A DNA stretch of 63,170 bases, the filler included, from Globobulimina sp. (Eukaryota): the NCBI GenBank assembly GCA_003354225.1. It is 29 parts of 29 records of this genome, joined end to end, with 100 filler letters (N's around TTAATTAATTAA, not from the genome) between each part and the next. Parts side by side here need not be neighbours in the genome. Positions count along the whole stretch, not along the records: positions 15,285 to 17,367 come from PIVH01009141.1; positions 17,468 to 19,550 come from PIVH01009142.1; 27 more parts are not named here. The stretch is one strand, 5' to 3'. Of the stretch, positions 1-63,170 are shown piece after piece (the stretch's first letter is position 1; the number at the start of each line of letters is the position of its first letter). The notes below the pieces were generated by a model. That model had not been told where the DNA came from, did no database searches, and saw only the letters and a list, made by a program, of their open reading frames with translations. The translations under genes and the position numbers were made by a program.

Positions 1-155
1 CAATCCGCAGCAACGAAAACAAAAATCAAAGTGAAGAAACAGATTCAACCAAAAACGAACAAATGCGAGATTACTACTGGATAGTGGTGGTGCAGTATAA
101 TTTTCTAACATATACGGCATAGACACAAAAGTCTGAAAATAAATATTATTAATAA

Positions 156-2084
156 TTATATAGCATCATCATCATCAGGTGACGAAATATTAATATCATC
201 ACAATGACATTTTGCACATAAACATTGTTCCTCTTCATCATCACTTTCCGCTTCAACTTTCCTCATCGCAACATTTGATAATAATCTTTTGATTGGAACA
301 TAAATATTTTCTTTATTCTTATTTGCACTTTTCTTACATGAACAAATTAATCCACATCCACATCCATGTTTATTTACATCTTTCTTTAATTGGGATTGCT
401 TAATTTCATGTATAATATTTTTATTATCGACATCCGTGCCACAATACGGTGATTTATATCGTTTTAATAATATGGATGATACTAAGACGCACAAAGAAGA
501 ACAGGCCATAGCAATGGCAGCAACTTCCGGTGGTAGTCGTAAGCCAAAGGTTGGATATAATACGCCCGCTGCAATTGGTATGCCCAAACAATTAAAACCT
601 AGCGCCCACACAAAATTTAAATATATTCGATGAATAATTGTTGTCGATAAATCAATTAACATTGCTATATTATATAAATTATCATTCATTAATACCACAT
701 CACTTGCTTCCATTGCAATATCTGCCCCATTCCCAATGGCAATGCCTAAATTTGCTTGCGATAAAGCCGCCGCATCATTTATGCCATCACCAACCATCGC
801 GACATTAAACAAATACTTCTCTCCGCTACATTTCTCCAATTCTTCCTCTTCTTTTTCAAATGTTTTATACGATGTGGCTGCATACTCGGTTTTCTGCATT
901 GATATCATCCCAACACTGCGAAAAGTACTTATTTCTTTGCTAACAATAACATCATCATTATTCTTCTTATTTTTATCATTTAATATCACACCAAACTGCA
1001 ACTCCTTAATCACCCGATGTTTATCCTGCGGCAACACCTGCGAAATTACATTATTTTCATCAATGCCGACTGCTTTTGCTACGGCAACCGCTGTATTCCG
1101 AGTGTCCCCCGTTAACATAACACATTTTAAATTATATTTGCTTTGCAATAAACTAATAATATGCTTTGATTGCGGTCGCGGCGAATCAAATAAACAGACA
1201 TAAGCCACCAACGTACAGTCAATACTTATCAGCAATGTAATATTGCCAGTACGGTTTCTTTTGGATATTATCTTAGAAACATCACTATGCTTCATCTTGT
1301 TTGGTAATTTAATCTCATTCACCAATGAATCACTTAATATGTCACCAAAAAACCAATTGAAATTACCAATACATACATGATGTTTGCCCACCAATGCTTT
1401 GATGCCTTTGCCTGGAATAGCTTCAAATTGCTGCGGTGTAATTAATTGCCGATTATATTGACGTAGCTCGTGCCGTGTGAACGTAACCATTGCTTTGGCC
1501 AAAGGATGTTCGCTGTTTAGTTCACTGCAACCTAAACAAAATAATATCTCCTCCTCTGTTAATGTCTTTTTTTTGTCAGCAAAGCTCACAAAATCAACCA
1601 CTTTCGGTCTGCCATAGGTTAAAGTGCCCGTTTTATCAAACACAATAATGTTTAAATTATGTGCAATTTCCAACACATTGCCACCTTTAATCAAACATCC
1701 ATACTTTGTGGCGACGCCCATACCCACCATGACTGCCGTTGGTGTGGCTAAGCCCAAAGCGCACGGACAGGCAATCACCATCACCGCCATTGAGAATAAT
1801 ATGGCAAAAAAAGTGCAATCTTGACCCTGTGCATAGTCTCTATAGCCGGTAGCACATAAAATATACCACACTACAAAGGTTACGATGGCAATAACCACCA
1901 TCAAAGGGACAAAATAGGAGGAAATCAAATCGGCGAATTCCTGTTGTTTGGGCTTGTTTGTTTGCGAATCCTTCATCAATTTGATAATTTTAGAGATTAC
2001 AGAATCTGATTTACATTTATCGACACGCACTAATATCATACCGTTATCGCCACAGTTTATGCTCGAACTAATCACTACATCACC
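156..2084 (-). CDS. P1B-type (Cu+) transporting ATPase, ATP7/CopA-like, 5'-truncated
   Basis: CPC in TM6, DKTGTLT phosphorylation motif, SEHPL, MLTGD, GDGIND and the TM8 MxxSS motif. Cys-rich C-terminal tail. Confidence 0.95.
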   Translation of the reverse strand, partial: GDVVISSSINCGDNGMILVRVDKCKSDSVISKIIKLMKDSQTNKPKQQEFADLISSYFVPLMVVIAIVTFVVWYILCATGYRDYAQGQDCTFFAILFSMAVMVIACPCALGLATPTAVMVGMGVATKYGCLIKGGNVLEIAHNLNIIVFDKTGTLTYGRPKVVDFVSFADKKKTLTEEEILFCLGCSELNSEHPLAKAMVTFTRHELRQYNRQLITPQQFEAIPGKGIKALVGKHHVCIGNFNWFFGDILSDSLVNEIKLPNKMKHSDVSKIISKRNRTGNITLLISIDCTLVAYVCLFDSPRPQSKHIISLLQSKYNLKCVMLTGDTRNTAVAVAKAVGIDENNVISQVLPQDKHRVIKELQFGVILNDKNKKNNDDVIVSKEISTFRSVGMISMQKTEYAATSYKTFEKEEEELEKCSGEKYLFNVAMVGDGINDAAALSQANLGIAIGNGADIAMEASDVVLMNDNLYNIAMLIDLSTTIIHRIYLNFVWALGFNCLGIPIAAGVLYPTFGLRLPPEVAAIAMACSSLCVLVSSILLKRYKSPYCGTDVDNKNIIHEIKQSQLKKDVNKHGCGCGLICSCKKSANKNKENIYVPIKRLLSNVAMRKVEAESDDEEEQCLCAKCHCDDINISSPDDDDAI

Positions 2085-2184
2085 NNNNNNNNNNNNNNNN
2101 NNNNNNNNNNNNNNNNNNNNNNNNNNNNTTAATTAATTAANNNNNNNNNNNNNNNNNNNNNNNNNNNNNNNNNNNNNNNNNNNN
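2085..2184. other. Artificial contig linker (first of 28 identical linkers, about every 2.18 kb)
   Basis: 44 N + TTAATTAATTAA (stops in all six frames) + 44 N. Intervening contigs are length-sorted from 2084 down to 2080 nt. Confidence 0.98.
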
Positions 2185-2874
2185 ATGAATTTTATCTCGG
2201 CTGGTGTTAGACGTTCCATAAAGCGATGTCTATTAGTGTGTAGACCAAGATTTGTTAATTGTAAACCATATTATCCAAACAGAAATGCATTTATAGCAAA
2301 GAGATACGTTGGGGATAATAACAGAACTCCAAAATTTGATCCGTTACGAATTTGCGCAAAGGAAGACGGGGCAGCTTTATTCTTTATTGCTTTCAATAAA
2401 TATGTTGCTTGGACAAGACATCATAATACGGCAACAGATCCGGCAGAAACTAAAAACGACGCAACTAATTGGACTTTTGTTGTATCATATATTATGGCCG
2501 GAGATGATGTCAGTATGAAAGAAAGAGAATATTTAACAGAATTTATATATCATTGGACCAATGGATTATTAACAATTGACGAAGCCAATGAAATTATTAC
2601 TAATGCGGCAAAAGAAAATAACAATGAGAGTGTCATGAAGAAAGCAAAACAACTTTCATTGCAAAATGACTCAAATGTATTAAGAGAATCGTTATATGCT
2701 GGTTTAGTTTTTGCGGGAGTCGATGGATTACATCAATTAGAAATTGATAGGTTTAATAAAGTTTGATTATCATGGAATATTCCACAAAATGAATTGGATG
2801 AAATGTTAAATTTGTTTTACGCAGCAAGCGATTTATTATCAAAATACAAACAATTGTTTCTACGTTCAAATTGA
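2185..2874 (+). CDS. TerB-like helical protein with possible mitochondrial presequence; in-frame TGA at 2764-2766
   Basis: Two D-x-x-x-x-x-E helical motifs (GDDVSMKERE, VDGLHQLEID). The frame continues past TGA as LSWNIPQNELDEMLNLF...RSN to TGA 2872-2874. Arg-rich, acid-free N-terminus. Confidence 0.5.
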
Positions 2875-2919
2875 TTGTATATAGTAATTATATGATGACT
2901 AGCTCACCTCATAGACGAC

Positions 2920-3066
2920 AAGAGCATCCGGTTTTCAGCGTCAGATTTTTATTGGGGTAAGGTAGATGCAAACCGTTTCTGGTGACTGACAAAAGCAAAA
3001 ATTATATAGGTTTGCCTTCGTTTCTCAGAAACAATAATAATCTGACGTTGAAAACCGGATGCTCTT
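2920..3066. mobile_element. MITE with ~35-bp terminal inverted repeats
   Basis: AAGAGCATCCGGTTTTCAGCGTCAGATTTTTATTG at 2920 versus CAATAATAATCTGACGTTGAAAACCGGATGCTCTT ending 3066 (2 mismatches). No ORF. Confidence 0.75.
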
Positions 3067-3216
3067 TTTTACCTTTATTATAGATTTATCTTCTTTCATA
3101 TGCTAGAATCCAGGAAAAATCTATCCTTGCACTGTCGTCTAGTCATCGTTATATCGTTTTTATAATTTCTAACTGTAAACTGACTGTAAAGTCATATTGA
3201 AAACCTAGAACGGAAT

Positions 3217-4086
3217 TTATTCAATCACATATACTTCTTTCCCATCATGGGTATCACATAAAGTCTTAAAATCAAACCTTTTATCACATGCTTTCCGTAT
3301 GCCCTCCACTATTTTGCTCCATCTTTTGTTTTGTTTAAGAACATCCCAATAATTCTGACCATAATCTGACAACAATTCCTCTCCTTTTTGTATATTTCTG
3401 GTTGTTATTACAAATACATTTGGCCATCCATTCCTATCAACTTCAAAAAATCGACAATTTAAATATAACATATCTTCATTTGTTAACTCTTTCACATATA
3501 AATCTTTTCTACAATCATTAATATATAAAACTTGCAAGTCTTTATTTCCTCCTTCCAACGGATCAATTGTAATTAATTTTATTTCATTATCAATATGAAC
3601 TTGAAATGAATATAAATATTTTCCATTAATTAAATCTCTATTTGAATAATCAAAAGTGTCTCCCCATTCTTGATTGCTCATTTCCAATCCAACAAATTGA
3701 GCTAACACTGTATGTGCTGGAATATCCATGATCGCAAACAGATCTTTTTCTCCTTCTAACTCTGCAACACGGTGACCTTCGCAAATTGTATCAGTTTTTG
3801 TCAATTCATTTAGTGTATGATTATTATATGAAGTATGTGGATTTGTGAATGAATGATTATTTTTATTATTTTCAAAATATATTAATAATTGTTTTTCAAT
3901 TGTTTTAGTTAATTTATTTTGTTTATTTCTTTCCGATAATAAAATATCTGCGTAAATATCATTCCTTTTATTTTTACATATTTTTGCAATGTTTGTTCTT
4001 TCAATGCCATCATTACATTTATTTGATTCATATGCTTTTATTGGTTCATGTCCATTCAACATTACCTCTCTTATTCCTGCTGCCAT
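3217..4086 (-). CDS. SET-domain protein (lysine methyltransferase-like)
   Basis: LFAIMDIPAHT, YINDCR...LNC and TTRNIQKGEELLSDYGQNYW are SET signature segments. Confidence 0.85.
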   Translation of the reverse strand: MAAGIREVMLNGHEPIKAYESNKCNDGIERTNIAKICKNKRNDIYADILLSERNKQNKLTKTIEKQLLIYFENNKNNHSFTNPHTSYNNHTLNELTKTDTICEGHRVAELEGEKDLFAIMDIPAHTVLAQFVGLEMSNQEWGDTFDYSNRDLINGKYLYSFQVHIDNEIKLITIDPLEGGNKDLQVLYINDCRKDLYVKELTNEDMLYLNCRFFEVDRNGWPNVFVITTRNIQKGEELLSDYGQNYWDVLKQNKRWSKIVEGIRKACDKRFDFKTLCDTHDGKEVYVIE

Positions 4087-4830
4087 TATTTGTAATTTTT
4101 ATATTAATATCGATTTTTCTTTTAATTTATTTCTCAAATTCATATTTTCAAAGAACCTGTTGTACTTTTCTTCAAATATTGTACCAGCTGATAAATATAT
4201 TTCCTAGTCCCCAAAGATGTGCCTAACACAAATCTGTGCTTCACTCCTTCCAAATATGGGTGGAAGTTNNNNNNNNNNNNNNNNNNNNNNNNNNNNNNNN
4301 NNNNNNNNNNNNTTAATTAATTAANNNNNNNNNNNNNNNNNNNNNNNNNNNNNNNNNNNNNNNNNNNNTGACAATTTCGTGATGTCGGTATAGATGGTTT
4401 TAATTAACGAATTGATTTCAACTGATGATGATTGAGCTGCCTTTAAGCGGTCTTTAAGTGTTGGATACACAAAAAATATCAATGGATAGTCGTAAGATAT
4501 CAACTGCATCAAACACCCCAAAGGTGATAATTTCTCAAAATAGGTTCTTGTTGATCGCGACGCAGGAATAAGCTTTGAAAATATAGTATTGATGGTTAAA
4601 AATTTCAATATGATCTGATCCACCGGTGTGAAAAACAGCATATTGCTAAATTAGCTTCAAGCACTCTATAATATAAACGTTAAACCTTCTTGTCACAATA
4701 AACAGTACTAGTAAATAAACCTTCTCGTCACAGTAAAGAGTATATAAACATTCTTGTCAGACGGTGTCAATGGCAAAAAAGATTTTTAAATAACTGAAGT
4801 GTTACAGTACCTCGGTTTTTTTACAATCAA

Positions 4831-5794
4831 ATGATGCATCCTTCAGCGCTAATTTCATCCATTATTTGGTGTGTCTGTGCTTTGTGCACCGTTACATTGC
4901 TATTAGTATCATTCTACAATTATAAACATGGAAGTGCTAAGATCAGCAGATCTGTGTTGATTTACAGTTTTGCCGTAATCATAACATTCTTCATTAATTG
5001 TATTACCGCTGCAATATATCAACAAGGTGATTCAGCATACCGTTACTATTTACCTTTGCAAGTATTATCGTTACATTTGTGGACGTGGGGCTGTGTATTT
5101 ACATACATTATATTCATTGGAAGGCTTAAAGTGACTAAAAATACACTGTATGCTCCAGCCAATTGGGTTTTTATCCTCTCCTATTTTTTAGTAGCACTCT
5201 TTTTTACATTCGAATGCATTGAACAGATAGTATTAATTTTATTTAGTAACAGAACAATAACACCAAAACAATACGGTCGTTACTTAGCAACTTGTATTTG
5301 GAGCATAGAATTTGTAGATTTCATTCTGTGCATTATGTTAATCACAACATTTGTTAAAAAGTTGATGTTGGCTGCAATTGCCGTCGGGTCTTATGATATG
5401 AATGATAAATTAACTAATCACCAAAATAAATTATTATATGCCATTACAAAAACAAGCTTGCTATCCATCATTGCGGTGGCGACCACACAGTTTGTGTTAA
5501 TGTATTGGCTCATATTCCAGTACTAGTTAATATTTTATTCGTTTGCGGTATATTTAGTACGACCTAATTTGTGTATGCTTTCATAATATTGGATATATGC
5601 TATGGTCATTACATTGTTTCATTGGAAGTTTAGCCATTTTCCTCAGCCTTTCATTCAATAAAACATGGTACGACAAAGTGTGTGGAAAATGCCATAAACA
5701 ATGTCAATCTCATTATGATGAAACTGCAATAAGAAAAACTAAAGCGTCTTATGAATTGCACTCATCACTGCTTACTGGTAATCAGAATGAATGA
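4831..5794 (+). CDS. 7TM GPCR-like membrane protein (frame break near 5524-5557)
   Basis: Six hydrophobic helices in 4831-5526, and a seventh helix plus CxxCHxxC tail in 5597-5794. The junction (intron or lesion) is not resolved. Confidence 0.6.
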
Positions 5795-5944
5795 AATGTG
5801 ATTGGAGTGTTGTGTGTAGACAATATAATAATTGTGAGAGTCAATTCAGTGCATTTTTCATTAATTGTTTGGAATTGTTTGCCAATGTGAATGAGTTCTT
5901 TGTTTTTCTTTTTTAATTTTCGAGTCAAACAGGATAAAACAACA

Positions 5945-6024
5945 CTCCAAAACCACTATGAAACCTATCGAAAAGCCATATGAAACTACTATGAAATCCC
6001 TATAAAACCATTGTGAAACCTATC
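5945..6024. repeat. Degenerate ~11-bp minisatellite (AAACCACTATG-like)
   Basis: aaaaccactatg/aaacctatcg/aaaagccatatg/aaactactatg/aaatccctata/aaaccattgtg/aaacctatcg. Confidence 0.6.
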
Positions 6025-6632
6025 GCATGCAAACAAACTGTTTTTCCATGATAGACAAACTTAACTTATCTGATTCAATTTCCATTGTTAATGTATACAG
6101 ATAACAAGAACGTTATTAACAATACTTGTATGCTTTTGTGTTAGATTAAAACCAGCTTAAATGAATGATTTTGTCCTTGACTTGCATTAAAAGCTCCGAC
6201 AACAAATAAATAAGGGCAGAAACGTTACTGATCTCACTTTTAAATCAATCATACACAAACAAACAAACATGCACAGTCATGGGATCACATTGGTTATTAA
6301 ATCACATATGATTCGTTTTATTACAGGTAATCGCTATTTTTAAAAATATGTACTAATACAAGGAATATTCAATATTGCATGATGAATATTGCAAGAAAAA
6401 TGTTTATTGCCTTTTGTTTGACCAATACTATGTTAAACAAACCATTGTTTTGNNNNNNNNNNNNNNNNNNNNNNNNNNNNNNNNNNNNNNNNNNNNTTAA
6501 TTAATTAANNNNNNNNNNNNNNNNNNNNNNNNNNNNNNNNNNNNNNNNNNNNCAATCATAAATTCTCCTTATGCATATATAATAAACTATAATTTTACAT
6601 AATGGAATAATGGTTCTAATCTACTTATGGTT

Positions 6633-8088
6633 TTATAAAAAAAAACAGAATAGGAAGGTTATGGGAAAACTGAATGAATCCATTCCCAAAACAGCCGTAA
6701 ATATACCACTGGATGCTCTCAATGTGGGTGCTGCGGTTGCATTGTTTGTGTGGTTTGTTGGTGTGCATTGACAGCTAGCTTCACATTCAGACTTTGAGTA
6801 ACAATGTATTTGACTTCTCTCCATTTGCACACTGCCAATGCATGGATATATGACTGGGTCGCCTGACATAAATGCGATGCAATTACGTGTTTTTATATGG
6901 TGATAAAATCAAATAACATACAATGAATATCAGCGTCCAAACTAAGCTCAATTCCAGCTGCCGGTATCCATGAAAAATCCGCATATCCTGTAAAATTATT
7001 ATTTTTTAAATGCAGTTTATATAAAACACCATTCGTAGCTAAATCAGCTATAATCTGCCAATCAATGTGGCCGCTAAATGCGTTATCATTCATATCCAAT
7101 GCTTCCAAACCATATAAATAACTAAATATATCCCAGTCAACCTCGCCATAAAATGCATTATAACCGATCTCAAAGAATCTGAATCCGGCAGCAAATTCAT
7201 ACCCATTGCTCATGCTCAATTGTCCAGAAAAAGCATTGCTTTCAAGGTCTATTTCGTGTAAATTGGGAACATATGCGCTTGAAAATATATTTAGGTTTTC
7301 AAAGTGCGCTGCAATGTTCGTTGAATGCATTCGAAAACTTATCAATTGCGGGAATTTGCTGATAAATCCAGTGGTGCCCACATCCATTGTCCCATAGAAA
7401 TTGTTATCCGATAGCTCCAAATATTTAATTCCAGAAACATTGCTTATAGCGATTTGAGAGAAATTGCTCTCAAAGTCATTCCCAGCTAAGACCAAATCTG
7501 TCAACGAAGGCAGGGCTGCAATAATATTCCAATCCGCGTTGGAAAGGGTATTATTAAACTATTTAGAAACAATATGCTGTATATTTAATGTGAGTTATTT
7601 GATGTGGATATAGCTATGTTGTACCTTATTGTATTCTAAATCAATTTTTATGAGTTGGCTCAAGTTTTGCACAGAACTCCAATCCCAATGGCCAGATAAA
7701 GCTGTTTCGTTGCCTGAAATATAGAAAATATTTCATAATATGGATAAAATAATTTAACGTACGGATATGCAAAATACAAACGGAATTGTTTCATATCAAT
7801 CATTGCTAAATTGTGAGGCCATCCAGTGTCGAGATCTAAGGTTCCTTCCAAATGGATACGTTCCATTGTAACTGCACTAATTCTTGTGTTGCTACAACCG
7901 ATGTATGAACTATTGTAATCACAATAGTCATTATCATTGAAATTAATACCAAGAGACAGTGCGTCTATGTTGGTGTTTCTAAATATCTGACAGATGCGAT
8001 GAGTGTCAAGTTCTTGTGATAGTGCACATGCGTAGCTATAAACACTTGGTAGAAAAAATGCCAGTAATAAACTAAAGATGAGTGACAT
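6633..8088 (-). CDS. Secreted or GPI-anchored leucine-rich-repeat protein (multi-exon)
   Basis: Signal peptide in 7660-8088, LxxLxLxxNxFxG repeats in 6893-7504, and a Cys-rich then hydrophobic C-terminus in 6633-6869. ORFs are separated by AT-rich intron-like gaps. Confidence 0.8.
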
Positions 8089-8150
8089 GATACAAAGAGT
8101 TAGTCAGTTAACAAACACAGTAAGTCATCACAGCATTTGCGTAATCAACC

Positions 8151-8635
8151 ATGTTGTCCATCATTATCTGTTTCTGTGCTATCACAATCACCACCATTAA
8201 AGCGAATGTGATTGGTTGTCTAAATGCCGGTTCATGCACAGGACTTACATTTTCATGCAATGCCGATGAAGCATGTAAAATTGTGTGTGATGTTGCTAAT
8301 GCATGTTCCGATGCAGCATTTTATGGTGATGTAGCAACAGCGTTAACAGTAAATTGTAGAGAATCCGCATGTGGTAACGTTCTCATTAATGGAGGCCAAG
8401 GATCCTTATTAAATGTAACATGCCAAGCTAACGCCTGTCAAAGTGCGACTATTGATGCTCAGAACGTAACCCCAAATCTAGTAATCAGCTGCCAACAAGC
8501 AAACGCATGTAAATTGAACCTTATTTATTGCGGAAACACTCACTGTTCCCTTAAATGCAGTGCATCAGATCCGTCTGCCTGTCAAGATGTAACTGTAGAT
8601 GTCACTGGCGCCAAAAGCTATTCATGTACAGGCTT
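8151..8635 (+). CDS. Secreted Cys-rich repeat protein, 3'-truncated
   Basis: Signal peptide followed by repeated (L/I)xxxCxxxxAC units. Confidence 0.75.
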
Positions 8636-8735
8636 NNNNNNNNNNNNNNNNNNNNNNNNNNNNNNNNNNNNNNNNNNNNTTAATTAATTAANNNNNNNNN
8701 NNNNNNNNNNNNNNNNNNNNNNNNNNNNNNNNNNN

Positions 8736-9848
8736 TTTTCGATTTTGTTGTTTTACTGCAAAATCTGGAAATTTCCATTGTATTTCAATTGCAATCCAAC
8801 AAACAGGAATCACACATTGCCAATCAAATACCAATACGACCAGTCGCTGCGTAAAGCGCGTGTTGTGTGGTTTGAACACTTCCTGGGACCCGTTGCTTTG
8901 CCCACTGCTATCTTAGTATTTTGCAGTCATAAATGTTTACGAAACCGCCAATTGAGAGCAGCCGCTATATTCTTATCATTTGGTATCGGAGCCAAACTAT
9001 ATATGGCTGAGTACAGTTCATTTGATATAAACGTAGAGAAAACATACAAAGTTCTCCTATGCCCAACGCCAATCGGCAAGGAATGTCGAGACATGTAAAA
9101 AGTTTCCTATTTAAAGTATTGAAAACAGATAAAAACACTTTAAAAAACACATAGTTTAAAAGAACACGATTCCGATCATTGGATATTGGATAAATATGAA
9201 ATCGATGCGATGAAATTAAGGAAAAAAATGGCAAATTCAAATGTTGGCGCATATCGACAATGGTATAATCGGAAAAAATATTGTGACGATATATTTGAAG
9301 GGAATGCAGATAAAAATGGTATGAAATCTGCGGATCCGGATAAATCTGAGGATGATTATGACTTGGAACTGGATGAGGAAATATATGGAGATACTAGGTT
9401 TATGGCTGAATATCCATTGCCAAAAAGTGAATTAACGTTTGCCACGCAGCAATTGGCAGAGAGTGTGTTCGAAAACATTGACGATTATGACAGTTCGAAA
9501 ACAAATATAATTAATCTGAGGCCAGAAACGCGTTTTGTTAAAGCTGCCATGTGGCCCAAAGCATTGATTGAAAGCGAAGAGTTCAAAAAAAAAGAGGATA
9601 AACAGATATTTCGAGACTTTGGGGTTGATATTGATAAAGATAATGAAATGAAGAAAGAATTGTTATCAGAAATACCCAAAACCAGTTTATATTCGGATGA
9701 ACAGTGTTGGCAAATTGAAGAAGATTGGAGAAAATGTAAATTAATGGTAAGGAGAGGCAAAGCAAAAGCAAGTGAGTGTAAAAAATTAAAATCTGATATG
9801 AAAATGTGTAGAGGACTTGCTGCTATGTCTAGGCTTAAAGCTCTTTAA
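8736..9848 (+). CDS. Membrane protein with C-terminal twin CX9C (CHCH-like) motif, 5'-truncated
   Basis: GT-AG intron 9095-9154 joins ORFs 8745 and 9186 in frame (CRDI-LKEHDSDHWILDKYE). C-terminus has CWQIEEDWRKC...CKKLKSDMKMC. Confidence 0.65.
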
Positions 9849-10187
9849 TCATTGCATCCCAAACAGCAACAACAAAAAACCCATAATCAATTGTATACAG
9901 TTTGCAAATCTAATGGAAGAACGAATGTCCATTTCTTAACGTAATATAAAAAGAGAATAAACATAATATCAAATTATTTAATCGACAGCAAAGTAGAACG
10001 ATTGCTCAAAACGTACAACATTTTTCAAACATTAATCGCATTATGACACAGTCAATAAAACAAATATTATAAATTAAACAAAAGAAAATTATCATACAAA
10101 AAAGAAACATTCATCATATTAGATAGACGAAACGTTTGTGTATTTCTTGACATAGACAATTTGCACCAAATATATTTTAATTTTGGT

Positions 10188-10818
10188 TCAAACAAATCTG
10201 CGAATACAAACACAACAACAATAACAAACTCTGTTGCATCCGCAGCACAGCGTCATGTATAATGATTGATTGACACTGTAACTTAAGTATGAACATAATA
10301 TTTGTAAGAAACAATAAATACATTGCAGATCACGCACAATCCATTGTCGCTCATTATGATGCATTACATCCGCGACTGCGAATACAATATGTAACGCCAC
10401 TGTACTTATTATAGAAACAGTAACCAATATCGTTATTTTGCTGACAATAAGGATGAGTTCCTCTTGTTTTTCGTTTAAATGATAACTGGAGCTCTGTGAC
10501 ACATGCATTAAATGTGTATTTGCGTTAACTGATAATGTCTTACTCATTTCTACAGTTTTAGATTTTGATTTTGTTTCTAATTTTGTTTTGTAATCAACGG
10601 ATGTTCTCATTATATTTGTTAATTTTAGCAATGATGCATTGAATAGTATCAATAACGAAATGTGTAAAGCTATCTCCATTGCAATCACAACATAATTGGC
10701 CAATCTTAGATTGTGGCGAACAGTGCCTATATGTGGCTCTCGCTCTCGTCCACTTACCGTATAATTGATGTACGAATATGCTGCACTGTATACTGCTAAA
10801 AATACTAACAAAATGATA
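10188..10818 (-). CDS. 7TM GPCR-like protein, C-terminal part
   Basis: Several TM helices and a YxxLCCGCNxVC Cys-rich tail, resembling the gene at 4831. Confidence 0.6.
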
Positions 10819-10948
10819 NNNNNNNNNNNNNNNNNNNNNNNNNNNNNNNNNNNNNNNNNNNNTTAATTAATTAANNNNNNNNNNNNNNNNNNNNNNNNNN
10901 NNNNNNNNNNNNNNNNNNTATTCAGAATTTGATGCAATTGCGCATTGA

Positions 10949-12959
10949 GTGTATATTAAACTTTAATGATTTGAAAATATTATTATACAAACTCAAACTG
11001 CCGAGGATAATCATCATAATCTGTACTACATTTCAAATAAATCAAGAACTTACACATTTTAATTCAACTCTACATATAACATAAAGTCTGATTATGCAGT
11101 AATAAAAGCATCCGTTTTCATTATTTCTTCATCAATCAAGTCATTGTTATTATCGTTATCCATATCCATATCATCGTCATCCTCCTCCTCATCCTCCTCA
11201 ATGTCATCAAGTTGTTCATCCTCACTCTCATCGCCAACCACAAACTTTTCCGCATCCACTTTTAAATATGATTCAATACCCTTTGATTTCTTATTCCTTC
11301 CAAGGGCCACCGCATTGCAATGATTCGCCTCTAAAAACTTATTTACATCAAATTCCTCATCAAAGCCTTTGACAAATTTAACCTCTGTGTTTGTCTCAAT
11401 TATCTGCGGTGGCGACACATAAAACGGTATCTTGCCGTGATTCCAATCATTTATCATAAGCCGCGCCGCTCGAAATAAATCCGGCACTCCGCCGGATTTC
11501 AAATGATTGATTTTGAACGCCAATGCGGATAAAAACTCGTCATAGCTTTTAAACGACCGTTTTTTGCCCATATCAATGTCATAAATGCCAGCCAATGATT
11601 TATGATTTGCCACACTTAAAATATGCGCCACGCACGAAATGGGGTCAATGCGTTGCAATTTCAATGCATTGCGCAGCACCAATCTGGTTTCATTCTCATT
11701 GTCATTCAATATGACGCCCGGCGAATCAATTAATTTGATCATTTTATCCAACTTAACTTCCTTTAATTTGGTGGTAAAGCCCGCCGTCGAGGAGGTACCA
11801 ACGGACTGCTGCCGTTTCAACGAATTTATCACCGACGATTTGCCCGTATTGGGATAGCCAATGAAGCCCACTGTGATCGGAGTGGTTATGTCCAAAGCAA
11901 TGGAATATTTCTTGAGCAAATCGATCAATATTTGGCCACCAATGCAGCGGTTAATGTTTTTCATACTTTTATCCGAAGTCACTTTGTTATATTTCACATT
12001 GGAATGCAACTTTCTTTTTTTGACTGCGTCGAGGCTTTGAAGGCAATGACGGGATATTCGCGTTTCAAGATTTTCATCCAATCGCTGAGGATCTGCGAGG
12101 GGATTAAGTCAATTTTGTTGATCAACAATATCAGTTTTTTGTTGCCTGCAAAAGTGTTTGATTTGCCGCGAATTATTTTCTTCTCAATCAATTTGCTACG
12201 ACATCCCTGCGGGTCGCGAGCGTCTAACACCTCGACGATGACGTCGCTGTTTGCGATGACTTGGTTCAACTCTTTGAAGTAAAAATGTTTGTGCTCCCAA
12301 TCTGATCCTATTTTATTTAATTTATTTATTGAGTCAGCATAATTTGTTCAGTTTTCGTATGTCTTAACTCGGTAATTTTAACTCAGATTGGCCCCATGAT
12401 GTATTTTGCAACGATTTGGGAACTCTCAATCCTTTTTGTTGATCTTTTTTACAATTTTCAATGGCATTTTGAATATCGGATTTGCGCTGTTTCTTTTCTA
12501 TCTTTTTCTGTTCGAGTTCAATCTTCAAATCTTGTCTTCGTCGCAATGCTTTTTTGATCAAATCTTTTTTAAATGGACATAAGTTGGGCACCGCCAATTG
12601 GTTTTTTTTGTGTCGCCGTCGTGGTTTGATGCCCAATGCGATCATTTGCTTTGCATTCTTCTTGGCTTTTTTGTGAATAATGGGTGGATAATGGGTGGAA
12701 TGGGTTCATATATCTCTGTCAATTAAATTTGAAGTTCTCCGCATTTGAAAAACTTCACAACTGCTTTGTGAACAAATAATTATACTGATCGTATGGATTA
12801 CAAATAATATATAACAATTAGCACTGCAGGTAAGCAACCAATCACAAACACATATATCGTTTGCATGTTATTTGAAATGTAGTACAGATTATGATGATTA
12901 TCCTCGGCAGTTTGAGTTTGTATAATAATATTTTCAAATCATTCAAGTTTAATATACAC
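10949..12959. mobile_element. Non-autonomous TIR element carrying a captured host gene (Pack-type)
   Basis: 92-bp inverted repeats at 10949-11040 and 12868-12959 with 1 mismatch, flanked by direct TTGA (10945-10948 and 12960-12963). No transposase inside. Confidence 0.7.
11092..12678 (-). pseudogene. GNL3: Nucleostemin/GNL3/Nug1-type circularly permuted GTPase, 5'-truncated and frameshifted
   Basis: Grn1-like N-terminus (VPNLCPFKKDLI), VLDARDP, NKIDL, GYPNTGKSS, DSPG and GKIPFY. Intron 12308-12368. Frame change in the A7 run near 12015-12021. Confidence 0.8.
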
Positions 12960-13101
12960 TTGACTTTTTAGGCTTAAACTTCTAAACACTTCTTTTGTGA
13001 TNNNNNNNNNNNNNNNNNNNNNNNNNNNNNNNNNNNNNNNNNNNNTTAATTAATTAANNNNNNNNNNNNNNNNNNNNNNNNNNNNNNNNNNNNNNNNNNN
13101 N

Positions 13102-13519
13102 AATTGATAAAGAAAATATATCACCAAATCCAAATCGATCACGGAATATTATTAAAAAAATAAAAAAAAAACCAAAAGCAAAAGCAAATCGAGTTTCATT
13201 GATGGATAAAGATGAAGATGACGATGATGATGATGATGATGAAAAGGAAAAGAAACAAAGTAAAACAATTAAAAAACCAAAACGGAGATATTTAGGTTTT
13301 TCACCAAAACCTTTATCACCAAAACGGTTTGCCCGGTTTGGCCGTGGTAAAACCGTATTTATTACAAAAGGAAATGAAGATATTCAAGGATGGATTGTTG
13401 ATATAAGTCTTCACAAAATATTAATTCGATACAGAGGCGATTCAGACACAAAATTTACTCAAAAATGGTATAACAAATCAAGCAAACGTATTTTTCAAAA
13501 AAATAGAAGAAATCAATAA
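13102..13519 (+). CDS. C-terminal fragment of hypothetical protein (acidic/basic low complexity plus a small beta-rich domain)
   Basis: Open frame from the contig start to TAA 13519. Confidence 0.5.
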
Positions 13520-14022
13520 TCTATCAATGCAATCAACTTTTATTTTATTCAAAACAATTTGTTTTCTTTGACCTATGATTTCAATTTGGTTTGGTTGTGT
13601 TTACATTTATTTGTTGGATGGATAACACTGGTTTTTACTGTCTAACCATTGTTTATTTTTTATTGGGTCATATATATATTTATTTACAATTATTTACAAT
13701 CGTGCACAGAGTAGGATTTTTTTGTATAATTTAAGGTAAAAAAAATACTATTAAGAGAAGCGATAATTAACTTTTTTGGCTTAGTTTCGTTTCGTTTCAT
13801 TTCAACGATTAGCAAAGTTTTTGGGTTAGCTAGAGTGGTTTTCAACCTAGTATTCGAAGTTGACCTAGTATTCGATGACCTGTGTAGTTGTAGTATAAAT
13901 CCGATCAATTAAAGGTGTGCTATCAAAAAATGATCGGATTTATTCTTCATAAATCTTTGATACAATTTACAATAACGTATCCTTGCACAATTTACAATAA
14001 CAAACAGTAAAACACTATCATG

Positions 14023-14374
14023 TCAACGCCCCATTTGTTTATTTAGAGATATTTGTGATCCGCCGGCAAATATAGTTCCTAAGAATAATCCAGTCGTTCT
14101 TGATTGACGCCATAAAGACCTATTCAGTGGTTGTTTCTATGTATTGTCACATCAAACAAAATACTGCATGAAAAGAAATCATCCATTTGAAAATTCCATC
14201 AATTTCACTTTTTGAACCTCAAAGGATATGAAGATTATTCACCTGTATGGTTGCCACAATTCCAGCAGTCAACACTGCCGCAAGAAAGCCAGTCCCAAAC
14301 GAAGCTGCTGCAAACTGTATTCGTTGTCGCATTGTAATCTTAGGTGGTTCATAAAATCGCAAGTCTTCATCCAT
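14023..14374 (-). CDS. Small spliced Gly-rich membrane protein, possibly Romo1/Mgr2 (Tim17-like)
   Basis: Exon MDEDLRFYEPPKITMRQRIQFAAASFGTGFLAAVLTAGIVATIQ and last exon SLWRQSRTTGLFLGTIFAGGSQ. Internal splicing is unresolved. Not in the ORF track. Confidence 0.4.
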
Positions 14375-14592
14375 GAAAAGTACAAAAGTTTTCAGTGACC
14401 GAATTCATATTTTCTCTGTATCCGTGTAAAAAACACTAATCCGTTATTTTGTAGTATTATGCTCATTCGATCAACGAAACAATTGTTGCGTCAGCAATAT
14501 GGAACTCGCTATAGTATGTGATGATTATTCGAAATTTCTGGATTTTTTATTTTGTCTTTATGAATTTTTTTGTAATATGTTTGATTAAATAA

Positions 14593-15184
14593 GTGGCAAC
14601 AACGCAAACGGTGGATTTAGTGGAACAAATGAAAACGTATCCGTTTTTAAAGAAATTTATGTATGATCCTGAAGATCCAATCAAAAAAAAATGGGAAATG
14701 ATTAAAGATTGGAGTTTGCAATGTCAAAAAAATCCGGAAATTACGGACAAACAATTTAAAGTTCTCCGGCAAAGATATGGTGTGTTTTCTATAAATCTGC
14801 AAATCCGTAAATCCGTAAATCCGTTTCAAAAAAACTACAACACTTCAGAATTAACTCCGTTATATGACGATAATTCACTGACTGAAAATAATCCATTTTT
14901 GAAAGATGTGTTTGAAAGAATAAAAGACCCGGATAAGTATAATAAAACCAACCAATATGCTTTGAGTGATGCTCAATTTGAAGTAACAAAGAGAATTGTT
15001 AATGAAAATATTGCTGTAAATCATTTTTTATCCAAATTGCCACAATTAATGGTAGATTCTAAAAAAGAAATTGATAAACTACCGTATAGAAAGTTGGATT
15101 ATACGAGATTTGAAATGACTGTCAAAGCTTGGGGTAAATACAAGTTTTTATCCTATGGCCATCCAAAAATGATTCAACTTTATA
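14593..15184 (+). CDS. Hypothetical protein, 3'-truncated
   Basis: Open frame of about 197 codons to the contig end, no recognised motif. Confidence 0.5.
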
Positions 15185-15284
15185 NNNNNNNNNNNNNNNN
15201 NNNNNNNNNNNNNNNNNNNNNNNNNNNNTTAATTAATTAANNNNNNNNNNNNNNNNNNNNNNNNNNNNNNNNNNNNNNNNNNNN

Positions 15285-15854
15285 GGTGTCGTTCCATATT
15301 CAGTGTACACTGATTTGGGAAACGAATTTGCCTTGGTAAATCAACTAATAGGTACTCACCACCTTACCACACACGGCAGATCACAAAAAGCATATTTGGC
15401 AGAAAAGACTTTGGCTCAAATAAGGTCAAAATTAAACCGATTTTCTACTTACAAGGGAAATAAGAAAGTTTTGGACATCGGTGCCTCAATCCCTGCTATA
15501 TTGCAATCGATTAATAGCACTCCCAGTGCGGTTACCGGTCTGAGTCCAGAAGAAGCATCTTTGCCCAAGAACAGTGGAATAGTTTTTCATAAAAGGTATT
15601 CTAAGTATTTGAGAGAAAAAGCTGAAGCTGTCATAAACCCCAAGTTTCCTGTTGGCACGTTTGTAAGGGTTTCCATTCCTGACCAAGCAAACACTTTCCT
15701 CAAGAAAAGTAAACCGGGATTCTCAGAGGAAGTTTTTTCTATTTCGAAAGTGCGTGACACTTTTCCAGTTACCTACGAAGTAATCGATTCTAAAGGAACT
15801 CCTATACAAGGTTATTTTGAAGAGAAAAACCTTCTAAAAGCGGAAATTCAATAA
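15285..15854 (+). CDS. Retroviral-like (rve) integrase of Polinton type, C-terminal half
   Basis: YTDLGNEF and KAYLAEK (DDE residues), then PKFPVGTFVRVS...FSEEVF...PVTYEVID...IQGYF, typical of Polinton integrases. Confidence 0.88.
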   Translation, partial: GVVPYSVYTDLGNEFALVNQLIGTHHLTTHGRSQKAYLAEKTLAQIRSKLNRFSTYKGNKKVLDIGASIPAILQSINSTPSAVTGLSPEEASLPKNSGIVFHKRYSKYLREKAEAVINPKFPVGTFVRVSIPDQANTFLKKSKPGFSEEVFSISKVRDTFPVTYEVIDSKGTPIQGYFEEKNLLKAEIQ

Positions 15855-15862
15855 TAATAATA

Positions 15863-16615
15863 ATGAAACTTCCAGACAATTTTACCGTTTTCATCACTAA
15901 CAAAGGTGATAACATGTGGGAGCATGGTGAATTTACTGCGCAGTTACCAGAAACGTTAAAATTTGATTCACAATATTCAGTAACAGTCAAATCCCTGAGT
16001 GTCGACTTTAGTGTATTGAATATAACTCAAGATTCTGTGATCTATTATAAACCCGATGGCGAGGAAGAATATCGTGAAGTTGTCTGCAATCTGGCTAATT
16101 GTGATGTGATCGATTGCCTGCTTGCAGAACTAAATTCTCACCTCCCAGCATCTGTTAGATTGAAATTGGATGTGGTTGAAAATAACAGAAAAGTCAAACT
16201 GTTTCTAAGAGACCATGTGCATGTGAAATTTTCTGAAATTTTGGCTGACCAGCTTGGATTTTTGCATGATAAGATTTATATGGTAAACACTATCGCAGAA
16301 AGACTTCCTGACGTTTATACCATGTACAGTCCCATGTTATTATTTTGTCCCCTAGTCGCCAATCAAATAACTCATGTTGGCCCATTGCCGGTGCTAAGAG
16401 TGATTGATTTCAATGGTGAAAGGACAAATTATGGTAGAAATTTAACTTTCACATTCGACGGTAGCGATAGATGGGTAAAATTGGCAACCAGCCAATTCAA
16501 CAGAATTCCCATGAAATTCACGTGCAAAGATTTCGTAACCCCGCCCACATTCATACGTCATAGTTCTTGCGTAATCGAGCTTGTGTTTCGCCGTGAACAG
16601 CTGGCACTTTTTTAA
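15863..16615 (+). CDS. Minor capsid (penton-like) protein
   Basis: N-terminal FTAQLPETLKFDSQYSV, C-terminal PVLRVI and IELVFRR. Size and position fit a Polinton minor capsid. Confidence 0.75.
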   Translation: MKLPDNFTVFITNKGDNMWEHGEFTAQLPETLKFDSQYSVTVKSLSVDFSVLNITQDSVIYYKPDGEEEYREVVCNLANCDVIDCLLAELNSHLPASVRLKLDVVENNRKVKLFLRDHVHVKFSEILADQLGFLHDKIYMVNTIAERLPDVYTMYSPMLLFCPLVANQITHVGPLPVLRVIDFNGERTNYGRNLTFTFDGSDRWVKLATSQFNRIPMKFTCKDFVTPPTFIRHSSCVIELVFRREQLALF

Positions 16616-16635
16616 CATGATTTGTCACTGTTGGT

Positions 16636-17085
16636 ATGGCTTATAGTGGTGGACATCCGCCTAATACTGTACAGCAGAATTTTGTAAAAAAATTTGAACA
16701 TATCCTGTCTGATGGTGAGTCAACTCAAAAATTGACCAACCCATATTTTCAATATACCCACGGCTTCAACGAACCCCTGCCCACAGGTGGACATTGCGAT
16801 TCTAGTCGGGCTCTGAAAACCATAAAATTTCCAGAATTTCCCGAAAATTCCGATAATAAAAAGACTAAAAGAAAGGTAGCTAAGCCTCTTAAAGTTGCTA
16901 AAGGAGGCAAGACAAAGAAGAATAATAAAGGAGGAAATCTAGGAAAAACCAAAAAAGCGGGGACAAAAGCCAAAACCAATAAAGGAGGCCGCAAACCAAC
17001 CAAGAAAATAGCAAAAAAGACAAGAAAGTTAACAAAAAACCAAGTCCTCTCTGAAGTCAAAAAGTTGATTGCCAAAATTAAATAG
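16636..17085 (+). CDS. Lys-rich putative DNA-binding core protein
   Basis: Highly basic C-terminal half with repeated xGG motifs. Lies between penton and major capsid. Confidence 0.55.
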   Translation: MAYSGGHPPNTVQQNFVKKFEHILSDGESTQKLTNPYFQYTHGFNEPLPTGGHCDSSRALKTIKFPEFPENSDNKKTKRKVAKPLKVAKGGKTKKNNKGGNLGKTKKAGTKAKTNKGGRKPTKKIAKKTRKLTKNQVLSEVKKLIAKIK

Positions 17086-17095
17086 TACTTGCAAT

Positions 17096-17350
17096 ATGCC
17101 TCCAAAGCGACCAAGAAGAGCCACAACTCCTAAGAATGATATCCAAGTCAACATACAACCAATAGTCGACATTCCAAATCTCAACCTATTTATGAGGAAA
17201 GAATTGCAACTACAAATCCAGGAAACCCATAAAGAATCTATTTTGCCAACAGGTACACACCAAACAAATGTGTTCCAAAGTTAAGGCATTTATCGCTGGT
17301 TGTTTTTCAGGTGTAGTTCAAGAAGGTGGTGAAATTGTGTTCAATATAAA
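17096..17350 (+). CDS. Major capsid protein, 5' exons (intron 17253-17310; second donor at 17351)
   Basis: Spliced reading MPPKRPRR...LNLFMRKELQLQIQETHKESILPTG/VVQEGGEIVFNI matches the Polinton MCP N-terminal pattern (LDLF...P...GPIEF). Confidence 0.7.
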
Positions 17351-17486
17351 GTAATACTATTAATTTTNNNNNNNNNNNNNNNNNNNNNNNNNNNNNNNNN
17401 NNNNNNNNNNNTTAATTAATTAANNNNNNNNNNNNNNNNNNNNNNNNNNNNNNNNNNNNNNNNNNNNCCTTTGTAATATCGGATGG

Positions 17487-17855
17487 TTATGGTACCGGTG
17501 ATGCTGATACTGATGGTTTGGTTATTTCATGCAACGATTTCCATTTTAAATATACTAAATTGATGCGATAAAATACTAAGCCATACATAGCAAAGGTTAA
17601 CGATAAGACGCAATCATATACTATTTGATGCTCAACAATTTCTGATGATACATGATAATCAAATAAGAAATGTTCGATGAGTAATAATGTTTGCCCAAAG
17701 AATGCAATGCAAAATAACATTTGTGAAACATGAGGGAATCTTTTTTGAAACAAAAAATGGCCTTTAAATTGATGCCATTTCAGGAGTGCGAATACATAGA
17801 ATGGTAATGTTAGAATCCATAATAATAATTGTATAATGGTTCGAGTGCGTAGCAT
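17487..17855 (-). CDS. Multi-pass membrane protein (7TM-like N-terminal part)
   Basis: Three hydrophobic helices and an FxxKRFP motif shared in style with the 7TM region at 22998. Confidence 0.5.
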   Translation of the reverse strand: MLRTRTIIQLLLWILTLPFYVFALLKWHQFKGHFLFQKRFPHVSQMLFCIAFFGQTLLLIEHFLFDYHVSSEIVEHQIVYDCVLSLTFAMYGLVFYRINLVYLKWKSLHEITKPSVSASPVP

Positions 17856-17908
17856 TGTTATTGTTAGCGCTTAAAAACGTTTTTGTGGTTCTCGAAAACG
17901 TAGAAATA

Positions 17909-18838
17909 ATGTCAGATGACCGGTTTTTAAATGCACAATTGTTCAACCAATATGGAACAACAACAGAAGAAGAAGAGGAAGACTTGGACAAACATCAAAT
18001 GTCATGCACTGAAACAATCTGTAGGCCATTAGGAATATGGGCTCTTTTAGGGATATGTTACTATGTAATTATCACTGCAGTTGGACATATTTGGGGCTTG
18101 GAGGATCAATCATTGTTTGAGTACACTGTCTGTGTACTGATATTTGCAGTCGTAGGCCAAGTTTATGTGCTTGTTGGAGTTAACGGTGAAAAGGAACCCG
18201 GATGGGCCGGATCTAAACAATCAATAAAATATGTGTTGCCATATGTGGTGGTTTGTTGTGTGAATATATTTATGCACACTTATTTTGCTCGGGAGCATGA
18301 ACATTATTTGCCTTATTCCATAGCATTTATTTGTTGTGATTTTGGCTCATTATTTTATATTTCATGGATTTTTTATGGACTTAATTTTAAAGCAAACAGA
18401 TGGCTGAGACGATGGAATTTTTTCTTCGAATGGTTCGATCTGTTATCGCAGATAGCTGTTGTTATAATTTATTCATATTTGGCTGTTGACACTGATCAAA
18501 CAACACGGTATGAAAATGCATTTTGGATTTGCATCTTGATTCAATTGACATTGTGGGTCATCCCAATTGTAATGCGTTCCGGAGTTAAAAAACGCACATG
18601 CTTAAGACAGATATTTTGGGTGGATTTATTGACAGATATTCCATTATTAGTCATTAATTTATGTTCAAAAGCCTATGTGTTACAATTTTGGATTTTGATT
18701 GATTTGATCATTAAAATATTGATTATGGCGGGGTTATATATGTTTTTTGTATATATTATCGAAAAAAGGATGCAAATTCAATACTTGATATTTTTAGAAT
18801 TTGTGAATGTTGTGATGGAAATTAGATGTAATGAATGA
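17909..18838 (+). CDS. Multi-pass membrane protein
   Basis: About 310-codon ORF with many hydrophobic segments. First ATG at 17909. Confidence 0.6.
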   Translation: MSDDRFLNAQLFNQYGTTTEEEEEDLDKHQMSCTETICRPLGIWALLGICYYVIITAVGHIWGLEDQSLFEYTVCVLIFAVVGQVYVLVGVNGEKEPGWAGSKQSIKYVLPYVVVCCVNIFMHTYFAREHEHYLPYSIAFICCDFGSLFYISWIFYGLNFKANRWLRRWNFFFEWFDLLSQIAVVIIYSYLAVDTDQTTRYENAFWICILIQLTLWVIPIVMRSGVKKRTCLRQIFWVDLLTDIPLLVINLCSKAYVLQFWILIDLIIKILIMAGLYMFFVYIIEKRMQIQYLIFLEFVNVVMEIRCNE

Positions 18839-18950
18839 TACAAACATAATCATCACTAAACGCCAATTAATCAACACATCGCTCGTAAATCCCGCATATC
18901 CTTCATTTTCTAATGAGGTTTTTTTTGTTACTCTAATCTAATACCTTAGC

Positions 18951-19550
18951 ATGCACTTTTGTATTATGATGGTATTCTTCTTAAATGTAATGAAAGCAAT
19001 GTATGACAACTATTCCTCTGGCTTGTCCTATGGACAAAAATATCTGATGAATGACTGTTGGTCAATACTTGCTGCGTTACCAACCAATCACTTACAGATG
19101 GAGCCATCATTATTTTCACTCGTCATCAAAAATAATTCTAATCCTGAAATTACGGAAGTTGTGTCATATTTGATGAAAACATGCTTGTTAAGATATCAGG
19201 AAATGTTGGCACAAACTATAAGAAATGATCAAGTACTACAATCTAAGCATACCAGTATTATTGCAACAAATTTAACTAAACAGAACCTAATGGTTTTCGA
19301 TTTGGATGAAACGTTAATTGACCAACGCTGCCAACGAAGACCGTTGCTTGAAATGCCAAGAATGGTTTATGATATCGATACAATCATATCAAGTGAACAT
19401 AATGCAAGAGATTTAGTTTTTGGTTTTAAAGTCATTAGACCGCATTTTGCGAATTTAATCATTTTCAGACAATACTTAATGGAGTTCATTGATGAAACCT
19501 GCCAAGCCTCGAATTTTGGTATTTACTCAATGGGTAACTGGCAAGCCGTT
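18951..19550 (+). CDS. FCP1/NIF-like HAD phosphatase, 3'-truncated
   Basis: LMVFDLDETL (DxDxT) and later FRQYLMEFI...GIYSMG. Confidence 0.7.
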
Positions 19551-19902
19551 NNNNNNNNNNNNNNNNNNNNNNNNNNNNNNNNNNNNNNNNNNNNTTAATT
19601 AATTAANNNNNNNNNNNNNNNNNNNNNNNNNNNNNNNNNNNNNNNNNNNNTTTCTGACTGTTTTCTGGGTATAAAATGATATTAGAATTATTTTCAGAGG
19701 AAATCGTTTTTCTGATCATTTTCTAACATTTTCTGATCATTTTCAAATTAAAATTGTTTTCTGGTGATATTCTGAAATTTGTCTAATCATTTTCTAATAT
19801 CAGAAAAGTGATAGACAAATATTAGAAAAACACCAAAAGCAATCATATAAATACATTTTTCCTTCCATATGTATCCATGCGCATAATAACCAGCACATTT
19901 AT

Positions 19903-20779
19903 ACACATAATAACCATAATATATGCGAATAATATGCAGTAATGGCACCAAATTCATCAATAAATAAATACCGGTGTCTATTCACACACCGTTTGGCACC
20001 AAAATCACCCATAAATAAATACGGTGTTTATCTACACACCGTTTACCGCGAAAATCGCCCATAAATAAATACGGTGTCTATTTACAGACCGTTTGGCGCT
20101 GAAATCATCCATAAATAAATACGGTGTTTATTTACACACCGTTTACCGCCAATAGCATCCATAAATATGTCCGGTGTCTATGTACACCGTTTGCCGCCAA
20201 TATAATAATGCTGCGATGGCAGTGTATCATCCATAAATAAATCCGGTGTCCATTTACACACCGTTTGTTATCAATATAATGTTTAAATTAAATAAAACTA
20301 AACCAACATTATCTCAAGTTTCCAAAGTTTAGTTAAGTTGTTTTTCAATCTCAAGTTTAATGTTAACTGCGTAATAAAATAATATTGAAAGTATAAACAA
20401 AAGAAACTAAGTTATATTGAATTAATTGAAAGCAAATAAAATGAACTAAAATAATATTTATGGATGATACACTGCCATCGCAGCATTATTATACTGGCGG
20501 CAAACGGTGTACATAGACACCGGACATATTTATAGGTGGATTTTGCGGTAAACGGTGTGTACAGTAACACCGTATCTATTTATGGGTGGATTTGGCGGTA
20601 AACGGTGCGTAGTACTGCGTACATAGACACCGTATTTATTTATGGATGATTTCGGCGCCAAACGGTGTGTAAATAGACACCTGACTTATTTATGGTATTT
20701 ATGGGTGATTTTGGTGTCAAACGGTGTGTAAATAGACACCGTATTTATTAATTCGTATATTATTATGGTTATTATGTGT
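19903..20779. mobile_element. Foldback-type element: long inverted arms of ~55-bp palindromic tandem units
   Basis: About six CCATAAATAAATACGGTGTCTATTTACACACCGTTTGGCGCC-like units at 19940-20270 are mirrored at 20455-20750. Outer IR ACACATAATAACCATAAT/ATTATGGTTATTATGTGT. AT-rich spacer. Confidence 0.8.
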
Positions 20780-21964
20780 TGTGTTGTGTTTGGTTGTATA
20801 AAACCTCATTTGGCAATGGAATAATAAAAAGCCTTTTAAAATATTAGGTTTTGTTTGGAAAATGTTTGATTTGTATCAGAAAACATTTCTGATATCAGAA
20901 AAAAAATATATTATATTGGAAAATCATTTTATGACTTTTTCTGATACAAACTTTGAAAACGCCAAACCTTGTCAGAAAATGCTTTTCAAATTTTGAAAAT
21001 GTTTTGAAAAAGCCAGGAAATACTTTTCTAAATCAGAATTTGAAAACGCTGCAGCTTTGACCTCATCTCCTTTTTTGGCTTCCATTTTCTGAGAATCCAA
21101 ATTATTTGTGTGGTTATATCTATTATTGATTGCCTGCTATTTGTCTATATTGTTTATATTTTAATATTTTATTCGTTATGAGTTATGTTGCCCCTGCAAT
21201 CCCAATTGACCCTATCACTGGAAAATTATTACGCCGACCTTTCTGTGAATATGTGGTACTGAATTCGCTGGTGATATGTCCCTACCTGACCCTGGCTGGA
21301 CTTGTACTTTGTGTAATGAGACCTATTCGTTTGAATTTGCACAACGTACATATACAATATACATATACAATTTTACATCACGATAACAATATACACAAAA
21401 GCCGGGAACATAATATTTAATTATTAAATATGAAACCCTTTAATTATTAAATGCATGTATTGTTACAGTGGGTAAATTGAAACAAAAACAATTTTTTTTG
21501 CATATTTTATTATCATTTTTTTGTGATTTTATCCAATTATGATACCATTGGTTCCAGCCTTTATCTGTTCCAAATACTGCATCACAAAATATTTCAGTTT
21601 CAGAATAATTACCAATATTTTTGGAATGGTGAAAAAGCTCTGTATTTATCCATAGGATTTTGATCATAAAAAAAGCTATGATCACATATTCTGTACGTAT
21701 AAATTTGATATGAAAGTAGATGCTAGAGTTTCNNNNNNNNNNNNNNNNNNNNNNNNNNNNNNNNNNNNNNNNNNNNTTAATTAATTAANNNNNNNNNNNN
21801 NNNNNNNNNNNNNNNNNNNNNNNNNNNNNNNNGAATTAGTTTTTCGATATTTTGTTTTTTAATTCATGATTTATTTTTCGATAAATATAAAATGACAAAA
21901 ACTTTTTTCGAAAATCTTAGTGTTCAATCAGTTCCAAAACTTACTAGCTTGGTCAATAGTAGGC

Positions 21965-23914
21965 ATGCCAGCAGAAGTCGAGTACACTTGGGATTGGAGC
22001 CTTATTGTATTGTCCTACCTCAATGCTTGTATGGGTGCATGGATTGGAGTCAAATTATTATGGGATGCTCGTCATTATATCAAAAATATTAAATTTTATT
22101 TCGCTTTTATTCTCTTAGCAGCATTTGGTTTTGGATTATGTGGGGTCTGGACCATGGTATGTCTGCTTTGCATACTTTAACTTAGATTAAATCCAAGGTC
22201 TTGAATACGGCAATCTGCTGACAGCAATATACATTATTTCCGATCATAGTGTATAATTCCTGTGAACAGATTTAATCCATACGCGTAAATTCGAGGCTTT
22301 ACATGCTTGACAATACAAAACTTAAATCAATCTGTTCGACTGTTTCATTAATTAGGTGAGGCACAACGTACATTACATACTAATGTTTCTGAAGCACAGT
22401 AAACAAGTTTTGTGTACAGGTGACCCACTGTAATTAAATCATACTAACCCCGTTCCAAACACATGCATATACACAACCCATACGTCACAGCATTACACTG
22501 GAATGCTAGCATATAAATTCACGCATGTCCGAGTTACCTATGATGTGTCATTAGTACTGCTGAGTGGCGCAGTTGCAGTGATATTGGTATTTATCGGTTT
22601 CATTTATGTCAGCCAGAACATCAAAGCTCACCACAGAGAGAACCAATCCAATTATTGGAAAATAAAATTCATAAAACCAAACGCCAAGGACTTACTGCAG
22701 TGTCTAATTGGTGGCGTAATTATAGCCATAGGTGTGTCCACAATGCATTATGTTGGCATGGCAGCTCTGATAATCGATGCTACGCCAGAATGGCAAACAG
22801 GCATTGTATTCTTATCCATATTAATCGCTATTATTGTATCATTTGTTGGTTTATTGTTATTGCTGTTTATTGATGGCATTTATGGCATATTGGTGTCGTG
22901 TTTGGTCATTGGCTTTGCAGTTTGTACCATGGTATGTGTTCCGTAACAAATTCCGTAACAAATTTGTGCATATAATTACGAACAGCATTACACTGGAATG
23001 TATGCAGTAAAATATTACCAGAACAATGACACAATTTGGGTCTCCGAAGACCGTGTAGAAGGTTTTGCATTTACAGCACGAATAATATCCATTGTTTCTG
23101 GCTGCGTAGTATCAATCATATTGATTCTATATCACATCGTTAAATTTTACCATAGTAGCAGCAGTAGGATGTTTTACAAAAAACGATATGGAGACATCAT
23201 TATTGTGACAAATGTGTTTGCTTTATTCTATATCATTTTTGGTTGCGTGAATGTGCTTATTCCACACCATACCAATACTGCAGAGCATGTAGTTAATGAA
23301 TTTCTAGCATTATTCGCATTTTATGGATTATTGGCATCGTTGCTGCTGCGCTATATATTAGCATGGTATTCCATTAATTTATTAGCAACGAAGGAGCATT
23401 TGACATGGCAAACGATATTAAACTCGAAATTGGTAAACAAATCATTTTTTTTGGTAAATTACAGCAAATATGGCAATATGAAATGGTTAGCCATTAGGAT
23501 ATATCTTACCTTTGCTGCGTTTTTAATCATTAATTTTGTTTTCTGTCTGTGCGGATTTGATATTTCAGGAAGAGTTGCTATCCCATTAATAATGTTAATA
23601 TCCACATCAATACTAATCATACTGTTTTATCGCAACACGCCTTCTTCGTTTGGTGATCAATTATTTGTTTTTGGTGAGATGAAATTAATCGCATTTGTGT
23701 TATTAGTAATGTCCGCAGCCACGCTATGCGGTTTCATTTTGATTTACGACCACATTCAGTATGAAATGTATTACACGTTTCTAACCATGATATGTCTGAC
23801 TATAATTGCAATAATCCCAATAGAAATTTTATTACATAAACAGCATAACTCTCACAAACATAATAAACACTCAAAAACGACTTTAGCGCAATGTCTAAGT
23901 GGAATGGAATCGTT
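21965..23914 (+). CDS. MHYT-domain protein fused to a 7TM-like region, 3'-truncated
   Basis: Introns 22157-22490 and 22932-22985 restore WTMHYTGM and CTMHYTGM. The middle repeat is STMHYVGM. About seven more TM helices follow. Confidence 0.85.
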
Positions 23915-24014
23915 NNNNNNNNNNNNNNNNNNNNNNNNNNNNNNNNNNNNNNNNNNNNTTAATTAATTAANNNNNNNNNNNNNNNNNNNNNNNNNNNNNN
24001 NNNNNNNNNNNNNN

Positions 24015-24470
24015 GGATATTATTTAAAATATTATGAACACGGAAATATGACATACAATGCATCAAAATCTGTGTCATTTCCTTTTAAAAAGCATTATTT
24101 AATTAATTTTGGAGCATTAGCTAATGACAAAGATGAGGTGGCAATGAAATGGTACTTTGATATTATGAATGAACCAAATTCAAATACAAATTATAAACCA
24201 AAGGAATGCAATGTCGACACATTATTTGTTGATAAAAATTATTTTATTGGGTTTGAGTTGAATGAGAATGATTTTATGAACCACAAAGGAATAAAAAATG
24301 TTGAACCACATTTATGTGATCAAGATTTATATGAAGGAACACTGCAATTTTTGGACAATAATTCTTTTTATTTACAATATCATGTAAATGGACCTTCAAA
24401 AATGTATAACATTCAAACTACATTTACCGCGCTTGAAAAAAGAAAATACAAATTCAACATTTCACACTAA
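24015..24470 (+). CDS. DUF6314-like domain protein, 5'-truncated
   Basis: HLCDQDLYEG...YHVNGPSKMYNIQT motif. Confidence 0.6.
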   Translation, partial: GYYLKYYEHGNMTYNASKSVSFPFKKHYLINFGALANDKDEVAMKWYFDIMNEPNSNTNYKPKECNVDTLFVDKNYFIGFELNENDFMNHKGIKNVEPHLCDQDLYEGTLQFLDNNSFYLQYHVNGPSKMYNIQTTFTALEKRKYKFNISH

Positions 24471-24685
24471 TTTTCAAAATCATGTTCGCGCGCTTGAAAA
24501 TGGAAAGTAGTTTCAGAAAAAGTACGGATATTTCATACGCTTTCTTTCGAATTTTTTTAGCTTCAAAGGCAAAAATTGATTTAGACACAAATCACAAAGA
24601 AACGTTCATTCTTTCAATGATTATTTTTGTGTATTAATAGTAGACATTTGAACAAGTACTTTCATATTTCAACCTGCACATATTT

Positions 24686-25378
24686 TTATTCATTTCCATC
24701 ATTTTGATGGTGGCAACGTTTTCTGTTTCTTTTTTTTGATTGTTTTTTATGTAAACAATGCTCATATTCTAATAGTTGGTGTTGGAATGATTTATTTGTT
24801 AAAGCAAATGCCCTTTCACCCAAAACTAATGCTGTTGCATCAATTAATGATGGCTTATCTTGCAAATATAATAAATATCCAACAACAACAGTGGCTGAGC
24901 GATTAACGCCGCCAATACAATTTATCAATATTTTAGCATTATGGCATCGCGCTTTTTCAATGAATTGAATTGCTTCATCCAAATGTAATGCAATTATGTT
25001 ATATCCCTCTTTATCTTTTGCATTTAGACAATGATAATTTATCAGTTCTTTATCATATTTAATGCCATTTGGATCGGCACAATTGAGTACATAAGAAATT
25101 CCTAAATTATATATTTTGCCAATATTCTGAGCTGATTTTAGTGAACCTAGCCATAAGAAATTGGGCAGTATTTCTGATGCTTCCCACGAGATTCCCTTGC
25201 ATAATTTTTTATGATTTCTATATGTTATTACGTAGCCATTTGATTGTTTATCATCTCGATAATCTTCAATAAAATTTGAGAATTTATTTTGGTGTCTATT
25301 CTCTTTTCGTTTTTTGTGACGTCTGTGGTTTCTATCGCTATCCATATTTTTATATTTTTTAGCGTTAGTTTGCGCCAT
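24686..25378 (-). CDS. Dual-specificity protein phosphatase
   Basis: SEILPNFLWLGS, YVLNCA and the P-loop INCIGGVNRSA (CX5R). Confidence 0.9.
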   Translation of the reverse strand: MAQTNAKKYKNMDSDRNHRRHKKRKENRHQNKFSNFIEDYRDDKQSNGYVITYRNHKKLCKGISWEASEILPNFLWLGSLKSAQNIGKIYNLGISYVLNCADPNGIKYDKELINYHCLNAKDKEGYNIIALHLDEAIQFIEKARCHNAKILINCIGGVNRSATVVVGYLLYLQDKPSLIDATALVLGERAFALTNKSFQHQLLEYEHCLHKKQSKKRNRKRCHHQNDGNE

Positions 25379-25628
25379 TACACTTTCAAAAATGTGAGTA
25401 ACTGATACTTCTGTATAATTTATAAAGAAACAAAGAAATAAACATTAAATTGTCAGTCAATCACAAACTAAAATTATTTAATATTAGAATTTTCTGGTAA
25501 TCCAATATGAGAAAATATGCATTTTCTGTCTATAATTACTTTGATTTTAATCGAGAAAAGAGATTCAACGAAGAGTGGATGTGTGAGTAGTTTAGTGCAA
25601 AAGTTAGGAGTTTTTAATCTAACCAAAA

Positions 25629-26096
25629 ATGAACCATGCTGTCAGGAAAACACGGTACCAATTATTAGTAAGTGGATATGTTAGAAACGTTAGGTCTCAA
25701 TACATCCATAGAGATATTATTGGTGTCATTCATGCATTCCACTATACAATGTTTAAAATATTAGAATTATATTCTATTGGAAACAACACATATGGACAAC
25801 AAGGAAATGGAGGAAATGAAGATATTAAAAAAATTGCAAAAATAAAAACATTTAAAAAAAATATAAGAAATATTGTTACCTGCGGTTGGGGAGATGAAGT
25901 AGCAGCATATATTATATTTGATGATGAAACCTATGAATGTTGCGGTTATAATAGAAATGGTGCACTGGGTATTGGACATTATAATAATGTTAATATATGG
26001 CATCAAATAAAAGCTATGCAAATAAAAAATATATTTTCAGCACCAAATGGATCATATCATTCATCTTGTAAATCAAATGAGAATAAACTATATGCT
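25629..26096 (+). CDS. RCC1-repeat protein, 3'-truncated
   Basis: LYSIGNNTYGQQG and CCGYNRNGALGIG. Close paralog at 58911-59410. Confidence 0.8.
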
Positions 26097-26415
26097 NNNN
26101 NNNNNNNNNNNNNNNNNNNNNNNNNNNNNNNNNNNNNNNNTTAATTAATTAANNNNNNNNNNNNNNNNNNNNNNNNNNNNNNNNNNNNNNNNNNNNTAAT
26201 TCAAATTATTTTGATACAGATGAAGAAATTCTTGAAATGTATCCAGGCTTTGCTGAAACACGAATAATAATTGGCAAAAATTAAATGAAGATGGAAAAAG
26301 AATTTAAACCTTTGTTGTGATGGATTTTCTACAATTGAATCTGCGATCGATGTAAATTTATCTTTACGAGTGGTTCATTTTTTAACCATCCTTTCATCAC
26401 CACTCAATCCCAACC

Positions 26416-27589
26416 ATGGCAGCCGAAATCGAGAAGAAAATCGCAGAAATAGAACATGAGGTTCAAAACACTCACATAAAAGTCCTAAACACCCTAAACA
26501 CCATATCCTTGCACTAAACAGATGTCTCGAACGCAAAAAAACAAAGCTACCAACGCCCATCTCGGTTTATTAAAATCTCGAATCTCCAAATTAAAACGCG
26601 AACTCATCTCCACCGCCACCAAATCATCCGGCGGTGGTGGCGAAGGCTTCGATGTGCGGAGTACCGGCGATGCGCGGGTGGGCTTAGTCGGCTTCCCATC
26701 TGTGGGCAAATCCACTTTATTAAACTTACTAACCGGCGTCGAGTCACGTACAGCAAACTACGAATTTACGACTTTAACCTGCATCCCAGGCACCTTTAAG
26801 TACAAAGGCTGCGACATCCAATTATTGGACTTACCGGGCATCATCGAAGGGGCAGTCCAAGGCCGCGGCCGTGGCCGCCAAGTCATCGGCGTGGCGCGTA
26901 CGTGTGGCCTCATTTTGATTGTCTTGGACTGCAAATCGCCATTGGGACACAAACGAATCATCGAGCAGGAATTGGAAGGTTTTGGCATGCGAATCAACAA
27001 AAAGCCACCAAAAATACGAGTGCGCAAACTGCAAAAAGGGCCGGTGAACATTATCAAGATCGCAAAGCAGACGCATATGGACGACAAAACCATTGAGAAA
27101 ATCTGTAAGGAGTATCGGTACAATTCGTGTGAATTGATGCTGCGGCAAGACACGACTATGGATGAACTGATTGATGTGTTGGAGGGCAATCGCATATATT
27201 TGCCGGTGGTTTATGTGTTGAATATGATCGACAAGATATCCATTGAGGAGTTGGATATGTTGGCCAGGATACCCAAAGTGGTGCCCATTTCGAGCAAACA
27301 TGACTGGAATGTCAAGCAAGGACTGTTGGATATGATCTGGAAGGAATTGAAGATGATTCGGGTGTACACCAAGCCGAAGGGACAGATCCCGGACATGTAT
27401 GAGCCGGTGATCATGAAGAAGGACAAAGGGTGCACGGTGTTTGACTTTTGCATGAAAATTCATAAGTCGTTGGCGGAACAGTTTAAGTACGCCTGGGTCT
27501 GGGGCACGTCGGTCAAGTTTAATCCGCAAAAGGTCGGCAAAGATCATAAGTTACACGATGAGGATGTTGTGCAAGTTGTTAAAACTTAA
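26416..27589 (+). CDS. DRG1: Developmentally regulated GTP-binding protein 1
   Basis: Exon [15 protein letters not shown], intron 26461-26521, then [10 protein letters not shown]...[17 protein letters not shown] and a TGS domain. Confidence 0.93.
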
Positions 27590-27820
27590 GTGAGGTTTTC
27601 ATATTATGCAATTTTATCTTGTATGAGTTGATTTTTTTTCTCTGTGAGCCAAAAAAATACAAGAATATGCCCATCCTCCTGCTCGGCTCGACTCCACTTT
27701 CACTCATAAACACAGTTTTTCTACTACATAATAATTACAACACCAGGGAAATATACAAAGATTTAATTACATATATATATATACGATAATTATGAATTAA
27801 GCAATAAGTTTTTTTATGAA

Positions 27821-28278
27821 TTATTGGATTGAATTGATAATTGAATCAATATTAATTTTCCAATGTTTACCTACTTTATCACTCGCCTTTTCAATTAAAT
27901 GTATCCATTCATTACATACCCAACGACCAATTAATTTAATAATATAAAAAGGTAATGGTTGGATATTTTCAAAATCTGAACTTGCAAAGCATTGATTTAC
28001 ATAACCAAATACCATCAAATCGTCACCAATATCATCTCTCATAATTGTTGCTATGAAGTTAGATACTCTAAAAGGACATTTTATCGTCGATTTAATGAAA
28101 GTTTTATTTTTAAGATTAAATACAAAAAACGTTATGGAAGCCCATCCTCCAAAAACAACCAAATATTTTTCATTTTTAGTACAAACAATTGATGACAATG
28201 ATGGAGGAATTAATGACAATCCAAAACTACCTCTAGGCATTGATTTACATTTATATTTATTCCATTTATTATTCCAAG
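27821..28278 (-). CDS. Kelch-repeat protein, C-terminal fragment
   Basis: YLVVFGG Kelch turn, then the LMVFGYV...LPFYIIKLI...HWKINIDSI tail. Confidence 0.65.
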
Positions 28279-28517
28279 NNNNNNNNNNNNNNNNNNNNNN
28301 NNNNNNNNNNNNNNNNNNNNNNTTAATTAATTAANNNNNNNNNNNNNNNNNNNNNNNNNNNNNNNNNNNNNNNNNNNNAATTAAAAGGATTCACCCCATA
28401 TTCTTAGAGCGAATTTTGAAAAATATAAGTAATCGACAAATGAAAAAAAAATAAACACAAAATTTGACAAACAAGATATTTGTAACAATGTAAAAATACT
28501 ACAGATGGAAATTTTCT

Positions 28518-30460
28518 TTATTGATTCATAAGATTTGCCCAAAACAACAATGTGGACAAATCGATTTGTTGTGATGGTGGCTGTGATAAATTCTCTTGAT
28601 TTTCCTGTATCACTTGATTCATTTTGGTTTGATCCATTTGATTATCATACTCATTCTGTTCCGGCTTATTAATATCCGACGACATATTTATAAATGGTAT
28701 CTTATGTGAATTTGTATATTTATCTGCTGCAACACACGACGGCTGCCATATTTTTATGGTGGAGTCAATTCCCGACATGGCCAATATGGGGAAATGCGGA
28801 TGTCTGCGCACAGTATTTACAACTTCCTCGTCCACATTGCACAAAATATTCACCAATTTCCCAGAGATCTTATCCCAAATAAAGCAGCGTCCATCGTCGG
28901 AGCCAGAGCAAATATATCTATCTCCAAAAAACGTCGCCTCTTTAATATCAGTCTTCAAATTGCAATGTCCCGTATACCGCTGATAAAATTCATACTGTTT
29001 CTCCTTTTCCTTTTTGCTGATAAACACGCGCTCTGTCTCTTGCTTATTATCGTCATCCTTCGCATTCCCTTTATACACACCACAAAGTGCAAGGATACAA
29101 TCTGAGAGTGCAAGGATATAATTTGATGTCTCAACTGGTCATATGATTGATTTTATTCATCTTCTTGGTGATTTTGAGATATTCCCTCGAAATGCCCGCA
29201 TTGTTTGGGAATAATTTAAATGCTTTTTTCGCAGTGCTAAGGGTCAATTTATCGTCGTTGATTTTCGTGGAAAGTTTGATTTTCCAAAAATACGCCTTGA
29301 CGTAATTCGGTTTGACTGTGATCGCTTTGTCGCAATAAAAAATAACAAGCAATAAGTCGTTGAAATATTGCCGATGATAGAGACACATCGCCAAGTTACA
29401 ATACAATGAATGCAGCGGCAAGCCCGAGCCATTGAGACACGTATTACTGATTGGCACACAATTGACGGCCTTATGGTAGTACTCAATGGCCGACGAATAG
29501 TCCTTTGTATTGAAGCAATTATTGCCGCAACGCTTATAATTGTCGACGCTCGTACACAAAATCAAATTGTTATTCACCATCTCCTTCTCCTCCTTCTCTT
29601 CCTTGCCTTCCTCGCGAACAATATGACAATTCGTATATGAGGCTTTGCCTTTGAAATGTAAGTAATTTTCGATATTGATGGCAGAGTTCCGCTCAGTTTG
29701 GCCATTTCTGCGCAAATATTTCTGTAATGGGTAGGAGTGATCGTAATTTTTCGTGTTGAACACGTAGACATTTTCGCCGTGATAAGTCACCACAATCTGG
29801 GAGCCATCGGAGGAATATTCCACAAACGTGGTGTGAATGTGGGTGTGGTTGCTGTTGTGGTTGTGGTTGTTTTTAATGTATTTGAAATGCGGCGGCACCA
29901 CCCACGACATACATTGCTTCCATGTCAATTTATTGCCTTTACGGATGTCAAAGATGCGCACGTATTCGTCGCCGGAGGCAATGGCGAACTCATAGTCGCG
30001 AATGGGATTAATACTCAGTCCCTTCAGCATGCAGCGTTCCATATAGTCGTTGAGGCCGAAGAGGTCTTCATGCTTTATCCGATGATGCGGGTTATTTGTG
30101 TCGGAGTCGTTGCTGCACACATTGGAGGAGTCGAGTTTTATTAATATGTTGCCATTCTGCTGTTTATTTCTATGGTTATTGAGGTTATTTATGTGTTTCT
30201 TGGCTTTGCGAAACAAGGTTTTGATGTTTTTTTTCGAATTCGCGATAAATTGCTTATTATTGCTGATAAATTGCTTGTATTCGCAGCGGATATCGAAGCG
30301 CCGAATGGTGCCATCTTCAGAGACTGAATAGAAAATAAATGGCTGTCGCGGCGTGATTTGCACGTCTTTGACCCGGTCGGTATGGATTTGATAATTTTTG
30401 ATGGTGCGCTGTCGGTCCACGCTTTGAATCTGCACTAATTTGTCCATGGAGCCGGTGCAC
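28518..30460 (-). CDS. WD40 + TPR protein (WDTC1/DCAF6/DCAF8-like), 5'-truncated
   Basis: HTDRVK, SEDGTIRRFDIR, TPR segment, YTGHCNLKTDIKEATFFG, SGSDDG and SGIDSTIKIW. A 34-nt intron at 29102-29135 joins the ORFs in frame. Confidence 0.9.
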
Positions 30461-30561
30461 NNNNNNNNNNNNNNNNNNNNNNNNNNNNNNNNNNNNNNNN
30501 NNNNTTAATTAATTAANNNNNNNNNNNNNNNNNNNNNNNNNNNNNNNNNNNNNNNNNNNNG

Positions 30562-30789
30562 GTAAACAACAGGTATCTGTTTCGTCTGAACAGGTAACAA
30601 AAACACAATAATCTCACAAAAACAAAATATAGACAACAAGATATATACAACAAGATGTACCCGTTGTAACAATTATTTGTCGCTTTATTTTGTTTATACG
30701 CTCGTGATAATTATAACGTATATATCTTGTTGTATGTCTATATTTTGTTTTTGTTACCTGTTCAGACGAAACAGAGACCTCTTGTTTAC
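30562..30789. mobile_element. MITE with ~45-70 bp inverted arms
   Basis: GTAAACAACAGGTATCTGTTTCGTCTGAACAGGTAACAAAAAC versus GTTTTTGTTACCTGTTCAGACGAAACAGAGACCTCTTGTTTAC. Confidence 0.8.
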
Positions 30790-30861
30790 GGGAAGAGATT
30801 GGGGGCCCAATTTACTTTCGTCAGACTTGGTTACTGGTTAACCAATAGCACAAAAACAAAA

Positions 30862-31863
30862 ATGTTACCATTGATAAATCGTGAAGAGATGAACGCTAAG
30901 TCTATGATCCCTGATTTTGCGAACCCATCAAAAAAACGCAAAATCGAGGAGTGCCATAATTGGTCAAACCGTAATAATTTGAATATTAACAGGCGTATGA
31001 ATTTGGATATGGATATGAATACAAATAATGTACATAATATTAAAATGAACCACAATACAATGAAACGTACAGATGACGTAGTAATCCATTTAAAAGTTGA
31101 CTTATCACAGTTATACAGCGCACTAAAACAATCGTTAAACGTTGTTCGTAACAGATTATGTGATGCTTGTGGTGGAAAAGGTGCATCGGACCGGGATAGG
31201 GATCTCAAAATGGAGTTTGATCCTAACTTTACCAACAAATGTAGTCGGTGTTATGGACGTGGTGTGTTTCCGGATGAAAAACAATTTACATTTTCCATTC
31301 AAGGATATAAGCACAATGATCGCATTATATTTAAAAATGAGGCTGATCAAATGCTGGCGCATGAAGCCGGTGATATAATTATAATATTACAACAGATTCC
31401 AGATCAAAGATTCCAACGTGAAAATCAACATTTATACGTAAAAAAAGAGATTGTATTAGTGGAGGCATTATGCGGTGGACAGTTTTATATTCAACATTTA
31501 GATGGCAAAATACTTAAATTCACCACAAGACCCGGCGAGGTATTAACACCGTATCAAATTAAATGCATTCCAAATCAAGGCATGCCATATAAAAATAATG
31601 TACAGCGAAGAGGTCATATCTATGTTCAGTTTGAAGTAAAGTTCCCACCGCAACCATGTAACCCACATCTAATTAATGTTATGTATATTTTAGCAAATTT
31701 GTTAACATTACTAATATATTGATATACATAGGTATTACAAAGATTTCTTCCGTGTGCCCCACTCGATCCACTCCAACAAATTGCTAAACAGCAACCACAG
31801 ACATTAGTAAATTGTGAAATTCTCGATTTAGCATATCCAAAACCTACCAATCATCAACAATAA
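30862..31863 (+). CDS. DnaJ/Hsp40 class A-like protein lacking a J domain
   Basis: CDACGGKG and CSRCYGRG plus the DnaJ C-terminal domain (GDIII, EALCGG, GMP, GHIYVQFEVKFP). Short intron near 31678-31731. Confidence 0.75.
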
Positions 31864-32742
31864 TCCACTATCTTTTGTGTTATAGAATTGTCCTAAAATA
31901 CTATATGCCTCAATATCATTCATTGACTTCTTTGTTTTATAATTTGTAATACCTATTAAATTAAATATAAGTCTTTTTACTTTTTACTGAAATTGTTGAA
32001 AATATGTGAATTCCAAAAACGAACCAAATTAATGATTGTCAATTTGATTCGTCTACAATTGGTATACACAAATGTGTTGTTTGTTTTTGAACATTGCTGT
32101 GTATCTATTTTTTCTCAGTTGTTGTGTTTTTTTGTTTGTCTTTGATACAATATATTTTAATCTAATATTATATGCACTGTCTGTTCTACTTCTACACTAA
32201 CATGTTTTTTTTTTGTGGAGTTTGAATTGTTTTTTTGTGGCTCTCCAACAGTGCATGTATTTGTGCCAATGATGATGATGATGATCAATATCTAACTAAA
32301 TTATTTATGATGATCAGAAATTTTGGAAACCACAGAACTGTGATTTCTAGGTTCACGCTTCTTTTGTGATTGACTAAGAAAGTAAAGAAACAGCTTCTGA
32401 ATGGAAGTATATATATGGAATGTTAAATAGGTTTAGGTAGTCGTCGAAAACAGATCTGCATTGATTTAAAAGAATAAATATTAAACAAAAAAACAGTTGT
32501 TAAATTTATGAGATTGTTTGTTGATGATTTAAATTGTTTTGTTGAACAAAAACCCACCTTAATAAATAAAAAAATTAAAAAAAAACAAAAAGAGAAAAAT
32601 AAAAACTAACCGAACAAACACAAGTTGGAATACGACGATTTTNNNNNNNNNNNNNNNNNNNNNNNNNNNNNNNNNNNNNNNNNNNNTTAATTAATTAANN
32701 NNNNNNNNNNNNNNNNNNNNNNNNNNNNNNNNNNNNNNNNNN

Positions 32743-33082
32743 CAACCACCAATTTGCCCAGAAATAACCATCACCACCACCGTTTTGCCCCAAAATAACC
32801 ACCACCAACCACCAATTTGCCCCGAAATAACCATCACCACCACCATTTTGCCCCAAAATAACCACCAATTTGCCCCGAAATAACCACCACCAAACTGCCC
32901 CGAAATAACCATCACCAACCACCAAATTGCACCGAAATAACCACCACCAAACTGCCCCTAAATAACCACCACCAACCACCAGTTTGCACCGAAATAACCA
33001 GTTTCCCCGAAATAACCATCACGAACTTGCACCAAAATAACCACCACCAATTTGCCCTGAAATAACCAGTTTGCACCGAAAT
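32743..33082. repeat. Tandem minisatellite of ~25-35 bp (CCACCACCAATTTGCCCCGAAATAA-like)
   Basis: More than 10 degenerate copies running to the contig edge. Confidence 0.9.
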
Positions 33083-35056
33083 ATATTAAAACGTGCAAAA
33101 AGCAGTGGCAACAAGATAATAAAAGCGTGGTGTAAAAGTGAGTCAACGCGGTGACTCCTTTTTACGCTGTCTCTAGCTCATATTCCAAAAAGCAAAACAA
33201 ATTTCACCATGAATCAACATATAAACTTAACATCGTAGTGTACTTCTTTAATATTTTTATGTTTGTAACAATAAAACCACGTCTCATTCGGTAAAATTAA
33301 ACGTTTCTATACGATAATGCATCTCGTACCGTCGTCACAGTGTAACGTGAGCCAACAGACTTAGGTGCCATGAAGAACTAGTGAAACCACGTTAGTAAGT
33401 TACTAAAAAAGGACTGAGACTTTAAAAATATTGTTAACAACGTTTCTGAAAGTTACTGGTATACAAAAAGGTTATAACACCGTTTGCTTAGTTTTATCTG
33501 GTGGTCTCCTGAACTGACGACAAATTCCAGGTCCGTGGCAAATGCGTCAAATAATCAGGTCCATTCTTGAACAGACCATATAGACCTCCATAAGTTAAAC
33601 CAACACACGGTGTTATTTTTGAAACGTATGACATTCCGATACTTGTTTCCTTATCAGCGCCACCACTACCGCTTATCACCTTCAAATGTTGTTGAGCAGG
33701 GCCACATGACCTTCTGCCTGTTGGTTTAGTGCGTGGCATTGTGTTTTAACTAGTTGGGCAAGGTGCCATGGTGTAGTGTAAAGTGTTACAGTTTAAAATG
33801 TTTGTTTTACGTTAGTTTTACGTGTTTCAACGCTTTGAAAAAAGCACAGCGGAAACGCAGGAGGTTTTACTTCAAAATGTCATAAAATATTTAGTAACGT
33901 TAGTAATAGAATTGATTGATTGTTTATTTATGAAAGAAGTAATATCAGATTCCATTAATATTTGAAATATGTCCAACGGAGGCACAGACAAACCCAACGA
34001 GTGAATATTAAATGGAGGCACAGACAAACCCAGTCTGGTCAATTCAGGCACGTGGCACCACACAATTTCTCAGATGCAATCAATCAACCATTTTTTTATG
34101 TCATCGAGATGATCTGAAACCCGTTCATTCTCAACCGACAATATTCACACAACAATATCATCCACGGTCCATTCTATATTTTTCTTTGGATTCGGTATAG
34201 ACACTTTGGATACAAATGCATTGACATCAGACACGCAAGCAATAAAAGAGTCGCTTACTTCCCTTAGTTTACAGTTTCTTCATTTATTCCTCCACAAATT
34301 CGGCAAACGTTTCGCTCTCAAACTGTCACTCACTTCTTCCTCTCAAATGGATCAGTGTCTTTGGATTCCGGTTCTGAGCAATGTCCTCCTCATCCGTCTC
34401 TAAACCAAAAACTATGTAAACACCACAACATTGACAACAAAAACCAATAAAATATTGCAACACGTACTCTGTGTTTGTTCTCAACGCACCACAGTTATGA
34501 AATTTGCATTGAAAACACCACCTATAAAAGTAGCTGTAAAGGGTTGTTTTTTTAATAAAAACAGTATTGAATATGTGTCCATACGTTGTTTCTTGATGCA
34601 AAAAATGGACACCTCGGCATGCCCAGATCTTGATGCTAGTTTTTGATAATTTGTAAAATAATAAGTAATTTGTGATATTGTTGCATATATGTTTAGTACG
34701 TTGTTTGGTTTTCAACTTTTACTCCTCTTTCTTGCAAACGAGATTGTTTCTGGCTTGTACTGGCACTTCTCTACAAGTATGTGCCTACCTCAGCTTCTGA
34801 AACCAAACGCGACGACGACATGATNNNNNNNNNNNNNNNNNNNNNNNNNNNNNNNNNNNNNNNNNNNNTTAATTAATTAANNNNNNNNNNNNNNNNNNNN
34901 NNNNNNNNNNNNNNNNNNNNNNNNGTGCAGCAAAGAATTTACCATCAATGGTGAAGTAAAATATCGATTTTTTTCGAAAGAAAAAAACAACAACTTTTAT
35001 TAGAATGAAGCTATCATGATGCCATCGTCCACTCGATCGATGTATATTTGAGTCTC

Positions 35057-36504
35057 TCAAGGCATTATATTTTCGAATTTGACTTGTCTAACATTCCCAC
35101 TTTCCAGAGCAAGCAATGTAAACTTACGCTCATATTCTAGCATAGCCAATACTACAACATTATCGTTGGTAGGCCTGCTAAAATGTATCATAAGTTCGCA
35201 GTTACCGGTACCCATTTTCCCATATGGGATCGAAGAAGTGTCGTGACCAGGACTAGTATCGAACGCATATATGGCATATCCGCTGTCATAGTCTAGAAAG
35301 TCTATCGGCCCCACCTGAACATCGCCCAAACCTTGCCCAAGTTCTTTGAACAAACCATAATATGGTTGTGAGTATATTTCTTTCGCGTAATCCATTTTGT
35401 ACCCTCCACCCATAGGTTTATCCGCAGAGTTTACACGAACAACTACATTGTCTACTTTAAAGTTTCGAAATTTCAAACGGTTTCTCGTCAGTTTTCCATT
35501 GTATGCTGCTTCCGAAACCATTGCAATGATAACTCTTTTCGGTAAAACACCATTTGCTATTGTCGCCGGGCCAAAATAACTTAGATTTTTGTCATGAATC
35601 ATGTGAAGCATTTCTCTATGCACATAGGGATAAATCGCCTTAGGCACCGTGCTCTGTTTTGGCCGAATTCTCCCCACTTCGAGATTGGCGTCTATAATTT
35701 CAATAAGATAATCTGGCAACACTGCCGGTGCCCCAGTTTTGTGGTACTTCAAACAGGAATTGGGATCGTGTGGGAAAAAGGACAGCCCGATATCGACTCC
35801 GTCCAGAATTGGTTTGCTGACTTTGAGACAATCGATCAGTAACGGACCCTTCATTTCGACCTCCTTGGACTTTTCTACTCTGTGCGCTCTCCAGTGAGCA
35901 CCGGGGTTTAGCATTGTGATATTTGGGTCTACTAGATCGAACGCGCCTGCTTTGTCTTGATTCCAAAGAGCCATTTCCAACACCGTTTTCTTCATCGAGT
36001 GGGGTGCATTAAGCAAAATTCCAAGATATGCCAAATGTTGGTATTGTTGATGAGTTGTGTACACCGTCACTCCATTGAAGTCAACCATAATATCCTTAAA
36101 AAATCGATTTGAAAATGGTCGAAGCTACAAAGAGTGTAGACATACCTTGAACATAGTGTACAGAAATCCGCAGTAGGGTGCAACTTTTTCTCCGTCCGGT
36201 AATGCGGTTTTGGTGCCATCCGCACCGCGCTTCCATATTTTGAACTTTAGGTACAGTACCAAATGATTTGGGTCGATGTATTCTCCTTTTATCGACTTTA
36301 TCAGGAACCTGAATGGTGTTCCAGAGCCTGATATTGGCATCTTTGTTATGCATGGCAGAGTTTCTACAGTGTAATTTTGAACAAAGTCATCTACACCGTT
36401 TTCTGTGGCGAACTAAAAAATGATACATGAAAGATATTGAAATTATGATGAGTGTAACAAAAATGTACCATATCGTTCGCCACGCTTTTCTTTGTTCTAG
36501 GCAT
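35057..36504 (-). CDS. Major capsid (double jelly-roll) protein, 3 exons, 446 aa
   Basis: Exons 36504-36469, 36412-36146 and 36094-35057, with phase-0 introns of 56 and 51 nt. Motifs YIDPNHLVLYLKFKI, LPKRVIIAMVSEAAYNG, FRNFKVDNVVVRVN and GYAIYAFDTSP. Confidence 0.88.
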
Positions 36505-36646
36505 TTTTGTTAATTCGACGTTTTTTATTTTGTTTAAATTGATGAGTGATTTTTCTTTTTTGTTTAGGCTTAGGTTGGGGAGATTGAGAAGTAAAAGGTT
36601 TTATTCCAAATTTTAATAAATCGTCGCCACGTACAAATACGGCCAT
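36497..36646 (-). CDS. Small basic protein (49 aa), putative core protein
   Basis: MAVFVRGDDLLKFGIKPFTSQSPQPKPKQKRKITHQFKQNKKRRINKNA. Its stop overlaps the MCP start. Below the ORF-track cutoff. Confidence 0.5.
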   Translation of the reverse strand: MAVFVRGDDLLKFGIKPFTSQSPQPKPKQKRKITHQFKQNKKRRINKNA

Positions 36647-36712
36647 AATTGACTTAATACAAGTTGAGCAGGTTTATATACAAATGTGCATCATATATCA
36701 TCTCCCTTTTCA

Positions 36713-37005
36713 TCATGATTCATCATCAGCTTTCACAAAATGAAGCACCACAAACAAGTAACCATCTTTCATTTGTAATGGCTGATTGACACTGTTTGTC
36801 AAGCATACTTCCACTTTGCCCGATACATCTCCTCCAAGCCATTTGTGGTATGTGGGGTTCGATTTGTGGAATTCGATCGAATCCCCTGCTTCGTACAGCT
36901 TTGTATCTTCAGTGATCTCTGTCAGAGCTCTTACAATGGTGTTGTTGGCTAGAATGCCTTGAATGTTTTGGGAGATTAGATACAATATGTTATAATAAGA
37001 ATTGT
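36713..37005 (-). CDS. Minor capsid (penton-like) protein, C-terminal fragment
   Basis: NPTYHK...VEVCLTNSVNQPL...VVLHF matches the Polinton penton C-terminal pattern. Confidence 0.7.
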
Positions 37006-37520
37006 NNNNNNNNNNNNNNNNNNNNNNNNNNNNNNNNNNNNNNNNNNNNTTAATTAATTAANNNNNNNNNNNNNNNNNNNNNNNNNNNNNNNNNNNNNNN
37101 NNNNNATATCCTTCTTAAAACACTTTCAAATCCTATTGACTTGTTTTCTTCTAACGCATCAAATGCCCATTCAAAGCTATTTAATGGGTTTCCTGTATTA
37201 TATATTGTAGTTGATATCCAAATTATTGGAACCAGAGAAGAAATTATCAGTGCAATCAAAAATTATATCATTACCAGAACCAATTATAATCGACAAAAAT
37301 CTGAATCGAAAACAGTTGATAAATTTGAAAAAGAAAGGTACGGCTATATTTCGTGTAAAATGTTTCTTTGAATGTGTCGTGTCTCATTCAATTTGGTTCT
37401 ATAAAAATGAGACATACAGCATTGTGCAATAAAATCATATAATATTCACATTCAGAGAGTATAAAAAAAAATGAATTCGCAATTTATTTAGGTGTATATA
37501 TATATATATAAAATATATAG

Positions 37521-38727
37521 TTTGTATGGAAGTTTATTATCAAAGTTAGAAAAAAGAGAAAAAGAAAATCGTTTGCTTCTTGCAAATAAAGCACCAGATA
37601 TATTTTCAGAGAAAGCAATCGATTTTGGCTCTGGTGACACATTATCGATGGGCACTGATTATGCGCTGCGCTGTAAACGTTTAGAGGAATTAAATAAAAT
37701 TAAAAATGAATCAAATGTATTTTCGCATGGGATGACTCGAGCGATGATATCATCAAAATCAGCATATCCAAATAACTTAGCATTCATAGTCGAGAATGAA
37801 ATTGCTAACAATCATGGAACGAAACGAGCATTAATATTTAAATCCGGTTTCAATGCAAATTTATCGTTTATTGGATGTATCGCAGATTCAAATGATTTTA
37901 TTGTTTACGATGAACAATCGCATCGATCTATGATGACCGGGATGCAATTAAGTCGCGCCAAAAAATGTATACCTTTTAAACATAATGATATTGAGGATTT
38001 AGTGTCTATTTTAACTAAAATTCGGAACCATAGTAATCAAAGTGGTAATATTATTATTTGCGTTGAAAGTATCTATTCTATGCGTGGTGACATTGCGCCA
38101 TTAAAAGAGATCATTTCTGAATGCTGTGAGAAATATAATGCATTTTTATATGTGGATGAGGCACATTCATTTGGTATGTATGGCAAAAATGGATTGGGTT
38201 TAATGTCTCAATATAATTTATGTCAACATCCCAAAGTGTGTGGTTTTTTAGTAACATATTCAAAAGCTTTGGCATGTACAGGTGCTGCGATATTATGTAA
38301 TAGCAATGTTTTATGTGATTACTTAAATCAATATTCCATTGCTACAATTTTTTCGCATTTCTTATCAAATTCAGGTTTATTAGCTATTAAATATGGATAT
38401 GAATTTCTAACAACAACCCAATACGGAAAACGCAGAGAATATTTATTTGAATTGAAAGAGTATTTGATTGAGTCATGTAATAAAGTGTTACCTGCAAATA
38501 TGTGCAAATATTTATCATCATCACATATCCAACCAATTGTAATCGGTGATGATAAAATATGCCAACAAATCATAAAACATTTATGGGATATTAATATGTT
38601 TATTGTTGGTGTACATTACCCCGTGGTGCCAAAACATTTTTCGATGATTCGTGTGTGGTTACATGCTCATAATACAAAAAAAGAGATTGATCAATTATTA
38701 AATATAATTCATAAATATATCAAATGA
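37521..38727 (+). CDS. bioF: 8-amino-7-oxononanoate synthase-like class II PLP aminotransferase (last exon)
   Basis: FKSGFNAN, DEQSHRS, FKHND, VESIYSMRGD, VDEAHSFG, TYSKA and YPVVP. Upstream exon(s) are likely. Confidence 0.8.
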
Positions 38728-39483
38728 CTTGTGTCTGTTTTGTATATTAAATATGTTGACATTGAATTGAAAACATTTCGTTTTTAAAACAACGCAACAT
38801 CTAAACGGTAGTGCTATGATACGTATAGCGATAGTTACCGGTAACTTTGTATACATATTTACCGGTAGTGCTAGGATAATGTATGTAACTTTGTATACAA
38901 AAAGGTGCAAAAAAAGGTTTTGGATTTAATAATTACATAAAGTGATAAGAATGTGTTTGGATTATTAATTACATACTTTACAGTTTGAAGAAAGGAAAAT
39001 CACAACACACTGAACACAAAGTTACACAGTCAAATTAACCAACCTAAAATAAATCTTTGGCATTTACCTGACTCTGAACTAGTCAGAGTTCACATGAGCT
39101 GACATGATTTCGAGTGCGGTGATTGAGTGAACTTTTTGTAAAGGGGTTTTATCACTAAATATTTATTTCTATCGAGTCTACATCGANNNNNNNNNNNNNN
39201 NNNNNNNNNNNNNNNNNNNNNNNNNNNNNNTTAATTAATTAANNNNNNNNNNNNNNNNNNNNNNNNNNNNNNNNNNNNNNNNNNNNATATGAATGCTTTC
39301 TTAAATACCTTCAAGAAAGCTAAAAAATTGTCGTTTGTAAGTTAATAACACTGATTTTAAGATTTTCACGAAGTGAGCTAGTCATCGAAAATAAAGCTTT
39401 TAAGCGGAAACGAGCCAGAGTGAAATATCCAAACATCAAAATAATATAAATTTAAATTAAAAACAAAAAAATAAGCAGTTGTT

Positions 39484-40660
39484 TTAAAATATCAAAGAAA
39501 AGAAAGACATTACAATTAATAGTTGATAACTCGTTATCATGTTTGGTGAAGCGGAATCTTTATTATCTGTTTTGTGAGAGCCAGCATTTGTTGTTGTTGT
39601 TTTATTTCCAGAACCTCCAGTTACCGCTGTTTTATTTCCAGAAACTTCAGTTACTGTTGCTGTAGATGTATCATCTTCAGTTATTGTATCTTCCTCTGTG
39701 TCGGCAACAGTATCAAGAGCACTTGGCGTTGGTGTTGGTGTTTGTGTTGGTATCTGTGTTTGTGTTGGTGTTTCAGTTGGTGTTTCAGTTGTTGTTGTTG
39801 TATCAGTTGGTGTTTGTGTTGGTGTCTCAGTTGTTGTTGTTGGTGTTGTTGGTGTTTTAGTCGCACCAATTTCTATACCGCATAATTGAGGGCATATAGG
39901 ATGAGGTGGATTATGGTAACAATTATTATCACACCAACATGGATCCACTGCAGCAGAGGCATCAACTTGAAAGTCATCTGGATTTAATATTTTCTGCGCC
40001 ACACTACCATCATAATCATTACATATTACATGTTGTGTACCTGAACAGTCCGTATTATTGTAGCCGAGAACTGAATCACATAGATCACCACACGAAGGAT
40101 GCGGTGGATTATGATTACAATTACCAATGCACCACGAATCTGAAATATTGTAAGTACGGTATAACTCAACACATTGTTGCTCAGCATTGTTATCATTGGC
40201 TGGTTTCCCTTCCAACCAACGCGGATCGTCACTGCATAAACTTGTGTTACTTGCAACATAGTCACATGAGGTTTGGTCAACCCATTCGAATTTATTATCT
40301 TTACCGCATAATTCATGTAAACCAATCCATGCAGAATTCCCTCCCGCTTTGCCAGAAATTAAACTTGCTGCGTCATTAATTTGTTGGTCACTTACTATGC
40401 TTGCAAGTGATGTGCCATACTGTTTACACACTGCTAAACCCTGATTCCATGTGTATTTTTGCAGTGTGATAGCATAACCAGGAGCAGCCACATTCGATGC
40501 ACTGTATTAAGTAATAGTTTTATTTAATTTAATTTATTTTGTAGAAATGAACAAAGATAACATACGTTTGCGATGAAGTTAACTGTCTTTGATGTGCGCT
40601 ATCACCGATTGCAACACTTGAACATAAGATAATGCATAATATTGTGATCTGGGTTTTCAT
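39484..40660 (-). CDS. C-type lectin with Thr/Pro stalk and GPI-type C-terminus
   Basis: Signal-peptide exon from 40660, short intron, CTLD (TWNQG..C, LASI, AWIGL, FEWVD), TPT repeats and hydrophobic tail. Confidence 0.85.
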
Positions 40661-40671
40661 ACTGGAGAGAT

Positions 40672-40872
40672 GTTATGAATAGATGCTAAATGCCAATGAA
40701 TAGATACTTTGTAGTTTGTATATAAGATGCTTGGAATCAGAATAGATGTTAGATACTATAAATAGGTACTTTGTATAAGATATATACTATGAATAGATGT
40801 TAGATACTATGAATAGATAGTTTGTATAAGATGTTATTAATAGAAACAGTTATATAGTTGCTATGAATAGAT
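40672..40872. repeat. Degenerate tandem repeat (TATGAATAGATGTTAGATAC-like)
   Basis: About seven ATGAATAGAT-containing units upstream of the lectin gene. Confidence 0.6.
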
Positions 40873-41467
40873 ATTTTATTGAAGCCGGAAATAATGCAGC
40901 TGTATAAAAAAAATTGATTCTCATGATATGATATCTTATATTTTGTCATTCCATTTGTGGCAGTAATTTATATAAATATATCGGTTGCCAAAATATCATG
41001 AGCACGGAGCACCTCTTCGAATCGAATAACACCGTTTTTACTGAAGTAGCAATGTAATGGTAGATATTAGCACAGGAATGAAGATAACTACTGCATATGC
41101 AAGTTGTTATCTTCTTTTGTTGTTGGTATTGAGTATCCACATTTACGTATCGCAAAAAGAAAGCAACAAATTATCATTAAAACAATTTTTATCTGCGCTG
41201 TGGGAAAAGAGGGGTTTTTATTCACCGATAGTTATTCATATTTATGACACTGCCACAGGTTTACCTTACAAGCAAACATTAATTATATTCCACTATTTTC
41301 AATTTGTACAGATATTGGTGTCTTATATGAATGGCATAAGTTAGCTGAATATGAAAAGAAAGTGGCTNNNNNNNNNNNNNNNNNNNNNNNNNNNNNNNNN
41401 NNNNNNNNNNNTTAATTAATTAANNNNNNNNNNNNNNNNNNNNNNNNNNNNNNNNNNNNNNNNNNNN

Positions 41468-42022
41468 CTCATCAATATTTACCTTCTCATTCTCTGTCAT
41501 ATCATCATCGATATTTTCAATATGTTGTTTAGTTATTTTAACAATATCCATATCAATATTCGTATCGTCATTGTCATTCGTATTAATATTCTTATTGTCA
41601 TTCTCATTCATACCTTCATCATTGGCTTCATTTTTTGTTCGTTTGTTTGTTTCTTTTTGTAATTCACCAAATAAAAGTTTATAGTTCTCTTTATCTTGAT
41701 ATTCATTTCGTGGTTGGATATATTTTATTAAAAAATGCAATGCAATAAGAACTGTTGGCGGTAAAGCAATATCTTGATGTGCAAATACAATATAGCGATC
41801 CCTGAGATATTTAAGGGTTGCGGATTTATGTTTTGTTTGATAAATCTTAAGGTATTTATGCGCTGCATCTTCTGCGTGTACTTCTAAACTGGAAACGTTT
41901 ACATAATCTTTACTATTATATTTACACATTCGTATGTATTTGTTTTTATCGTTTTTCCATTGTTCCTCTTTCCATTCTACCTTAACCTCTTTCCATTCTA
42001 CCTTAACAAGTTGTTCAGACAT
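41468..42022 (-). CDS. Hypothetical protein, 3'-truncated
   Basis: Open frame from ATG 42022, with a duplicated VKVEWKE and an Asn/Asp-rich tail. Confidence 0.5.
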
Positions 42023-42235
42023 TATGCCAAAAAATACGTTTTCCAAGAACTTCAAAAGGTTTTCTACTCTTCAAAAATAAGAAGTTTCTAACAGCACGGA
42101 ATATGAGCAAGTAGAATCTTCGGATTTTTTAGCTGTTCAGAGTTTCGATTTTTGTTTTGTTTCATAACAATTATGTTTGATACTATCGATTAAAAAAACA
42201 AATGAAAGTCAACATTGACAAAGTTTAAAGTTATG

Positions 42236-43548
42236 TCACTCATATATTACTCTCTTAAGATCTTTTGCAGCCATCATTAGTTGTGTCTTGTTTTTATATC
42301 GAGATGTTACGACTGATTGGTTTTGTAGTTTGTAATACAAATAATGTAATATAATATTGCAATTGCTCATCCAATAATAAAGAAGATTAATTTCGCGTTG
42401 ATCATCCATTCTCATTTGAGTCCTCAACATTGATCCTATCCCTTTCAATGTATTATTGCTTGCGACACATTTCTGCGAATCTTGTGACTCAATAAACGTA
42501 TTCCACGCATCCTCAATGTTGACACCAATAATATTTCCAAATAAATCATATTCATTTAATATCTCCACATCAATTTTAAACGTAAATGCTTCACATTGCT
42601 GATAATCATCTCTCTTAAATGAAGTTATTAATATTTTGCTATGAATGCCTGTAAATTCATCATAGCCCAACTTGCCCACACTGGAAAAGCTCATCTCTGC
42701 CTCAATAATATGCAACGTCCATTTCACCTGTATAGCATCCACATATTTGCCGACTTGTTTGTCATTTGGCAATCCGCATAGTTGCAGTACGCATTCAGAT
42801 GTCGAAGGCACATAAAACGCGCAAAATATTTCCCCGATTATCGGGCTAAATATACGCGTGAATGACTCGTGTTTACTGATTTTCCACTCGAATGTGTAAT
42901 GCTTTCTGTAGTGGTTTAAATGTGACTGATATTTTAAGACATTGTTCTGGCTCACAATGCGTAATATTTTCATGTTTAATGTGAAGGTTAAAGTCCGCGG
43001 ATTTAAATTCTTGATATCCATTAAAGAGATGGTATCCATTGGCCATCCCCAATATTCATAGGCTTTGTATTTTTGAATGTAGCGGCATTTGACATTATTT
43101 TCTTCGATTTGCATGGTTTGACAGATTAAGATATGTGTCCACGAGGGCGGCATTGACAATATCTCGACGTATAAATTGAACTGACCCGCCGGACTGCTTA
43201 CGTATGTGTTGCCGTTGGGACATAACTTCATAATCCATGGCAGTTTAGCGATTTCAAAGACATCTGATGTGAATGTTTGGTCTGGCTGAGAAGTTAATAT
43301 GTTTTGAATTAATTGCTGGTCTTTAATTCTCCATTGAAATGATCCTCGATACATCATAAAAAAATCATCAACATAACCTAAAGTGAGAGAAAATATCTCG
43401 ATGGGGATGTGACGCAATAAAGAAGAGGTGAGGGATTTTTCTGCACTCCGTATATATCCGCCAATAATCAATCTAGTTTTGTCATCAATGTAATCCAGTT
43501 TCCTCTCAACTGAACCAGACATGCTGTGGTGAAAACCTTTCAAGTAAA
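42236..43548 (-). CDS. MATH/TRAF-domain protein
   Basis: FQWRI...FTSDVFEI...WIMKLCPNG...FNLYV...WGW and a second degenerate MATH repeat. Confidence 0.75.
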
Positions 43549-43648
43549 NNNNNNNNNNNNNNNNNNNNNNNNNNNNNNNNNNNNNNNNNNNNTTAATTAA
43601 TTAANNNNNNNNNNNNNNNNNNNNNNNNNNNNNNNNNNNNNNNNNNNN

Positions 43649-45286
43649 CAATTATTTGGCGATTTAGAGACAAAATATATATTATCGGGGCCAAAGACCG
43701 TGTATCGGCGTAAACAAATTGATGTAAAGCCAGTCAACAAAACGAACATTATCTTAAAAACCTTATCGCGTTTATATCACGAGAATATCCGGCAAGTGGA
43801 GCAAGCTTTTGCTTTCCCAGAGTTCCATACTCCATTACTCGATGAGGTGGACTTCTTGGCCAAGCCAATGGTGTTATTAGTGGGGCAATACAGTGTGGGT
43901 AAGACCTCCTTTATCCGTTATTTGGTTGGACGAGATTTTCCAGGCATCCGTGTAGGCCCTGAACCGACCACTGACTCCTTTTTTGCTGTCATGCATGGCT
44001 CAGAAGAACGCTTAATCCCTGGACATACCGTCCCGATGGATCGTAGCAAACCATTTCGTACCTTACAGAAATTTGGTGCAGGCTTTTTAAATAAATTTAG
44101 TTGCGCCGAAGTGCCTGCGCCCATATTGGAGAGTATCACCTTCATTGACACTCCGGGCATATTATCGGGGCAGAAACAGCGTTTAGGGCGAAATTACGAC
44201 TTTGCCAAAGTGGTGGAATGGATGGCGTATCGATCGGACCGCATATTATTGCTGTTTGACGCGCATAAATTAGACATTAGTGACGAGTTCAAATCGTCGA
44301 TTGAAATGTTGAAAGGCCACGATGATAAGATTCGGTGCATATTAAATAAGGCGGACGCCGTCTCCAATCAGCAGTTGTTGCGCGTGTATGGCGCATTGAT
44401 GTGGTCCTTAGGCAAAGTATTCAAGACACCCGAAGTGTTGCGCGTATTTGTTGGCTCTTTTTGGGACGAAGACTATCAAAATGAACATAATGCAGAGTTA
44501 TTCGACTCGGAAGCAACTGATTTAATCTCTGATTTGCGTGGTTTGCCGCGTCACTGTGCCACGCGCAAAATCAATGAATTTGTGAAAAGAACGCGTCAAA
44601 TGAAAGTGCATGCGCTCATCATCGAACATTTAAGAAAACAATTTTCTTGGTTTGGCAATAAAGATAAGAAACAAATGAAATTATTGAATAGTTTGCGCAA
44701 AGAATTTAAAGACATCGCAAAAACAGAGAATTTAAATTTAAATGATTTCCCAAACCCGGAGAAATTTAAAGGTTTAGTACAAAAACACGATATCTCTAAA
44801 TTTCCAAAATTTAAAGAGAAATGGAGACAGCAATTTGATCGGGTTTTGACTGTGGAAATCCCCAAATTAATGAAAGAATTACCGGGAACCACTAACAATT
44901 CGGAAGAAAAATCAAGTCATGTCACAGCTAATCCGTTTGCAAACGACGCAGCAAAGGGCGCAAACATTGACCCCACCAAAAAATGGGCAGTGACTGGTAC
45001 ACAGAAAGCCAAATTTGACACAAAATTTTATGAATTATCATTAAGTGCCGGTAAGGCCTCTGGCCAGCAAGTGATGAGTATCATGTTACAATCGCAATTA
45101 TCAAAAGATGTATTAAGGAAAATATGGGATTTATCGGACATTGATCTAGACGGAAAAATGGATAATGAAGAATTTGCACTTTGTATGTATTTAATTGATA
45201 TGACAAAAGAAGGGGTTAAATTACCGCCAACTTTACCAATTGCCCTCGTTCCGCCTGGCAAAAGAAACTTAGTTGAATTTGAATAA
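43649..45286 (+). CDS. EHD: EH-domain-containing dynamin-like ATPase (EHD/RME-1), 5'-truncated
   Basis: GQYSVGKT, GPEPTTD, DTPGILSG, LNKAD, VYGALMWSLGKV and a C-terminal EH domain. Confidence 0.95.
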   Translation, partial: QLFGDLETKYILSGPKTVYRRKQIDVKPVNKTNIILKTLSRLYHENIRQVEQAFAFPEFHTPLLDEVDFLAKPMVLLVGQYSVGKTSFIRYLVGRDFPGIRVGPEPTTDSFFAVMHGSEERLIPGHTVPMDRSKPFRTLQKFGAGFLNKFSCAEVPAPILESITFIDTPGILSGQKQRLGRNYDFAKVVEWMAYRSDRILLLFDAHKLDISDEFKSSIEMLKGHDDKIRCILNKADAVSNQQLLRVYGALMWSLGKVFKTPEVLRVFVGSFWDEDYQNEHNAELFDSEATDLISDLRGLPRHCATRKINEFVKRTRQMKVHALIIEHLRKQFSWFGNKDKKQMKLLNSLRKEFKDIAKTENLNLNDFPNPEKFKGLVQKHDISKFPKFKEKWRQQFDRVLTVEIPKLMKELPGTTNNSEEKSSHVTANPFANDAAKGANIDPTKKWAVTGTQKAKFDTKFYELSLSAGKASGQQVMSIMLQSQLSKDVLRKIWDLSDIDLDGKMDNEEFALCMYLIDMTKEGVKLPPTLPIALVPPGKRNLVEFE

Positions 45287-45829
45287 AACAAATATGTAAT
45301 TTTATTTTTCTTTTTTTTTCCTTTTTGCTGCTTTCTTTCTTTTTTCACAAATAAAACGTTTTTAATAAGTTTATATGCTATTTTATTCCAAATTCGTCAC
45401 TGGGTTTTCATTGGTGACAGACAAAATGACTTTCGAGTACGTAGTGATCATACCTTTAGTTTCAACCTTACTTACTTCATCTAATCCTCTCATTAAAACT
45501 AGTACTCCTTCTCTCAACATATTGCACATTATAAAACATAACAAGTGTACACAAAATGGCTGGAATACAATTTTAAATTTACTTTATACTCAAGCTGTCC
45601 TTATATATATTGGCATTTTTAATTTATACTCAAGCTGTCCTTTGATTAATTTATGGGATATAATAGTTGCGTATCTAAACTTTGCATATGTTGATCGCAA
45701 ACTTAAAGCGGTGTCTAGATGACAGCCATNNNNNNNNNNNNNNNNNNNNNNNNNNNNNNNNNNNNNNNNNNNNTTAATTAATTAANNNNNNNNNNNNNNN
45801 NNNNNNNNNNNNNNNNNNNNNNNNNNNNN

Positions 45830-47248
45830 AAAGAAAAAGAGATAATTCGATTTAAAATGTTTAATAATTTCTATTATTGGAAAGAATATAAAAATAAACA
45901 AGAATTTGATAGCAATAATGCAGGATATAAATATTGTGATTTATATGTTTTTGGTAAATATTCAAATTTAAAAGATGAGATATTGAATAACGAAATATTT
46001 AAATTAAGAACAAATGGAATAAATAAATGGAACAAAATAAGATTTAAAGCAATAATATATTTAAAAACATTTGAATTTCAAAATAATTACAAGTCAAAAG
46101 AATGGAATTATGGAATACCAAAAAATGCAAAATTAAATATTCAATACCTAATATCATTGATTTTATATTGTGATTTTACAAAATTATCTGCACGATTTAG
46201 AGAAACATATATTCCGCAACATTCAAAAGAAACTTTATGTGAAATCAAAAAAAGACATGAAAATTATTATTGGCTTGCAAAAAATTTAACTATTTTGGTT
46301 CAATTATTTGGTAATACGCTCGATTGCCATTGTAATGATGCTGATAAATATTTTTATCATTCGATAAATATTCCAATTTCATTCAATTCAATTATTTGTA
46401 GATTCAATCATTTATATTCAATGACATCATCAATCGAAGTCGCTGCTGCTTTCTCAGTGAAAAATGGTATTTTAATAAAATTAAAATCGTATAATTGTAA
46501 ACATAATTATTTTAATTTAAATTTAATCAGTTCGTTTAGCAGTGAATCGGAGAAATTATTCATAGGATATGATAATAATATTAATCTACAAATTTATGAT
46601 ATTATTTTATGTTCAAATGGTAACAAATATTTTGAATATTTGGCGGCATTAAATATATTTATGAGTGCAATGAATGGTGAAACAAATCAAGAAATGAATG
46701 TTTTTAAAAAAATAAAAAAAATAATAAAATCAATAATTAATGATGAAATGAATAAATTTGATAAATATTTTGTGTCAATTTTAGAGAGATACAAATTGCG
46801 CAAAGAAATTGTAATTATTGATTTATATTTGATGAAAAAAAAGCATATTTATTCGTTTATGTCTGGTTATTTTTTATCATCGTCAACATCTTCTTCACTT
46901 AAATATGTCATTAAATTACATATTTTATCAAATTTATTTAAAAATTTAAAAAAGATTATTATTACAAATGGTTCCGGTTATAATCATAATCATATTGTCA
47001 TTTCACAGCATTATTTAACGTATATTTTATCTTCGTTATTATCATTGATACCAAATTCATTGAAGAAATTGAAACAAATTAAAATGAGAAACGTAAAATG
47101 TGTAAAGAATAATAAACAAACAATAAATGGTTTAATTCAGCAATTTAAACCAAAATATAAATCACAAATTGGATTCCATCTTTACACAGAAAACATATTA
47201 TTCCAAAATACTCAATATTACACTTTATTTCTTGTTAAAACAAGCTAG
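45830..47248 (+). CDS. Hypothetical protein with ADP-ribosyltransferase-like motif spacing
   Basis: ILYCD...FRETY, FYH, SMTSSIEVAAAF, GILI and ESEKLF (H/R-S-ExE arrangement). Confidence 0.5.
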   Translation, partial: KEKEIIRFKMFNNFYYWKEYKNKQEFDSNNAGYKYCDLYVFGKYSNLKDEILNNEIFKLRTNGINKWNKIRFKAIIYLKTFEFQNNYKSKEWNYGIPKNAKLNIQYLISLILYCDFTKLSARFRETYIPQHSKETLCEIKKRHENYYWLAKNLTILVQLFGNTLDCHCNDADKYFYHSINIPISFNSIICRFNHLYSMTSSIEVAAAFSVKNGILIKLKSYNCKHNYFNLNLISSFSSESEKLFIGYDNNINLQIYDIILCSNGNKYFEYLAALNIFMSAMNGETNQEMNVFKKIKKIIKSIINDEMNKFDKYFVSILERYKLRKEIVIIDLYLMKKKHIYSFMSGYFLSSSTSSSLKYVIKLHILSNLFKNLKKIIITNGSGYNHNHIVISQHYLTYILSSLLSLIPNSLKKLKQIKMRNVKCVKNNKQTINGLIQQFKPKYKSQIGFHLYTENILFQNTQYYTLFLVKTS

Positions 47249-47482
47249 AAATAAACTTTCCAATCCGTGTGTCCAGCGTCAGATTACTGAGAAACTCTAG
47301 TTTTTGCATAAGATTTGTGTACAGTTTGTATAAGATTTGCCACAGTACAAACACACAAAAAAATACTCTGCCGTTGCAAACCGGCCCGGATGCTTTTTTT
47401 ACAATTGCCCTTTTTTTTTAATCAACCCTGGCCATTTTGTAGGAGGCCAAAAGTCAAATTATTACACAGAAAAAATTGAAAA

Positions 47483-47711
47483 ATGACAGAGTTAATGTTG
47501 TCAACCATGATCACAGAACAAGAAAGTTCAAAAGATACCGAAGTAAATAAAGCACCTGAGCTTAAAAGGAAAGTAACAAGTTATCATCCAAAGAAAAGGG
47601 GTGATACTCCATGTTGGCTATCATTAGAACTGCGTTTAGATGATTTTGATATTAAACATCAAACATTTACCATCTCAGGATGGATTAATGTATTTTGGGT
47701 TTGGCATAAAG
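47483..47711 (+). CDS. First exon of Cys-loop (pentameric) ligand-gated ion channel-like protein
   Basis: LRLDDFDIKHQTFTISGWINVFW resembles pLGIC beta1-beta2. GT donor at 47712. Confidence 0.5.
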
Positions 47712-47733
47712 GTATTATTTTTGCTATATATTA

Positions 47734-47902
47734 GGCAGTATTCATAAATGAACAGTCATACGCGTGGCTGTACAATATATACAACAAAAACAATATATAC
47801 AACAATTTGGTGCTTTTCATGTAGTTTGTTAAATTTTGTTGTATATATTCAGAATCATTTGTGTACAGCCACGTGTAGGACTGTTTATTTATGAATACTG
47901 CC
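47734..47902. mobile_element. Intronic MITE with ~41-bp TIRs
   Basis: GGCAGTATTCATAAATGAACAGTCATACGCGTGGCTGTACA versus TGTACAGCCACGTGTAGGACTGTTTATTTATGAATACTGCC. Confidence 0.8.
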
Positions 47903-48010
47903 AATATACCNNNNNNNNNNNNNNNNNNNNNNNNNNNNNNNNNNNNNNNNNNNNTTAATTAATTAANNNNNNNNNNNNNNNNNNNNNNNNNNNNNNNNNN
48001 NNNNNNNNNN

Positions 48011-48559
48011 TCGCTTCCTTATTTCAAGACAAGTTTTCGTAACTTAATTGTTCCAGATATTGGTAAAGGTTTTACAGGAACACAAGTTAAAAGCTTATTA
48101 TCGAGTGGAATCACAGTCTGTGGTACAAACAGAACGCGTAACGGTGTAATCCTAGGTGAGGCTGTAACTACATACAAGACAGACTCTGCAGGCAATCCAG
48201 ACCCTAGCTTTAAGTTCCTCAACTATGTCGACACGTCATCACAAGCACGTGAGTACATGTGGAACAACATGAAGGCTGAATTTGCTAAATCACGTTTGAC
48301 CAATGGTGATGTTCTTGCAAACCGTAGTATGCAGAATGAAAATACAATAAGAACCGTGCTCGTTGGCTACTATAAAGTGCTTTCTGGTGCAGATTTTGTA
48401 CTATTACAAGCCGGCGAACCATATTTGCAGTTTTTTAAATCAAATTTAAGTGTTACAATAGATTTGGTAGCCGGTGAAGCAATCTTAACTATGAAAACTC
48501 CACTAGTTACGCAATTACGTACTGTGATAGCTACAATGCAACTTGCATTTGATATTTAA
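48011..48559 (+). CDS. Phage tail sheath protein (Mu gpL-like), C-terminal part
   Basis: AVTTYKTDSAGNPDPSFKFLNYVDT...SRL...QLRTV. Confidence 0.8.
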   Translation, partial: SLPYFKTSFRNLIVPDIGKGFTGTQVKSLLSSGITVCGTNRTRNGVILGEAVTTYKTDSAGNPDPSFKFLNYVDTSSQAREYMWNNMKAEFAKSRLTNGDVLANRSMQNENTIRTVLVGYYKVLSGADFVLLQAGEPYLQFFKSNLSVTIDLVAGEAILTMKTPLVTQLRTVIATMQLAFDI

Positions 48560-48569
48560 GGAATGAACA

Positions 48570-48950
48570 ATGGGTAAAGTATTAAGTAATCCAACGGTTG
48601 TTATTAACAACACTCCAGCGGCTATCATTCCAAATTCATTTGAGTTTGATGAAGGTCAAGGTGAACAAAAGATACGAGTTGAATCTGCAGGCGGCGGAGC
48701 GTTAAAGCAAGTATTATCAGACGACGTTGAAATGAAAGTCGGTGGTTTTAAATTTGAAATGTTGAACACTGATGTTAATATTGAGAATGCACGTCAGTGG
48801 AAACTCAACAGTAATTTAAACACAGTATCAGTAAGCGAAGGCACATTCAACCGAACGTTCATTGGGTCTGCATTAACCAACAATTACAAAGTTGGTCTAG
48901 CTGCAGATGGTACCCTTTCTCTTGAATGGCAATCTGAGCAACCGGCGTAA
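48570..48950 (+). CDS. Phage tail tube protein
   Basis: 126-aa beta-rich protein directly after the sheath, ending in DGTLSLEW. Confidence 0.7.
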   Translation: MGKVLSNPTVVINNTPAAIIPNSFEFDEGQGEQKIRVESAGGGALKQVLSDDVEMKVGGFKFEMLNTDVNIENARQWKLNSNLNTVSVSEGTFNRTFIGSALTNNYKVGLAADGTLSLEWQSEQPA

Positions 48951-48961
48951 TAACCAAAGTG

Positions 48962-48990
48962 ACCGGAGCAATCCGGTTTGCTTACTTTTA
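48962..48990 (+). terminator. Putative intrinsic terminator/attenuator after the tube gene
   Basis: Stem ACCGGA-GCAA-TCCGGT followed by TTGCTTACTTTT. Confidence 0.5.
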
Positions 48991-49013
48991 AATATAACAA
49001 ATGGGAAACAATA

Positions 49014-49651
49014 ATGACAAACAACAAACCACGTATTCAAGAAATGGAAGTTACAATTCAAGACGCAATCCGCGTTGCAACTAAAGGTTCCGAAGTTGAA
49101 TGTAGCACAATTCTGATTAAAGCTCCGTCAGCGAAAAATCGACGTGAAGCATTTGGTATGAAACAAATATTTTCACGCGCAGTTGCATCAATGACTGCAT
49201 CAATGACACCTGAACAAATTGAAGCATCTCAACTTGCTGCAAAACCTATAAATGGAAAAAAACAAGAAGGAAATAGTGGTACAGATATCATATCAATGAT
49301 TCTAGCTTCAAATGAAAATTTTGATGCGTTCAATGACCAATTTCAAAAACTCATATGTCACGGTTGTGCTTTCCTTAGTGGCGAACCAATGAACATGTAT
49401 CTGTACGAGCAACTCAGTCTTGACGATGCTGAACATTTGCTTGCTGAGTACTTAGAACATTTTTTAATGAAATCCCTGATTCAGTAGCAGCCTGGGATAA
49501 CCTAGAGCTACTAATTTCTGAATTGGCTTATTTCTATCAGGGCGGTTATTCCGGCGAATACTTGGAGTCAATTCCTTTACCAAAACTACAATCGCTGAAA
49601 GAGCATGCAAGTAAAATAAGCCAAAAATTAAAATCTGAAATGAAAAAATAA
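49014..49651 (+). CDS. Tail assembly chaperone (G, stop 49487) with -1 frameshift extension (GT, stop 49651)
   Basis: T TTT TTA slippery heptamer at 49460-49466. The -1 frame is open to TAA 49649-49651, just before the tape measure gene. Confidence 0.8.
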
Positions 49652-49660
49652 GGCTTATTT

Positions 49661-50090
49661 ATGGCGTTTAGTATTTCCTATCAATTTATAGCACATGACC
49701 TGTTCACGCGAGTATCATCTAGAATGGTGAGCTCGCTGAATCGAATAAACGATTCCTTACGACGAACCCACCAAGCATCTCAATCTGTAGCACGTTCTTT
49801 TGAGCACATACGCAGTGTTGGCTCTCAAGCTTTCGTTGGCTTAACTCTACCTCTAATGGGTATAACAGCTTTTGGTTTCAAAGCAGCAGCTGCGTTGGAG
49901 AGGTTGCAGGTCACCATAAGTAGTGCCACAGGTTCCACTCAGATGGGACATGAGATGCTTCAAAAATTCATAAAATTTGCTGCTACAACACCATTCCAAA
50001 TTGAAGGTGTCGCCGAAACAGGTAAAATGCTACTAGGCTTTGGCATCAGTACAAAAGAAGTAATGGGTACCATGAGAATGCTCGGTGACA
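49661..50090 (+). CDS. Phage tail tape measure protein, N-terminal part
   Basis: GLTLPL...FAATTPFQIEGV...LLGFG...LGD, a typical tape-measure domain. Confidence 0.88.
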
Positions 50091-50190
50091 NNNNNNNNNN
50101 NNNNNNNNNNNNNNNNNNNNNNNNNNNNNNNNNNTTAATTAATTAANNNNNNNNNNNNNNNNNNNNNNNNNNNNNNNNNNNNNNNNNNNN

Positions 50191-52270
50191 GTACATCCAT
50201 CCCCTCCCAATACGTATACCAAATCCGATGGATATTTCCCACCGTTAATTGAAGCGAATAAAGACACATTGAAAATGTCGCAGTATCCCGTATACAAACC
50301 AATCAATAACAAATATTCGCGAAATACTGAACAAAAAAGCAAAGATCCAGGGCCTATATCAAAAGAAGAAAAGCAAGAGATTAATGCAGACAGATTGAGA
50401 ACTATCAAGCGTACCGGGGCCTGCGTTGAATATGAAGTTAAAAAGAATGGTGATTGGTGGGATAAGAGATTTGAAAAAGTTGATTTAAAACAAACCGCCG
50501 ATGACTTACAAGAATATAAAGTGACATGGGACGACGTGAATATCTGTAAGATTAGCAATATGAATGTCTCACCAAATTCATTATATGTTAACTGCGCAGT
50601 ATCTGTATTTCAGGATTTGATCGTTGGGAAATACCCGGATTATGAGAGAGCGATTTCGATTATTTATCAGTGCGCAGAAATGGATCATCCCATCCATAGA
50701 TTAGTAATATATGAATTGATCCCAACTACGGAGGTAATAAATAATAAAACGATTTTAAGACTAACTCCGATTTGCGGTTCCCGCACAGAGGAAATATTAA
50801 TGGATTTAAATTGGGATATCCCATACCCACAGTATAAAAGAAATGCGATTCAGATCAATTACATCGGTAAAAAAGTAGAGTGGAGACCGGTGAATATGGG
50901 TATCTTCAATATACCGATCAGTATATTGCATAATAATTCGTTGCCACGCATATTAAATCATAAATTTACAGCGATCATCAATAAAACCTGCCTGTTATAC
51001 GTCGTAATCAATGCAATGAAAAACGACTACGATGTCCGCAAAATTGATTATAAAATGCTGATGTTTCAATTAATAAAGCCGTATGAAATTAAGATTGAAC
51101 GAATGAATGAAATACATACGGAATTTCGCAGAATGACATCAAAAAAAGAGCCGATGAATGAAGACAAAAGCAACAGTCCGAGCATTGAAAGCGATGGCAA
51201 CCAAACAGAAGAAGACCAATGGTATGATAATAAAATGAATGAAATCAATCGAAAATATGCGAGTTTGGTGCAGTTAATTGAAAAATCGATGATTAAAAAG
51301 TCCGATATCATCGACACAAACAGAATCGCAGTGAGACGCTTCTGTCGATCCACATTATATCATTTACAGAATGAAACGGGCAGCGATTTGCCAATACCAA
51401 CATGGATAGACTCGGACAGTTGGTTTAAAATGCTCCGGCTGATAATATCCGATAATTGCATCCAAAACATCGGCAGGGCCCAGAGAACAGACTTAGAATA
51501 TGATGGAAAGAACGTTTATTTGACACCAATCACTGTGATTGGAATCAATCCAAAATTAATCGTCGGAGACGCTGAATTAGGTTTCCCTGCAATGAAAGTC
51601 CGATTAGGCACATTAATCAAATATTTAGTATTGGTTCAGAATGATTTTTATACGGATTATATGCTGACAACAGGAACCTGTGCGTGCGGTAAAAAAGCCC
51701 CGGGCCACAATAACTGCCCTGAACAAGCAAAGTATTTGGCGAAGAAAATCAATTCCATAAAGCAGCGATACCATAAAGGCCGAATGACAAAGGATAAGAT
51801 GGAGGAAGATATTGCAGCGATAATTAAGATTAAATGTATTAAATGCGGTCATTGGGGGCATTTTGGCAGTGAATGTAGATGCAAAGACCAAAGCTGTTTA
51901 TGTTGCTATCGCTCGGACCACGGCCGGACTTTAAGTATTGTTAAATGTGATGATTCCAGATATTTACGTGCATTATTCAATAATTTATTGGATATTGTTA
52001 TTAATTTTATGGTGATTGATTATAAATGTATTGATCATTATAAATTAATTAATTGTATACCGAAAGATGGATTTGAATTAAAGCAAATATATAAAGATGA
52101 AATAGAAATTGCTGCCAATCAAAGAATTGAATTAAATGCAAGTAGCCAGAATATAGTAAATAACACGCAATCCTTCCTAGAGACTGCCGCATCGCAAGGA
52201 GACGAAATTGAAGTATTGAATAATAATAATAACAATGAAATATTTGACGCGGATCTATTTATGAATGATG
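50191..52270 (+). CDS. Gag/ORF1-like protein with zinc knuckles (probable retrotransposon)
   Basis: Intronless frame spanning the whole contig. CIKCGHWGHFGSEC (CCHC) is flanked by CACGKKAPGHNNC and CLCCYRSDH...C. Confidence 0.6.
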
Positions 52271-52459
52271 NNNNNNNNNNNNNNNNNNNNNNNNNNNNNN
52301 NNNNNNNNNNNNNNTTAATTAATTAANNNNNNNNNNNNNNNNNNNNNNNNNNNNNNNNNNNNNNNNNNNNTGGTACGGTTTATGCGCCCGATGAGGAAGA
52401 AAAATTAAAAAATGTGACGGACCTCACTGAACATTTGGGGATAAAAAACGCATTCGATC

Positions 52460-53392
52460 ATGATTGATTCACAAATAACAGTGACAGATACAACCACATT
52501 AGTTAATGATGATGCAGTTGGAACTGACTGTTCAATATTCAATGATTGCTGGACACGATGGAATAGTTATTCATTGATACTATGGCTGCAAATATTATTC
52601 TCTTTCATCTTTTCAAGCATCCAATTATCGAATGATGAGTATTCAAATACATATGAGGATGAATCATACGATCGACAATTATTATCATCGTGTTTTTTTC
52701 TCATCATTGCAGTTGTTTTGATATTTATCGAATTTGTTCGTCAAAAACAATTAAAAAAACAGCAAAATTTAAGATTGAGACAGATTGCATGTTTTTGTTT
52801 GGTTATTGGTGGATTATTAAGATTTGTAATGATACAAAATGAAATCTCAAATGTGTGTAATCCAATTAATAGCAATTCGGATCAGAAAAATCATTGTAAA
52901 ATAAGTGTTTATGGTATAAGATTGATTTATGTTTTTTTCCCTATTTTGTATGGAATTGATTTGTTGAAATGTGTGTATAATAATATTGAATTGAGGGTAT
53001 TTATAAATTCAATGATGATATTTATTGGTTTATTATTGTATAGCATCGGGCAGTTTTATTTTAAAGGACCAACATGGGTTAAAACAGAGGAAGAGAGAGT
53101 TGGAAGGACTGGATTATTATTTATTTTATTTTCATGTTTTATATTATGTGTTTATTCATTTATGTTGCGGACAAAACATTATATGCTTGCAAATATTAAT
53201 CAGTATTCAAATCTTTTGGTTATGCTTCGATATTTAGTATTTGTATTGCTATTTGTTGGTGTACCATTTGCATATTTTGCGTGGATTGATATTCATCCAA
53301 GTTATTCGTTGAATGCCTATCAAGGACCAAATACTGTGTGGGTTGGTCTCACCATAATGCTCGCTGTTGATGCATTGTCTCTCAATGCTTAA
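52460..53392 (+). CDS. Multi-pass membrane protein
   Basis: 310-aa ORF with about eight hydrophobic helices. Confidence 0.65.
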   Translation: MIDSQITVTDTTTLVNDDAVGTDCSIFNDCWTRWNSYSLILWLQILFSFIFSSIQLSNDEYSNTYEDESYDRQLLSSCFFLIIAVVLIFIEFVRQKQLKKQQNLRLRQIACFCLVIGGLLRFVMIQNEISNVCNPINSNSDQKNHCKISVYGIRLIYVFFPILYGIDLLKCVYNNIELRVFINSMMIFIGLLLYSIGQFYFKGPTWVKTEEERVGRTGLLFILFSCFILCVYSFMLRTKHYMLANINQYSNLLVMLRYLVFVLLFVGVPFAYFAWIDIHPSYSLNAYQGPNTVWVGLTIMLAVDALSLNA

Positions 53393-53500
53393 TATTAATC
53401 GTTCACAACATGACAGACTCACATAATTGATATATTTCAACAAAGCTTTTTTATCATACACTACGCTAGTGACTATAGTCGCAATTATATATAAAATTAA

Positions 53501-54421
53501 TTAACATTGTTGATTTTCAAAATATATTTTAATTTTACTGTTCCATTCTTCAATTTTTTCATTCAAATGAACATTCCATTTATTGTCATGCCTATTAATT
53601 TTACCATAATCAAAATTATGATTCCAAACTAATCCTTTCCCAACACACGACAAAATAGATTTAAATTGTGCAGCATCTCTGTAACCTTTACCAAATCGTT
53701 GTAAATTATCATTTAAATCACCAGAGGTGCACCATTCGACTAACTTAAACGTATCAACTGGTTTAATGTCAGCTTCACCACAAGGCGCTGAACAAATACG
53801 TATAACCCTATCTTTTCCCTCTGTATCAATATTTGTATACAGGTATTGTTGCGGGATTGAAAATTTTTTGCTAAGATAACCATCAACAACGTAATCGCCA
53901 TCATAATACCCAACACTTTTGAAAAATGGAACCATTCGCATACTACACAAGCTAGCATATATCATTTGTTTGACTGACGAAAAATTATTCAAGCAACGAT
54001 GCGTCCGACCACTTTTTCTCAACGCTGTCACACCAAAATAAAATGAAGCTTGCCCATATTTGGTATACTTAGCTGCCAATACGGCATCGTTAATACCAAA
54101 GGAATGGAGCTTATTCATAATTAGATTTAAAATATTTGAAGTTGACAGAAACATGAATTTTAATCGTCGACTATCGAATAATTTTTGCCACATTAATCCC
54201 ATATCAAATGCTTGCTCAATGGATAAATCTAAAAAAATAGTAGAAACTGCAGAGGCACCGCAAGAAATACCGGATAGACAAATATTTGAGGCAGTAATAT
54301 CAAAATGGTCTCGTAAACATGCAACTATTCCCGTATAATATGCCCACAGCATGCCAGCGCCAGTAAATGCAATTAAAGGACCTTTTGGTTTTGTCGTGGT
54401 TGTGTGACTTGTGTCAATCAT
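53501..54421 (-). CDS. Patatin-like phospholipase (PNPLA family)
   Basis: FTGAGMLWAY (oxyanion), GISCGA (GxSxG), S..VPF and VDG. Confidence 0.85.
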   Translation of the reverse strand: MIDTSHTTTTKPKGPLIAFTGAGMLWAYYTGIVACLRDHFDITASNICLSGISCGASAVSTIFLDLSIEQAFDMGLMWQKLFDSRRLKFMFLSTSNILNLIMNKLHSFGINDAVLAAKYTKYGQASFYFGVTALRKSGRTHRCLNNFSSVKQMIYASLCSMRMVPFFKSVGYYDGDYVVDGYLSKKFSIPQQYLYTNIDTEGKDRVIRICSAPCGEADIKPVDTFKLVEWCTSGDLNDNLQRFGKGYRDAAQFKSILSCVGKGLVWNHNFDYGKINRHDNKWNVHLNEKIEEWNSKIKIYFENQQC

Positions 54422-54550
54422 ATTGTTATATTTGGTGTTTTCGGCTCCAGNNNNNNNNNNNNNNNNNNNNNNNNNNNNNNNNNNNNNNNNNNNNTTAATT
54501 AATTAANNNNNNNNNNNNNNNNNNNNNNNNNNNNNNNNNNNNNNNNNNNN

Positions 54551-55971
54551 AATTGTTGCAATAATGAGTGTTTCTCTCTTTTTAATGCTTCATTTTCCAG
54601 TCGTAATTTAAGTAAAAATGCAGTTCCATTATCACTGCCATGCACATTCATATTCATATTCAAATCATTCCGAATGTGTCGTACATTTGCTTCAATATAA
54701 TTTTTTCTCATATCAGATCTATCAAAATTGCTTCTACGTATTCCGTAGTTACTGACTGGTTGAAAATGTCTTGATTTCCTATCAACTGCATACTCCTCCA
54801 TATAATTAGAATTATTTACCGGCACATTTATCTGTCGCGGCATATATACATTATCATCATCATCATCTTTATCATCAGCGGATTTATTGTCGTTGCATGA
54901 TGCTGACGTTGATAGTGGCTGTTTTCGCGATATTTTCGCATAAAATTCTGTATTAAAATAAGTGCCCGAAATAGTAGGCGTTGGGTCAAATTGTGGGTAT
55001 CCTTTGGCACGTTTTTCTTTGTCAAATTTAACACTGATTTTGAATTCATCCAAATTAATATCAGGCAGACGTCCATGAAACTGTGTAAATGCCTTTTTCA
55101 GTGCACTTTCGATATAAGCAATGCATCGTAGTCGCACCCGGCCGCATATCTTATCATTTGCACTTTGCTCCATCTCCTGTTTGTATGTCAAAAAAAGTGC
55201 CAACAATGAACATAGAAAACATATATCAAACAACTGACATCTTCTTTCCACTTAAAAATAACAATGTTGGCGTCCAAGTTCTTTAAATAACGCACTATTT
55301 TCGGGTTTTTGACCAAAGCGGTATTGATTATGATTGGTTTGCCTCTGGATTGGAAAAACGCAATTTCTGAGACTAATAAACTATAAATACAGGCGTAGGT
55401 TAAACATAATTGCAATAATTGTTGCAAATTGCTATTGTGTGGATATTGATGTTGAGCTAATTGCATATTGAATGTATTGCATTCTTCAAATATGGGAATG
55501 CTGAATTTATCATTTACAGTGTTTTTATATTGATCGATATAATTGCATGATTTATGGAAATATTTTTCCCAGCTTATGGTGGCTAAAATGTGGTTTCTGT
55601 CCTGAATTCCATCCCATTTTAATAAGGCGGTCTCATTCCAGCGTTCAATGATGCCATAAATAATGGCATCATAGTTTAATGTGAATGGTATATTGTTAGT
55701 ATCAAATAAATTGAATGTGTTATATACAATGGATATGGCAGATTTAATGGATAGTACAGCTGCAAATAATCGTTGCTTGTTGCTGATTTCGTTTCTTTCC
55801 TAACAAAAAGTGTTCAATTTTTGTATATATAATTATATAGAGAAACGAGGTAAATCAGTAAATGTATACCATTAGCTTTGCTTTCATGAGCGGTCGCCAT
55901 GACTTGCATTTATTGCCACGAGGAGGCACATGTTGGGTTGTTTTCTTCTTTCTCTTCTTCAGAGTGCTCAT
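54551..55971 (-). CDS. Hypothetical multi-exon protein, 3'-truncated
   Basis: Exon from ATG 55971 (MSTLKKRKKK...), GT-AG introns, long open exons and a coiled-coil end. Confidence 0.5.
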
Positions 55972-57112
55972 TCTCTGTGTATTGGCTGGAACGTATGAAA
56001 GGATGGTGAATTGAAGTAGTTTAGTAAGTAGATTTCTGAACTGTAACCATAAAGTGCCCGCGTGCTAAAAACTCAACGTTAGTATTCTCATGAGACTGTC
56101 CCATAATATAATGTAAAGATGTCCTATGCCAATATCCAATCAATGCGAAATCCTAAAAACTGTATCCGAATGATTCAGTTACTTTTTTCATCAAAAACAA
56201 TGGAGTCTGGATTAGCATAAGGATCCGATTTAAAATGCAGGGAATGCAGTTATGTTGCTGATGTTCAATATTTCAAGCATTTGGAGTTTGGACACAAAAA
56301 TGAAAAAACGAAAAAAATGGCGGATCAACATCCTTAAAACAAAAAAAAGGTCAAACTATTTATCGTGGATCAAAATTCAAAAGCGAACAGGAAAGATTTA
56401 TTTAACAATGAAAATCATATTTCATACAACACATTGAACACAATCATCAATCACATACAAGTAATGTGCCTAATTATTTTACATTTCCTAAATATTTCAT
56501 ACATTTTCCACTCCTCCAGTCTCAGCTGAAACGCTATGCATATTTCCAGCCCCATGCCCAGCTGTAACGGCCTGCATATTTGCAACCCCACCATTTCCTG
56601 GGACATATAATAAATTATCATCCGAATCAGNNNNNNNNNNNNNNNNNNNNNNNNNNNNNNNNNNNNNNNNNNNNTTAATTAATTAANNNNNNNNNNNNNN
56701 NNNNNNNNNNNNNNNNNNNNNNNNNNNNNNCATTTATTTTATCATTTGATTTTAGAAAAGATTGTTTGCAAATATATCATAACAACAATATTGCAGATAA
56801 AATATCTTTGAATGGAGATAAAAAAATCATTTTTGGAGTCTCATTGTGTGGCAAAGATGATACAATAGAAATATTGCATTGTCAATTCAGATAATAACGG
56901 CATGGATTGTATTTTACGCTTGATTTACGTCAATCACTGCCGTTGAACTTGCAAGTTTTTGCCTTTTTAATTATGTATATATATTAGTAATATTAATAAC
57001 CTATAAACGATTGAAAAAATACAACCAAATGTGTTTTTATTATGGAAGGAGCCATGTTTGTTTAGTGAATCCCAAAACTTTTTTTGCTGTGATCCAGTCC
57101 CTAAACAAAATA

Positions 57113-58536
57113 ATGCCAAAGAGAAACAGGAAAGGACGCAAGCAGACAAAACATGCCCATAAAAAGCACAAAACGAATCAAGCATCAAATCAACAAAACT
57201 TGATCGATATCCTACATCAGGTATCGTTATAATAAATTCATCATCGTATAATTCGTATTTTTGATGATATATCAAATTAATTATTTGCTCCCATTATGGA
57301 CAGACTATCATTGTTTATAACGCAGGAGATAAGAATGTAAATGGTGTCTATCAACACAAATGTTTGGAAGAAGATTATTTTGAGAGAATTGGCTCGATTC
57401 AATCCTACAAACATTCAAATCTCATGCAACAAAAAACAAACAATACCTCAAATAATATTGAACCTAAACAAGAAACAAAACAACCACAAAATACTGACGA
57501 TAAACATACAGAAACTCCGTCTAAATCCGTGGGTAAATTTGAAATAGATCGCCATGAATATTTGAAAAACGCAGATGACATTCCCGATGCAGCAATAAAT
57601 AAATCGGGAGCATGGATAATTTCACGTGTTGACGTCCACCCAAAACAACTGTTGTATGCCGTTAATTGTCCATTTAAACAGAAAATAAAAACAAACGGAT
57701 GGATTGTATTAAAAGACGGATCCAATCCAGCTCCAAAGATAAAACTATTTGAAACAAAGCAAGTAGGAAACGATGAAGATAACGATGTGGATATGGATAG
57801 AAAGCAAAAAAAGAAGAAAGCAGCAGATAATATACATGATGCAATAAAAGAGATACGTAATGACCATCGCAATGCAAATAAATTGAATAAAATGCAGTTA
57901 AAAGCACTGCAGAGTGCAACGAATAAAAAGAATAAAAAAAATGGCAATAAATTAATGATTGTATCAGGTGGACAAAGCGGGGTTGATAGGGCTGCTTTGG
58001 ATGTCGCAAAAACATTAAATATTGCGTATAGTGGCTGGATACCGAAAGGGAGAAAGTGTGAGGATGGAGTTATTGATGAGGTTAAATATGGGAATTTAAA
58101 GGAATGTGATTCTGAGGAATATGCGGTGCGGACATTGTTGAATGTGGTGGATAGCGATGCCACATTGATATTGAATATGGGCAAATTAGAGGGAGGCACA
58201 TTATGTACAAAGAAATATGTGTCGCAGAAAAATAAAGATTTAATGTATATTACATTGTTTCCAAAGGAAGATAAGGATGATACTAATGAAGAAGAAAAAA
58301 AAATAAATAACAATGAGGATGATAGGGATGAGTATGTATTGAATTTAGGGTTTTCAGATGGCAGAGCACAGCGAGTGAGTGAATGGATACGCTGTAAAAA
58401 TATAAAGGTATTGAATGTTGGTGGACCGCGAGAGAGTGAAAGGAAGGGAATTTATAATGAGAGTGTTGAATTTTTAACCAAGGTATTGAAGAATTTTAAG
58501 AATGGTAATATTCCACGTAAATGTCTGTTTGGATGA
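57113..58536 (+). CDS. Protein with C-terminal circularly permuted YpsA SLOG (putative molybdenum carrier) domain
   Basis: Intron 57221-57303. IVSGGQSGVDRAALD, GWIPKGR.CEDG, RT..NV.DSDATL, GGT and LNVGGPRES. Confidence 0.85.
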
Positions 58537-58910
58537 ATTGTATATAACTTAGATTAAACTAAATCTGTTTTCAGAAACGGTCTAAATATCGGATCATTAA
58601 AATAAACTGTTTTTAATCTATAGAAAAAAATCAAAAAACTTTGTGCTGTGCACGCAAAATATAAATTTTGTTTATTATGAATCCTCAGTGAGAGCATCCA
58701 AGTAATCCCTTTCTAAAACACCTAAAGATTCTCTTCCTTCTTTAAATTCTTTCTCTTCCAACCCTTCACAAACATAATGATGAACATATGCTCTTTGTGA
58801 ATATAACAAANNNNNNNNNNNNNNNNNNNNNNNNNNNNNNNNNNNNNNNNNNNNTTAATTAATTAANNNNNNNNNNNNNNNNNNNNNNNNNNNNNNNNNN
58901 NNNNNNNNNN

Positions 58911-59410
58911 TGATAATTAGAATTCCGTCCGACAGCATATAATTTATTCTCATTTGAAATACAAAATGAATGTTCTGATAGGTTTGGTGCTGAAAATATA
59001 TTTTGTATTTCCATATCTTTTATTTGATGCCATATATTAATATTATTATAATGTCCAACACCTAATACACCCTTTTTATTATTACCACAACATTCATAGG
59101 TTTGATCATCAAATAAAATGTATGCTGCTACACTCCAAACACCACCACAAGTAACAATATTTTTTATTTTGTTTTTAAATGTTTTTATTTTTGTGATTTT
59201 TTTAATATCATCATTTCCTCCATTTCCTTGTTGCCCATATTTGTTGTTACCGATAGAATATAAATCAAAGTTTGTGTATGTTGTATAATGGAATGTATTG
59301 ATGATACTAATAATATCCGCATGGATGTATTGATATTTATATTTTCTGACATATCCACTCACTAATAATTGGGATCGTCTTTTCCTTGTAAAGATTACAT
59401 ATTTTGACAT
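58911..59410 (-). CDS. RCC1-repeat protein, 3'-truncated
   Basis: Close paralog of 25629-26096. Confidence 0.8.
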
Positions 59411-59524
59411 GATCAAACAGCGTTGCAGCAAAACCCAAAAACTTTGCTAATCGTTCAAACGAAACTATTGTACAAGTGCACAATATAGAAACGAAATTAA
59501 AGGTGCATAATTATTGAATTATAT

Positions 59525-60501
59525 TCATTGACTTGTAATGGCTGTAAAGTCTATTCCGACATCAACTTGATTGAGTTCATTCTTGTCCTCTTCTGACACC
59601 AATGGCGTTGATACTTCCTCCTGCTTTGTAGCAAATTTATCTTCCTCAATTTCTAGAGTTAACCCAACCGAAGAAGCATTCTGCGATTTATCCAATTCCA
59701 TTTTCTTTTGTTTCCATTTATAAACATAATAAATTATCGCACAGAGACAAAGCAAAATAAACGCTCCAACAATGGTCCATAATATAGCTGAGGCTGTAGC
59801 AGACATTTTATTTTTTTTATCAGAGTCAGAGGCACCATGCTGTACACCACCTGGACCTGGCACAACATTGGGATTATTTACATTTGTTTCTGTAGGCTCA
59901 CACCATGTATTTTCATCAAATGTTAGTGCTGCCAGCGATGCGTAATTGGTCTCTTCAGTGTATACAAACCAATGTGTGCAATTATAAAAATGTTGCATAG
60001 AATCGTCCAACCAATCTAACGTACCATCGGCTGCATTCATACCATCAATGAAAATCATAGAGTCAGCCTCATCCAAGGCGGGACAAAATAATTTCGGAGT
60101 GCCTTCACAGCCCAAAATCCCGTCTGGTGATTTAACAGTCAATTGTTCCACTTGTGAGGTATATATTGCTTCGTTATCACATCTGTATAATCCGAATGCT
60201 TTATACATATTTAGTCCCATGTTATCATCAAAATACACTACATATACATCTCCGGATAGCGTTTTTTGTATCCATATTGAATGGGATTCCCAATCAATAT
60301 ATTTGGTGTAATTCTGTTGGGTTTTTTATGTTTTTTCTGTTCATTTGAATATTGAATGAATTGTTATTTAACTCCTTTAACCACAGACGATGATGAATCA
60401 ACACATCCATATGTAACTTCTAGATTTGTTGGGTCTACTGTGGTGGTTTGAGAGTGCCCTATTATTGTAAACACTGCTATGACGACGGTATTTAGTATCA
60501 T
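59525..60501 (-). CDS. Single-pass type I membrane protein (2 exons)
   Basis: Signal-peptide exon from 60501, then ectodomain, one TM helix and a KWKQKK stop-transfer. Confidence 0.65.
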
Positions 60502-60544
60502 TTGTTTTTATGATCGAAGCTAAGTTTTTTAAATTTTAATTATG

Positions 60545-60990
60545 TCACCAAAAGAATTTAACAAATTCCGCCATGATATCCAATGGAATTGTTTGTTGCA
60601 AACCAATTCGTTGCACTGATTCCTTTATAAACCCATAAACTAAGCATTGATAATGTTTTTGCAAGAAATGGATATATGGCTCTTTATACCACTCATCGAT
60701 ATCAATATTGCTCTTTATATTGCTCTCTTGTAACCATCCATCCCACCAAAACCAGTCATCTCTGTTTGCAATCATATATATCAAATATGGTTTGTACTGC
60801 GTCATCATATCAGTTATTCCTCTCATGCACTCCCAAGTGAATGGCTGATGCTGTATTCTATAACATGATATAAAATGAAATATTGCTTTATTTTTATGTA
60901 TTTCTTCCAATCTATACTGTTGCTGCTCATCTTCAATCATAATGAATTGATGCATGATGGCTAAGAAAATTTTAACCTGATCAGCTCCCG
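60545..60990 (-). CDS. Hypothetical protein, C-terminal fragment
   Basis: Ends in LVYGFIKE...IPLDIMAEFVKFF, a motif that recurs in other genes of this window. Confidence 0.5.
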
Positions 60991-61090
60991 NNNNNNNNNN
61001 NNNNNNNNNNNNNNNNNNNNNNNNNNNNNNNNNNTTAATTAATTAANNNNNNNNNNNNNNNNNNNNNNNNNNNNNNNNNNNNNNNNNNNN

Positions 61091-61629
61091 TCATCTTTTG
61101 AGTCAGTGATAAATGCATTGTGTGACTCAAATATTGAGACAATTCCCTGAACGTTACAATCCTGGATGGCTTTTACCTGCATATCATATTATTAATTTTA
61201 AATGAAGTTAATCAGATCATGTGATGTATAAATAACTTGATATTCTCGGGGAACATTCTTAACGATATTTCGAATGGCAACCCAGAGGCCATGAAATGTG
61301 AGGGAATTATCTTCATTTAAAACTTGCTTCAAGATATCATAATATTTGAATAAAGTATCTATTCTTGGCATACTTCCCCTGAATGTGTCCATTGCCTTGA
61401 TATCATCACGATGTTTGATTGCAACATAAGCAAATTGCAATAAACAACGTAAATAATTTTGACACTTTAATATCAATAAGTTTGTATGTAATCAGCAATG
61501 AATGTCTGGATAGGGTTTAATTTGAGAAATTAAACATACATTTTGCAGTTCAATGATGGGTTCATTCAATTTTTGTCGTTTTGCCGGAGGCTCAGAATCT
61601 AGCAAGTGAGTGGCATTTCTTTTCGACAT
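61091..61629 (-). CDS. Hypothetical multi-exon protein, 3'-truncated
   Basis: ATG 61629 MSKRNAT...PPAKRQKL (NLS-like), followed by introns. Confidence 0.45.
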
Positions 61630-61678
61630 TGAAAAAGTATAGTTAGCTACTCCAAAAACAAAAACATTAAACTGCATA

Positions 61679-63170
61679 ATGGCAACAAACATACCGTTCG
61701 TAGATTTCGAAAACCAAATAACACCATACAGCAAACCATGGTACGCACCATTTCGTGCACAGTGTGAAAAATTTCTAAAGGATATAATTTCTCCAAACAT
61801 TAACAAATGGGAAAAACAAGGGTCATTACCAAAATGGGTATATACCAAAGCGTATGAATATGGCGTCTACACTCCAGATTATCCAAATAAACACGGTGGC
61901 CAAGCCTGGCAAAATCATAAATGGGATTATTTCATGGACATAATTCGTACGGATGTATTTGCCAAAGCAGGTTCTGGCGGTCTATTCACCTCATTATACG
62001 TGCATAAAATATCCGTACCCCCGGTCTTATATTTTGGCAGCGATGAACAAAAAGAATTATTTATCCCAGTACTGCAAGGAAAGAAAATTGCTGCATTAGC
62101 AATATCCGAACCAGGTAAGAAAAATGACACATGCATAACATTTATTTTTACACACAAAAAACACCGAAAACACTACGATAGGGCATGGTTCCGATGTGGC
62201 CGGAATAAAAACAACGGCCAAATTGAAAACAGACGCAAGCGGACAATATTACACCGTCAACGGCATGAAAAAATGGATCAGCAACGGCATGAAAGCAGAT
62301 TACTATGTCACTGCAGTACGTACGGGCGGTGCGGGAGTGGCTGGTGTCTCATTATTGATCATACCAAACATACCCGGCCAAGTTATAACTTCCCGTATTC
62401 AGACGCAAGGGCATAAAATATCTGAAACCACCATGATAATATTCCGTAATGTGCGAGTGCCAAAATCGTACTTAATTGGTGTGGAAAATGAAGGCTTCAA
62501 GTTAATAATGTTCAATTTTAACAGCGAGCGATTAGGCATAACCATGGCGGCCAATGGGTTGGCAAAATGTGCTTTCATCGAAGCCTTACAATATGCTCAG
62601 AAACGGCAGACGTTTAAACGTGCTCTGATAAAACACCAAGTGATTCGCCATAAACTGGCGGAGTGTGGTCGCAGAATCCTAGCGACGCAATACTTTGTGG
62701 AGAAGCTGGCGTACGAACTGACCAATGATCGGCTAGCGCAGCAAAACAGTACGTTAGCAGCCAATATTTGTTTATGCAAAGTGGACGCGACGCGGACGAT
62801 GGAATTCGTGGCGAGAGAAGCCTCGCAAATATTAGGTGGTGCGAGTTATGTGTTGGGCGGCAAGAAAGTGGAGCGAATCTATCGCGATGTGCGCGCTTTA
62901 GCTATCTATGGAGGCTCAGAAGAGATTATGTTGGATGTGTCGCTACGGTTAGCATTGAAGTCGTCGCATAGCAATGCTGATAACTTACCGTATGCTGATT
63001 GGCAAAATCATCTCTCGACTCCCAAATATTACAGCGAAAACCACCATAAATTCCGGGCCATAATGAGTGACTATGTGGAGAAGGAGATCTTGCCAAACAT
63101 AGATAAATGGGAAAGGAATTGGAGTATGGACCGAAGCGCATATCGAATTGCATATAAATACGGGGTCTAC
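61679..63170 (+). CDS. Acyl-CoA dehydrogenase continuing into a second ACAD unit, 3'-truncated
   Basis: LAISEP/GHGSDVAG across intron 62115-62181, NGMKKWISNG, R.TF, QILGG and IYGGSEEIM. No stop before the contig end. Confidence 0.92.

Follow-up and report, generated by a model that had tools for sequence, protein, structure and literature searches.

The 3' end of one contig of the AT-rich Globobulimina sp. assembly (fragment 7, 15285-17367) carries the start of an apparent capsid gene and raises the question of whether this gene can be read only after introns have been removed from its transcript. The major capsid proteins (MCPs) of Polinton/Maverick elements were defined by Krupovic, Bamford and Koonin in 2014 (PMC4028283), and two surveys justify their calling by open reading frames (ORFs) with the statement, in the accessible parts of both texts, that endogenous viral genes are without introns (PMC10120064, PMC9356565). 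The original prediction for fragment 7 was that a 58-nt intron and the start of another one interrupt the capsid gene, that a distinct capsid gene of the same assembly ('fragment B') has its introns at other positions, and that both genes gained their introns independently and mainly at the 5' end. A possible role as a splicing switch for late genes, or as a feature that enhances expression, was suggested for them.

The window analysed here is the whole stretch of 63,170 nt. It consists of 29 separate contigs of 2,080-2,084 bp each, which are sorted by size and do not form one locus. The joints are N44-TTAATTAATTAA-N44 spacers, in which the linker is a six-frame stop. Because the contigs were joined artificially, any feature crossing a spacer is an artefact. 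A Pfam scan of the 51 long ORFs in the window returned mainly eukaryotic cellular genes, including P-type ATPase, SET, EHD, DnaJ, RCC1, C-type lectin and acyl-CoA dehydrogenase matches, and no pPolB, rve integrase, packaging ATPase or adenain-like protease. Bacterial-type domains (MHYT, cpYpsA SLOG and a sub-threshold tape-measure match) were seen among the eukaryote-like contigs at 22434-22943, 57268-58533 and 49652-50089; these could be contaminants or transferred genes. Two long ORFs on the plus strand were without a Pfam family, one of 693 aa that fills its entire contig (50191-52269) and one of 472 aa on a contig with 25% GC (45830-47245).

The probable capsid module at the end of fragment 7

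The features of fragment 7 are the following.

15285-15851, plus strand: 5'-truncated, uninterrupted ORF of 189 aa, upstream of the capsid module
15863-16615, plus strand: putative penton-like (minor capsid) gene of 250 aa, intronless
16636-17085, plus strand: Lys/Arg-rich ORF of 149 aa between the penton-like gene and the MCP gene, called by reading frame and composition
17096-17252, plus strand: MCP exon 1 with the ATG at 17096, 52 codons plus 1 nt, ending ...CCA ACA G
17253-17310, plus strand: predicted MCP intron 1, 58 nt, GTACAC...TTGTTTTTCAG, phase 1
17311-17350, plus strand: MCP exon 2, 40 nt, reading G-VVQEGGEIVFNI-K with the conserved I-x-F-x-I motif
17351-17367, plus strand: start of candidate intron 2, GTAATA..., phase 2, cut by the contig end

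The ATG at 17096, the 58-nt phase-1 GT...AG segment and the second exon were all present where they had been predicted. Without splicing, the frame closes after ...LPTGTHQTNVFQS at 62 residues. When only intron 1 is removed, an in-frame TAA at 17352-17354 ends the protein at 66 aa. The GTAATA at 17351 had been proposed as a second donor placed ahead of this immediate TAA, and both are found in the sequence. This second intron is a candidate, of which the first 17 nt lie on the contig (which ends at 17367); an acceptor and a downstream exon would lie beyond it. A T-rich tract precedes the AG of 17253-17310. The AT fraction of the intron is 0.62 versus 0.61 for the exons, so that the intron is not more AT-rich than its surroundings.

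The genes in front of the MCP gene had been described as an integrase and a penton gene without introns. All three upstream ORFs are intact and uninterrupted, in agreement with the second half of this description, and the alignment of the penton-like ORF to its single homologue P0001 (40% identity) takes in 98% of the ORF. The label of integrase was not supported in Pfam, in the PDB sequences or by long homologues. For the product of 15285-15851, there was no match in Pfam (also at E <= 10), PHROG, the PDB sequences or the search for long homologues; it may resemble the end of an rve-type integrase. Pfam and PHROGs returned nothing for the fragment 7 proteins, including the product of 16636-17085, which matched no family in either.

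The gene at 15863-16615 is called penton-like here as a lead, from its position, one unnamed homologue and a language-model search. P0001 is annotated merely as 'hypothetical protein'. The language-model look-alikes, likewise a lead, were viral clusters with the Sputnik V18/19 minor capsid protein and DUF5901, and a single-sequence fold of the protein had a pLDDT of 32. The intergenic gaps at 15852-15862, 16616-16635 and 17086-17095 are 10-20 nt only. Therefore, either the capsid promoter should lie within the genes in front of it, or several genes share one long transcript.

Excision of 58 nt restores the match to the capsid family

Homology was scored with a profile of 110 full-length capsid relatives (437 positions). 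In a six-frame scan of the window, the unspliced ORF 17069-17281 was the third-best match after two exons of fragment 16. It covered profile positions 13-41 in the N-terminal part with an E value of 1.5, which is not significant. When 17253-17310 was excised, the score rose from 3.0 bits for exon 1 alone to 12.7 bits, and the alignment extended without a gap to profile positions 13-51. Exon 1 aligned to positions 13-38 and exon 2 to positions 39-51. The spliced product agrees with the family consensus at L-x-L-F, Q, P and I-x-F-x-I, and the spacing P-x8-[P/E]-I-x-F-x-I is preserved only with exactly 58 nt removed.

Other excisions were then compared. There are 45 possible GT...AG excisions, of which 35 were scored. 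The excision of 17253-17310 was at the top with 14.0 bits, and the next one reached 8.7 bits. Arbitrary excisions (18,435) were also scored: among the best 12 products listed, nine had lost 58 nt and three had lost 55 nt, and in every case the cut lay no more than a few bases away from 17253-17310. When the downstream 115 nt were dinucleotide-shuffled with exon 1 kept fixed, none of 400 shuffles reached 14.0 bits (maximum 13.3, median 5.4). Exon 1 alone was aligned by hhalign in the same register (E 0.0096, probability 4%).

These results bear out the claim that excision joins the reading frame into a capsid-like sequence, with 12.7-14.0 bits for the best GT-AG excision against 3.0 bits without it. 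The match to the profile rests on 65-66 visible residues and, because 65 residues is all there is, the support is real but modest. Exon 2 of fragment 7 had no exact match in metagenome contigs, and no relatives of P0009, P0004 or the exon of the stretch were found in scans of viral and metagenome contigs.

A second capsid gene in fragment 16

The 'fragment B' of the original prediction is fragment 16 (34925-37005), which is read on the minus strand. It has the following features.

36716-37003, minus strand: putative penton-like gene, C-terminal 96 aa, called by position and cut by the contig end
36497-36646, minus strand: small basic (Lys/Arg-rich) ORF of 49 aa that at its end overlaps with the start codon of the MCP gene
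36469-36504, minus strand: MCP exon 1, 12 codons, start at 36504
36413-36468, minus strand: predicted MCP intron 1, 56 nt, GTACAT...TTTTTTAG, phase 0, after codon 12
36146-36412, minus strand: MCP exon 2, 89 codons (the stop-to-stop piece 36128-36412 matches profile positions 23-99, E 1.2e-13)
36095-36145, minus strand: predicted MCP intron 2, 51 nt, GTATGT...TTTTTAAG, phase 0, after codon 101
35057-36094, minus strand: MCP exon 3, 345 codons and TAA (profile positions 96-425, E 5.7e-94)

Exon 1 is needed in this model because it supplies the start codon upstream of the conserved N-terminal region. With both introns removed, the frame is open for 446 codons and scores 371.8 bits over profile positions 22-425. 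The unspliced frame meets a stop after 37 residues, and the frame with only intron 1 removed after 107. As judged from its predicted exons and the modelled fold of its family, the MCP gene of fragment 16 is a complete, intron-bearing Polinton-type capsid gene.

Fragments 7 and 16 share their gene order, with a penton-like gene followed by a small basic ORF and the MCP gene, which lends independent support to the MCP assignment in fragment 7. Both MCPs begin with MP and then a basic stretch. The Lys/Arg-rich ORFs of the two elements may encode a DNA-binding or DNA-condensing core protein, and we regard them as candidates for this. BLASTP found no similarity between the penton-like proteins of fragments 7 and 16, in keeping with the prediction that they represent two distinct elements. 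The Polinton hallmarks (pPolB, ATPase, protease, a confirmed integrase and TIRs) are absent from both 2-kb capsid contigs. A word-indexed search for longer homologues of the fragment 16 exon found none.

Fold of the capsid family

When 1.84 billion representatives were searched with the 343-aa ORF in exon 3 of fragment 16, 2119 relatives were found at E <= 0.001. The full length in this family is about 420-460 aa, and the 343-aa query aligns from about residue 100 on. Ten clusters were looked up, of which nine were unnamed and the tenth was P0001. None of the members looked up had a Pfam match passing the threshold, PHROGs likewise gave nothing, and the PDB sequence search gave no useful match.

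The closest full-length relative, P0004 (35% identity), was modelled by AlphaFold from an alignment of 108 sequences, with a pLDDT of 92.3 and a pTM of 0.91. When the model was compared to the PDB by Foldseek, the top matches were the mavirus MCP (6g44, 5e-14), PBCV-1 and Sputnik (3j26). The mavirus and Sputnik MCPs are thus the best solved-structure matches of the family model, at about 10-11% sequence identity. To our knowledge, the MCP genes of these virophages are expressed without spliceosomal splicing. Against BFVD, the matches were the Cotesia bracovirus protein R9XLG5 (1e-21), adomavirus LO7, virophage MCPs, an adintovirus protein and many NCLDV MCPs. R9XLG5, the best match in this database, is an uncharacterised protein, and its origin fits the presence of Maverick-derived genes in bracovirus proviral DNA. 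A language-model search pointed, as a lead, to clusters of DJR-like domains from molluscs and arthropods and to viral capsid clusters. According to the model, the family of the fragment 16 gene has the double jelly-roll capsid fold.

Positions and type of the predicted introns

On the profile, the introns of fragment 16 fall at about positions 17/18 (phase 0), within NDM|F, which is the L-x-L|F motif, and at about position 99 (phase 0). In fragment 7, the first intron falls at codon 53, profile position 39 (phase 1), and the candidate second intron at codon 66, profile position 52 (phase 2). Neither gene has the visible introns of the other, and the LxLF motif is split in fragment 16 only. The predicted difference of the intron positions was therefore confirmed.

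The further claim of independent gains holds in part. In 122 of 154 database relatives, the N-terminus (profile position 25 or below) and the rest of the protein lie in one uninterrupted ORF. Because of this proportion, an intronless ancestor with later gains is the simplest reading, and gain rather than ancestral presence is plausible from the sequences. The visible introns stand at non-homologous positions, and 'independent' applies to these: the gene of fragment 7 is seen for 66 codons only and could share the second intron of fragment 16 further downstream. The predicted concentration at the 5' end stands for fragment 16 alone, where both introns lie within the first 101 of 446 codons.

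Some of the relatives begin late. Fifteen of the 154 start at profile positions 66-126, and eight of these start with a Met at 96-109, bracketing the second intron site of fragment 16 at about 99 (P0003, P0011, P0105, P0095, P0134, P0005, P0020 and P0052). Such a start is what a prokaryotic gene caller would yield from an intron-bearing relative, and these eight sequences may be gene calls of a 3' exon only, made from intron-bearing genes.

The three complete introns all start with GT, end with AG and have a T-rich tract ahead of the AG. By their termini, their 3' tract and the restoration of frame and homology, they are probably U2-type (GT-AG) spliceosomal introns. We looked at cellular genes of the same assembly for comparison. 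In the acyl-CoA dehydrogenase (ACAD) gene, where the interval is pinned by Pfam coordinates, the only possible GT-AG intron has 67 nt (62115-62181). The interval in a GTPase (GNL) gene is wider and ambiguous, with ten candidate introns; the two shortest ones that use a donor at the end of the upstream ORF have 61 and 67 nt. Thus, the one cellular intron that is uniquely pinned is also short (67 nt).

Several other origins of the interruptions were considered and rejected. Copies of an introner are not indicated, as the four introns are mutually dissimilar and have no other copy in the 63-kb stretch. A self-splicing group I or group II intron or a structured RNA was rejected since neither fragment has an Rfam match at E <= 1; the group I and group II types are also excluded because 51-58 nt is far too short. 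A variant code with TAA as a sense codon was rejected, as TAA closes both the penton-like ORF of fragment 7 and the MCP gene of fragment 16 at the point where the homologues also finish. TAA therefore acts as a true stop in these elements, so that a variant code cannot let the TAA at 17352 be read through. The 58 nt have a GGT codon on either side, but translational bypass from one to the other was rejected as well: the other introns lack such a codon pair, and the ends have the form of canonical splice sites.

Sequence variants around intron 1

The fragment 7 stretch is present in one of three contig runs of the same sample. This run, X1, consists of contigs of one low-depth sample that is possibly the source of the stretch, so the run is not independent of it. 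Two variant paths were found over 17244-17329 with depths of 2.74 and 2.30, which are not comparable with host depth. Five substitutions and three insertions of one base distinguish them, every one located at 17274-17299 inside intron 1, and these differences may be a single mutational event. The shared flanks, 533 nt upstream (without differences) and 68 nt downstream, have about the summed depth. The identity of the flanks is partly an effect of construction, as variant paths in contig graphs share their ends, and only the placement of the variable stretches within predicted introns was counted.

Another X1 contig tracks the stretch up to 17353 and diverges directly thereafter, so that it retains the GT(A) proposed as second donor. 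In both cases, the variation is placed within a predicted intron, a location that supports the introns weakly. A 241-nt contig of X1 extends past the end of fragment 7 at 17367. The variants look like two alleles or two very recent copies.

Discussion

From the observed sequence features, the homology restored by excision, the capsid fold of the family and the differing intron positions, we infer actual splicing, nuclear expression, an endogenous status and the gain rather than loss of introns. The explanation that we consider probable as a whole is the following. The sequence at the end of fragment 7 would be the initial 66 codons of a double jelly-roll MCP gene of Polinton/Maverick type, which belongs to a tightly packed capsid module. 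The U2-type intron of 58 nt at 17253-17310 would interrupt the coding sequence, as would, very probably, another one that starts at 17351. The element would be transcribed in the host nucleus, and the full capsid protein would be made only from the spliced mRNA, as unspliced RNA would stop at 62 residues and RNA without intron 1 at 66. A second, unrelated element in fragment 16 would show the same arrangement with two introns elsewhere. The introns would be lineage-specific gains because most relatives are uninterrupted, acquired in elements that exist alongside the machinery for nuclear gene expression in a short-intron host and are most likely integrated (endogenous).

This explanation has to be weighed against three others. 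The contigs might derive from an exogenous polintovirus- or adintovirus-like virus that replicates in the nucleus and uses splicing for late-gene expression. In adenoviruses, splicing is part of late-gene expression. The genes of the two contigs are packed in a virus-like manner with 10-20-nt spacers and overlapping genes, neither contig has a host flank, and the nearest structural matches include adintovirus and adomavirus proteins. However, the two X1 variants of about equal depth (2.74 and 2.30) with flanks of summed depth look like alleles of one locus. This argument is a weak one, and we regard an exogenous virus as unlikely but worth keeping in mind.

A decaying pseudogene, in which the 58 nt would be an insertion or a scrambled stretch, the TAA at 17352 a premature stop and splicing would not occur, is in our view very unlikely. 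It is true that the gene is visible for its first 66 codons only and that its frame closes twice within 260 nt; most endogenous Mavericks are mutationally degraded and have intron-like insertions in spliced alignments, according to the accessible portion of PMC8097293. But only one excision of 58 nt restores both frame and spacing; its ends are precisely GT and AG, and a T-rich tract leads up to the AG. All three ORFs next to the gene are intact, and the GT at 17351 is kept in both X1 variants. In addition, fragment 16 has the same type of interruption twice in an otherwise flawless 446-aa gene. That the ORF at 17096 is no capsid gene at all, with a 13-14-bit match by chance and a coincidental GT...AG, is highly improbable. 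The match covers few residues, that of exon 1 by itself is not significant and one shuffle of the null reached 13.3 bits, yet none of the 400 shuffles attained the observed score. Moreover, it is the N-terminus of the profile that is matched, in register with the start codon, the gene stands behind a penton-like gene and a basic ORF exactly as in fragment 16, and the proteins of both fragments start with MP and a basic stretch.

The preferred reading, a capsid gene that is spliced in the host nucleus, can be compared to several known systems. Like the Polinton/Maverick MCPs, the genes described here belong to a family with the double jelly-roll fold and a length of about 440 aa, lie beside a smaller, putative penton-type gene and are found in eukaryote assemblies. 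Unlike in the account of these MCPs in the accessible text of PMC4028283, where the words intron, exon and splic- are absent, the coding sequence here is interrupted by GT-AG introns of 51-58 nt. Intact vertebrate Mavericks are described as intronless in the available part of PMC8097293, and so are the core genes of the Caenorhabditis plicata Maverick in that of 10.1101/2022.07.12.499685. Our elements resemble both in being virus-like with a capsid module, with a presumed endogenous status, but differ in that the MCP should need splicing.

Introns in mobile elements have precedents. Introners were found in Maverick-Polinton-like elements of dinoflagellates, which are similar to our case in having spliceosomal-type introns inside Polinton-like elements; from the accessible text (PMC11957031), those introners are multi-copy and transposon-derived, whereas our four introns are mutually unrelated and the complete ones have 51-58 nt. 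Ginger1 DNA transposons carry 1-4 GT-AG introns in the transposase gene and are thus another example of canonical introns in a mobile element's own gene, according to the part of PMC2836005 that is accessible. That gene encodes a cut-and-paste transposase, whereas here a virion structural gene is concerned. In some cryptophyte PLVs, the short gene that directly precedes the MCP gene contains group I introns, as stated in the accessible section of PMC12220804. Our literature search found no report of short spliceosomal introns in Polinton/Maverick capsid genes, although such a report may be in print. That the Polinton-type capsid genes described here need spliceosomal splicing is credible from the sequences at hand, with intron 1 and the difference in position as the parts that stand.

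A more far-reaching idea is that the gain of 5' introns in capsid genes is adaptive and recurrent, such that co-resident Polinton-like lineages independently make capsid production dependent on splicing. We consider this decidedly doubtful. If it were true, the introns could label the transcripts as 'self' in a host where foreign RNA without introns is silenced or poorly exported; alternatively, splicing could gate the late production of virions.

As the case comprises two 2-kb contigs known from their DNA sequence, our finding should be taken as a starting point for a targeted survey rather than as a finished result. Its significance is mainly practical, for surveys, besides being a lead on the expression of the elements. 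If the capsid genes of some lineages carry short introns, the ORF-based or prokaryotic gene callers commonly used in surveys will truncate or miss them, and the eight Met starts at 96-109 hint that intron-bearing capsid genes may be commoner than ORF-based surveys can see. Intron-bearing structural genes would show that the elements are expressed via the nuclear pre-mRNA pathway of the host. This bears on whether such elements are long-term residents of the genome that are still able to make virions.
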